Assembly (NCBI GenBank): GCA_025201805.1
Contig: MU619286.1
Location: 46,798-110,797, forward strand
DNA length: 64,000 bases
Direction of reading: 5' to 3'
Source: Parasitella parasitica NRRL 2501
Lineage: Eukaryota; Fungi; Mucoromycota
Shown here: positions 1 to 64,000 of the stretch, piece by piece
Layout: every line of letters begins with the position of its first letter
How positions within the stretch are numbered: the stretch's first letter is position 1
Notes under the pieces: model-generated
The model's input: the letters and a program-made list of their open reading frames with translations, nothing else
What the model was told of the DNA's origin: nothing
Databases searched by the model: none
Program-made: the position numbers and the translations under genes

Positions 1-329
1 CGCTGACTAATTTATTAGGTACAGATCAACACGGGGCTTGAGAATAAAGGACCCCTCCCTTCCACAATAGCAATAGGTGCTTACCTGTCAAGATGCCTAT
101 CGTATATGGCGCTACTTGATGCTGGTTGTTAGTTGTGTGTCCTACGTCAGCATTGCCTATACAGCGCTTACCTGCCATGGCCGGTTAAAAATGAGGTGTA
201 TTAGCGTAAGGAAAAAAGAAAAAGATGTAGAAGGAAGGCTCTTTAAAAAAAAGTTCACATAAATAGTTTCAGGTTTTTTTCTCTCCCTCTCCCTCTCTCT
301 CTTTCTCTTTCTCAAGATAAATTGCGATA

Positions 330-1115
330 ATGACAAGTGCGTTTGCGGCAGTTATCGTTTGCTTGGTGCTGATACCAGCTATACCGCTGGGAATATACGC
401 TATTGGGCTTTTGTTGCCTAGCAACCACATAGCTTCTCGCGCTACTACATACAACACGACACCCAAGATTCTTTGGGCTATTCTAACCAGCGTAGAGGAT
501 TACCCTGCTTGGCGTTCTAATATCGATCGAGTAACAATAAGACGAGACGAATTCGAAAATCAAATCAACCAGTACGACGACGATAGTCGCACTACATTTG
601 TTGAATATACCAAAAAAGATCGACGCACTGTAGTCATGCATATTGAACAAGAGCACGAAAGAAAGCTGCTGAGAGTGCTGGAGGAGAGGTCTTACATTCC
701 ACCGGGCGAACAAGCGCCACAAAGAAAATCTACGTTTAGCGGCTCGTGGACTTTTCTGATTGAGCCCATTGAAGGCCAAGATAAAGCAGTAAAGTTAAAG
801 ATCACAGAGCAAGGCGTTATCAACAAGCCGATGGTCCGTGTGTCTCACATGCTGCTGTTTGGATACCACCGAAGAATTGATCGCTTTATCAAGGATTTGG
901 GAAAGGAAATCGACTTGGGCATCCTCGAAGGACAAGGCGAAGATGAACAAGACCAAAATGACGAGCATTCTCAAGACGCAATGGTGCAGCAACAAGCCGC
1001 AGAAGAATTTGAAGCAGGGCCTGACGATAGCATGTTGCAGCCGTCAATCATCACTGAATCAAAGATTCTCGATAAAGAATGGGATATGGTGAATGAGGTT
1101 TACGAGAAAAAGTAA
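330..1115 (+). CDS. SRPBCC/START-like (polyketide cyclase/dehydrase 2 type) protein with N-terminal membrane anchor, intronless
   Basis: 261-aa ORF. Hydrophobic N-terminus, then LLLPSNHIASRATTYNTTPKILWAILTSVEDYPAWRSNIDRV, then FSGSWTFLIEP...VKLKITEQGVINKPMVR, the pattern of SRPBCC proteins. Acidic C-terminal tail. Confidence 0.75.
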   Translation: MTSAFAAVIVCLVLIPAIPLGIYAIGLLLPSNHIASRATTYNTTPKILWAILTSVEDYPAWRSNIDRVTIRRDEFENQINQYDDDSRTTFVEYTKKDRRTVVMHIEQEHERKLLRVLEERSYIPPGEQAPQRKSTFSGSWTFLIEPIEGQDKAVKLKITEQGVINKPMVRVSHMLLFGYHRRIDRFIKDLGKEIDLGILEGQGEDEQDQNDEHSQDAMVQQQAAEEFEAGPDDSMLQPSIITESKILDKEWDMVNEVYEKK

Positions 1116-1121
1116 ATATTT

Positions 1122-2406
1122 TTATGCAAATAAAGGCTTCTTGAAGAAACGGGCTACAAAGAACCCACTTGTGCTACTTGAGATGGGGTCAAATCTGAGG
1201 CAATTCGCTTCAATTTCATACTGCAGCGCTGGAAAAGCTTCCTGCTGCTTGATTTTGGCCGGTTTAACATTGAAGCTGGGTATCTTTACAAGTGTTGCGT
1301 CTTGGTATTCGTTCAGGAACCATGCCACATTGGCTTCGTTTTGCCGAATGGACAGTGAGCATGTACTATAAACCATAATTCCTCCTGGTTTCAGCATGTT
1401 CCAACCTTGTTTCATTAAATTGCACTAGCACGAGTGAATAACAGCAGTTGTCACGATTATATCATAATTACCTGCAATTCTGTTATTGTACCTATTCTAT
1501 TGGGGTCCATGAAATTCTTTTCAAACGCATCCCATCCCCACTTTTCGTATTTGAGAATATGCGCTATGCTCCCGTCATGCGTGCATTCAGCATCCACAAG
1601 TACCTTGTCGTAGAGCGAGGGCTTTGTCTGTGCGTCGAATCGAAGCAATCTAGATGACCAGAAGGGTTGAACTAAATCTGTCTTTTGGCGCTTCCTAGGT
1701 ATATCTTCTTGGCTACTCTGACGGATCATCTTGTTTCCCAGCCGAGAGGGTGCTGGGACTTGAAAAGTTGTGCCATCAGCTTCAAACAAACGCACCTTCT
1801 CTCCCACCTTGTACTTTTTCAGTAATGATCTACATGTGGCTAGTCGATGGCCTGCCAAATCAACCCCAGTAGCTGTGCCTAGTCCGTCTCTTCCCAGAAT
1901 ATTGGCAATCATGCACAATTTAGCTCCTGGTGCGCAGCATAAATCTAGCACTTGCTCGTCTTTTTGTATTTCCAATGCCTCGACCGCAATGGCTGAACTG
2001 AGGTCAATGCCGAAAATAGCTTGATTCTTGTAGCTAATGCAAGTAGTTTAGTGTACCCCCCCCCCTCTAGGATCAGCAAAAAAAAAACTCACGCAGGAAT
2101 ATCAGATATACGTTGTGTAGTGTCATCTAGCTGTACCTTGAAAAAATTATCAATGCCATCAACTTGATATACCTTGTCCGTCTGGAATTGGCTTTTTAGG
2201 TCTTCAAGGGTGGGTCGCTTATCATCTGGCAAATGAGTATTTGTTCTAACGTATCGAGGCAGAGTTACAACAGTGTAAATTTGTGGATCGATTGAATTGT
2301 CATGTAAGAATTTCTTGAATGAATCTGGCAGTTTTTCTATATCAAAGCTTGCTCTACTGTCCTTTGTCGTTGGGTTGACTTGGTCGTCTTTATCATGGCT
2401 AGACAT
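1122..2406 (-). CDS. NOL1/NOP2/Sun (RsmB/NSUN) family RNA m5C methyltransferase, 3 exons
   Basis: Exons 2406-2093, 2033-1472, 1424-1122 joined by GT-AG introns. Motifs VLDLCCAPGAK, YDKVLVDAECTHDGS and LKPGGIMVYSTCSL. Confidence 0.9.
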
Positions 2407-2768
2407 CTCGACGTTCTTGGAGGAAGAACAGGCAAATTTTTTTTCTCTCTCTCTCTCTCTCGTCTGAGTAACAGGAAGCACAATTCACTTTCTGTCTCAG
2501 ATCATTGCAAAATACGGTGCAATCACTACTATGATGAAATTTGACATCTTGTCAACAAATCTCATTACAAGCAATATAAAGCCGTTGATCTCTTGCAATT
2601 CCAGCTCAAGCACAACTTGCTGTGGCAGCTATTGATTATTGTAATGTACGAGAATCATTGCAATGTCTGCTGGTTTCACGGATATGAAAAACCAAGCCAC
2701 GGCTACCACAGCGATAAATTAATACAGAAAAAAGGGGGGATGCATCCTCATCTTTTGGCAAGTCAAAT

Positions 2769-3307
2769 ATGTCTAAATTCACAAACGTCAAAATCATCCA
2801 AATTGAATACCCCAATGAAATACACAGAGCTCTAGCTGTTCGCAGAAAAGTTTTCATTGAAGAGCAAGGCTATTCCGAAAAGATTGAGAAGGATGGGTAT
2901 GTTGTAGCACCCAGCACGTACCCCACGTAAACTTTACTAAATCTTACAAAAGACTAGACGGCGCCTGCCAACATTGGATCGCTACTTGCGATAAAGAAAA
3001 TGAAGATGGAACAATTGAGCACAATGTAGACATTGGAAACGTTCGTCTGATCCCTAAATCGGAAGGTGTAGCCAAGTTGGGTCGTCTTGCTGTGCTGTCT
3101 AGCGCTCGTGGTCTTCAAGTTGGACGTCTACTAGTCGAGGCTTTTGCTAATTATTGTAAACATAACAATTACACCACCATCGTATTGCATTCCCAATATC
3201 CTAGACGAGGCTTCTATGAAAAAACTGGTTTTCGAATTGAGGAAGGTGATGATCAGATTTTCGATGAAGCAGGCACCCCCCATGTTCGCATGTGGATGCG
3301 CCTGTAG
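2769..3307 (+). CDS. GNAT N-acetyltransferase, ElaA/YjcF-like, 2 exons
   Basis: Exons 2769-2896 and 2953-3307. Spliced protein has ALAVRRKVFIEEQG, AKLGRLAVLSSARGLQVGRLLV (acetyl-CoA motif A), LHSQ...GFYEKTGF and FDEAGTPHVRM. Confidence 0.85.
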
Positions 3308-4771
3308 TGCACTGGCTATTTACCTGTTATAAACGTAGATAAAAGTTATACACTAATAAAGTAGTAGTGACATGTATCAAGAGAGCATTTGTGTATTCCT
3401 TCCATTTCGGGCTTACATGATCTCCAACAAAATAAAAGGTAATTTAGCTTGGAAAGCTCCTTCTTTTCTATCACTGCTTACAGTCCTTTAAGAAAGCTCC
3501 CATTTAAAGTTCTTTGAAGGTGCGTGTGTTGTCTTGTTTACTTGATTCATCCACAAATGTACCATATTTGATAGTTGTTTGCAACGCACCTTTATTCAAT
3601 GATGTATCCGTTTCGAATATCGAGTCATTAATGTGTGAAAAAGTTGTTCAAGGAAAATAGAATGGTACGGGGACAATATTGGTAAATGCTGGTATGATGC
3701 ATAAATTTAGTACTTGCAACCTTGATGTTCTGATCCAGAATTCAGCGTATAAATGCTTCTGATATAACATTCGGGCTACATCAACTCATTTTGCCCTTGT
3801 CTTGCGCCAAGAGCCTGCGTTGCTCTCTGTGCAAAATTTCTCGTTCTCTCACGGGGATGCAACAAGTAAGACTCTTCAATTCATCTTTCTACTGAATTCT
3901 TTACTCGCAGCATTGTCAAATTGACTTGAACATACTGCTGTATGACAGCTATTCTCATATGCTTCAAGCACTATTGTTTAGCAACAGTTGCAGACCCTGC
4001 AGCTTTAAAACACTTGATGCTTGACTAATACCGTATATATATTCACCACTACCAGGTGCTTTTTGTTGCTATCGATATTGTATATTTGTTGAAATCTCGA
4101 CGACATGGCTCCTTTTCAACGCTCAGCTCATGACTTTGCAAAGGGTTTGGTAACCATACTAATTGTGAGTCGATAGCAACCACAGAGTAAAGGAGATGCG
4201 CAAATGTTTATTTTACTGTATCACCTAGGTAGCAGCAAAGAAGAAAAAGGAGGGAATTCACAAAAAGCATGGATAGACAAAGAAGCCCCTTTTTTCGTAT
4301 AGACATGTTTTTGTGTTGTCTTTTTTGCATCAGATAATAATGCTATCGCATTGTATGTGTCTAGTGAAGAAGGAATGGCAGGTCCTGTTTGCTTTTGCAG
4401 CATGAATCTCGCAGGATATTCTCTATTTATGTGGCACAATGCGCTTTGTTGCCCATGAGAACTATTATGCATTTCTGTTGATGATTTCACTACACACTTG
4501 TCTGCTGCTGTTGCTGTGAGGGCGCAACACGCACACCTATTTATAAGTTTGCACAACCTGGTGCTACCACGTCAAAATCAAACAGACCAATTATCATGAA
4601 TGATATCTTGCATTTGTTCGCCCTTTCATAAGAAAACATTGCACACAAAACAAACCCCTCCCCTTTGACTCTCCCCCCCCCCCCTCATCACCCCACTGTT
4701 TGCTGATACTATAAAAAAGATATTCTTTCTCTTTGTTCAATCTCGAGGCTTTCTTCTCTGTATTCTCTTGA

Positions 4772-5500
4772 ATGTTAAAATCCATCATTTTACTTTCTTC
4801 GTTGGCCCTCGGCGCTGTTAATGCCCAAGTGCAATCTCCCACTTATCAGTACAATGTCACTTCCCCAAGCCCGAATTCTCCCTATGTTGCCAGCCAAATC
4901 CTTCCATGCATCTATGATATTGCAGACAATACAACAGCCGATAGTAAGTAGTCTTTTCAAAGATATGCGGCTAAACCTCATCGCAACTTGCAAATAGATC
5001 TCCAGCTCTCAATCTCATTAGTTGGCGCCAACATGTCTGCTCACCTGACTGCTTCTGCAGACATCTCGCAAGGATTCAGCTACCAAAAGCAGATTGGAGG
5101 CGCTACAGTGTATGAGCATCAATTTAACGTAAGTACCATGTATAGTGTAGCTCTGAGAACATGCTCCTGATAACTGCTTTTTTTGAATTAAAAAAAAAAA
5201 AAAAAAAAAAAATAGTACAACATTCCTCCCAACACAACGGCCGGTGCTTATCAAGTAGTCTTTCTCGATAATGTATCTCAAACAAACGTCAGCATTCCCA
5301 TTACAATTTCTGCTGCACCTGTAACTCCTACTTCGTCTGCTGCTGTTCCTTCTGGATCTTCTGGGACAACTGCAGCAACTACCTCTGTGCCTGCCAGCAT
5401 CTTTAACAAGGACAGCTCTTCCGCTGATCCTGCCATTCCACTCTCAAAATACCTGCTTGTAGCCTCTTTCTCAGTAATAGTTGCCTTTGTGCAATTTTAA
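4772..5500 (+). CDS. Secreted Ser/Thr-rich, probably GPI-anchored cell-surface protein, 3 exons
   Basis: Starts MLKSIILLSSLALGAVNAQ (signal peptide). GT-AG introns at ~4944-4997 and ~5129-5215. S/T/A-rich linker and a hydrophobic C-terminus (KYLLVASFSVIVAFVQF*). Not visible as one ORF in the track. Confidence 0.75.
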
Positions 5501-5764
5501 TCTTTTATATAATTGCCGTTTTTGCTAGTTTTTCTGGAGCAAAATCTAATCGTATCTTATACATAAAATAATTGTAGTGTTTTATAATAATCAAGTAAGC
5601 GGTGGGGCGAGTGTTTTGACTTTTTGCTGAATCAAGACTAATTTTACGAAAATAAGCAATAGAATAAATGGTTTATTAATTGTATGGTGCAATAGTAATA
5701 TATAAGATAGAAAAATGCTGTGATAATAGATGTTTACAATAGATACAAGAGTGTAATAAATAAC

Positions 5765-7821
5765 TTAAATTGCTGGTACTACAGCTCTGGGAGCTGCCTT
5801 TCTTGCGTTAGACAGGCGTGCAAAAGCACGAGAATAGATGGACACCATTTCAGAGAATGTAGCAGAGATAGCACGTGCTACTGGACCACGGAAGCCATAT
5901 ATACAGCGCAAGGCAATCCACTGTTGTTGATGTTTAGGCACTTTTGCACGCAAAGGGAACCCTGGAGCGTTGACAAGAGTAGGTCCAATGGCCATGTAGA
6001 TTTCAAAAGCAGCTCTGATGCTGCTTTGCACTTCTTCTGGCAAGCCGTCAATTCCCTTTTGAGCCTTATTTGAAATCTGGTCTGCAAGGCCCAAAATACG
6101 GATAGAAAAGGATTTGAGAGCATGCTCACCAACTAATAAAGGGTTCCTTGCGACTTTCAAGATGTGATACACATTTTGAGGCGGGTAGGGCATGTACTGA
6201 AGCGGAACGTAGCAACGGCCCACAAGGCTGTCAGCGATTACATCACGAGCAATATTGATCAATTGAAGACACTTTTAGAGCAAAAAGAAGCTTGTTTAGT
6301 ACATCAAAAAAATTATTCTGATTAGCTAATTTGTCTCTCACATACCTGCCCTGTCGCTCTGGCTCTTAATAGCACATGCTCATTCCGTACAGCGTTATTT
6401 TTTGGATTTCCCCAGTTGCCTCTGCCTGTTTTGTACATGATGGCGCAAGTGCACAGCTCACCGAACGTGCCAGAGATGAGAGCAGCATAGTTTAGCAGGT
6501 CTTTTTGCTTCTTGACAGGCTCTCCACGCAGATCATGTTCCCAAGCATCGGTAAGCTCGGACATGGCACGAGGACATAGGTAATGCGAGATGCGGGCAAA
6601 GTTTCTAAATATGGCCAGCACGTCTTGGTTTGGAAGAAGAGCATTGTAATAATCCCAGTTAATGTGTTCGGGTAGGGTCAAGTCCTGGTGGCTCTTGTAA
6701 CTGTTGATGGCCTGCTTAGGGTAAAAGACTTCTCGCAGAAACCTTCGAATAATGACCAAATTCTGCTCGCATTGCTTTCGCGTAGGGGCATCATCTACCA
6801 GGTCATCGGCGGTACGGAAGAATGCGTACAAAAGACAGAGATCTTGGCGCAAGTTGACAGGAAACAAGGCAGCCATGGTCTTCCAGGACCTGGAGGCAGG
6901 GCCCAAGACGCGGATTGCGGTTTCAAGGTCGTCAATAGGGGAAGCGTCAAGGTCAGCTTCATTTGGCATGCAAGAAATCAGACGAATGATGGCAATCCAG
7001 TAGGGTAAAGACAGCTGGTCTTGCAGGGCAGCTTGTTTTGACCTATCCTTCTGAACCAGGTGGGGAAATGTATTTAGAATGGTGTCGACATAGTCCAGGG
7101 CATTGCACGAAAGCACCAGAACAAGCACAAACAGGGCACAATCTAAAACGGTAGCTGCGTATAATTTACTGTGGGTATATGCTGTACGACAAACAAATGA
7201 GCCAAACAACGTTGAGATCACAGATGCTGCAGCGATCACTTTTGCCCTGCGAACAAAATAAGGGCCAGCAATGTACCACATTAGCCCAATGATAGTCAGT
7301 GCAAACGACGTTTGTGGCCGAGAAGCGTATTGGCTAATTGAAATAGTAATTAATTAAAAAGAATGAAATAAGGGGCGGATTCAGACTTACCTGGTGATGG
7401 CCATCAGAATAAGCGAAACAGACAGACCATGGCGAGCAAAACTAGACACAACAGCGCTTGAACGTGGGTTGATAAAGGTAATTGGGAACTGCCATCTTGT
7501 CAACAGGCCGCATAGAGACACGATAAAAGTAGTTAGCATAAGCAGAACAAGTGCATCCGAGAATAAAGGGGGGGCTGATAGACCAAATGCAGCAGCAGAG
7601 TTTAAATGTATTAAATCCAAGGCGGATGTCATGTTATTAGTGCTGTTATCGTAGAGGTTTGTTATTACTGCTGCTTTATTGTTGTAATCAATGACAAACG
7701 GGGCAAGAAATGCAGCGCCACCTAATGCACTGTATTTTGCTTTATCCAGCTTTGTTATAAAAGGTCGATATACGCAGAAGACGACCACAAGAGCAGCCAG
7801 AGTGTAATAAATATATGCCAT
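5765..7821 (-). CDS. Divergent CarRP/CarRA-like protein: degenerate lycopene-cyclase-like TM domain plus squalene/phytoene synthase domain, 3 exons
   Basis: Exons 7821-7391, 7333-6346, 6271-5765. N-terminus YYTLAALVVVFCVYRPFITKLDKAKY and LLTRWQF resemble CarRP cyclase repeat 1. LMWYIAGPYFVRR resembles repeat 2. Synthase motifs LRQDLCLLYAFFRTADDLVDD and LQLINIARDVIADSLVGRCYVP. Confidence 0.85.
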
Positions 7822-10689
7822 TGTGCGTTGTAGAAAGAAAAGAGAGAATATTTGATTGCAACTATCTCGCAAACCAGTATTTATACCAAATGGATCAGAA
7901 ACTATACCATCCCCTTTTCTCCCTTAAGATTACACAAGAGAAAATGGTTCGCTCTCTGTCTGTCTCTGTTGATGCCGTACAATGATTTACACATACATCT
8001 TGATCTTTTTTTTAATTTTTTATTTTTTTATTTATTTATTTTTCTATATGCAAGTGCCTCTCGATACGATTGTACACTGCAGCTACATGTATCTTTTTGC
8101 ATTTAAAAATCTCTGTAGACAAAAATGACAGGCACAGTTTCATATAAAACCCGCATCATTCATGTACAACTCTTCAAGTAAATATCTTTTTAGATGAAAC
8201 TGTTTGTTGTATTCGTCAATTGTACCACCCAGTTGTTAAACTTGTCGTTCTCTTTTAGAAGTATTGCGGCTCCTGCTTTTGAATTAATGCAGCCAAACGG
8301 CTACTAGATCAGAAGTAGGGGCGGTTCATCCTTCCGGTTTCTAGAGGCTTTATCAAGAATCCTTGTTGGTGCACAGTTTAAAAATAACCAGACCGAGAGA
8401 CAAGATGCGGACAACCGTACAAACAGGTTATAAGAATGCACCTTTGTTTGTGTAGTCTATTTTTTTTTTTTTTTTTTTTTTTTTTGCTCGGTATACGGTA
8501 GCAGACTAAATGTTCATGTCAAATCTGCAACTAATTCTCTATCATCTTGATCCTTATCATTGCCCTGAAGACGTTTTTATTTTCATATTATTTATTGTAT
8601 TTTAGTCTTTTAAACTCGTTGTCTGACTATAAGAGTCATCATGATAGTGTAAACAACAAAAACAAAAGATCGTTGGCAATCGATTGCATATAATGTCGTC
8701 AAATGACAAGTACTAGCAGGTCCGTATATACATATTGTACATCATGTACGCTGTCCCCTTGAATTGTACTAGAAACTTGTTACTATTCGGGTCATTCTTT
8801 TTACATGTCATGTAAGCCAAGTCAACGGGACCATCGAAAAGGTCAAAAAGAAAGGGGAAAAAGATGCGAAAACGCTTTCTCTATTTCTCGGCCACTTTTT
8901 ATACATCAACTCTTGTTATTAAACTTGTTTACGATGATATATATTATTGTTATTAACGAAATAACAAGTTTTTTTTTTTTTTTTTTGTTATAGTCGAGAG
9001 CCGTGTGTAATAACCAAGGGATATATTTACAGCTGGAATGTATCGATATAGCATAAGGTAGAAGGCTGATCAATACATGTATATTAAGACAGATGCGTTC
9101 TATATAGCACCATCCCGAATACTGCAAGATATTCTTGACATCTGAGGCAATGTGTTCTCTACCGATCATAACATTCAATATAATATGACGTTAATGTAAC
9201 TGAACTATAAACACGCATCTACACAAATAAACAAAAAACCGGTTTTTTTTAGACCATGTCCTGTATTGTACACATAAACAAAAGCACAACGAGATCAAGA
9301 GAGCCAACAAACACAACAACACCAAAAAAAAAACTGGGCTTTGTTGGCATGGGTGAACTGATAAACAGATCCGATGATGCCGCTTGTTCGGATGCCACAT
9401 GTGTGTAAACCTTGTTTTTGCGTTATAGTTTTTAATACAAATGTCAATTATCAAAAACAAATAGTAAAGGTCAGTGGCATCTACTGCACACTTCAAACCA
9501 TTGGAGTGCATTATGTGAAAATATGTGTACAGCATACCATACGCTGCATTGTTATTGTAGCAGCATTTGAAAATACATCGAAACCTAGAGTTACACACCT
9601 GAATATCATAATTTTTTCCGATTGCACCTTTTTGGTGGGAAGATTCACAGCAGTGCAAGTTTTTTTTTTTTTTTGTCTTCTGGATCAAATAAGTCAATTG
9701 AAAAATGTAACACTACAAAAATACGTGGGAAGCAATATTATATTTGCGCTTAGAACATGGATTTTGGAATGTTTGTCGTAGCACCGACCGCTTGCTTTTT
9801 TGTGCCTTTTTTTTGTTGTTGTTATTGTTGAGCAGTTGAGAGCATAGCACAATAACTGACTAAGCTACTAGTAATAAACTCATCATCTTCAATGATGTAT
9901 GTGCCAGAATCCTTATGCTTAAATGCACCAGAGAGAATCGGGCTATTATCTGTATTCTATATCATGAAGAGGTTTGCATCTATATCATGTATGGGTCGAG
10001 TGCCATATAAAAAAAAACTCTTTGTTTTTAAAGAGCCTATATCTTGTTACACCTACACAAAATACAAGTTTTCAACAGTTGCTTGAATAGATTTGTTTGC
10101 CTAAAATTTGAAAGACAATATTGAAGGCTGATGAGGAAAACGACTCTAGTCCCAAATGTTGCAAGCTTATTTCGACAATTTAGTATTGGCAACTTTAGCA
10201 GACGCTGCTGGAGGTACCTACAGAGTAAAGATCAGAAAGGAAAATCCAGACAAGAAAATTAGTCTTGAGATGTAATAGAGGCTTGCCTGGCGATAATTCA
10301 AATTCCACAAAGGAAAGGTGATATTGGCCAGGCTTGCCAAGAGCAGCCCAAACAAAAGGCGAGATTTACATCAAAATTATTGACTGCCAGAGTGTATGGC
10401 ATGTTGTGCAAACAAGTACACAGCGGCCTATGATATTGGGACATGCCTCCAAGGTTTTGTAAAAGCATACAACTAAAAGCGTGTCAAAAGTACCGCCTCT
10501 CGCTGTCATTGCGTGCAAAGGATGCCCACATTAGACACTTGATGTATAAGATCTCTAGATAGTCCGTGCAGCTTAGCTTGAGACCATCTGAATAGCATTT
10601 CAAGATTAGATATTATGACAGTTGATTTATTGCCAGTGAGTGTTATAAGCAGCGTCTCAGGGGTAACGCCTACCAAGTAGAATGCAGAG

Positions 10690-10706
10690 TACCGTATAGT
10701 ACGGTA
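10690..10706. promoter_or_regulatory. TACCGTA-tag-TACGGTA palindrome upstream of THO2
   Basis: Perfect 7-bp inverted repeat ~120 bp upstream of the THO2 ATG. The same heptamer occurs upstream of CWC22 and RFC2. Confidence 0.35.
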
Positions 10707-10822
10707 GCAGAATGTGGATTCTCGTGACTGTAAGCATAGTTTTTTTTTTTCACCTTCCTCTTGGCCCTCATCCCCTTTTCCCTTTTTTTTTGTTTTATCA
10801 ATCATAATAATAATAAAAAAGC

Positions 10823-13800
10823 ATGGCAGAGGCTGACAAGCTTGAAGACGCGATTCAAACCGAAATTCCATTCGAGCAAGAATACAGCATCCAAAAGGAA
10901 GCAGCATCTTTACACGAGGAATCAGATGCGTTTCGATTGAATATCGTTAAATCTTGTAGAGAGGTTTTTTATGGACAAAGATCAACAGCCAGTTTTGTTA
11001 GACTCGCGTCTGCTCTCATCCTCGACAAGCAGGACGAGCTCAAAGAGTACAATCTTCCTGTCAAGACATACTACTTTAACAGCATAAAGTCCTATGAGAA
11101 TCTCTGGGATGAGGTTTTTGAAGTGAAAAAGACAAACGAGGACCGACAGAACTTGCCAGACCCAGAAAACATACGCAAATACAAATTATACACAACTCGC
11201 CTCGTAAACATAATCAAAGGACTAGTGGTAAAATCTCTCTCTCTCTTTTTTTTTTTTTCCTTTTCTTTAATAACAAAGCATGCCTGGCAACCCTCGTTTT
11301 TCTTTGCGTTATTCTATCGTCGTGTTGACCAATGTAAATCAAGTGCAATAATACTCAACGCAATCATTGCTCATATCGTAGGATTCCGGAGCCATCTCCA
11401 TCGGCGAATGCAAGCAGAATTTTCACAGTGGCCTCTTGTTTGAATGTGGATATGTGACAAACCATCGGTTGTTCGACCGTCGACTTGTGCGCTTAAATAC
11501 AGCATTACTGTAAGTCTCGCACTATGAGCCCCTCAAGCATGTTTTTTAATGCTATGCTAGTTACAAGCAAGACAAGTACAACTTGTCAAGAGAAGCGAAT
11601 GAAGGCTATGCTAGTCTTTTCAACGATCTTACAACTGCAAGCATCGATAATGAACGCGATGTCAAAGGAAAGCTTGTCGCTACTCCTTTAAACAGGATCC
11701 CTCTGTTTCTGGAAATCATCACAGCACACATGGGCGAATTTCACCTTGATCCTAACCGCGTGCTTGACATTATCCTCGATTTCTTCATTCGACAGCTGAC
11801 GGTCAATTACAACTTTTGGGTGGAACTCATCAAACAAGCAGATTGGATCCAAAAGATAAAAAACCAAGATGGCACAATCACTTACAAGCCTAGTTCCAAC
11901 ATGGGTCAATTATTTGGCTTTAGATTCTACAATTATCATGTAAGTGTCTGACATTTTGTGCAGCACAAGAACCCACTAAGCGCCAAGCACTCTCTAGATG
12001 GAGTACATTTCAGCACCAAAAGAATTATATCTCTCTATCGCAATTCTTTTAAAGAACAATCTGCTTTTATTAGGTGATTTAATACCTTATGTAAGTATTA
12101 NNNNNNNNNNNNNNNNNNNNNNNNNNNNNNNNNNNNNNNNGCAAATAGCAGATATTAATCGATTTCGATGGTTTATGCAAAATTAGCTTTTCCCCACTGA
12201 GCAAGAAATGGAGGAAGCTAAAAAACTATACAATACCAACATGAACAAAGAGATTAGCACTAATTCAGCAGGCGCTTTGGCCGTAAGTTTCGCGTCAATT
12301 TATTACTGGTATAGATGACTCACGCCAAAAAAATAGTTTTATGGTGCATTAGGAGAGGAAGGAGCAACACAAAAGCTTGACAGACGTCAGCAAACAGCTC
12401 TTGAAGAGGCTGAAGACGATGATGTTATGGAAATCACAAAAAAATACGCTGCCAACGATGTGGTTGAACTGACAAGAGCGTTAATATCTATCGGCGATCT
12501 CAAAAATGTAGAAACCATTTTGGCACACTATGACAAGTTGATAGATGTGCATCCAGAATTGGCTCATGACATTTACCGCCTGTGCAAAGCTGTCTTACAG
12601 CCTGCGTTTGAAGCTTTTGCTTCTGCAAAGACCAAGAAACGTGTCAACGTCTTACGAGAACGCGCACAACAATCGCGAATGAAATCAGCATTGACAACAG
12701 CAGAGAATCTCAATCCAACCATTCCTGAAACAATCAATAACAAGCGAGTATTGGTGCTCGACGCCCTCCTGGACGGCACTGAAGATCTTGTCAAAAAGGA
12801 AAGATATGTCTTTTTCTACAAAGAATGGCGCCAAGAGCTTCCTCAATGCACTCAGGTAGAGCATCTCACATCTCGTTTTTTACCTTTAATGCGTATGGCT
12901 GGTTATAGAACGCATTTGGCAACGGATCTGCTACAAACACTCAATTATATCTTGGAGGGCATAATTGATAGCAGCTCCAGCATTGCTGATGGTCGCTTAC
13001 ACTGCACAAACATGCTTCGAGAAATCGTATTGCCCTCCATATCATTCAGTGACCACAATCCTGGTACGATTGCGGATGCCTGGGAAGTCTGCTGTCGCCT
13101 CACATTCCAAGAGCGCTATGCTCTCTACGGTGAATGGTTTAATGATTTTTACAAAAAGAACACTGAAACAAAACTACTCAAGGCTCGCACCGAAAGAGAC
13201 ATCAAATACATTATGCGGCGTGTCGCTAAAAATGATGTTCGCCGCTGTGGCCGTGATTTAGGCAAGCTGGCTCATTCAAATCCTACAATTGTGTTTAATA
13301 TCATGCTGGACCAAATCCAACAGATGGACAATCTTGCTACATTGATTCCTGATGCTTGTCGTTACCTGGGTGATTGTGCTTACGATGTACTTGGTTATGT
13401 TCTCACTGAAAAGTGGACTGGATCTCAGGGCCCCGCAAAGATGCTCAAAAAGAAGGAAAAGGACGATGGCATGCCTGCCACATGGTTACGTTCTCTTGCT
13501 GTGTTCACTGGCATGGTCTTCAAGAAACAAAGCATTGACGTTACACCCCTTTTGCGTTATATTGCTGCTCGTTTACGCTATCCAGACTCTGTACCTGATC
13601 TTATTTTGCTCAATGAATTTGTCACAAAATTAGGAGGCATCGAGATTCTCGGAAGTGCGACTACTGATGATCAGATAATAGCAGCTGGCTGTGCTGAATC
13701 TGTTAAATCAGAGGCCTTTTTAGCTGTTGACGTCGAAAACAGACGTGCCAACCGTCGTGTCCTGGAGCGTCTCAAGGAATCCATGCGTAGAAACAATGTG

Positions 13801-16242
13801 GGGTTAGAGATTCTTATCTTGACAGTCTTCTTGGAGGAATCAGTTCTCAACGAGAAGGGTGTGCCTGCTAGCGATAGAAGTGCAAGACTTGATCGTGTTC
13901 ATCAAGCGCAGGCACAGTATTTTCAATTATTCACAGAATTATTCGAAGGAGAAGAATTTGCAGCTCTCATGCCAGATGTTGATGTGCTTGTAAAAGAATA
14001 TGGGCTTCCTATGAATGTTGCCTTGAACTTCAATCGACCCAAGATGCAACTTAAACTCAAGAACAGCATTGACGTACCAGTCGTCGAAGGTCAAGTATGG
14101 GAACCATTTCAGGAGCTGACCAACTCTGTGCCCAGTCTCATGAACAATCCTTTTTGGTTGGATATCTTTCCAGCTGAATTCTATGTTATCTTTTGGCAGC
14201 TCGGCAACTATGACATTTACTGTCCAGAATTGCAATACGAAAATGCAATAAAGATTCAAACTGAAATTATCCGCCAATGCCAAGATCCTCGAAGCCAGCT
14301 GTCCTTGAGCAACCGCCCCAACACTGTATCAAAGAAGGAACGTCAAGCAGAGTCGACATTGGAAGCTATCAAGAAGGATTTACGACAACACAAGGCTCAT
14401 GTTACTAAAATAATGTCCGTGCTGGAGGAATCCAAGAAGCGCTGGTTCCCCAATCTGAATCAACGCACTGCCCAGATTGCAAGCATCTTACAATACTGCT
14501 TTTTACCTCGTAGCCGTCAGTCAGAGATTGATGCCACTTTCTGCTACCAATTCACCATGTTGATGCATCGACTCAATGTGCCTCAATTCTCAAGTTTGAC
14601 TTTGTTTGATAAACTGTTCTCTGATATTACGCCTTGCTTTATTGCTTTCTCCGAATATGAAACAACCATATATGCGCGATATATTTTCAAGGCATTCTCA
14701 AAGATGCAAGCATGGCATAGCGACGAAAAACTGTACATGAAAGAAGCTCATGATGGCGTGGTTGGATTCCAAAAGAACTGGAGTGCTGTTCCTACGCCTG
14801 TCGAAAAGGAGGATTTACTCAGCTTCAACGACTTTCAACGTGTATTGCACAAATGGCACATTAAATGCACAGCCTCAATTACTCAAGCCCTCAAAACCGG
14901 TGAACAGCATGTTATGAAGAATGCCTTTTTGGTGCTTCGTCAATTTGTTCCTTGCTATCCAGCAGTAGAGGATCATGGCAATATCATTGTTGGTATTGTT
15001 ACTAAATTGGTAGAAGAAGAATCCCGTAGTAATGTCAAGGTATTGGCTCGAAGTTATCTTGCTTTGATCAAGAAATACAAGGAAAAATGGGTCAGCAAGA
15101 ACAAGTTTTTGAATCTGAAAGAATCAGCACCGCCTGTCGAAATCAGAATCGCCCCAGCAGGTTCCAACTCTCCCAGCATTGCCTCAGCTACAACAGCCGC
15201 CAATAACAATACATCCACCACTATCGCCACTTCAAGTAACTGCGCAACATCTTCTTCAGAGGACAAGGAAAAGCCATCCAGCAGTCGCCGCGATGAGAAT
15301 AGCAGCAGCACTAAGAATGAAGATTCAAGCAGAAAGTGTGACAACACGGATAGTAAACGTTCGTCATCATCATCAAGAGCTGATAGCCCTACCCGACGTT
15401 TTGAAGATAAGCCCAAGAGCTCTACTCAACACACCTCACCGTCGAGATCACCTGACAAAAAACGCTCTAGAGAACAAGAACCTACTAGTAGTAGTCGATC
15501 TGACAAGATTCTTCGCATTGATGAATCCAGCTCTGACCGTCGTCATTATCGCACTTCAACATCCTCTTCATCTAGCAGAAGAAACTCGCCACGTCGCACT
15601 TCGCCCAGAGATACAAAAGACAACTCTAGCCGTATTCATACTCCTTTACGCAGTAGCAACGATCCTGCTCGTCCGAGAGAAGTTGCCAGAGACGGTGGAC
15701 GCGACACTACCGCTACCCGAGATAGTACAAGAGACTCTAGCCGTGGATTATCAACTCGCGAAAATGACAGAGAATCTTCTTCTCAAGATGCAAATTCTAA
15801 TAGAGAGCCAGAGCGTGACAATCGCAAAGATCCCTCTGCCCCTATTCCTCGAGGCCGTGGTGCTGCGTCTCTCACTCAAACCAGCCCTACAACAAATAGC
15901 CGCATTGATGATCGCCTAAATAGACCTTCTTCGAGGACCCAAACAGACTTGAACAGCAGTAGCGCCCCCCGACGTGATGATCGTAGTGCAACCGCAGTTC
16001 GAACAGTGACGATTGGATCAAAACGACCAGCTGAAAGTGAGAGAGATCGTGAACGTGATAAGCGTAGAGAGATTCGAGATGTTCGAAACGACCGAGTCAG
16101 AGTTGAAAGACGCCCTGATGACAGAAGAGCAGGAGACGATCGCCGAAGAGATGACAGAAGAGTAGATGACAGAAGATTGGACGACAGAAGAGTGGACGAC
16201 AGAAGAGAACGCGAAAGACATGATCGTCGCAGAAGACACTAA
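10823..16242 (+). CDS. THO2: THO complex subunit 2 (THOC2/Tho2), multi-exon; N gap in an intron at 12101-12140
   Basis: RLNTALL|YKQDKYNLSREANEGYASL, GEFHLDPNRVLDIILD, RYALYGEW, MRRVAKNDVRRCGRDLGKLAHSNP, YCFLPRSRQSEIDATFC. Long charged low-complexity C-terminus. Confidence 0.95.
16117..16206 (+). repeat. Coding tandem repeats (~15 bp unit) encoding DDRRx in the THO2 C-terminus
   Basis: GA(T/C)GACAGAAGA(GTA/TTG/GTG) units translate as DDRRAG-DDRRR-DDRRV-DDRRL-DDRRV-DDRR. Confidence 0.8.
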
Positions 16243-16773
16243 CATAGCTGTCTAATGTCATGGTTAGTTAGTTTGTAAATTAGAAAACATTGCTGTTTGC
16301 ATGCTTGATAAAATGGTAGAAAGGCCCATTTGTCTGGTGCCAAATAAATGTAATTAAAATAAAATCAATTTCTTCATGATAGACTCAGAGTAAGACGCAA
16401 AGGAGGGAGTGTACATGCTTTCGTTTTATTATGGCCATGTAGCTCACAAATACACGTGTTTTGAAAGAATAAATTGGATAAGCAAACGCTCGTTACAATT
16501 TAGCTAGCCTTGGTCTATTGTTGCTTTGAGGCTTTAAAATTTCGCTTCGTCACAGAAAGAAGCATTTCTTCCTGAACTGCCTGTACCGCGTATACCGTAT
16601 ACCGTAACAGTTCCCCATATAACAAGATCAATGCCTTCCAACACTTGACGGTGACTGTTTGCCCTTTGTCAAGGATACGATTCCCGTACATACATTGAAT
16701 TTTTCGTATTCCCCCCCCCCCCCTCTTTCAAATTATTCTTGTTTCAATTCAAGATACATTTGCAAAAAAAAAA

Positions 16774-18853
16774 ATGAGTAGCGAAGTTGAATCGAAAGGA
16801 CGATTTGACGCCTTGAAGCAGGCTGAAGCAGCAAGAGTATCTACTCGTGCTGGTGGTGCCTACATCCCACCTCATCGATTGCGTCAGTTGCAACAATCTG
16901 TTAAAGACACGAGTAGTGAAGAATATCAACGTATCACTTGGGAAGCTCTCAAAAAGTCCATCAACGGTCTTATCAACAAAGTAAACACATCAAACGTCAA
17001 GATGATTATACCGGAGCTATTTGGAGAAAACTTGATTCGTGGACGAGGCCTCTACTGCCGTAGTATGATGAAGGCGCAACAAGCAAGTTTGCCCTTTACG
17101 CCTGTGTATGCTGCAGTTACAGCAGTTATAAATACCAAGATACCAGACGTTGGTGAGCTATTATTGACTCGATTAGTTCTTCAGTTTAGAAGGGCATTCA
17201 GACGTAACGATAAGGTACCATGATTTCATCGCGTTAATGTATAATTTGAATCACTAACAAAGCAGCCTTTACTAGACCTCTTGTCTTGCAACGACCATGT
17301 TTATTGCTCATCTGACCAACCAACTTCTTGCTCATGAAGTCCTCGCGCTTCAAATCCTGGCGCTTTTACTAGAAAGGCCTACTGACGATTCAGTGGAAAT
17401 TGCTGTTGGTTTTATGCGTGAAGTTGGCGCACTTTTAGCTCAAGTGTCTCCCAAAGCCAACAATGCTATTTACGAACGATTCAGAGCAGTTTTACATGAA
17501 GGAGAAATCGATAAGCGTATCCAGTACATGATTGAAGTCCTTTTCCAAGTTCGCAAAGACAAATACAAAGACAATGAACCTGTCATCAAAGAACTCGATT
17601 TGGTAGAAGAGGATGATCAGATGGTACACAATATTAGCCTGGACGACGACGACTTGGACCCTCAAGATATGCTCAATATTTTCAAATACGATCCCGACTA
17701 TGATGAAAACGAGAAAACATACAGCGCATTCAAAGCAGAGATTTTGGGAGACGACGAGGATGATCAAGATGGAAGCGGGTCGTCAAGCGATTCTGAGAGT
17801 GGAAGTGGGGAGGATTCTGATCAAGAAGATGAGCACACAATGGAGATTTTGGATCAAACAAACATCGACATGATTGAACTTCGCAGAAAGATTTATTTGA
17901 CTGTCATGTCCAGTGTAAACTTTGAAGAAGCTTGTCATAAACTGATGAAAATTGACATCCCTGAAGGCCATGAGGTAAGGTTAAAATCGATTTTCAGGTG
18001 CTTTTCACGACGCATTGACAATATTGCATAGATTGAATTATGTAACATGATCATTGAATGTTGTTCACAAGAGCGTACATATCTCAAATACTACGGTTTG
18101 ATGGCAGAGCGTTTCTGTAAAATGAACCGTCTCTGGGTAGAAAATTTCAACACTGCTTTCAACGAAGTGTACGAAACTATTCATCGTTACGAAACCAACA
18201 GACTTCGCAACATTGGTAAACTGTTTTCTCACCTTTTCAGCACAGACTCATTACCGTGGACCGCTTTTCACATTATTCGCTTGACAGAGGAGGACACGAC
18301 TTCTGCCTCCAGAATTTTCGTAAAAATCTTATTCCAAGAAATTAACGAATTCCTGGGCCTCAAGACTCTCAAAGAACGCTTATTAGATCCTTATATGCTG
18401 GAAAGCTTATCTGGAATGTTCCCCAAAGACAATCCCAAGAACACTCGCTTTGCAATCAACTATTGGACTAGTATTGGTCTTGGCGCTTTGACTGAAGATT
18501 TGAGAGATTGGTTAAGAAATGCACCTCAGCAGGCTTTCAAACGTGCTGCCAGTGATAGCAGCAGTGATAGCAGCAGCGATAGTGGCAGTGGAAGCGATAG
18601 CGGCAGCGACAGTGATAGCAGCAGTGGAAGCAGCAGTGGAAGCAGCAGTGGAAGCAGCAGAAGTGGTAGTAGCTCCAGTAGCTATAGTAGCCGTAGCCGT
18701 AGCCGTTACCGCAGTAGACGTAGGCGTAATAGCAGCAGTGGTAACAGCAGCAGTGGTAGCGACACCAATAGTGATAGTAGCAGCGGTAGTGATAGACGAA
18801 GACGTAGCAAACGCAGTAGACGTTCTTCAAATGACTATAAAAAAAGAAGATAA
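16774..18853 (+). CDS. CWC22: Pre-mRNA splicing factor Cwc22 (MIF4G + MA3), 3 exons
   Basis: Exons 16774-17214, 17276-17974, 18032-18853. Motifs GGAYIPPHRL, EYQRITWEALKKSINGLINKVN, ETNRLRNIGKLF and NTRFAINYWTSIGLGALTE. Confidence 0.97.
18551..18795 (+). repeat. Coding AGC/AGT-rich tandem repeats (Ser/Gly/Asp and RS tail of Cwc22)
   Basis: Repeated agcagcagtgga, agtgatagcagc and agccgt units. Confidence 0.8.
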
Positions 18854-19286
18854 AAAAAGCGCAGTTAATAAAGACGATCATTTTGTATACAATAGATTTC
18901 TTTGCAGATGTGAGCTTTGAAATTAATAATATATGAGAGATTTATTTGTATAGTGCGTTCTAGCATCAATTTGTACAAAAAAAAAAAAGGATGAATCCAA
19001 ACGTCGGTAGCGATGACCGTAAAGGTAAAGGGTTTCAAAATGAATTGCATGTAAGATCGATAAAAGTTAGGGTGCTCCAAAGTTATGAAAGACTGAATAC
19101 TCAACCTATTAGCCGATTATCGAATTATGAAGCTGAATACTAGCAGTTAAACCACCACATAGAATTTTCAATAAAAAAGGCCCCTTGGTTATACGCAAAA
19201 TTAACAGAATTTCGCAAGGATGATCCTACTGTTAGAGTTGGCAATAGGATATATAGTGATAAAATGGTTACCATTATTCTGACTAT

Positions 19287-19300
19287 GTTGCCATAGCAAC
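19287..19300. promoter_or_regulatory. RFX X-box-like palindrome GTTGCCATAGCAAC
   Basis: One mismatch from the canonical GTTGCCATGGCAAC. The identical 14-mer occurs at 23518-23531. Confidence 0.4.
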
Positions 19301-19473
19301 CGTCCAGGACCTGATACAATGTTAAATGTCGATAATTTTTAATAAAACAAAAATAATAGTAAATTAAGTTAATCATGAATGCCTTGTACAAAGAAGCCAT
19401 TTATTTTACTTCTGCTTACTTTACGGTAAATTTATTAAGAAATGACTCAAACATGCATAATGATATCAAAGTC

Positions 19474-19620
19474 CAATCTATCACCATTCAGACACTCTAT
19501 ATAGGTATCAAACAATATTAGATTATGCTTGATTTTATGACTCGATAAACTATATGTTCATCAAAGCCGTTGCAGTTGCATTATTTCTAGATAAAAAATC
19601 GCAAGAATCTTAAACCCCAT
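19474..19620 (+). repeat. Diverged ~150-bp direct repeat, copy 1 (copy 2 at 21462-21612)
   Basis: caatctatcaccattcagacactc...tatgcttgattttatgactcgataaa...aaagccgttgcagttgcattatttctagata aligns by eye with copy 2. Confidence 0.75.
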
Positions 19621-19925
19621 ACAAGTTTGATTGCTTCCCTATACAAAAATCCCGGCTTCAACATCAAAACAATGCATTGTAAACTCAATTATCAATGTAT
19701 ATAAATCTCGACTATTATATATGTGGTGAGAAAATGTCAATAATATATATATATATACTTCTTTATACTGTAAAATAGGCATACTCACTGATGGCATAAC
19801 TATTTCATATAACTCTCTTCTAGTCTATTCTCTTCTAGTCTATATTCTCTTCTGCCACATATTTTGTTGGAATGAAATATATACTATTACTTTCACCATT
19901 TTCGGCCAAGTTTATTCCTTTCTGG

Positions 19926-20328
19926 TGTGCCAGTGTAAAGGCGCAACGAAATGTTGTGTAAATGTTATATGAAAAAAGTAATAAAGACTTTTTTTTTGGA
20001 ATTAAGCCAGATACAAAACTAAAGACTTTTATTGACATGAGATATCATCTCTATTCATACTAAAATATACCCCAATCAATGCTCATCCACATAACGTCTG
20101 ATGTTTGACAGGAAGTGTCAAACATTTTAAATCACAGCATGTCTAGGGCTGACCTATTCTTCTATTTTACATTAAAGAGAAGATTGCGGGTAGGATATGT
20201 CTTCCCGATATCCCGCGATCTGATCTTGATGTATTCTTTGAATAAGCCTGGAACCTTGTAAGAGGTCCAATTACAACCTGTAGAACTCATTCTTTCTTTG
20301 TAAAAGAATTACCAACAATTAATATCAT
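19926..20328 (+). repeat. ~400-bp dispersed repeat, copy A (inverted copy B at 63290-63697); probable non-autonomous mobile element
   Basis: Long blocks such as gaaatgttgtgtaaatgttatatgaaa, cccaatcaatgctcatccacataac, tctattttacattaaagagaagattgcgggtaggat and gatcttgatgtattctttgaata are reverse complements of copy B. Confidence 0.9.
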
Positions 20329-21461
20329 GATCCGTACATTATAATAACCAAGTTAGATGCGGACATATTTAGCCTTTATATAGATACTACACTTTCATTA
20401 AATTCATCCCCTATTTTCAACATCCCAAAGCAAAAAACTTGAAACGGTTTCTGCAGAGAAATTTTGATAGGCATATCGCCCAGTGGAAAGCAAGTTTTGC
20501 TCAGATAGAGATAATCATGCCTGTTCTTATGGAGCATAGTACAATGTTTATTTTGCTCTTTATTATCGAAGCCTATCATCGATTATATGCAATTCTGATA
20601 TGTAAATTTGTGATATCATCTGATAGTTTTATAGGTGCCAATAAAAACATGGAAGTCAATGTTGTTTTCAGATAGTGCCAAATCAACGCCAAGTTTTCCA
20701 AGTTAGATCGCGGTTCTATAATCATTTTAGCACAAGTTGTGAGCAAATATGTGATGTTTATGATAAATATATTGAAGAGTAAAACTGTTTCTCAGATAGC
20801 TTTTGCTAACCACATCACCCCTAGTGGAGATCAAGTTATGCTCAGGTAGCGATTGGAATGAAATAATACGTTTTATTCTCATATTATCATTATTTATATG
20901 AATTGAATTCCACGATTGAAGCCTCATCAAAAGAACACTCATATTAAATCCGCAGGCACAAAAAATACAGCTATATTTTAAAAATGTTGAGATCTGCAAG
21001 ATCGAAAATAAGAAAAGTATAGAATAAAACGCTGAATTAACGAGATACGAAAACTTGAGATTACTTTATTAAAGATTCAACTTTGCATCGGCTATTTATA
21101 CTTTTTACAACTACATAATTTTTTGGTGACTTTTTTAAAATACTAGTCGATGCTAATCGATAAGAGTAATTTGCAAGCAATATCATATCCTTAACAGGGT
21201 ACGATATAACATTATACTACAAGGCTATTGATTTTTGAACTGACAGCACCTTATTGTTTTTGTCAATCATACAGATCTGTATCACAGATAACCTTCTTGA
21301 TTTGAAACAAAGACTTTATTCTCCTGTTTCGACAGGTACATATAACAACACATCATTGGACAATCTCCAATCTTTAATTGAAGTACGTATTCATGATCTC
21401 CTACCCTACATCATGGCAGATCAAAAAGAATCCGTGAGCAATTGCGCTCCTGATTAAAATA

Positions 21462-21612
21462 CAATCTATCATGATTCAGACACTCCTTCTACCAAGTAAT
21501 ACTCTGTTAATATGCTCGATTTTATGATTCAATAAAGCATATGCTCTACATGAAAGCCGTTGTTGCATTAATTCTAAATATGAACAATAACATCACGAAT
21601 CCTCAAACCCAT
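21462..21612 (+). repeat. Diverged ~150-bp direct repeat, copy 2
   Basis: caatctatcatgattcagacactc...tatgctcgattttatgattcaataaa...aaagccgttgttgcattaattctaaata. Confidence 0.75.
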
Positions 21613-22548
21613 GAAAATGATCTGCCATAATTATAGGTAGGAGATCATATGGCAACGAACTTCAACTGAAGGTTGGAGAGTATCAAATGACGTGATGTTA
21701 TTCGCTTGTGTAAACCGAAGAAGAAAATCTTTGTTTCAAAATCAAAAGGTTACCCCTATAACACATGTCTGTGCACCAGGATAAAGATTAAGGCACTGTC
21801 AGATCAAAGACGTATAGCCCTTGTTTTATAACCTTACATCGTGCCCTGTAAAGTAGATTGTTACTCATTAAAAATCCAATAAAATGAAAATGAAAATTAT
21901 GAGTAGGGAATAAAAAGAGAACTCATGCACTCTTTTTAAAATAATATGGCACACTTTGTTTGCGAATGTGTCTTTTGATAAAGAAGCTAATATTGCACAG
22001 ATTTATCTTTTATATTCACTATGTCTGTTCTGTTCGTAATTTCAGAATTAGTAGCCTTCAGAGATCAGACGGCACTCTTTTTTTTTTAAATGCATCAACA
22101 TTTACCGTATTAGTTTCCCCAAATCTTTGAAGAATTAATAGGATTTCAAATTTTGATTTAATTTAATGAAAATACAGTTTATGGATTGTCAACGCATGCT
22201 ATTCAAATTCATATTTTTACTGTCGTATTATCAATCGAAAAGACTCGACGCTCCGAAATTTAAAAATAACAATGTCTCACTACGAAAGGTCTTTTAAAAG
22301 ATATAATGATCACAGCAATTGATCAAAGATGTGGTTCAAGCAAATTTACTGACAAATGTATGGTTGGACGTATCTACAGTGTTATTATAAAATGCTATCG
22401 TGTCCATTTCTATTGTTTACTTATCCCAACAAAATAATATAACAAAACATGTAAGTTTTATTTTATTTTTTACTTTATTGCCTCGAACAAAATGACAGAG
22501 CAAATAAGGAGGTGACTCCAGTTCTTAGCAACGCTTTCAATAAATTCC

Positions 22549-23264
22549 TTAGATAAGAGTTTCGTAAGGAATAGGAGCAAGGGTTTGAGGAACGTTGAAC
22601 TTGGTGGAGATGTGGCGAGCTTCACGAGGTTGAGCAGGGATTCTCTTCAAGTTGTAAGGGACTAATAAACATGTTCATTAAATCACAGTTATCTTAATAA
22701 TATATAATCAAAACATTTACCCTTAGCTGCGACAGCTTCCTTCTTCTTTTGAGCATTGGAGACAACACGGTCCAAGAACTCTTGACGGCACTTGGAGTGC
22801 TTGACGTGTTCAACACGAACATTGATACGCTTCTCCATATAACGGTTACCAACTTTCTTGTGAACGAGGACACCAACTGAGGATTTGGTGACGTTGTAGA
22901 TGACACCAGTACGACTATTGATGTCAATATATGAATAATTTATACAAAATCTCCATTCACTATGTAATTTTACCCATGGTAGAACTTGTGGGGCATACCC
23001 TTTTGGACAGCAGCATTGGCCTTGACATCGACGATATCACCAACCTTGTAAGTCTTCAAGTAAGTGGAGAGAGGGATGGAACCATGCTCTCTGAACTTAC
23101 GAGAGAACATGTGGCGAGTACGAGCGCGAACTAAAATTTAGAATCGAATATCAACAAAACTGTAAAATCCATATGACTCACAAGCAGAACATGCTGTCTA
23201 AATGTCTACTGTGTATCGGCGTCAGTCAGCAAAACTACTACTTACGACCAAACGAGTGAGGCAT
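22549..23264 (-). CDS. RPL21: 60S ribosomal protein eL21, 4 exons
   Basis: Exons 23264-23246 (MPHSFG), 23130-22974, 22914-22721, 22661-22549. [16 protein letters not shown]...[10 protein letters not shown]|[15 protein letters not shown]...[13 protein letters not shown]. Confidence 0.97.
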
Positions 23265-23333
23265 CTTGTACGAAGTGGTATGGAAAGAGACCGAAAAAAG
23301 GAACTGCAAGGAAAAAAATTGTTAATAAAGAGG

Positions 23334-23369
<36 letters not shown>

Positions 23370-23517
23370 TGTAGTGGCTTAGTGACAATGAAGATGGCTA
23401 GTAGTAGTAGGATATTGGTATATTGCATGGGATGGAATGGTCTTGTCTATGCAAATGGAATACATGAGAATATTCGTTTAGATTTTAGTATCATTAATAT
23501 AATCTGGTCAATAAATT

Positions 23518-23531
23518 GTTGCCATAGCAAC
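23518..23531. promoter_or_regulatory. RFX X-box-like palindrome in the RPL21/RPS9 bidirectional promoter
   Basis: GTTGCCATAGCAAC lies near the midpoint between the two ATGs (23264 and 23768). Confidence 0.5.
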
Positions 23532-23767
23532 GATGAAGATGTGATGACTCTGACAATATACAAACGTCTATATTTTTATGATCGTTTGACATTATTCAAT
23601 CATGTTTCGCATGTTTGCGATTAGTAGTGGCTTGTTTAATAAAGCCAATCAATGTTGCAAAAGTAGAAAATTTTTCACTTGTTACTGGGTTTTTCAAATT
23701 GTTGATAAAATAGAAGGCATTAAGGTGCAATTGTAGAGATCCTTCTCTTTAACTACTACTTACAAGT

Positions 23768-24343
23768 ATGACCGGTGCTTCCAGAACCTACAGTAAGACA
23801 TCCACTGTCCCTCGTCGTCCCTTCGAGTCTGCTCGTCTTGACCAAGAACTCAAATTGATTGGTGAATTTGGTCTCAAGAACAAGAAGGAAATCTGGAGAG
23901 TTGGATTGACCCTTTCCAAGATTCGTCGTGCTGCTCGTGAGCTTTTAAAGCTTGATGAAAAGGATTCCCGTCGTCTTTTCGAAGGTAATGCCCTTATTCG
24001 CCGTCTTGTTCGTATCGGTGTCCTCGATGAATCTCGTATGAAGCTCGATTACGTTTTAGCCTTGAAGATTGAAGATTTCTTGGAACGTCGTCTTCAAACC
24101 CAAGTCTTCAAGTTGGGTCTTGCCAAGTCTATCCATCATGCCCGTGTCTTGATCCGTCAACGTCATATTCGTGTTGGAAAGCAAATTGTCAATGTTCCTT
24201 CATTCATTGTTCGTTTGGATTCTCAAAAGCACATTGATTTTGCTTTAACTTCTCCCCTTGGTGGTGGTCGTGCTGGTCGTGTCAAGAGAAAGAGAGCTGC
24301 TGCCGGTGCTGGTGACGATGCCGCTGAAGATGATGAAGAGTAA
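23768..24343 (+). CDS. RPS9: 40S ribosomal protein uS4 (S9), intronless CDS
   Basis: 191 aa. [31 protein letters not shown]...[29 protein letters not shown]. Confidence 0.98.
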
Positions 24344-24672
24344 TCTTCTCTCTAGCATATATGAACCTTTGCAAATAAATACAAACTTGATGTTCTTATC
24401 AATTGCAAAGCACCTGTCGTTATTTATTGTCTAAATAAATATCACAGTATCATATCCTTCCCTTTTACTGGTACAAAAGCGATGCGGAATCAGAGACAAC
24501 TACTTTTGATTTTCTATACCGTCCTGTTGCGTGTTCTTTTATTCCGTACCTGTACATTGGGATGCTTGTACATTTTCAATTATTGTTATTGAGCTTGTCT
24601 ACTTGACGTATTTGAGTAAGAATTAAGTTTTATTTTCTTTTTTGTATTATATACGGTATACATAATGAGATT

Positions 24673-26698
24673 TTAAAGAGCAAAAAACTGTTCGCCGCTT
24701 TTTTCCATTCTGCCACGATTATCGAAGGATATGCGCAAATCATAAATCAGGTCATTCCATTCTCTCCAAAGTGATCTCTTTCCAAAAATAACAAACAACC
24801 AGATGCCCTGAGTGCTAACTAAAGTTTCAGCAGCCATCATTAGCCCATAGGGAGGTAAATGATCTCTAATGATAGTAACGCAGCTATTTTGATGTCCACC
24901 AGGGGAAAGCATGCACTCTAACCAATGATTTGTGATGCTTTGGTCTCTTTCTAAGCTTACAACGCGATGGATTTGAGTGAAATAGAAAATCCAGTAAAAA
25001 ATTACGGTTCCACTCGAGAGAATAGCTAGCAAGAGAGCACGCCATTGAATTTGCACAGCTGTAATCACATGTTTATGTCGACGGGATGGCGAAGGACCTG
25101 CCATAGAACCACGCGACAAGGATTGAGACATGTCTGACTGTACGCCTTCCTGAATAGCAATTTTTGTAATGTAGACGAACGTGGCAATGTGGATAACAAA
25201 AGCAGGACACACAATAGCAGCCATAGGGTAAAAGAAGAGTTCAAAGATCCTGTCTACTGCGACTAGACATAGATTGGCGAATTCAAATTTCACTTGATGC
25301 AGACCAACTGAAACTGCCATAATCACTGCGGGATAACCCCAGCACAGGACGTTGAGGATAGCATAACGATTTGTAAAGAAGTTTGAATTCCAAACCGTGT
25401 GTAAATGAAGATTAACAATGAGAGCTGCACTCCAACAACAAGTGGCCAAAGAAGCGAAAATTAGAATTGCACCTATGCGTGTTGTTACATATAAGCATCA
25501 AGGAGTTTTCTTTTGTGAAATATCCTCCTTACCTTGTGTAGCGCACAATGCATTGTTATCTTGTGTACTAACAGAGACCGCATTTGCACATTGAAGACGC
25601 TGAGGATTACCAATAGAAAAGTACACTACAAAACTGAACAAAAAGATACTGGCAGAAACGTTCAATATAAGCAACGACGGATGCCGTCTTTTATCAGGTA
25701 ACACGAGATAACTGACAAGCATGAAAAACGACACGATTGACGAGATGAACCGCAGAATATCTGTGGCCAGAAATCCGTGCACGGTCCAGCCTTCTGGATA
25801 AAACTGTATTTCACATAAAGTTTTAATGATTGGAGAAGGAATTTTTGAAGCAGTATTTGACTTACATAATTCTGGGCAGGACAAGGGATGCAACAGCCAG
25901 CACGGCAATAAATATTGTTGTTTTGATTGACGTTCCCTGGCTTTGCAGTGGGATCCTTTAGAAAGGGGGCAGGACAGGCGTCCATGATGAAACCAGGCGT
26001 AACAGCAGAGAGATTATAGAATGAGTTGGGGTTCTCAATTTTTGGCGCGATAGCATTGCAGGTAGAAGCGTCTGATGAAAGGGGCTGTCCAGTGAGAGGA
26101 GACTTTCTGTTGCAGTCTGGTAATGCGCCCTTTCCGGTCAACATGAATATGTTTGTGCATTGGTAGTGGACATCTTGGCAAGCTTGTTGGCATCCCATTT
26201 TAGGCGAACCGCCATTGTCACCGCATTTGGGAAAGGCAAGGGAACAAGAGTAACGATAGTATGCATCTACGCAAGAAGGAGCAACATGGCCAAGTAGCGT
26301 ACTCATATTGACCAGTGGGCTTAATTGCTGTTCAATCATAGAGATAGGCACTCCTTTTGTAAAGACAGAGTAATTGACGAAGCCCTGTGTATATATTGTG
26401 TTTGTTAATGATTCCGATTGACATTGTGGATCTATATACTAACATGGCATATACCATTATCAGGATACGCTGAACATAAACCTATATACAAACAAGGTTT
26501 TCATTAGCATCTACTTGCAGCCATCATATAGAAACCATCCCTACTTCGTGGTGTTGGGTTAGGAGTTGTATTAGTGCTGTTACTATTAGCATTGGTATTA
26601 GTAGAGTCGACATCAGTCGTATTGCTGGATGGTTTTTGAGCGAAGGATACACTAATAAGTGTAAGCAGCACAAGGTAAATGTCAAAAATAAATTTCAT
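24673..26698 (-). CDS. Frizzled/Smoothened-like (class F-type) GPCR: signal peptide, FZ/CRD cysteine-rich domain, 7TM; 5 exons
   Basis: Exons 26698-26545, 26481-26444, 26384-25866, 25803-25533, 25472-24673. CRD-like Cys spacing (CSAYPDNGICHGFVNY...CVDAYYRYSCSLAFPKC...GCQQACQDVHYQC...LPDC), a linker CPAPF...CCIPCP, then seven hydrophobic segments with KRRHP, CATQGAILIF and LCWGYP. Confidence 0.8.
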
Positions 26699-27392
26699 TA
26701 CAAAATTTATTTGTTTGTGATAGATTCTTATATACGTCCAAAGTGATATAAAGAAGGAATAAAGAGAAGAAGTCTGTGGAATCATCTCATTTTATAGAAC
26801 ACGTTGGAAGGGCAGAAGCCAAATTATCCAGAGCCCCCCCCCCCTTCCCTCATGGGTTGTGAGATGTGTAATTTATAGAGGGTAAACCGTGCTTTAGGGA
26901 AACCTTAAAATCAAAATGTATCCTGTGAGTTTCTGCTTTTGCTGTTTATTACATATGCTGCTGGATGCTGCTGCTGTTTTGTTTGCTTGCTCCCTTCTCT
27001 TCTCCCCTTTTTGCCTACAGACGCTTTCTGAATTACATGTAAATCACAATGAAGGCGCATAATTCTGACACACACCACAGAGGAAAAAGAGGAGTGAAGC
27101 AGATTTGAGGGAGGCTTGTGAACCATTCAGGATAGCTTCCGTGCTAGTAGTTTACATAATTTCAATTGATCCTTACCATCTGCACTCGGTTGGTTTCAAA
27201 ATGCTCAAAATGATCTACAACATGTCCTAGTGCTAGATGTAAATCTTGCAATACCCACATGGATTTTATTGGCATCTTTACTGTATAATACAATAGTTTT
27301 CTCAGGATAAAGTCAAACAATAAGGTAGCCGAGATTCATACTCTATACTATCTTGTCTATCATATAGATTTTGAAATACACACTAGTAGTGC

Positions 27393-28227
27393 TCATGACG
27401 ATTTTATCACTAGAGCAATGTCTTCAGGCTGTTGCTGCTGTAGTGGAGAGGATTTGACGATGTATCTTTTCCTCTTGAGCTGTCTATAGCAGCTTGACAT
27501 GCTTATATAAGAGACTATCACTACGGATAAAACCCAAACAAACAGCGTATTCAGTTCCTGTTGAATGATGGTTGCTGGCTCATGTTCGACCTCTATCAAA
27601 TGTGTGGGAGGCGCATCGTTCATCGTAGTGGAGGGTAGTAATTTTCGCTTCAACCTGAATTCTGTCTCTGGCAAAAGATGAAAATTGTCGTAATCAAGCT
27701 GGAGCATGGTTAAAGTCAAATAATGAAATGAGAAAGTCGACCAAACTTACGACTATCATGCCTTGCAGGTACAATTCTGTTACTGGTTTAGTCGTGATCA
27801 TATTCCAGCCCACATTTACAGGCCATTCCTTTAGCTTAGCATCAATATGGCCCAGTACGGCCACAGAATCAGGCTCTATTTGATCCTGTTCGTCATCATC
27901 GTCACAGGCAACTGAGGTAAATAAGCTTCCGTCAAAACCTTGAAATTCCCCAACTGTTCTGTTTGTATGTCTGTCTTTGACTAATAAAACTATGCCTTGA
28001 TAGGCATATCTTCCAGTGAGGCGAATATTTACTACGGAAGACGAATCCGTTGATATTTCGACACCATAGCAGTGTGTGCAAGTTGATTTTGATGGGCCAT
28101 GGCCTATTGTTGCCATTTTGTTCATATTACACTGCAGCAAGAAACCCCATCTGAATACGAATAGCTGTATACAATAGCTCTTTATACTTACTGTTCCGGG
28201 AGCGCTTGGGTATGAAAGAAAAAAAGA

Positions 28228-28260
<33 letters not shown>
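27393..28260 (-). CDS. Reeler-like domain single-pass membrane protein; start codon uncertain (poly-T region)
   Basis: YPSAPGT|CNMNKMATIGHGP (intron 28191-28132), then YQGIVLLVKDRHTNRTVGEF, an intron at 27750-27699, and a C-terminal TM segment LFVWVLSVVIVSYISM followed by basic residues. Confidence 0.6.
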
Positions 28261-28298
<38 letters not shown>

Positions 28299-28361
28299 GA
28301 AAAAAGGTGAAGGAATTTATTTCTTTGGCCATGTGTAACCCAAGCAATTTACAGGTTGTTT

Positions 28362-29909
28362 TTATTGGCGTAAGCCCATTCTGTTCTTTTCTGATTCGAG
28401 TCTAGAGTACAAAAGATAGAGTGCCATTTGGTTGCTTTCAGGCGTACCAGTAACGGTAACCAGTCGTTCATTAGTATCGCCATGGGGATCAGCAATCTTG
28501 ATATGACTTCCACTCAACTGTCTAATTTCATTAATTTTACTTCCGCCCTTGCCAATGATGCATCCAACCTACGTCGTGGTAAAAAGTCAATCTCTCTTGC
28601 CAACACAGAAAAAGAGCTTACCATCTCGTTGGGAATAAATATTTGTTGTGCTTGAGATGCTCCCGCCAAACCTGGCACGCCAGAAATGTTGCCCATGGCT
28701 CCCATAGCTCCCATATTTGCCATGCCGCCTATAGCCCCCATACCATAATCCTGCTGTCGGGAGGTAGGCATACCACCGTATCCACCAATGGTAGGAGAAC
28801 CAGATCCACCAGGTCCTCCGCCGTAATAAAACTGGCCAGTATTGCCCATTGGCATACTTCCCATAGGCATCATGCCACCATAACCCATAGCAGCAGCAGC
28901 GGCGGCAGCAGCACCTGATCTCATGTTCATATTCACATTTACGTAGTTACTACCACCATTACTGCCATTTCCACGACCCCCATGATGCATGGCAATGGGA
29001 CGATATTGTACAAAATTAGATGATGGACGGTCGCTATGCTCTAGTAGGATCTTGGCAATACGAGAAACAGCTTGTTCAACTGCCGAGGGGGTTCCTTGAA
29101 CGGACACAGTACGCTCCGTAGACATTGGTAAGGGCTCTTCAGATGCATTCAATCGAGCGCCACTGTCATCCTGGATTGCTTTAATAACCACGCCACCTTT
29201 GCCAATTAAGGTTCCCATTTTGCTATCAGGAACAAGCAGTTTGATGACGATAGTTTGGTCGCCAAATGCGTTGCTTTCTTCGGGTTGTGCATGTTCAGAT
29301 ATAATTTTTTCTCCAACTAAAGCATATGCCTATTCTGCAGATGAATATAGCTATCACACAGTCATCTCCTTGTCTTACCTTGGCTACTGCAGCTATGGGA
29401 CCAGTTACTGTCAAAATTCGTTCGTATGCACCAGGTATAATATCGGAAATAGTGACACGAGCATTTGAAGACTCACGAATGTCGCTTACATTCTTTCCGC
29501 CACGTCCAATAATGACACCTGCATCCTTGGTACCGACTAAGGAACGGATCGGGATAGTCTCTGCTGGATCTTCCTGCTGCTGCTGACGATTGTTAGATGA
29601 CTGGCCATCAGAAGGCGAAGAAGACGATTCAAGGCGTACTTTATCATCTATTTCTTCTTCAGAATCATGCTCTTCCCATTTCTTTCTTCTACTGCTTTTT
29701 TCTGGCGAATCTTTGATATTAATGTTAGTATCATCTGATGATGGAATAAAATGAGGAGCTTTAGTCTCCGGGTCGAGAACTGCAAGTCGCTTGGGATGGC
29801 GATCTTCGTGGCCATCTCTCTCGTAATCCGAATCCCATTCTTCGTCCTGAAAGCGAGGTCTTTTGGATCTATCGATAGGAGAGCCACTGTTATTTTCGTT
29901 GTCTGACAT
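28362..29909 (-). CDS. 3xKH-domain RNA-binding protein (Rnc1/Pbp2/PCBP-like)
   Basis: Exons 29909-29379, 29329-28622, 28568-28362. Three GxxG loops (GVIIGRGGKNV, GTLIGKGGVVI, GCIIGKGGSKI). Ends ESNQMALYLLYSRLESEKNRMGLRQ*. Confidence 0.9.
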
Positions 29910-30734
29910 CTATCATATTTGAATGTCAATGATTTTGTTTACATTGTCTACAGAAACTTTACCTTTGTATCTTTCAATCAAATGCTGAATTGAAGAGAAA
30001 ATGGTAAAAAAAGAAAGAAGGGTAATGAAGAGAGAGAAAGAGATGGAGAGAAATGAAATGTATGCTTTATGAGGATTGTGTTGTATCGTGTGCTCTGGGA
30101 AGAAATAGAAAAAATTGACAGTGTAAGGATTTCAATGCAACAGACTTTATGACATTAAGAATGCAAGTTAAAATGATCTCTTGTGGTAAAACTTCACCAC
30201 TCAATCTTTCAACAAGCCATCATCAAAGTAAAATAAAATAGAAATAAATACCAGTGAATAATTATGCCTTTGGGGGGATGTTTTGTAAAAAGTAAACTTT
30301 TCCAATTGTTGTGGTGTTGATTGCTGCCAGACTTTTTCTATTCTGCGTTCAATATACAATGATATATTCCAACGTGAAGGAAGAAAGAAAGAAAGAAACT
30401 TTCGTCAGCCTTCGTCTTGTATTTTACTTTTTTCCAGCGGACTGCTTTGTAAATTGCTTATCAAGCGAGCTCTGTTGGTTATAGTCTTTGGTTAGAGATG
30501 CTTACCATCATGAGCACATCAGAGTGTTTAAGCAAACTTTTAAGCATAGATTTGTTGGCATGAAATTATGAAATATGGCTTTATTAGCTTCTAATTATCG
30601 TTGGTTGCTAAAAAGCAATGCTGTTGAACCGATTGGAGGGGGGGGGGGTCTTTGTATCTGGTCGCAAGAGGGTTGACGGAAGACAAACTGTTGCGATAGT
30701 AACGACATTAAATTGCTACTGCTGTAAACATCTA

Positions 30735-30773
<39 letters not shown>

Positions 30774-33078
30774 NNNNNNNNNNTTATGTTGTTCAAAAGT
30801 ATGTTTCAGGAGGACAACGCGAATAATGTGTAGAAATATTACATGGATTATAGTAATCAAGCAGTTGGTATGATTACAATTTAAAAATCTCATCACCGGC
30901 GTTGCGCAGAAAAATGTTAAATACAATCAACAATAGGAAACATGTTATAATGATATGCAAAATTGCGACGCCCAAATTATTTTATATCTGATCAAACGGG
31001 CCACGATACAAAATTGTTTGAATTTCTTTATTGATAAATTATTTCAGATATATCCGTTAGATATTAGACATCTAAATAGACTCAAATATTTAGACAAGTC
31101 TACAGAACTGCAAATGTATTTAAGCTTAAAAAATATTTAAATCACAAACCATTGAAGTATCAAAGAATCAAACTGCATATACTATTAAGGCAGTAATTTG
31201 TACGTATCCGTCATATTATGCATTTACGCAATGAAAAATCATAGCAGAATCAGCAAATGACAATCTCTATTTTTATAACTTCGTATTATCATTTTATGTT
31301 ACATCTGTTGAGTCAAGTCAGCACATCCAATATCAAAAGGAAAGAATATAGTTACAACGAACGGGTTGGTGTACAAAAATGTGTTTGGTATAGCGAGTTA
31401 CCCCCTATTTAGAATTTGATACTCTGCAATACAGTGCCGGAAACCTGGAACCTGGAACCTGGAATCAACTAGAAGCTAAACTTTTGTTAGTAAAATTACC
31501 CTCAATCTCAATTCTAACCTCTATTTTGCTTTCTACTTTACATGTTTAGCATCTGAATCACAGAAAAAGGGACTTTTGAACTGACATTAAGCATTATTTT
31601 AAGCAACAACGTTAATATGGCTTCTCTGTCACTAGTAATTAGCAACTTGCGAATTATTCACAAATAGCAAGGGATTACCACAGCGAAAACATTGGATTCA
31701 TTAATTATCTTCTTCTGCTTCCAACTCGATGAGGCACACCTGTTTTATTATTTTACTATGAAGAAAGGTATACTTGTGGCATCAAAAATACTTACTTTAT
31801 AGGGCTGTGTCATGTACTAGAATCGATATTGACGTGATATCATCTTTAGATAGATATTTTTACAGCTTAAAAGCAAGAAATTTAGCTTTGTGCGCCATTT
31901 TTTGATTAATTTTAATAATCAAACGTGCCCTAAAAACATCAGAAATAGTATCCATTGGGAAAGAATTATATTATATATGATTTTGGTGCAATTTGAGCAT
32001 GATTTTTTTTTCGATGCAAAATGACGGATTTTTTCGATTTTTTCCTTGTGTCCACCCATCCGAAATCATCGATTATGCATTATCCTCGATTTTGACCTCA
32101 AAAATACAACTTTTTACTATAGCATATATTAGAGGAAAATGATCGCAAAAGACCATTCCTTCATCTGAAAGACTGGAAATGCGCTTTGATTAAGCAAAAT
32201 ATTGACTTTTCCCTCTTGATCTGTTTTGAGGTTTTCTCGACATAACTTCTTCCATGAGCATACGAGAATTATGAAATAGTACCATCGTGTAGAGCGTCCA
32301 AAAATACAACTATTGTCATAGATTGACAGTCGAGGCATGCATAGTATCGGGGGGTGATATGTTGCCTTAAAGAAGTAATTTTGTTTTCTAATTGTACAAA
32401 TGGAGTTTCTGAAAGAATTTTTCCTTCCTGATTTTGGACGCGTTTAATCTCCGCTATCAAAGAAAAATGGTATATTTTCCAAGAAAGCATTAGCTTTGAG
32501 AAGCCATAGCTTACCCAATTCAAGAGAAAAACAATTGCAACCAAGTTTGCTAAATGGTGTGCTTTTTGGCTTTCTAATGGTATTACTTATATATTTGTAC
32601 CTGGCCTGACGATCTCACGCTCCGATTTTGAAAAATACTTTGCCGAAAAAAGTCAGGAAAGTCGCTACCATCATTTTATGTCAACTTAAAACGTACAAAA
32701 ATTTGCTCTAAGCTATGAAAATATGTTATCAAAAGGTATCTTATAGTCTAATAAATTACTTTGCGTTACTTTTTTTTGTGTCTGAATTCTTTAAACACTG
32801 TTTTCTTGCAGTTTTTGACTTTTTTCTGACTAAAGCACATTTAAGTTCGCGTAGGCCAAAAAAAACAAGCGCCTAAAATTTACGCTTCACAAAGACGCAA
32901 ACTTTTGAACCATTCCAATATTATGGAAAAGATGGCACAGGTTTGACTAGCTGTTCTGCTGTGCAACTCGATATAGAGAACCCAGATTGGTACTTTTCTG
33001 ACAAGACTTTCTATACCAGAAGACGCCAGATCAACAGAAGTATAAGAAAATGCCAGAGAAAAGGAAACAATATGCCAC

Positions 33079-33210
33079 CAGGATACCACACCCATTCATA
33101 AAAATTTATCTGTACAGAAATTTATGAAATCCCAAGGACATAAATAAAGCTTATCTTCAACCTTGTTCTTTGTTCCTGAATCCAATTAAAGGTTTTGATC
33201 CAAAGTCAAC
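33079..33210 (+). mobile_element. Tc1/IS630 (DDE_3) transposase relic
   Basis: Frameshifted QDTTPIHKNLSVQKFMKSQGHK / AYLQPCSLFLNPI / F*SKVN resembles the conserved DNAPIH...YLPPYSPFLNPIEEFWSKVK segment. Confidence 0.6.
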
Positions 33211-33942
33211 AGACACACTTACACCCAGAATCACAAATATTTGTCAATAGAGAACCGCAAACTTTTGAAAGACTACCTTGAACTTTAAGAACTTAAAGAT
33301 ATGATGTAGATAGTTTATTTCACAGAGCGTTCTCTTTGTATTTTCACTATAAATGAAACAAAGCAATTACTGTTTTATAAATATGGAAACCCCCACTTGG
33401 AATCTTTTTAAGGAGACATTTCTCTTCTCTCAGAAACTTCTTAGCTTTTATCGGAAATAAAAGGTTTATTACTAGAAACCTTAATATATTATCACAATCA
33501 CTATGACTTTTATCATTTACTTGAATTGGTTTATTAAAAACTGCAAAATGATAGTATAGCTTTACATAAAGAACAAAGAAAGTCATAATTTATAATTGAC
33601 TGATACTTCCAAAGTCAGGGCTACCTGAGACATATTTCACTTCCAGTGCACAGTGCATATTTCAAAACTAAATCTACAAAAGTGGTTATTTTTTTAGTGA
33701 AATAGTAGCAGTGAAGCCCCCATTTTTTTGCTCTTTAATATATACCAATTTGTTTTCTTATAATGATAAATCACTACTTCTAAAACATTATATTTTGTAT
33801 CAAGACACACTATGTATCTACTATGTTCAAAGAGAAATACAAAACGCTATATGCCTCAAACTGACCTTGTCTGAATTATGTATGTGTATTCTAGTGAACA
33901 TGTTGATCATAAATTGCTTTGACGTTGATTTTTGATCTATAT

Positions 33943-34737
33943 ATGTCTCCACGATTTGAGAAAGAGAGATGGTGATCCAGCGCCATTACATACTACCCCG
34001 ACCAAAAAAAGGAAGGAAAAAATTATCTTACTATCATTTACTACTTTATAAATGCCCATATAAAATGATATAAAGTATAACAGGTATATATTTGGTAAAG
34101 AGATTCAAGATATCGTCTTTAAACAAAAGTTGCTTACTGAGAACCTCACAACACTTGCAGAGGTATGTACAAAAGTGGCTACTAATTATCGCAATAACAT
34201 AGCAAAAGACTTTGAAGCACGTCTTTCATCTTTTTTTGTATTACCGTCTTCAAAATATTTTTGAGGCAAGATAGTCGTTTGTTATAATTAATTGACGTGT
34301 GTATACTAGTCAATGGGTACTAGAACTCTTGAAAATCTTGGTAAAGACCACTGCTATCAATACGCATATCAAGTAGAACAAAAATGGCTAAATAAGATAG
34401 TGTTATCCCGAAACTTCACAAAAGACAATTGGGAAATGGTATGGATCATAAATGTGAATTTCTTAAAATCTTGAAGTTCTTCAGAAACAAACAGACCCGG
34501 AAGCTCCTATTATGGAATGCTTGGCAAGACTTGAAAGTTTGCGTTGTGCTGCCACTTTAAGATATTATTATATGCTGGTGACCTCCTGGTTGCACCGCTT
34601 GACGAATTTCTGACATGGAATTTGCAATTGATGCATCACCAAGAGTTTGGCAACGAGACGTTAATGCAGCTAAAACTATGAGTTCAGCCTCACATTCTAT
34701 GTGGCAAGGTCTTGGTAGGTTCGAAGCCTACTGCTGA
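33943..34737 (+). mobile_element. Degenerate, internally deleted Fanzor1 (eukaryotic TnpB-like RuvC nuclease) element
   Basis: Collinear fragments across frameshifts: PTKKRK; TLAEVCTKVATNYRNNIAKDFEARL; LYYRLQNIFE; HCYQYAYQVEQKW; GMLGK; LRCAAT; AGDLLVAPLDEFLT (34574-34615, RuvC-II-like); ICN*C (34620-34634); RVWQRDVNAAKTM...SMWQGLGRFEAYC* (34642-34737, RuvC-III-like). Confidence 0.8.
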
Positions 34738-34897
34738 AGTCAAGCAACAAGAATGATATCGCCATAACAACCACGGATTTGGATTTGTACAAAAAGCTTA
34801 TCATCTACAATAACCTGAGTTTCAATCACATCAAAATTTTGCAACAAAATGAAAACCCAACATCGTGATTAAATGTTGCTCACCTTCTTCCTTCATT

Positions 34898-37788
34898 ATG
34901 GTCGAACTTACTCTTGCACCCAAAAGCATGAAGCGAAAGAGAACAAGCAAAAAAAAAGCAGATTCCTCTGATGAATTTGCTCGATATCCGGCTAGCTTTC
35001 ATCTTTCCGCTCTAACATATAAACAGGCTTCACAATCATTATGTATTTCTCCACGCAGTGTCTTGATATCAGTGCCGACTCCTCCCAATAAAACACAATT
35101 TAATGCTATAGCTGGTGATTTATTTAGTCTGGATGAACCTATTCGTAAAATACCCATCAAATTAATGGAAAATTATCACAAACAGCACACAATTACTCAT
35201 CTACAATGGAACCAAAAGGGGAATTCTGTCGCGTCTGTTGATGAAACAGGTCTACTGGCCTTATGGCATATTGAAGTGAGCTTTTGTGGTTTTTTTTTTC
35301 TTCAGAATGGGCATGTTTTAATGAATACGTAACATTTAATAGAATTCAGTTCATGAATGGGAATTGATCTACAAAACAGACTTGAAGCAACCATTAGCTG
35401 CGTTTCTATGGTTAAATGCTGATCGTTTGGTAACGTACATATCAGTACAATAAATCAAATAACTAACAAACTCTCAAATTTCATAGTATGCACAACAATC
35501 GGACGATTCCTTGAAGAGAGAACCTATCGTTGGACCTCGCAACCCTCACGGCCAGCACGCATTCGCCACAGCCACCGTTCACGGCGAAATAAAAGTACAT
35601 TTTCAACGTAATGGATCCCTTTTCTCCAGTTTTTCGACACCTATCCCTAATATTGGAAGGAGGGAAATTAGTAGAGCAGATGCTGGCTGCTTCGGTATGT
35701 CTTTGGCTGGTTTGGATGATTGGGAACGTATATCACATGCAGCAATCGTAATGAACAAGGACGGCAAAATATATTTGGCCACGCACAATGCATCGCTTCA
35801 ACCCAAATCTGTCTCTATTCACTCGATTCGCATCATTTTTCCCAAAAAACTTAACGAAAAAGGGGCAATTGAATGCAAATCAATTACTATTCTCAAGCTA
35901 AAGAAGCAATCCTTCGAGAATATAACACATCTCGCCTTCAAACATGACTTATCTGTTGAACTTGTAATAGGTTTGGGACAACAAGAGGCAGCTTATCTAT
36001 CCACATGGCAATTGGAGCAGACAAAAAAGTCGACATACAGTGCGTTTGGGACGATCACGCAGGATTTCCATAGTCTGGTCTTTCAATCCGGCATTGAAAT
36101 TACTGGACGCTTTATATCATCCTTGACAACATCTCGCGAGGGAAATATGATTATTGTGGGGCTTTCAGATGGCAGTATCCATGCTGATGTATTAGCAAGG
36201 AAGGGGTTTCTAAAAAGCACTACTCAAGGCGATTCAATTGACCCTACATTCTGTCAAATTACTGAACCCCATACAACAGAGGATGGCGTTATTGATCCAG
36301 TTGTAGACATTACGCTGTCACCGAATGAAACCCACATCATTTACAGCTTCTCAAGTGGTAAAATAGGTGTATCCAAATTGACAGATGACTCTTTCACAGA
36401 CGAATATGGTACAGTACACCCTGTTTCCCTTGATCCAGTTACTAATACACATTTATTTAATACAGTCAATACAGTCACTCAAAAATTGCAATTGTGCTTG
36501 TTAAACAATACAGACTATCTTGATCTGGTATCAGAATTAGTCTGCATGAATAAAGTGGAAGAACATAAAGGTACATTTATATTGGTACTCAAGTGGACTT
36601 GGACTATCTTACATTACATTGTATAGAAAAAGTCAATATTATTGTCAAAAATGTATTAAATTTTTACGAAATACATTGCAATGGAACCAAGGAACTGTCA
36701 AATCAGCCATTAGAAGATTGGAATCTTGCCAATTTAGAAAAAGCCTACGGATTTGCCATGGCTGTTTACAGTCGATTACCTGACAGTAAAATCCAAAGCA
36801 TCAATCTTTCAAGGGCTATTCAATTGCCCCTCATCCTAGAATGTTTTATCGGCAGTTGCACAACTGAGAATACTGACATCATGGCAATATTAAACAAACA
36901 AGCCATAGACACAAATGACAGGATAGAATTTGATCCTGATAGCTTATGGTCGCTGGTGTCATTATCTACATGGATCTACGATTATTTAAGATGGATTTTA
37001 CGTGAGTGGTACTTGCTGTTTAACAGTAAAAAGCCAAATGATGCCCGTGAGTTGTGTGTGTTTCTTCAACAAATAACTTTCTAACATTATTACATAGACA
37101 ATACAGATATAAACGATAAACTTGTGCATGCTGTTTTGCTCATCCATGCGGATTCAAGAACAACTCTTTGCAAAATCTTGAAACTAGTTTATCATTTTAT
37201 CCAATTCACGACAACTGCAAACTATCAATTAGAACATTTGCGTGGGTCACAATCACTGCTACAGAGATATACGACAACATTACTGAATAGCGAAATAATC
37301 ACTCTTGAAGACAATATAGAATTTTTGAACGCACTTGATTCCTTGAAGCCAAAGGATACTGGTAAGTCTATGATATGTGGCATTTTTTATAGGACTAAAA
37401 TGCTTTTATGTGGCTAGATGTTGAAAATCGATGGTCATTGCTGCTCTCCTCTAAATTGGAAAACTACACAGTTGCTGACATACAAAAAATATCTAATGAA
37501 TATCGTGATAAATGTGCCAAGCCGTCGATCTATCTCAAAAATGAATCTCTGTACAGATTCGATGTTATTAGTAAAAGACGCCTTCCTTCCAACATCAAAA
37601 CAATCCAATGCATGAGGTATATACGATTTGATACTGATATTGATATACTAAATCTTCATCCGTTGTATAGATGCCATCAGCCGACCCTGCTTATAGATCT
37701 TGAAAGAGATATGAATAATCCATGTTTTTCAGCACAATGGTATCAAAGTATTGGGAAACACTGCGTTTGTGCAGGTACTTTTTATTAA
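34898..37788 (+). CDS. MED16: Mediator subunit Med16 (Sin4), multi-exon
   Basis: ITHLQWNQKGNSVASVDETGLLALW|NSVHEW..., AFLWLNADR, DITLSPNETHI and a C-terminal CMRC...WYQSIGKHCVCAGTF Zn-ribbon typical of Med16. Confidence 0.8.
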
Positions 37789-38635
37789 ATTAATATCTAT
37801 TTATTCAATACTATTATTTATTAATGAGGGACACATCGTGGAGTGGTGGACCTCGAGAAACGGGGAAATTGAAAGAATTTACTTTTGAGACAAGGCAAAG
37901 GGAAAAGTTTGGCAATTTGACAAACTGTCTTGGGAGAGGGAAGTTTATATATAAAAAAAAAAAGGAGTATGACAGAGTTTTGATCCCCAGGTAGCCAATA
38001 AAGTTTTCACAGTTGCCAAAAATGTGGTAGCAATATGGGAGATGTATCGGGTTCGATCCTTTATAAAAGTAGGAATGTGACAGAATCGAATCGTGCCAAA
38101 AATCAATTCATTTATCAAAGGATAATATGCATAATATATATTTAGAGTATCCTGCCAAAGGGACCATTTAAACTCGCAATCAACAATGAAGTGCCGTAGA
38201 ATATCTACCTCTGTGCCACAAAAGGGATATGAAGCATTCGTAGGCCTTTTCTTGATCCAAAAGTAAGCCAGTTCTGGAATGGCTATAACAGTAGGCTTGT
38301 TCTAGTACTATTGATAGTACTAGTCCAATATCACATATGAACTTTTGTTGTAAGAATACAGATTGGTACGGATTAATTTGAATAATTTATTTTCGAAGAT
38401 TGATTGATTTTGGTAAGTCATTTTTGTATCAATAATAGTAGGGTGGAAACCCATTTATTTTTAGCTTAGTTTGGAGCATGTACATAGTGGGATCGGTTGT
38501 TGGTATAGCAAATCTCCAACCCCCACAACGTTTTTCAAGGTTTTCTTTGAGTTTCTCAATGTTTTTATTTATAAATTCTTTATGGTTGAAATGATTTATT
38601 AAATAGCGCTATGTGGTCCAGGTTTGAACTCGATC

Positions 38636-38756
38636 TACAGTGCATGGAACAAAAGTTATGACCAAATGTTTGTTAACTATGAAAATGAAAGCTTTTTTTG
38701 CACATAACTTTAGATAGAAACATCATCCAGTGGAAACCAAGTTATGCTTAGATAGC
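38636..38756 (+). mobile_element. Possible solo Tc1-like terminal inverted repeat relic
   Basis: TA-CAGTGCATGGAACAAAAGTTATGACCAAA, followed by cataacttt and aagttatg motifs. No partner end found in the window. Confidence 0.3.
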
Positions 38757-39293
38757 CCTGATCGTGTTTCTGTCAATTAGGCTTAGAACATCACTATCGT
38801 TTGTTCATGAAAAGTTTATGGATCTCTTATATTTTTTAACCTTTCTTCTTCTGGTGGAATTGGTATTTGGCAAAGCAAAATCGCCCTTTTGATGGGGGAT
38901 AGGGCAAGCAGCTAATTAAAGCAAGCAAAAATTACCAATTGGCACTAAAAGACTGTGTCAATAGGTAGAACTGTTGATGCAACTCACTAAAATATCAAAA
39001 GTGCACATTTTTATCGCATTGAATTTCGCATTGACGTTCGCATTGACGTTAGTAAATGTTCGATAAACATATTTTACACTGACCATTCAACACTATAATA
39101 AGAGGGCAAAATTTCTAGAACATAAGGGACAAATGGATTTTGTTATTGGGAGAGTTACATGTTGCTCATTGTGGCGTGTGGCGGTTTTTGGACTATAACA
39201 ATTTTTTTTTTTTTTTCATATAAAAAAACGCGCGCAAATCTTCAGAATTCTGATTTTACTTTCTATTTCTTTTACAAAAAAAAACAAATAAGA

Positions 39294-42200
39294 ATGTCTT
39301 TACAATTAGACTATAAACGCTTTCATAGAAGAGCTCGTTATTTAGCTAACAAATGGAAGGTGAGATCACACTTTTGTATAATGCCATTCGATCAACTAAT
39401 CCAAGAATAGAACGACGCAGAAACATTTCAAAACATCGATGCCATTGCGACTATCATTGGCGATGACGACTATGAAACTCCTTATATCAAGTCTCTTACA
39501 CTTCAAGTAGGATACATAAACGCATATTCTATCAATTAGTGTCGTATGTATAAAACTGAACTTTTATTTATGTAGACATGGTTATTAGGCATGCCCATCT
39601 ACCAGTTCCTTTTGCTAATCACACCTGATAAAATCACTGTGGTTTGTAGTCAAAAGAAAGCCGATATTATCGAAACTCTCAAACAAGGCGACAAACAAAT
39701 TACTTTGGAAGTCATTCGGCGAGGAAAAGCAGCAGAAGAAAATGTCCCATTATACAAAGACATTATTGATCAACTTCGAAATGTGAGGGAAAACGTCAAC
39801 TATTCCAATGAAACAAACTGACATAAAATTTGCGATAGAAACGCGTTGGCGTATTTTCAAAAGATAAATTCAAAGGCAAAAACATAGATGAGTGGACTAA
39901 AGCCTGTGCAAAGTACAACAAGGAATTCGAAGAAGTCGATATTTCGGGAGCAATTGCAAGTTGCTTGGCTGAAAAAGATGAAGAAGAAGTGGTATGATCA
40001 TTTTTACATTTTGAAATTTTGTGTTCGCAATACTTATTCTTGCAAACATGTAGAGACATGTTAAAACCGCAGCCAAAATCAGCGCCAACATGATGCAATA
40101 CTATTTTACTACGGAAATGTCCACATATATTGACGAGGAAAAGCCCATCACAAATGAAAAGCTGAGCGATTTGACCGAAAACGCACTAGAAGACCCCAAA
40201 ATAGCCAAGCGTATTCGTTTTCCACCTGAAATAGAGAACAAAGATGAAATTGACTGGTGTTATTCACCCATTGTTCAAAGTGGCGGTAAATTTGACTTGA
40301 GATCGTCTGCTCAGTCAAATACAGACAAGCTTTTCCCCGGTACAATTATCTGCAGCTTAGGCGTTCGATACAAATACTACTGCTCCAACATTGCTCGTAC
40401 ATTTTTGATCGATCCAAGTAAGACGCAAGAGAAAAACTACGAATTTTTAATGGAAGTCCAGGACCGTGTACTAGACAGCATTCGTGAAGGCGTGAAAATA
40501 AAGGACGTGTATCAAAAGGCGGTAGCTCTGATCAAACAGAAACGCCCTGATCTTGAAAAGAATTTCACCAAAAATGTAGGTTTCGGTATGGGTATAGAGT
40601 TCCGTGAAGCCAATTACCTCTTGAATGGTAAAAACACTCGCGAACTGAAGAATGGCATGATCTTGAATGTTCAAGTTGGTTTTGCAGACTTGGAAAACCC
40701 CAAATCAAGCGATTCTCGAGGGCAAAAATACGCTCTCATGTTGACCGATACTGTGCGTGTTACAAGTGATTCCAACATTGTTTTGACAGCTGATTGTAGC
40801 AAGAAATTAAACAAGATCTCTTACTTTTTCGATGATGCAGAAGATGGCGATAAAGAAGATGTCGTGGAATCGTCTTCCAGCAAAAAGAAGGCTGCTGCAA
40901 CTGGGCCTGCCGCTACTGTCAAGCGTGAATCTGCTGTGGCTAAATCTGCTATCCTTCGAAGCAAATTGAGAAACGAAGATCAAGAAGAAGAATCTCGTGA
41001 GCAGAAGCGTAAAGAACATCAAAAGCAGTTATTTGCTCAAAAGCTAGCCGAAGGTCTTGCCAAGTTCTCTGAAGCATCTGGAGATGGTGAAGGTGAAGAG
41101 AAGCCTGTCTTCCGTAAATTTGAAAGTTATCGTTCAGAAGCCAAGTTGCCTCGCGAAGTAAAGAATCTCAAAATTATCATTGACAGAAAACACGATTCGA
41201 TCATTTTGCCCATCTATGGCATGGCTGTGCCTTTCCACATTTCTACTCTTAAAAATGCTAGCAAGAGTGATGAAGGCGAGTATGTGATGCTTCGTTTGAA
41301 TTTCTTGACTCCTGGTCAAGCTGGTGGTAAAAGAGAAGACATGCCATTTGATGATGCCAATGCTACCTTTGTACGTGCCTTGACTTTCAGAAGTGCTGAT
41401 ACCTATCGTATGGGTGAAATTTACAAGGGCATTACCGATATGAAGAAGGAGGCTTCCAAGAAAGAAGCTGAGCGTCGCGAAATGGCTGACGTGGTAGAAC
41501 AAGACAACTTGATCATGGTCAAGGGCCGTCGTCCTCTTCGCCTCCAGGAAGTCAATGTTCGTCCTCAAGTCGAATCCAAGCGGCTACCTGGCGAACTCGA
41601 GATTCATCAAAACGGTGTAAGATATCAGTCTATCCGTTCTGATTCCTCGTTCAATGTACTATTCAGCAATATCAAACATCTCTTTTTCCAGCCATGCGAC
41701 AATGAACTGTTGGTATTAATCCATATCCATTTCAAGAATCCCATCATGATTGGCAAAAAGAAGACAAAAGACATTCAATTTTATCGTGAAGCATCCGATA
41801 TCCAATACGACGAAACTGGCAACAAGAGACGCAATAGGCATTATGGAGATGAGGATGAATTGGAGTCAGAGCAAGAAGAGCGTCGTCGCAGGGCTATCTT
41901 GAACAAGGAATTCAAGTCGTTTGCCGAGAAGATTGCCGAAGCTAGTGATGGTCGCATTGAATTGGATATTCCCTTCAGAGAGCTTGGTTTCCAGGGTGTT
42001 CCTAACCGATCCAATGTCTTACTGCAGCCAACAACCGACTGTCTTGTGCATTTATCTGATCCACCTTTCCTTGTCATTTCTTTAAACGAAGTCGAGTTGG
42101 CACATCTTGAACGTGTTCAATTTGGTCTGAAGAATTTCGATATGGTGTTTGTTTTTAAGGATTATCATCGCACTCCCATTCACATCAACACAATTCCTAT

Positions 42201-42739
42201 GTCTCAATTAGATAACGTCAAGGACTGGCTCGATTCTGTTGAAGTTGCATTCACCGAAGGCCCTGTCAATTTGAATTGGAGTATGATTATGAAAACCGTG
42301 AATGACGATACAGGAGAGTTTTATCGCAACGGCGGTTGGGGTTTCCTTGGCAACGGAAGTGATGTAAGTGATGGAATGCTGTCGATCATTGACATTAGCA
42401 GTTTACTGACAAAGATATTAGGACGAAGGTGACGGTATGGAATCCGAAACTGGCAGTGAATTTGAAATGAGTGTGGATGAATTTGATGAAAGCTCTAGTG
42501 ATGATGATGAAAGTGAAGCTAACTCTGCTTCTGAAGGTTCTGAAGAAGATGAGGACATGACTGATTCTGGTGAGGATTGGGACGAATTGGAAGACAAAGC
42601 GCGACAAGGTAAAACCAAGTAATGATTATCAATACCATTTTAAATGCTCAACTTTTTGTTTATAGCTGACGAACGTAAAGCAAAAAGAGGAAATGACTAC
42701 GACGACGATGCCCCTGCTAGAAAAAAACATAGACGTTAA
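39294..42739 (+). CDS. SPT16: FACT complex subunit Spt16, multi-exon
   Basis: WCYSPIVQSGGKFDL, SLGVRYKYYCSNIARTFLIDP, LPIYGMAVPFHISTLKNASK, LERVQFGLKNFDMVFVFKDY and an acidic tail. Last exon ends RKKHRR*. Confidence 0.97.
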
Positions 42740-42958
42740 ATAGCAGCGTCCGTTTGTCCACTCCACTACATCTCAAAAGATTTTTTTTTTTTTACATTCT
42801 AATATAAAAATAAAATGATCAAGGTAATTCATGTAACAAAAGCACCAAACAGTGCAAGCATACGCCACAACGCGATTTGAAAAAAGACGCACTGCTATAA
42901 AACAGACGTCTTTTTTCGTTCGTTATTGTCCATTCTTTTTTCACATTTACTGTATACT

Positions 42959-44083
42959 ATGGATCCAATTTGCAAACACGATCGTTACAACTTTAAAAGC
43001 AAAACAGATATTGATAGGCGAGTGCCCAAGACAAAGCCCAAGACAAAGTCCAAGCTAAAGCGTAAAATCATCACAACAGCAGTAGCATCTAAAGAAGAGG
43101 AAGAGGAAGAGGATATCTCGATAAAAGACATTGACACGGATAACCTCCCTAATCTACTCTGCAACTGTGCCATCTACATTCACAATTCTGCCAACCACAG
43201 CATTCTACGAGCAATCGCTGAAGGTCTCGGTGCAACTGTCATGTCAGATATCAATGCATCCACAACTCATGTCGTTATTCAGCCAAAAGGAGACCCAAAG
43301 CTCTTGAAGTTGGTCAAACAAGCTTCATCGAAACGTATAACATGTGCTTCGCCACAATGGCTGCTCGACTGTTATGAAAAAAGAAAGTACTATTCAGCAA
43401 CTCACTACCCCTATTCAATGGATAAAGAGGCTCATATCTTGAGTCTGGATAATGCAGAGACACCACCTATATTAGATCCTTTTGGCACCACATATATTGA
43501 TTACGATGCTCAGGAGAGCAGAAGATCTTATGGAGGACAAACAAATCTCGATGGATTTATAACAAGACAAGTCGATACACCGAACTCAGATTCTCCCAAT
43601 ACCTTGCACAATCAAGATGGCATGAATGCATCTTTTAAAAGTACAGCTCCGTATTCACCCAATGATCTTGATGAGCAAGAGGAGATGGCCAGAGAATTTT
43701 ATTACAACAGCAACGGAGAAGCCTCTACTTTTACTACAACTAACTCTGCTTCCCTTGAAGCACAGCCAGAAACCGAAGAGGAACTGCAAGAAAAACGAAA
43801 CCAAGCTGAAGAAAGAGCTTTAAAAGCAAAACTGGTTATTCAGCAAAGAATGTCTCGATTAGAGAAGGAGCCCTCAAGATCAAAGAAGGCGATACAGAGT
43901 GGATTTGGTGAGCGTTTGCGCATCTGGTATGGTGAGCAAACTGTACGCCAAGAAGACTCTCGAAAGAGAAGAGTTGTGCAAAGTGCATTGGGAAATCAAC
44001 AACAGCAAAATCAACGAATAGCATCATCTTCTACATCCACCCGTCGTCAATCAGCACAACAAGTAAAACGACCGAGAATGTAA
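42959..44083 (+). CDS. Single-BRCT-domain protein, intronless
   Basis: LLCNCAIYI...AIAEGLGATVMSDINASTTHVVI...CASPQWLLDCY...YPY follows the BRCT consensus (G-G, THLI, W--DC). Confidence 0.8.
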   Translation: MDPICKHDRYNFKSKTDIDRRVPKTKPKTKSKLKRKIITTAVASKEEEEEEDISIKDIDTDNLPNLLCNCAIYIHNSANHSILRAIAEGLGATVMSDINASTTHVVIQPKGDPKLLKLVKQASSKRITCASPQWLLDCYEKRKYYSATHYPYSMDKEAHILSLDNAETPPILDPFGTTYIDYDAQESRRSYGGQTNLDGFITRQVDTPNSDSPNTLHNQDGMNASFKSTAPYSPNDLDEQEEMAREFYYNSNGEASTFTTTNSASLEAQPETEEELQEKRNQAEERALKAKLVIQQRMSRLEKEPSRSKKAIQSGFGERLRIWYGEQTVRQEDSRKRRVVQSALGNQQQQNQRIASSSTSTRRQSAQQVKRPRM

Positions 44084-44921
44084 CTGCTTTTATTCCCCGT
44101 AATCCCATATTTCTTGCTTAGAATAGTTTTCCTGAATAACAATTTGCGTAAATTTATCCAAAATCGCACACATCACGCTGATTGCATAAAAAGGCTTAAT
44201 CATACATGCAGCCTTTCTGGGTAGGGGTAATATGGGAGTTTGTTCAGATTCCACAAGATTTACCGTGAGCTTTGAGCTTATTTTTGACTTTTTAATGTAT
44301 ATTGAAAAATACACCGTACCTCTATTAGAAAATTATTCCAAGTCTCCTATTCTTGCTACTCGGCTAGTTGTTTTACAGTAGCTTTGCAGTATCCTCTAGT
44401 TCAACGAAGGTGGCTCGACCGTATATGAAGCACTGTAGGCTGTCAAAGGCTTTCAAAATATAAAACACCCTATTAATAGCGCTGCATAGTCTGTTATACT
44501 TTTATGACACCCAAATAGGCTTGTTCTTCAAACTGTATAGGTAAAATGTGCCATTTCACTAATTAACCAAGCAGAACGTCTGCACAATTGAGATTGTCGA
44601 TTAATTGGTAAAGCGTGACCACAGGCCATAGCTAAATTTCATCCGTCTGTCTTATCACCTGATTTATTGCTTGAATAATCATTCAATTAAGGCTTATAGT
44701 GCAAGAGATTCACTATGAAACATACAACAAAAAGGCCAAGGAAATAAAACCCTGTATGATATCAAGGCTTACAAAATTTGGGAGTAGAGGCACTGTTTAT
44801 TTTTCGATCGCAGCGACAGCAATGATAGCAAGTGTTATGGTATTGTATAGCATTAATAGTTATATAATTGGAGAAATTTACATGTATTTTTTGTGTGGTC
44901 AAGTGCAGAGGGAGAGGGTTA

Positions 44922-46888
44922 TCAGTTGGATAGAAGATTATACAGTTCTTGGTGCGTTTTGTGTTGCAAGAGGTTTTCAATTTGTACATACAGTTTATAC
45001 TTTTCAGAATCAATTTTCTTTCGCTTCTTGTTATTTGGTGATGTTGTTGAATTTGGTTGCTGTTTTGATTGCTTTATTAATAACACATTTATGTAAGAAG
45101 GATTCTGCCAGATGTCCTACCTTTGCTTTTTCGATAATCTTTTTAAGTTTATCGTTATCAGGACTCCTACTGTTTTGAGGATTTTTTCCAGCTTGAAAGT
45201 AAGCCATATTTTGAAGCCACTAAGAGTAATGATGAAACGATCAAGTCGTGTCCAAAAAGAAGAGAAAAAAAAAGTGCGCTACTTACGTTTTCAATTTCAT
45301 TCTTATCGTCGTAGGTAGAATGAGATATAGGTTTATGAGATGTAGTTGGTGAAGTAAACACTGTTGGCGGTGTACTTACTTCGCTTGATGAAGAGGTTAG
45401 TGGGGATGGTATCGACTGTCTTTGGTCAATTGCCATATTCTTTCGCTTTTTTGCTTCTTCTATTGTTCTGTAACAAAGACGAGTAGAAAATCAGCTATTC
45501 ATTCACATCACAAATACAAATCACTAGTATTACTTTTTGGTATATTCTGCAAAATTCATGACAATGTTCTCAGAAGGAAGTGAGTGTTTGGAACCCTTCT
45601 TATCTGTGGTATTAACATTGCCTCGCGCTTTTCGCACTTTTTGCACTTTTTGCACTCGTTTATCTTTGTCTGTTCGTTTCATTTTTGGGCTGTCATCAAT
45701 GACATTCGCTATATAATGATGATATGCGCGTGATGGTAATTTATCATATATTACAGTTGGTTTCTTTTGTCGTCTCGGCGGTTTCTAGCAAGAATCGATC
45801 AATAAAAACCCAAATGTAATGCATAATGACATACTATTATATGTTCAATATGGTTAGGACAACGCCATTTCTTTGACGGATTGGGTGGTGAAGCCATGGG
45901 AGGGCTCAAACAGTCGAGGTGCCAGTGCAGTATACAGAAATCACATCCGATCATGGGTTTTCTTAGCGCCGTCTTTCGACACTGATAGCATAAAATGAAC
46001 TCTCCCGATTTGTCTTTCAATTGATAGTAATCTGGCTGCTCTACTTCACCGTGTCTATGTGTATGTGGGTTTACTCAGCACCATTACACGGACAACATCC
46101 ACCTCTACTTACTTGTATCGCACTCGCTTCGAAGTCGAAGTGTCATGATAGTCACCCTCTTTATCTGCTGCGACTAGTGGCCCATACCATCAGTCAAAAA
46201 TGTTGCATAAAGCCCCAATCCAACCAGCAAGCAACTTACCATTCTCAAAAAAGTTGATGATATCATCGGGCAAGCGGTATTCTAGAGGATTCCTCCATTC
46301 TATATCCACGATCAACTCATTGAATACCCCATCGTATTTAGATTTTGGTTTTGATTTCTTGGACTATAAGGGCATATGAGATATGTGCCTTTATCTGCAC
46401 TTTTTTCCCTGCTTACCTTTGGTTTTTTTGCGTCCATTTTCTTATGCTCGCATTCATTGCAGTACCAATTATCGCTCAGTTTTTCCAAATCCTCTGCATC
46501 CATTGGAGGTTCAACACATGTTAGATGAAATGCATTCGGGCAAGCATCGCAGCATAGAAATTGGCCAGTGCCACCGCACGCATCGCAGAGATCATGATTC
46601 TACGGTGCAGAATTCAATGACTGGTGCCTTTAAAAAAGACACATTTGCAAGAACTTACTTTTTTGTTGGCCTCAGCAAGGCTCTTTTTTTGAGTGTTTGT
46701 GGATTGGTAGTTTGCAGATTTACATTGGCGATGCCTAGTGTCTGCCAAGTCAAACGACAGCTCAATTGCATGATTTGCAGCTTGACTTACCTTGAGTCCG
46801 TTACGAGGTTTAATTTACGCTTGATTTCTCTGAGGTCAGGAGAAGCTGATCTAGCGTACATGTCATTTTCTGGATTTGAGAGTTTCAT
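44922..46888 (-). CDS. Double PHD-finger protein, Rco1/Cph-like (Rpd3S-associated), multi-exon
   Basis: PHD1 NHDLCDACGGTGQFLCCDACPNAFHLTCVEPP...WYCNEC; NPLEYRLPDDIINFF; PHD2 CYQCRKT...CDFCILHWHLDCLSPPMASPP...WRCPNH. Last exon stop at 44922-44924. Confidence 0.85.
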
Positions 46889-48447
46889 TGGTATATGTAT
46901 ATATATAAATAATCCTCCAAAAAAAGCAGCTAGTAGAGAGAAGCACTCGAGGATTCTGGTATAAAATAAAGGGGTTAAGAGGGTGATAGTTTGTGTACAA
47001 AGTAATTGAATGATTTAATGTTATTTTTTTTTTTTTTTTTGATATAAAGGGAGTTCTAATTTTCTTGCTGTGTTAGGAGGAAGCCAGAGGGAGTGTGTGT
47101 TAGGACAAGAAAAAATAGGAAAGAGGGAAAAAAGAAATTTAAAAAAGGTTTTATTTAAATAGTTTTGCGTGCGTGTACACCCGCCCGCTGTGGGCTACAG
47201 GCGATTGGGGCTTAAAACATTTCATGTATGCCAATATCTACATGGCAAAAAAAAAAAAAAAAAAAACTACCGGAGTTCGTTTGCACTGGCTATCAGCAAT
47301 GGTTTACGAGCGAGACATTGCAGTCTGAAAGGGCAGAGAAGGCCGTGACAAACCACGGGTAGACAGGAATCGATGATAGGGCCTACATTCAAGCACAACT
47401 CACGGAAGGTTGTCAAAGAGAGCTACAATCAGGCCTCTTCAACCATCGTCTAAAAGACATTGCCATGGTCTGCCTTCTCTTTGGTCCATCTTCTTTATGC
47501 CATGATGCCGCTATTTGATCATGAGTTGTGTACATGTTCAAGACAATAAAGCTCTGTTCTTGGGACATGTCCTTTTTTAAAATCCTTGAATGAGACAGAA
47601 AAAATCACAAGATAATAGGAATATACATGATGCCTAGGTCCATGGCAATATGTCCATGTAATTTGTTTGGTTTTTGCTGAGCATCCAAGCTTTACTTTGT
47701 TCTTGTACAGTCAATCTTTTTAAATAGGTATTGCATCAAAAGACATCCGAAAGCCAGAAGGAAGGAGGCGAGCCCATGATGGTTGGATGATCGTCATATA
47801 GTGCCACCTGTATATACTATCCAAGTATATGGTACTTTATGAGCCATATTCACTGTGTTTTACACCATATGAAAACTTGTATGATATCATAGATACTCAA
47901 CCAGTGTCTTGCTGATGTAATTTCTCGATATTCTAGGAGTGAGTTTTCCATTGCGTCTGTGTGTGGTTTGAAATAACTGAATGTTGTCAAACTAAACCTC
48001 GGCATCTAAAGGTAAATCGTCAATCTATATAATGTCTAGTTTTTACGGTGCAACTGCGCATCTACATACATGTATACAGATTTCATTACAAGTGCGAATA
48101 CAAACACTGCTAATCAATTAGACGGATTGTTCCTCTGGCGATTATCTTCTGATTAAGATTTTATTACGACTGTTGTGTTACCGATTTAATGAAAACTTCT
48201 CACTTGAAAACAATACTTAAACAATCAGGGCTTAAGGCGTTAAATCCAGTGCATGACACTTACTAGCAATTCACTTATTATCTAGTAAAAAGGCTAGAAA
48301 AAATACCTATCCCGTACATTTATAAAGCTGATCAAACTACAGGAACAGCAAAGAAAAGCGCCACAAATAAACAATGTATGTATACCTGGTGAGATACATG
48401 TAGTAATCAAACGAATGTTGTAAATGTAGCTTACATAAATTTCCTCG

Positions 48448-48514
<67 letters not shown>
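48448..48514. repeat. 67-nt poly(A) homopolymer
   Basis: Seen directly. The length may be an assembly artefact. Confidence 0.7.
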
Positions 48515-48516
<2 letters not shown>

Positions 48517-50973
48517 GCAATCAGGATACCAAAGCATGGGCTTTCTCTGCTCAGTCCCGTGCTTTATAACCTGTACATTATATCTATGATGTCCGTATTA
48601 TTGTGCATATACACAGGTATTGATGTACAATGAATGCTCGTTAAACAGACCACGTAGTTGACAAAAATCGAGTTACTCAAGAACGCGTGTCAAGGTGGTA
48701 AGAGGCATCAGTATCATGTAGCTGTATCTTGTACAAGAAAACAAAATGCCTGTACAAAAGTATCCCAAGATTGATGTAAAATGCTGTTTACAAACGAATC
48801 TTTACTTGAGGATATACAATGTTCACATTTGTTAGTATTTCTCTTTACAGTGAGTCCCCTTACTGGAGTACACAAGTATGGTAGTATCCCAAAAAAAAAA
48901 AAAAGCGGGGCTCAGTTTTCATCCCTCGTCCAAAGATTTTCAATACCCACTTGAGGCAGTTGATGCGATAACTTGATGCAGCAGCTTGAGTATTCGAGGT
49001 ATTCGTGTGTTTTTGCTTTGTTTGTTGATCTAAGAGACAATTAGCTATCCTTTATCCGGTGTATGAACGTTGCCAGCAGCTTGCAAAAACCACACATAAA
49101 GCTAAAAGGACTCCTTCTTTTTCAACATCATACATATAAATCCTGGACTCTAAATTTGATTGTTGTTCCCCTGTTGTTCAAGATAAAACATTGTTGATGG
49201 GCCATGAGTGCTTTTGGGGACTTGCTGCTGAATAAAACTCTAAAGCACACGTGGTAATATACAAAAAAATTTCAAAATATGCTGGTTCAGTGACAACCTA
49301 TCCGAAAGACACATTACTAGCCTATCTCTATGCCATTGCCTATCGAATAGCCTAGAGCGGGAATCAATCTTAAATCGCAAGTAGGAAACCCACTTAGTGG
49401 GAGACCTCACAACTCTCTGCAGTTTTGCTTTATTAGCAAGCATGGCCCTCAAACACATTTAAAAAAGCTAAATATTCGACAATTTTCACAACATATAATC
49501 AATTCTAAACGCTATAATATGTCTTGTTATTCAGTAGTCTTTTGGTAATATTTTTATAGTCAAAGATATCGCGATACTGCAAGATGTCTATAAAGTTGAT
49601 ATGCAACCTTAAATACTTGTAGCACGTTTATTGATAAAAGGTACTTTTTTCAAATTTGTCCTTAGTAGCTCTCAAAGTTGAGAGGCCATGAAAATTAATT
49701 TGTTTTGATTAATAGTTTGATACGATCTAGAGGTCTTGGAAGAGCCAAACATCTTGAATGCGCCATTTGATGTGTTGATCTATGCGATTTTGGTGCGACA
49801 GCGTTGTTTCGTCCAAATGTTGGCAGAGGAAGGCTGCAAGATCTTGCTTACTACTATATTTTACATCAATTTCTAATATAGAGTGACAAATTCTCTTAAA
49901 GACAGCAGCTTATTTATTTCTTGTTCTCTTTGCTTTAGTTTCTTTTTTACCGCGTTTACCTGACAAAACTTTCCGTTTGTTTGACTAAATACAAATGCGA
50001 ATGATTTTTTGTTTAAAAAATACTGGAGCAAGAAAAGCTACTAGCAGAGTCAGAGTTGCGCATATCTTGCTCAAAATCGAGAGGGTAATCCAAATGATAA
50101 TATATGAGCAAAAGCTACAATAGTTTAGCCGTTTCAGATGCTCTTCTACATGCAGCTACACGTTCTTGTATATTTTTTTTTTCTAGGTTTTAATGGATCG
50201 ATCAAAGTTTAGAGCTTACAAGATTGTGTCGATTTTCTGAGACTTGAGACAAAATGTTGCAGCGCTCTCTGGAATAAAACATATTCAGCTCGCAAGCTTT
50301 GTTTAATGCAAGTGGCTTTCAATGAACTCCATAACATATATATTATTTCGACTCTTTTGCAATCTGCTGTTTCCCTAAAGTCTAGAATTGATGAAATACT
50401 ATTTGAACTCGCACATGGAGTAGATTATATATCCGATCAGTTTATTACACAAGCCATGAAAACTCACGTACCACAAATTTCTCAAACAACTAACAGAAAC
50501 TGGTTCAGACGTATTCTCTTGGTGTTTAATTGATGATATATCAGATTTGTCAATCCTGCGAAAAAAAAAAAAAAAAAGATGATTTAAGGAGTCGTCTGAT
50601 CCTACTTCTCTTTTGTTTATGTTAATAAATGCGTCCTTTTTTGAATAAGATGGTGCACCCGCATCGCGGTTGGCTTGCGGAAAACGTCTCATCAAGACAT
50701 ACTTGATGCGCTCACAAGGCGCTGCAACGATTGATCCACAACACAAAAAAGATCGGTGTTCGCATTCTGGCAAGGGCTCCGCTCATTTATTGTGTTTCCC
50801 CCTTCCCGCGAAATAGCAGCTCATTAGTTAGCTTATTAAAGACCCCCCCTCCCCACAAATCCATACAAAATAGAAACAACCAATTTTTTTTCCTTCTTTT
50901 TCTTCTTGTTTTTGTTTCTTGTTAGTGTTTCTTGCTTGTGTTTCAACAACATCAGAAAGCAAGACATTAGAAA

Positions 50974-53900
50974 ATGGCGTCCATCCTTCCTACTCATTCT
51001 GGAACTAGCGCTTTTCGGTCTATTGCCATTGTTTTTGGCAGAGGCATCCACCGTGCAGCCAAGCTATCATCTCGCAATCCTATTGAAATGATTGCTGTGA
51101 TGCTGATTTTGTCGTCTTTTAGTTATTTCTACTTGTTTAATCTGGCTCGCACATCTGACATATTCTCTGGTACTGTCACTCGTCTCTATCCAACCTTTGT
51201 TTACGCTGATAAAAATACGCACGGATTTCGACAACTTAGCCGCAACCATGTCTCTTTTGATAACCCCAAAGACGCCGTTAAAATTCAACTCAAGCAGATA
51301 TCAATCGTCGATCAGGAAAAGAACGTCATCGATCGCAACACTCTGGCAACAATTCTTCGCTTTCAGAACACAGTCGACCACACTCTGCTTGACGACCATG
51401 TTGGACAATTCGGCTACAATGCCCTGTGCTTTAAGAATGCCCAGGGAGAGTGCTTCTCTCAGTCGCTATCCAGCATCTTTGATGTGGATTCTGTCGACAC
51501 TGTTGATTTAGCAAGGTCCATCAACCAGCATCCCGAATTGGCTGCATCCATCTTTGGAGAGTTGGACCTGGATGCCTCGACAGCCTCCTCCATCCTGCTC
51601 TCATTCGCCTTTAATGCCTCCACTGACTATCGGCAACAGCTGTCGTTTGCCTGGGAACAAAAGGTTTCAACACTATCTTCAGGCGATCTTGTGTCTCTTT
51701 CCAACAATGGGCATCAAGAAGACGTATTCACCTGGGCCTTTATTATCACCAGAAATATCGTGTACCGCATCAAGGAGTTGATTGACATGGCTGACAATAT
51801 TGATATCATTGTCATTTTAGGCGGCTACATGATGATGCTGACGACTTTTGTTTCCTTGTACATGAACATGCGCTCCATGGGCTCACGATATACTCTTGCC
51901 AGTGCTGTTGTTGCCAATGGCTTCTTTTCCTTTATGTTTGCGCTTTTGACCGTGAATGCACTGGGTGTAGATGTATATCCTGTCGTGTTGGCGTAAGTCT
52001 TCTTTGTTACTATGAATATTAATCGGTTTGCTAACCCTTGTTGCAGTGAGGCCATTCCGTTCTTGGCTGTAACCATTGGTTTTGAGCGTCATTTCAAGCT
52101 TACAAAACGAGTGTTTGAGTTCAGCAAGGAAACGCCCTTAACAAAGCAAGAGATCAGAAAGACGATTGTTCGCGCAGTCGATTCTGTTGCTCTACCTATC
52201 GCTAGAGATTCCATCATGGAAATCACCGTGCTGGCTTTGGGCGCCAAATCTGGGATATCTGGTTTACGTGAATTTTGTCTGCTTAGTGCCATCTTGCTGG
52301 CCTACGATTTTGTCATTATGTTTTCATGGTACACGGCTGTGTTGGCATTGAAATTAGAGCTGCTGAGAATCCGCGAAATTAACGGAACAAACAAAAAGTC
52401 GGTGCAAACCACTGGCACTGGTTACATCCGTAGCACGGTCGTCAAGGCATTCAGTGATAGTACAACGACAAACAACAAGCCTAACATCAAGACTGATGAG
52501 CCTATCATTGGCAGGGTTAAGCTGCTTATGGTACGTATATTTATATATGTAACTTGTTTGTTGTTTACATAGACTAAACAAGTTTTTGGGCAGATTGTTG
52601 GCTTTGTAGCGATGCAGCTGTTCAAGGTTTGCACTACTTTCCAAGGATCTTCTGGTCCTCAGGTTAGTGTTGCCGAACAAGGTGTAAGTAACGTTCTTCA
52701 GAAGCTCCTTGAACAACATCGTGCATCTGATGCGAGACACTTGCCTCTGCTTGTGGAAGTGTTCCCTCCCTTGCCGTTTCATATCGCATCCTCATCTTAC
52801 AAAGCTATTGTCCCTGACAGCATTCGCCAGCCGCTGGATTACTTGCTGGAGATCTATGCTGTCTACATTCAGCACCCAGTCATTTCAAAATGGATCACTC
52901 TTGCCTTGTTTGTTTCCTTGTTCTTGAATACGTACCTTTTCAAAGTTGCTAAACAGCCCACGAAAGCTACCGCCACTACTATTACTACTGCTACTACTGC
53001 TACTGCTGCTACTACCGTTACTACCATTACGAACACTATTCCAGCCGAGAAAAAGACATTTACCCAGCAACACCATCCTATTACCAGACCCCACAAGCAT
53101 GCTGCTGCTGTGCAAGGTGTCGTGCGTACTTTGGAAGAGTGCGTGCAACTCGCTCAGACACCCGAGTCTCTGTCAGATGAAGAAGTCATTATGCTGGTCC
53201 AGCAAGGTAAAATGGCGTCGTATGCGCTAGAAAAAGCGCTGGGCGATTTAGAACGTGCTGTAACCATCCGTCGCGCGTTGGTTTCTCGGGCTTCCATTAC
53301 AAAGACACTGGAGACTAGCCTTCTACCCCTCCACAATTACCATTACGATAAAGTAATGGGTGCTTGCTGTGAGAACGTCATTGGTTATATGCCTATCCCT
53401 GTAGGTATCGCTGGCCCGCTCAACATCGACGGCGATTCTATTCATATTCCCATGGCTACTACTGAAGGCTGCTTGATTGCATCTGCCGCTAGAGGCTGCA
53501 AGGCCATCAACGCAGGCAGTGGAGCTACTACTATCATTACTGCCGATGGCATGACACGTGGCCCTTGTGTTGAGTTTCCGTCTATCGTTGGCGCTGCTGC
53601 CTGCAAGAAGTTTGTCGAAGAGGAAGGCGCTGATATCATTACTAATGCGTTCAACTCTACCTCAAGGTTTGCTCGTTTAAGAAAACTCAAGGTTGCTCTC
53701 GCTGGCAAATTAGTCTTTATTCGCTTCTCTACCACTACTGGCGACGCTATGGGTATGAATATGATCTCCAAAGGGTGTGAAAAGGCCATCAGTGTCCTTG
53801 CAAAGCATTTCCCTGAGATGCAAGTTATCTCGCTGTCTGGAAATTACTGTACTGATAAGAAGCCTGCTGCTATTAACTGGATCGAAGGTCGTGGTAAATC

Positions 53901-54435
53901 TGTTGTCGCCGAAGCCGTAATTCCTGGTGCAGTTGTTGAAAAGGTTCTCAAAACCACAGTGTCTGCATTAGTAGAACTAAACATTTCCAAAAACTTGGTC
54001 GGCTCTGCTATGGCTGGCTCTGTTGGTGGGTTTAATGCCCATGCTGCCAATATCTTGACGGCTGTTTATCTTGCTACTGGCCAAGACCCTGCTCAAAATG
54101 TAGAAAGCTCTAATTGTATTACTTTGATGAAGGCTGTCAACGATAACCAAGATCTGCACATTTCATGTAGCATGCCCAGTATTGAAGTTGGTACTATTGG
54201 CGGCGGAACCATCCTTCCTCCTCAGCAATCGATGCTTGATATGCTCGGTGTTCGCGGTCCTCATCCTACGGAACCAGGAAAGAACGCGCAAAGACTCGCT
54301 AGAATCATCTGTGCTGCTGTTATGGCTGGTGAATTATCGCTCTGTGCTGCTTTGGCTGCTGGCCACTTGGTCCAGGCTCATATGGCGCATAACCGAGCTA
54401 CTACACCAGCTCCTGGTAGCTGCATCAAATCCTAA
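50974..54435 (+). CDS. HMG1: HMG-CoA reductase (class I, sterol-sensing domain plus catalytic domain), 3 exons
   Basis: Exons 50974-51992, 52047-52530, 52594-54435. Motifs [53 protein letters not shown] and [12 protein letters not shown]. Confidence 0.98.
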
Positions 54436-54806
54436 AACATATTTATTTATTCCCGTTTTCTTTTTGCCTTTACTCTTACCCTTAATACTAGATCATTATA
54501 AATACATGAAATAAACTCTTGTGTATTAATTCCTGTTGACGTTTTCAATCCAGATTGTCTAAATGAATTGTATGCGTCAAATCATATACTAGAGCTGCCT
54601 CATGTTTTGCAAGATGAGCGGTTTATAACGAGAGTATTGAATAATGCAGTATACTCTGCATACTTGCTCAGTTTGCTTATGATGAATAAAACCTCATCAA
54701 GACTACTCCTTATCAAGCGATAAGCGCAATGTCAACACTTTTACTTGGCATTCTTTCTAGTACTTTATTACATCACAACAAGCATCATATATATTACATG
54801 GCAGGA

Positions 54807-55139
54807 TTATTCTTTATTACTATCAGATGCTGAATCTATGCAAGTCAGGTGTACCAATAGCATTTCAAGTCTCTTTTGTGTTGTTGGATGATGGAATATG
54901 TTCGTATCATCTTGGCTGAGCCACTCTAGTAATCCTGAATTCAGTAAAGTTGCTTCGTAAGATGCATCACAGTCGTCTCCCATGTATAACTCGGGATCGT
55001 CTATTGTTATCGAGGATATTGTGGCAGTTTTGAATGCTGATGTTGAAGAAGATGGCTGGCAGAATAGCGGTATCGAAGAGATTAATTCATCTGATGATTT
55101 TTGAAGAGAAAATCCTTTTGAGGATACGATACCAGACAT
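54807..55139 (-). CDS. Small hypothetical protein (~110 aa)
   Basis: Open frame MSGIVSSKGF...DSNKE with a good start context (acaaaATG) and protein-like composition. No recognisable domain. Confidence 0.4.
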   Translation of the reverse strand: MSGIVSSKGFSLQKSSDELISSIPLFCQPSSSTSAFKTATISSITIDDPELYMGDDCDASYEATLLNSGLLEWLSQDDTNIFHHPTTQKRLEMLLVHLTCIDSASDSNKE

Positions 55140-56298
55140 TTTGTGAAAATGAAAGAGAAACAAGATGTATAAATCTGAATATTCTGTAATGTTCATTACT
55201 CATCACATTTACGACAACTGTGAACATTTTAATATCCGACTTTCTAAATACAGAAGCGGGATCGTTCTCAATTGGTCAGCTCCTATAATTTGTTGGCCGA
55301 CATAAACCCCGACTTCAAAATATGTTTTATTGGCTGAAAATGGCTAAAATAGCTTACTATAAATGGAAATTATCCGCATAACTTTTGATAGAGACATCGC
55401 GCGGTGGATGCTCAGACAGCGATGATCGTGCATGTTTTTATGAAGCCAAACAGTGTTTCGAATGTTATCTATTAGTTAATATAATATGCGGTAAGCCTAG
55501 AGTTACGTCTGATTGAACATGCATTTTTCCTAGTATAAATATCATCGTGGCTAGCAGAAATAGTAAAAGCTTCAGTAAAAGGAAGATTTTCTCACCCAAA
55601 GGGTAGATCTTTCATCAAAAATGTTGTGGATCAGTAGCCAACAACACTCCATTAAGCTAGACGTAACATACTACAGTGTTAATACGCACAGTAATTGGAT
55701 TTACTCAGCTAATTTTTGCATCACTTCCCTCAACGAAAAAGCAATATCCCAGTAGTCTATTTTTTACGATTGGTCTATTTTAGGCTTCTGTTTTCGCACG
55801 CCAGTCTGACAGCTCTGTGAATCATTGGCAATGTGGCCAGAAATGTAAGCAGACTCAATTTAATATCATCCAGTGCTTGGGCTTCGTAGCTTTATCATAG
55901 TCAGACCATAAGCAATGTTGCAAGAAAAAAGCCACTCTTCTGGACAATGATAAATGCTTTTGGAAGGATACCAACATTTCTGTTTGTAGTGTGGCAGTTT
56001 GGTTTAACTCCTCTGCTTCTTCATCCACCAGGATACCCCTTTAGCAACTGCAACTTGACTTGGCTCTTCTTTTGGTCTTGGAGAATGTTACTTGTAATTT
56101 TGAGCTAAAAACAAGCATTGCGTATTTCAGATGCTATGAATGCACAAAGGAGCCATGGACAATGCAAAATGACTTTCAAATACTGTACTGATCCCCTCTA
56201 AAGAGTCACAAAGACCTACCGATTGACGCGAATGTGTACGGTATCATTCGAGGTCGCGTATACCCTTTTTACTTTTTTTATTCTCTTTCACCATCAAA

Positions 56299-56798
56299 AT
56301 GAGTTTTTTTGCGCCAAGAACAACATCAAACAACAAAACCAATAATACAGAAAAGGCAGATTCTTTAAAGAAGAGTCAGCCCTGGGTCGAGAAATAGCAG
56401 GTATCTAGAGACTTGACAGATGCATTGAAAATTAACTGTCGCTTTATAGTCGCCCCAAGACGATGGATGACATTGCTTCACAAGAACAGGCAGTGCTCGT
56501 ATTAAAGAAGGCACTTCAATCGAATAATGTAAAGACAAAAAAACGGAGGATGACTGTATCCATATTGACACATTTGCTCTAGCTACCTCATTTGCTCTTT
56601 TATGGACCTCCAGGTACTGGTAAGACTTCTACAATTCTGGCTTTAGCAAACGAATTATACGGACCCAAGTTGATCAAAAGCCGTGTATTGGAGTTGAACG
56701 CATCAGATGAGAGAGGAATTCAAATTGTGCGTGACAAAGTCAAGAATTTCTCTCGCACTACAGTTACAAGCAAAGCAGAGTAAGTGTGTGTGTGTGTG

Positions 56799-56831
<33 letters not shown>

Positions 56832-57642
56832 ATGCGTATGCGTATGTGTATGCGTATATGTGTGTATTGAAAAGTCTAATACCATTGCAATTTTATCAGT
56901 GGATATCCCTGTCCTCCGTATAAAATTGTAATTTTGGATGAAGCAGATTCTATGACCAAAGACGCTCAATCTGCACTACGTCGTACTATGGAAACCTACT
57001 CAAAAACCACCAGATTCTGTATAGTATGCAACTATGTTAGTCGGTAAAGTACCAACAACCAAGAAATCATGTTGCTGATTGATCTAACCTTGACAAATCT
57101 ATAGTATCATAGAACCTATTACTTCTCGCTGCGCCAAGTTCAGATTCAAACCTTTACCAGTAATTGATTTAGAAGATCGTCTTAGAATGATTTGTGTGAA
57201 GGAAGGTGTAAATCTGGGGCCCAATACATTAAACACATTGATTGAAAGTTCCGCTGGTGATCTTAGAAAAGCCATTACATTTTTACAAAGTGGATACAAC
57301 CTACAGGGATCAGAGCCTATCACACCCGCTATGGTCAGTGAAATGGCTGGTATTATCCCACATAATATAATGCAAGAACTGATAGACGTATGGTCAAGCA
57401 ACGATATAATGGCGATCAATAGAAAAGTGCAAGATATGATAAACGAAGGATACTCGGGCGAAAATATTGTGAGTCAAATTCATGACGCTGTTATCAAGGA
57501 TGAAACTTTGAATACAATCCAAAAGGCTAAAATATCGCAAGTTTTGTCTGTTGTAGATATTAACCTTGTGCAAGGTGCAGACGAGCAATTGCAAGTATTA
57601 AATCTGACAGCCAACATTGCTAATATTGCTTCAAACGCCTAA
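56299..57642 (+). CDS. RFC2: Replication factor C small subunit (yeast Rfc2 / human RFC4), 5 exons, first intron GC-AG
   Basis: PWVEKY|[57 protein letters not shown] and [11 protein letters not shown]. Confidence 0.96.
56784..56865. repeat. (TG)n / TATGCG microsatellite in an RFC2 intron
   Basis: Seen directly, immediately after the GTAAGT donor. Confidence 0.9.
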
Positions 57643-57689
57643 AAAAAAGTAACTTTTTTTTTTTTTTTTGTATTAAAATAAATGTTTTA

Positions 57690-58607
57690 TTATTCAACCA
57701 TGGATTGCGTTTTCTTCTTCTTTGGGCCTCTTTTTCGTCTTGGTCTACTGGGCTCTGACTCCATCATTTCAGAATCTTTTATTATCGGCATAGGCGATAC
57801 ATTTTTATGGTGTCTAGGTCGCGGTAATGCAGGTTGCTTATGTCCAAAACAAATTGAATTTGGTATTTTTAAATTTGACAAACTTTCAGTCAAAGTATCC
57901 ATCATATCAACATCGAGCGATTTTTCTCGATGCTGATCCTTGATCTCCTTTGAGATACGTTTTTTATTCTTTTTATCTCTGACCCTTTTCTGTTCAAATG
58001 TCAATGTACCTGTGTAAACCAAGTCAAAAAGAAAGTACTTTGGATAATGGTGTTTATCGATTAGATGTAATCGACGCCCTCGAGGTGTTGAGAATACGTT
58101 TTTGCATGTTTTAACATAGCATTTATACTAGACATGTTTGCATTATTATAAAGACTCGACTAAAATAATATTGCTTACAATTTTCTCGCCTCTGTCCTTT
58201 TTTAATTGCAAAATTATGTTATGGAATTCATCTAAATGCAGCTGCAGCCAATCTTCGCCAGGGAAAATCTTGCGACAAACGGAACAAACGTTTCGGTGTG
58301 CAGCTTCATAGTGCAATTCATAGGCTAAAATGTTTGGGAACTTTAGTCTGCAAGGATCGCAGTATATCTCGACAGAAGAGAACTCGCTATGTTTATAACA
58401 GATACGTTTATGGTTAATGACACCAAAAAAGAAAGAGGCTAATACGTACGTTGTTAAATTTAATCCTTCCTCTTTGATCATATCCAACTCAAATTCTGAT
58501 TGTGCTTGCTTTTGAAGCCAAATGGCTCTGAGAGCTATATTCCCTTCATCAAAGAAAGGGTCGTTCGGTGCATATATACGTTTTTGTGGGATATAGATTG
58601 TGGACAT
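57690..58607 (-). CDS. C2H2 zinc-finger protein, ZNF511-like
   Basis: NDPFFDEG, CDPC...LHYEAAH, CSVC...LHLDEFH, YKCYVKTC...RRLHLIDKHHYPKYFLF and IPNSICFG. Confidence 0.85.
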
Positions 58608-58989
58608 TTTTAGAAAGAGATGTAGAAATAGATTAAAGCAAGCTTTTCACATTTGAAATACATGTCAACTGCAATAGTCACTTGATTTACTGACTGTGGA
58701 CATTGTGCCGTAATTACATTTCACCACGAGTTTATACCTTATAACTTCAAATTGCAGCTCTAAGATGATGCGAGTAGAAACACCCTTTCCCCCCCCCCAT
58801 TAGTTTTGTTGCAGAATCAATAAAGATAAATTGCTTAAAGTCAAGGAGAAATGATTGAACTTTGCTCCTAACCACCCCAAGGTTTTTCTCCCACAATCGC
58901 CTGAGTTATAATAACATCTGTGGTGTAGAAAACAATAGAGCGCTGAATAGATCCCCTTCCTTTTCTTTTTGATTTTACAATATACAACA

Positions 58990-60088
58990 ATGTCTACAAG
59001 ACACGCCCGAATTGCAGACAAGGAATTAAATGACAAACACACTAAAATTTTAATTCAGTTGCTACAAAATCCTGCGAATAAAACATGTGCAGATTGTAAA
59101 AAGAAAGGTAAACAAGTGATTATATTCATTAGCGGAAAAGCTAAAAAAAAATCGAGCAAAGATCCTCGATGGGCATCCTGGAATCTGGGTATATTTATTT
59201 GCATTAGATGTTCTGGGACGCATCGATCATTAGGAACACATATCAGTAAAGGTAGCATTCTGAATCAATTGCGGAAATTGGACAAGCTCCTAAGACACAA
59301 ACAAATTTTAGTTAAATCAGTCGATCTGGATACGTGGATTCCCGAGCAAATCGATAGTATGGTGAAATGGGGAAATCAACGAGCTAACATGTACGTATAC
59401 AGTAGTTATCTTTTTGGGGGGTAATTGATTTTGTGTGCTATCTGTAGTTACTGGGAAGCTGAATTAAAAGGCAGATTACCAACCGAGGATAACATGGAAA
59501 TGTGGATTCGTGCAAAATATGAACAAAGAAAATGGACAGCACTGCAGCCTGTGCCTGAACCATCAATGAATGTAAGTTATATCTGTCTTGTTGCTATGAT
59601 ATTTTACTTAAAAAGCCACTATAATAGCGAAATGATTCAGTAGCACAGAAACCAGACATCAGCAAGTCAAATCCTTCTATTAGAGAGTTCGGTCAACATT
59701 ACCAATCCTCTACCAGTAACAGTAGTTGGGAAAATAGCAACAATAGCATCGCTACTCTTGAAAGTATAACTATTCCAACTTCGTCACAGACAATTGTGAA
59801 TAAGCTCGATGTGGCCTCATTTCAAGAGCAATTATCTGGATTGTCTGTGAGAGGAGGGCAATCTTCTGGATTAATTCCAAAAGCACCTCCAGGGAGCAAC
59901 ATGTCATGGACTAGCTTTTTAACGGCTCATAAACCGGCTGATACCAATACCACGTTAGCGCAACCTTCGACAGAAAAACCTTTAATTCCTTTGGAGTAAG
60001 TTTAGTTTTTTTTTTTTCTGTGAGTGATTAAAAAAGGTACATACTAATATACAAATCTAGTGCGTTTGCAAGTTTACTCAAGCAATGA
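58990..60088 (+). CDS. ArfGAP (SMAP/Age2-like), multi-exon
   Basis: NKTCADCKKK|DPRWASWNLGIFICIRCSGTHRSLGTHISK|VKSVDLDTW...WIRAKYE. Last exon DAFASLLKQ*. Confidence 0.9.
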
Positions 60089-60499
60089 TAACTCCTGTTT
60101 ATTTTATCTAATAGAAAAATGCGAATTGTATTCTTCCCAAATTTAACAGCAAGACATTTGATATACTATAAAAAGCTATATTAATGAAAATACTCACCAC
60201 TGGTGCTGAAGTGCTTCAAATGATACCTATTGCTATGGCAACCACAGAAATATGTTCTGAAGGTGTCCAAACTATGCATTAAATTTATTACGCTAAAATA
60301 TGGAGACTGTTCTATTGCTAGTATACATTGAATTGTTGAGGTGCTCTTCTCATTCAAAACGGTATACTCTTGTCTGCTTTTTCGGCTTTCAGCAATATAC
60401 GGTTAGCAACCGAAGATTATTGCAAAAGCCAATACAACATCACTATTGTCAGCTTTTAGTTGTGCATACTGGGCAATTCTTTCGCGAATAAATCGATTG

Positions 60500-60610
60500 A
60501 ATTGATCTTGCAGTATTTGGCAAAACCAACTTCTAGTTAATTCCATTCCTTAGTTAAGGCCACCTCCAATTCCTTGACTTTTTTAATTTATATGCTTCTT
60601 TCTCCAAGTA
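60500..60610 (-). mobile_element. Possible Tc1-like transposase C-terminal relic
   Basis: Minus strand reads LEKEAYKLKK / VKELEVALTKEWN*LEVGFA, reminiscent of the Tc1 'EL..AL..EW' helix. Short and weak. Confidence 0.3.
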
Positions 60611-61079
60611 GATATCACTTAAAGCAATGGTCCAACTATAGAAAAACTAAAAGGTAATACCACCATCATCCAGACACGACGTTTTGCTTATTAGCATGTT
60701 GCAACATGATTCAGATATTGATCTCTGTTCCTGAGGGTAATGACGTATCAAATCGAATTCTTTGTCTACAAAGACAGCAGGTTATCGTCACTCGATAAAC
60801 AAGGATATACTACGAGTACTAGCTTATTAGATGCTTTAGGTAAATATAACCTCTAGCCTTTTCCAAGGGAATGTTGTTTTATTCCTCTGAAAACCTATCT
60901 CTGATTACAGTTTTATAATTTTCAACAGCATAACAACAGGCTAAATAATCATCCTTATAAAGCAAAGGGCATGTATTGATTTGTGTAATGCCAACAGAGG
61001 ATTTATACAGTATAAAAAGAAAAAGAAAAAGTGTAGATACATAGTCTTGGTTTTCTTCGATAAGTATAGAATATCTTTC

Positions 61080-62112
61080 TTATTTGTGAGACTTCACGTA
61101 TGCTTTGAATGATTGATTGTCGTATACTAGACCCGGGTTTTTCTCAGAAAGCAGTTGATACCTTCTCAAGGTTTGCATATGACGGCGCCTAGCGTTTTGA
61201 AACCAGGTTGAAACTATTTACCAGATGTTAGCACTTTTTTTGGCAGCAAGGAAAATACTCACTTTGTATAGCAGATTTATCAGTTTTCTTAGCCAACTCT
61301 TTTTTTATCTCATTGCTTGGTGCTTTGCCATTATGTTGGAAAAACCAATTCATTAAAATATTCGTTGTGTTCGAGTTATAATTTTTTCTAGTCTTCCTCT
61401 GTCTGTTGTTATCCTTTCCTTGCTCAGAGCTGTAATTCATTTCCGCAACTTCTAAACTCTCGACTGAGAACCCGCTTTCCTCTTCTTTAGAGATATCCAT
61501 TTCGGATACAAATACATCTTCGAATATAGTATCATATTTATTTAAGGATGATACATCATTTATTCTTTGCTTTGTAGGTGATGAAATGATTGTTGTACGA
61601 ATTGTGGTGGCGGCGGGGGATGAGTCTGTATTACCCGAACGACTGGCAGATGCCTCATGAAAAGAATTTGCATTTGATATTATAAAATCAAGTGGATTTT
61701 CGTCGAATATCATCTCAGATTGTGAAATAGTAGATGATGGCAAGATGTCATAAAAAGATATGCCTTTGCAAAGATTGACTGGATTAAGATCATTATCCTT
61801 CATTTCGTATGATGTCAAGTAAGCATCTCCCATCAAGTTGGAATAAGGAGAACGTACTATTTCGATACAACCATTTGCTCCAATGGTAAACGCAATATCG
61901 TTCTTTGCTTGATGCTCTTCCTGTTCCTGCCATTTCTCCATACAGATATCTTTAGGTGAGATGGTGTCAAGTGGATTTATACCCATGATATACCTTGGTG
62001 CTGCGGAAAGGTCTTGTTTGCCAGGTGGTAGTATGATGGGGCTGAACAGTTCAGAACCAAACCTCATGACTTTGGTAGTATTATTGAAATATCTGTCAGA
62101 TCTTGTTGTCAT
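61080..62112 (-). CDS. Homeodomain protein (atypical, TALE-like), 2 exons
   Basis: Intron 61262-61214. RKTRKNYNSNTTNILMNWFFQHNGKAPSNEIKKELAKKTDKSAIQ|ISTWFQNARRRH. Confidence 0.85.
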
Positions 62113-63289
62113 GTCAATTAGCTTGTGCCTTTTTTTTTTCGAGTTATTTTGCCTGTAAATTGAAAAGAAAGGAAAAGGTGATAATGCTTTATCATATTTT
62201 TTCGCTGATCGTCTTCAAATTTTTTTTTCAGGTGTGCATTTTAGCTTTTCTAAAGTTGCACAGAATATAAACGCATATTGCAAACATGATATAAGCATAC
62301 AGAATGCAACTAAAGCTGCTTATCTGAGAAGATGTCTCTCTTTGAACATATCTGGAAGAAGGTCTTGCCAACTGGTTATTGAGGAGAAATCAGTCTCTCA
62401 ACCAAGATTCACTATGCAGATCTGGTGATTGATTTGGGAACAATTGGATGTTTATGGCGATCAGAGTGTATAGTAGCCTGAAAGATTATTTAAATTTGCA
62501 CGCAGGTAGTAACAGGATCAAAATAGTGAACATAGATCAAATCAATAGTATATCATTTACATATACTGCTATTGGTATCGTTAAAATATTATTACAGAGA
62601 GTGTCTTTTATTCTCTTCTTTTATATAAAGTAAAAAATAAATACACCTGCCACGCCTTATTATGATTACAAAAACTTACAAAATTTGTAGAATAAAAAGG
62701 GCGCCGCTATAACCTTGAGTACGTTAATGGCATTTACCCTGTTTTGAAGGCAGTGTGTAAATTAACTTGAACGGATGAAATGAACCATCTGAACCGTCTT
62801 ATTCATCCGATGCTTTCGCCCACCAGTCTAGAGAATTTAGCTCTCCACGCATCTAAAATCATTGTTACAAGTGAGCACACCAACTTATTATGGCTGCTTC
62901 TAGTGAGACCTCTATAAATAATCAAGCCCCAGGTTCCTTTTTTACTCCTTTTATTATGAAGATTAAATAAACTTGCTAAGATTTCCTTGATATCAAATAC
63001 CTCTAGGTTTAAAAATTACCTCCTTTGCTGAGGAGTAGATACAGTACCACTCTCATACTTAAATTTACTCAACATCTAAACATAACAGCAGATCAAATGC
63101 AAAATTCATTATTTAAATAATATGTAATTCATTTATTGGACTTATCTTATCAATGTGCCTGTTAACAGAACCGAACTGTTGACTAGGCAGACGCTCTGTC
63201 AACTGAGCCAAACAAAAAAAAAAGAGAAAGTTTTACTCCACTACAAATAACAAATTTTCTCAACCGCTGGCAATGCAATCATAGTTACA

Positions 63290-63697
63290 ATGATATTAAT
63301 TGTTGTTAATTCTTTTACAAACAAGGAATAAGCTAACAAGTCAAAATCGAACCTCTTGCAAGGTTCTAAGCCTATTCAAAGAATACATCAAGATCGGATC
63401 GCGGGATGTCGTTGGGAAGACATCCTACCCGCAATCTTCTCTTTAATGTAAAATAGAATAGGTCAGCCCTAGAAATGCTGTGATTTAATAATGTTTGACA
63501 CTTACTGTCAAACATCAGATGTTATGTGGATGAGCATTGATTGGGATATATTTTAGTATATAAAATAGAGATCATATCGTATGCCAACAAAAGTCTTTAG
63601 CTTTGTATTGTATCTGGTTTCATTCAGAGAAAGTCCTTATTACTTATTTCATATAACATTTACACAACATTTCGCTGCGCCCTTTGACACTGGCACA
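63290..63697 (-). repeat. ~400-bp dispersed repeat, copy B (inverted relative to 19926-20328)
   Basis: Reverse complement aligns block by block with copy A, including the ATGTTTGACA-N5-TGTCAAACAT hairpin at 63491-63515. Confidence 0.9.
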
Positions 63698-63773
63698 ACA
63701 AACGAGTCATTTAGAAACCAAGAGCTTAATAATTCTGGTTTCCTTATTCAATCAATAACAAGTATAGATTAGG

Positions 63774-63810
63774 TCGGCCCATTTGGGCCGATTCAGCCCA
63801 GTTGGGCCGA
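63774..63810. repeat. Tandem GC-rich hairpins (19-bp period, two copies)
   Basis: TCGGCCCA-TT-TGGGCCGA (perfect) followed by TCAGCCCAGTTGGGCCGA. Confidence 0.75.
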
Positions 63811-64000
63811 TGCTAAATGAAGATTTTTGAATGGATGAGGGTTTGATTTTTTACAATTACGCTCTACGCGTACAAAGTTTATTGCATACAAAGATATTTT
63901 TTAAATGATTCGAATTTGTTTTGTTTATAAACTTTCACTGCATTTACCTTCAAAGAAACTTCACTTTTTTCCAAAAATAGTAATTAAAATGCCTCCCGTT

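What the first reader, a model, noticed from the sequence alone, without database searches (positions are those of the whole stretch)
5765..7821. Orphan CarRP-like paralog: cyclase catalytic motifs lost, prenyl-synthase active site kept, no carB partner
Seen: the protein has the two-part CarRP/CarRA layout. Where cyclase repeats 1 and 2 should carry the PLEE and PVEE motifs it reads GLSAPPLFSDALVLL and AYTHSKLYAATVLDC, with the second loop apparently deleted. The A(Q/M)AILH-type linker reads VDTILN. Both Mg/PPi-binding motifs of the synthase (DDLVDD, NIARDVIAD) and GRCYVP are intact. Pocket residues differ: SRSW for the usual SKSF, YAFFR for YxxCR, and SGTFG. About 3 kb upstream is gene-free. 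Established: Mucorales carRP/carRA sits head-to-head with carB, and the fungal/CrtYcd cyclases need the PxEE glutamates. Inference: this is not the carotene-pathway gene but a membrane-anchored head-to-head prenyl synthase with a repurposed cyclase domain. It may make an uncharacterised isoprenoid (phytoene for another fate, a C30 or other chain length, or a presqualene-type product) or act as a regulator or scaffold of the carotenogenic complex. This is the best candidate for an undescribed pathway in the window.
Basis: partly seen in the sequence, partly recalled or inferred. Interest (0 to 1): 0.85.

Follow-up and report, generated by a model that had tools for sequence, protein, structure and literature searches.

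The report
Cyclase-dead CarRP paralog, synthase intact
This mould gene is an expressed, anciently conserved second copy of the two-part beta-carotene enzyme CarRP. Its lycopene-cyclase half has decayed into a membrane anchor, while its phytoene-synthase half is kept under strong selection, so it probably makes phytoene or a close analogue for a purpose nobody has tested.

Summary
A three-exon gene on the minus strand (7821..5765) encodes a 641-aa CarRP-like protein. A spliced RNA contig matches both introns exactly. The genome (Parasitella parasitica) carries the canonical carRP head-to-head with carB on another contig, and no carB-like gene on this one.

The gene belongs to a well-supported clade found across Mucorales (Mucor, Rhizopus, Phycomyces, Lichtheimia, Absidia, Cunninghamella and others). 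All 23 members examined lack both cyclase PxEE motifs and carry a 16-residue deletion at the second. All keep every catalytic residue of the SQS/PSY synthase.

- **Selection:** dN/dS is 0.03-0.07 in the synthase domain and 0.2-0.4 in the N-terminal domain. It is not a decaying copy.
- **Pocket size:** the two positions that limit substrate size in CrtM are small and PSY-like here, so a C40 (phytoene-type) product is the most likely.
- **Mutant data:** published carRP/carRA null mutants are nearly albino, so any flux must be small or conditional.
- **Context:** no partner gene is conserved beside it.

A 2021 survey listed "carRA_1/carRA_2" groups without any analysis, and I found no functional study. 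I rate it a new variant of a known kind, of moderate interest, with product and role unknown. The scan's only other note on this gene repeats this finding.

The parts
7391..7821 (-). Exon 1 (ATG at 7821; aa 1-143 plus 2 nt of codon 144)
   Evidence: Sequence, joined translation, RNA contig piece 7391-7817. Orthologs P0184 and P0178 have the same 431-nt exon.
7334..7390 (-). Intron 1, 57 nt, GT..AG
   Evidence: RNA contig joint 7333/7391.
6346..7333 (-). Exon 2 (aa 144-473): second half of the N-terminal membrane domain, the linker and most of the synthase domain
   Evidence: Pfam SQS_PSY E 5.5e-16; RNA contig piece.
6272..6345 (-). Intron 2, 74 nt, GT..AG
   Evidence: RNA contig joint 6271/6346. 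This intron is absent in Rhizopus microsporus.
5765..6271 (-). Exon 3 (aa 474-641 plus TAA stop)
   Evidence: Pfam SQS_PSY E 7.1e-10. The RNA contig runs on to 5718, giving a 3' UTR of at least 47 nt.
7069..7821 (-). N-terminal membrane domain (aa 1-232), a degenerate homolog of the CarRP R (cyclase) domain
   Evidence: hhalign against the canonical R-domain profile: probability 99.4%, E 1e-21. Six hydrophobic 19-mers. Seven helices in the AF2 model of ortholog P0184. dN/dS 0.21-0.37.
7543..7572 (-). Site of the lost first cyclase motif (PPLFSDALVL, aa 84-93). Only D89 is conserved, at the place of the second Glu.
   Evidence: Alignment blocks and diagnostic columns.
7138..7182 (-). Site of the lost second cyclase motif (AYTHSKLYAATVLDC, aa 195-209), with a 16-column deletion relative to canonical CarRP
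   Evidence: Alignment block.
5891..6912 (-). SQS/PSY-type head-to-head prenyl-diphosphate synthase domain (aa 285-600, interrupted by intron 2)
   Evidence: Pfam; PDB profile hits to CrtM, PSY and SQS; Foldseek TM 0.80-0.83 to CrtM; dN/dS 0.03-0.07.
6790..6807 (-). First Asp-rich motif DDLVDD (aa 320-325)
   Evidence: D320 and D324 are invariant in 52 sequences. They align to CrtM D48 and D52.
6230..6256 (-). Second Asp-rich motif NIARDVIAD (aa 479-487)
   Evidence: N479, R482, D483 and D487 are invariant. They align to CrtM N168, R171, D172 and D176.
7822..10822 (.). About 3 kb of upstream intergenic region, shared divergently with THO2. It contains non-coding islands conserved with Mucor fragilis at 8187-8293, 8824-8984 and 9153-9259.
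   Evidence: ORF list; blastn against L012 and L013; Pfam Tho2.

Best explanation
The gene is a transcribed member of an ancient Mucorales-wide sister clade of CarRP/CarRA.

**N-terminal half.** The cyclase (R) domain has lost both catalytic PxEE motifs. It survives as a loosely constrained multi-helix membrane platform. In CarRP-type enzymes the synthase half depends on this platform.

**C-terminal half.** The SQS/PSY-type domain keeps every diphosphate- and Mg-binding and catalytic residue and is under very strong purifying selection. I therefore read the protein as an active, membrane-anchored, head-to-head prenyl-diphosphate synthase with no cyclase activity.

**Product.** Because the residues at the two known size-limiting positions are small, as in phytoene synthases, the most likely reaction is 2 GGPP to prephytoene-PP to phytoene, or a close analogue. 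The gene is transcribed on its own from a long private promoter rather than from the carB-carRP bidirectional promoter. It would contribute a small or condition-specific pool.

**Shown:** gene structure, expression, clade conservation, motif loss, residue retention and selection.
**Inferred:** catalytic activity (about 0.75), C40 product (about 0.45) and low or conditional flux.
For: - **Expression.** A spliced RNA contig matches the model.
- **Canonical pair elsewhere.** carRP and carB lie on contig C41.
- **Distinct clade.** The representative search gives 15 hits at E below 1e-36 (37-93% identity), then drops sharply to canonical CarRPs at 104 bits or less. Named orthologs occur in more than 25 Mucorales genera. 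In the tree the 23 paralogs form one clade with SH-aLRT 100 and broadly follow family groupings.
- **Motif loss.** All canonical and outgroup sequences keep VPxEE and LPxEE. All 23 paralogs lack both. TIGR03462 hits the canonical controls and not the paralogs.
- **Homology of the N-terminal domain.** It is still homologous to the R domain (hhalign 99.4%).
- **Catalytic residues.** Invariant across 52 sequences: R306, Y313, R317, D320, D324, D411, Y426, Q476, N479, R482, D483, D487, Y494, Y565 and R581. Among them, Y426, Q476 and N479 align to CrtM Y129, Q165 and N168, and R317, R482 and R581 to the diphosphate anchors R45, R171 and R265. Their roles are described in PMC13304436.
- **Selection.** Against the second Parasitella genome, synthase dN/dS is 0.068, compared with 0.205 for the canonical P domain. 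The N-terminal domain gives 0.37, compared with 0.097 for the canonical R domain.
- **Column conservation.** Columns at least 90% conserved: synthase 125 against 115; N-terminal 13 against 121.
- **Structure.** The AF2 model of ortholog P0184 has pLDDT 90.8 and pTM 0.88. Its closest solved structures are CrtM-type synthases.
- **Pocket size.** CrtM F26 and F233 align to A298 and L550.
- **Mutant data consistent with a minor cyclase-less phytoene synthase.** A Phycomyces carRA nonsense mutant lacking the PS domain still made a little lycopene (PMC3139582). M. circinelloides delta-carRP retains 2.5 against 209 ug/g carotenoid (PMC11048425).
Against: - No enzyme assay exists for any member of the clade.
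- Five clade-wide pocket substitutions to bulkier residues could change substrate or product: F to W294, A to M297, C to F316, V to F434, and C to F562 in the AAC to AAF motif.
- carRP/carRA null mutants are essentially albino. If the paralog makes phytoene, it does so at about 1% or less of pathway flux under laboratory conditions.
- The residual pigments in those mutants were attributed by their authors to other causes and were never linked to this gene.
- The mapping onto CrtM residues rests on a profile alignment at about 18% identity.
- I could not inspect model coordinates, so no pocket geometry was measured.
- Expression evidence comes from a single run kept as contigs. It gives neither expression level nor growth condition.
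Confidence: 0.6

Rival explanations
1. It is an active synthase that makes something other than phytoene. Candidates are a C30 dehydrosqualene-type product from FPP, a mixed or longer condensation product, or only the cyclopropyl diphosphate intermediate (HpnD-like). This would start an undescribed isoprenoid branch.
For: - Clade-specific invariant substitutions cluster in sequence motifs that line the CrtM/PSY pocket: SKSF to SRSW, TAS to TMA, FCR to FFR, SSVGE to GTFGE, and AAC to AAF.
- The clade has a long stem branch of 1.39.
- The synthase is more constrained than the canonical P domain, which suggests a distinct, selected function.
- There is no carB neighbour in any species.
- The HpnD model scores nearly as high as the CrtB models.
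Against: - Residues at the two experimentally defined size gates (CrtM F26 and F233) are small and the same type as in canonical CarRP.
- NCBIfam ranks the families in much the same order as for canonical CarRP, with CrtB and HpnD well above HpnC and SQS.
- The genome already has a normal squalene synthase.
- No product data exist.
Confidence: 0.25
2. It is a non-catalytic pseudoenzyme that regulates or scaffolds the carotenogenic complex, for example by pairing with CarRP or CarB in the membrane.
For: - Genetics in Phycomyces and Neurospora point to interactions between the R and P halves and to enzyme complexes (PMC3139582).
- Albino carRP nulls show that the paralog cannot replace CarRP.
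Against: - Every catalytic and Mg/PPi-binding residue is invariant across the clade over a very deep divergence.
- Synthase dN/dS is 0.03-0.07. Pseudoenzymes normally lose such residues.
- No interaction test was run.
Confidence: 0.1
3. It is still a bifunctional cyclase/synthase that uses different catalytic residues, for example the conserved D89.
For: One acidic residue, D89, is conserved at the position of the second Glu of motif 1. The domain fold is retained.
Against: - Both PxEE motifs are invariant in every canonical, chytrid, basidiomycete and insect homolog, and absent in all 23 paralogs.
- Motif 2 is deleted outright.
- Only 13 conserved columns remain.
- TIGR03462 finds nothing.
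Confidence: 0.03
4. It is a decaying duplicate or an annotation artefact.
For: None beyond the loss of the cyclase motifs.
Against: It has an intact ORF, a correctly spliced transcript, retention across Mucorales and dN/dS well below 1 in every domain.
Confidence: 0.01

Closest known systems
CarRP (Mucor) / CarRA (Phycomyces, Blakeslea): bifunctional lycopene cyclase / phytoene synthase
   Same: - Same two-domain layout and length.
- End-to-end homology (28% identity, E 4e-65).
- The N-terminal domain is homologous to the R domain.
- Same SQS_PSY domain with identical catalytic residues.
- Both copies are present in the same genomes.
   Different: - Both PxEE cyclase motifs are lost and 16 residues are deleted at motif 2.
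- A variable low-complexity loop replaces the conserved WDNYIV region.
- It is not clustered with carB.
- It carries diagnostic pocket substitutions.
- The selection pattern is reversed: tight on the synthase, loose on the N-terminal domain.
- It keeps the ancestral NT(F/Y)P linker that canonical Mucorales CarRP has lost but Umbelopsis and Jimgerdemannia retain.
Bacterial CrtB / plant PSY (15-cis-phytoene synthase)
   Same: - These are the best NCBIfam matches.
- Asp-rich motifs are present.
- Small residues sit at the CrtM F26 and F233 positions.
   Different: - Scores are far below the equivalog cut-offs (84 against 500 bits).
- The protein is fused to a roughly 230-aa membrane domain.
- The pocket residues W294, M297, F316 and F434 differ.
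CrtM / dehydrosqualene synthase and CrtM-like enzymes (PDB 2ZCO, 3AE0, 8IS6)
   Same: These are the closest solved structures (TM 0.80-0.83). The catalytic residues are shared.
   Different: About 18% identity. The bulky F26 and F233 size gates of CrtM are absent here.
"carRA_2" group of Koczyk et al. 2021 (PMC8070225)
   Same: It is a second grouping of carRA homologs across Mucoromycotina, found by antiSMASH and clustering and attributed to ancient genome duplication. It probably contains this clade.
   Different: That paper treats both groups as bifunctional enzymes. It gives no motif, selection, expression or functional analysis. I could not verify that carRA_2 is the same set as this clade.

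Membership tests
SQS/PSY head-to-head prenyl-diphosphate synthases (Pfam PF00494) | Domain match above the curated cut-off | tested here: met
   Exon 2 scores 59.5 bits and exon 3 scores 39.5 bits against a cut-off of 26. Ortholog P0184 scores 119 bits.
SQS/PSY head-to-head prenyl-diphosphate synthases (Pfam PF00494) | Two Asp-rich Mg/PPi motifs plus the catalytic Tyr, Gln, Asn and Arg residues | tested here: met
   DDLVDD and NIARDVIAD are present. Y426, Q476, N479, R317, R482 and R581 are invariant and align to CrtM Y129, Q165, N168, R45, R171 and R265.
SQS/PSY head-to-head prenyl-diphosphate synthases (Pfam PF00494) | All-helical class I isoprenoid synthase fold | tested here: met
   The AF2 model of ortholog P0184 (84% identical) gives Foldseek TM 0.80-0.83 to CrtM and CrtM-like structures.
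SQS/PSY head-to-head prenyl-diphosphate synthases (Pfam PF00494) | Condensation activity on prenyl diphosphates | not testable with these tools
   This needs an enzyme or complementation assay.
[quoted passage not shown] | N-terminal membrane domain homologous to CrtYc/CrtYd fused to a PSY domain | tested here: met
   End-to-end alignment; hhalign 99.4%; placement inside the Mucoromycotina CarRP radiation.
[quoted passage not shown] | Two PxE(E/D) cyclase motifs, one per repeat | tested here: not met
   Both are absent in the window protein and in all 23 clade members. Both are present in all 33 other sequences.
[quoted passage not shown] | Match to the lycopene-cyclase domain model TIGR03462 | tested here: not met
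   No hit at E of 1 or below for P0184 and P0154, nor for the window's exons. Controls P0215 and P0168 score 122-123 bits.
[quoted passage not shown] | Divergent head-to-head clustering with carB (Mucorales) | tested here: not met
   There is no amino-oxidase gene on contig C50 or beside orthologs in six other genomes. The canonical pair is on C41.
15-cis-phytoene synthase (CrtB/PSY equivalogs) | Score above the equivalog cut-off, or demonstrated GGPP to phytoene activity | tested here: not met
   NF045921 scores 83.7 bits against a cut-off of 500. The canonical CarRP control also fails at 143.7 bits, so this test is uninformative for fungal enzymes. Activity cannot be tested here.
15-cis-phytoene synthase (CrtB/PSY equivalogs) | Small residues at the substrate-size gates (CrtM F26 and F233 positions) | tested here: met
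   A298 and L550, by profile alignment. The role of these determinants is taken from PMC13304436.

The most novel reading that the evidence does not exclude
The clade is the entry enzyme of a second, carB-independent isoprenoid branch conserved throughout Mucorales. Its reshaped pocket (W294, M297, F316, F434, F562) would yield a product other than pathway phytoene, or would feed a separate, developmentally restricted pool such as sexual or spore-wall apocarotenoid or sporopollenin precursors. It would also explain the long-unexplained residual lycopene in Phycomyces carRA nonsense mutants.
Probability: 0.22. Interest if true: 0.8.

Novelty: new variant of a known kind. Interest (0 to 1): 0.55.

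Why it matters
Mucor, Phycomyces and Blakeslea are the classical genetic and industrial models of fungal beta-carotene synthesis. The pathway is taught as two structural genes, carB and carRP/carRA. This work shows a conserved, expressed third gene in most Mucorales examined. It has an intact phytoene-synthase-type active site and a dead cyclase.

- It offers a concrete candidate for residual pigment in "null" mutants.
- It is a possible hidden sink or source of GGPP-derived products in production strains.
- It is a natural experiment showing that the R domain is kept as a membrane platform after its chemistry is lost.
- It is directly testable in M. lusitanicus (MUCCIDRAFT_110939) with existing knockout and E. 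coli complementation tools.

Tried and rejected
- **Pfam PF18916 (Lycopene_cyc).** It found nothing in the whole genome. It is uninformative, because it barely detects even canonical fungal CarRPs (E 0.26 for Mucor, 6e-4 for Umbelopsis). TIGR03462 was used instead, with controls.
- **Single-sequence phmmer of exon 2 against the PDB.** No hits. A profile was needed.
- **ESM Atlas search with the N-terminal 240 residues of P0184.** No usable hit.
- **Timing of the duplication relative to the Umbelopsis split.** Unresolved. The free tree joins paralogs with canonical Mucorales at support 23. The alternative, canonical plus Umbelopsis, is not rejected (p-AU 0.64).
- **Conserved partner gene.** None found. 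Neighbours differ between families, apart from traces of synteny: a 195-aa gene, GNAT, RsmB and MoeA in Mucoraceae, and eEF1A and ADK in Phycomyces, Lichtheimia and Absidia.
- **Literature.** No paper mentions CarRP-like, carRP2/carRA2 as a gene, the accession numbers or locus tags of the Phycomyces, Lichtheimia, Absidia or Mucor orthologs, or the GenBank name "TerpE". Only PMC8070225 mentions carRA_1/carRA_2 groups.
- **Pocket geometry.** It could not be measured because model coordinates are not exposed to scripts.
- **Complex prediction.** Not run, because I do not claim binding to CarRP or CarB.
- **Joined protein.** The joined 641-aa translation was never sent to a search or folding tool. 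Exons were searched separately by reference, and full-length steps used the database ortholog P0184.
Full report
**Gene model and expression**

On the minus strand an ATG at 7821 opens a three-exon gene: 7821..7391, 7333..6346 and 6271..5765. The introns are 57 and 74 nt, both GT..AG. The product is 641 aa.

One public run kept as contigs holds a 1972-nt contig at 100% identity. It covers 5718-7817 and skips exactly 6272-6345 and 7334-7390. A precisely intron-less contig can only come from mRNA, so the gene is transcribed and the model is right.

The orthologs in a second Parasitella assembly and in Mucor fragilis have exon 2 of the same length (988 nt). The Parasitella ortholog matches all three exon lengths. 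Rhizopus microsporus lacks intron 2.

The deposited model for this very gene (P0188, 547 aa) equals residues 95-641, so it is truncated at the N-terminus.

On method: the joined protein was built only inside local scripts from window.fa. It was never typed or sent to a search or folding tool. Searches used the exons by reference. Full-length searches and the fold used the database ortholog P0184, which is 641 aa and 84% identical.

**The observation**

The protein aligns end to end with the genome's own canonical CarRP at 28% identity and E 4e-65. Pfam SQS_PSY covers aa 290-588.

The canonical carRP (612 aa, with PLEE and PVEE intact) lies on contig C41, head-to-head with carB. The other two SQS_PSY loci are squalene synthase on C113 and a fourth, uncharacterised locus on C97.

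Canonical exon 2 is 100% identical to a Parasitella parasitica protein, which identifies the organism.

**A conserved second clade**

An exhaustive HMMER search with exon 2 gives 15 representatives at E below 1e-36, with 37-93% identity. It then drops sharply to canonical CarRPs at 104 bits or less.

Named members come from Rhizopus, Mucor, Parasitella, Benjaminiella, Cokeromyces, Choanephora, Blakeslea, Gilbertella, Helicostylum, Pilobolus, Mycotypha, Radiomyces, Sporodiniella, Phycomyces, Apophysomyces, Circinella, Fennellomyces, Lichtheimia, Absidia, Halteromyces, Cunninghamella, Hesseltinella and Gongronella.

A maximum-likelihood tree of 56 full-length proteins puts the 23 paralogs in one clade (SH-aLRT 100, stem length 1.39). 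Its internal order broadly follows family groupings. It stands beside the canonical Mucorales clade (support 100) and Umbelopsis, with Jimgerdemannia and then chytrid, basidiomycete and insect homologs outside.

Whether the duplication came before or after the Umbelopsis split is unresolved. No Umbelopsis member of the clade was found. Phycomyces, Absidia and Apophysomyces have two copies each.

**What was lost**

Every canonical and outgroup sequence keeps VP[LIVY]EE and LP[LVIF]EE. Every paralog lacks both:
- At motif 1 only a single Asp (D89) survives, at the place of the second Glu.
- At motif 2 there is a 16-column deletion.
- The conserved WDNYIV region is replaced by a variable low-complexity loop, which has low pLDDT in the model.

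TIGR03462 scores 122-123 bits on canonical CarRP and Umbelopsis controls but finds nothing in two paralogs.

The domain is nevertheless a true homolog of the R domain (hhalign 99.4%, E 1e-21). It keeps at least six hydrophobic spans, and the model shows seven helices.

Only 13 columns are at least 90% conserved within the clade, against 121 in canonical R domains.

**What was kept**

Invariant across all 52 aligned proteins are R306, Y313, R317, D320, D324, D411, Y426, G472, L475, Q476, N479, R482, D483, D487, Y494, P496, P551, A561, Y565, I568 and R581.

By profile alignment to CrtM, these include the equivalents of R45, D48, D52, Y129, Q165, N168, R171, D172, D176, Y248 and R265. PMC13304436 describes Y129, Q165 and N168 as implicated in catalysis and Mg coordination, and R45, R171 and R265 as the diphosphate anchors.

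The synthase domain has 125 columns at least 90% conserved in the clade, against 115 in canonical P domains.

The AF2 model of P0184 is confident as a whole (pLDDT 90.8, pTM 0.88). Its closest solved folds are CrtM-like enzymes and CrtM (TM 0.80-0.83).

**Selection (Nei-Gojobori dN/dS)**

| Comparison | N-terminal / R domain | Synthase / P domain |
|---|---|---|
| Window paralog vs second Parasitella genome | 0.37 | 0.068 |
| Window paralog vs Mucor fragilis | 0.22 | 0.034 |
| Canonical carRP, same Parasitella genome pair | 0.097 | 0.205 |

In the first comparison the linker gives 0.074. So the synthase half of the paralog is more constrained than that of the pathway enzyme. The ex-cyclase half is relaxed but still under purifying selection. 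This refutes a decaying duplicate and argues against a pseudoenzyme.

**Clues to the product**

Clade-diagnostic substitutions, at least 90% within the clade against at least 80% elsewhere, are: E to D89, L to F112, F to W294, A to M297, C to F316, G to A407, Y to W408, A to S431, S to G432, V to F434, M to T471, V to I564 and Y to F578. Several lie in motifs that line the CrtM/PSY pocket.

On the other hand, the two experimentally defined size gates of CrtM, F26 and F233 (PMC13304436), align to A298 and L550. These are the small, PSY-type residues also found in canonical CarRP. NCBIfam ranks CrtB and HpnD models well above HpnC and SQS, much as it does for canonical CarRP.

I therefore favour a GGPP-using, phytoene-type reaction. 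I keep a sizeable probability for an altered product.

**Fit with published genetics**

M. circinelloides delta-carRP retains 2.47 against 209 ug/g carotenoid (PMC11048425). The paralog therefore cannot carry bulk flux.

PMC3139582 recalls that a Phycomyces carRA mutant with a stop in the cyclase domain, and hence no PS domain, still accumulated minor lycopene. This was then ascribed to squalene synthase. In Neurospora, where I found no second copy, the residual pigment was C30 diapolycopene.

A cyclase-less phytoene synthase paralog, which Phycomyces has in two copies, would give exactly lycopene in that mutant. This is my inference. No one has tested it.

**Genomic context**

No desaturase or other conserved enzyme gene lies beside the paralog in Parasitella, Mucor, Rhizopus, Lichtheimia, Phycomyces or Absidia.

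The gene has an unusually long private upstream region. It is 3.0 kb here, up to the divergent THO2 gene, and 1.9-5.2 kb in the six other loci examined. It contains islands conserved with Mucor at a divergence where synonymous sites are saturated.

**Prior knowledge**

Databases call these proteins "Squalene/phytoene synthase-domain-containing", "CarRP-like isoform 1", "Phytoene synthase/Lycopene cyclase" or "TerpE". Koczyk et al. 2021 list carRA_1 and carRA_2 groups from an antiSMASH survey and ascribe them to genome duplication. Other comparative papers count a single carRA.

I found no functional, motif-level or evolutionary description. The held library lacks most subscription journals, so an unseen report cannot be excluded.

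**Verdict**

This is a new variant of a known kind: a cyclase-dead but synthase-intact CarRP paralog conserved across Mucorales. Product and role are unknown.

Noticed in passing
window 5765-7821 (protein P0188): The public protein model for this gene (547 aa, Parasitella parasitica) starts at Met95 of the 641-aa product supported by RNA and orthologs. The deposited annotation lacks the first 94 residues.
   Followed up: yes
window 7822-10822; L012, L013, L015, L016, L017, L018 upstream of 10001: The paralog has a long upstream intergenic region in seven genomes (1.9-5.2 kb). Against Mucor fragilis, non-coding islands at window 8187-8293, 8824-8984 and 9153-9259 stay 72-81% identical although synonymous sites are saturated. 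They may be regulatory elements or an unannotated small RNA or gene.
   Followed up: partly
L001:944-1014 and L014:5005-5057: Intron 1 of the canonical carRP appears to use a GC-AG splice site (donor GCAAGT), conserved in both Parasitella assemblies. The public model P0213 instead starts at an ATG overlapping the end of exon 1 and reads through the intron. There is no RNA evidence for this locus.
   Followed up: partly
window vs L012/L014 (GCA_000938895.1): The two assemblies labelled Parasitella parasitica differ by about 16% in protein sequence and have dS of 0.5-0.6 at both carRP loci. Synteny also breaks about 1.9 kb upstream of the paralog. They look like different species rather than strains.
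   Followed up: no
L012:1-559: In the other Parasitella assembly an HMG-CoA reductase gene lies about 9.5 kb upstream of the paralog. This is not so in the window, where THO2 is the upstream neighbour.
   Followed up: no
protein P0301 (AIT18227.1): The Mucor circinelloides ortholog was deposited in GenBank under the name "TerpE", so someone cloned it as one of a series of terpenoid genes. No paper was found in the held library.
   Followed up: partly
protein P0276: A full CarRP-type protein with both PxEE motifs intact is annotated in the fungus gnat Pseudolycoriella hygida, on a 64-Mb contig. In the tree it falls with the non-Mucoromycotina sequences used as outgroup. It may be a fungus-to-insect carotenoid gene transfer.
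   Followed up: no
G000:C97:24789-25642 (L004, L005): This is the fourth SQS_PSY-family locus of the genome, with multiple exons. It may be the NDUFAF6-type complex I assembly factor. It was not characterised.
   Followed up: no
window 4560-5583: A small multi-exon gene (195 aa in relatives, no Pfam family) lies tail-to-tail with the paralog. It is syntenic in Parasitella and Mucor. A contig of higher word depth ends at 5555.
   Followed up: no
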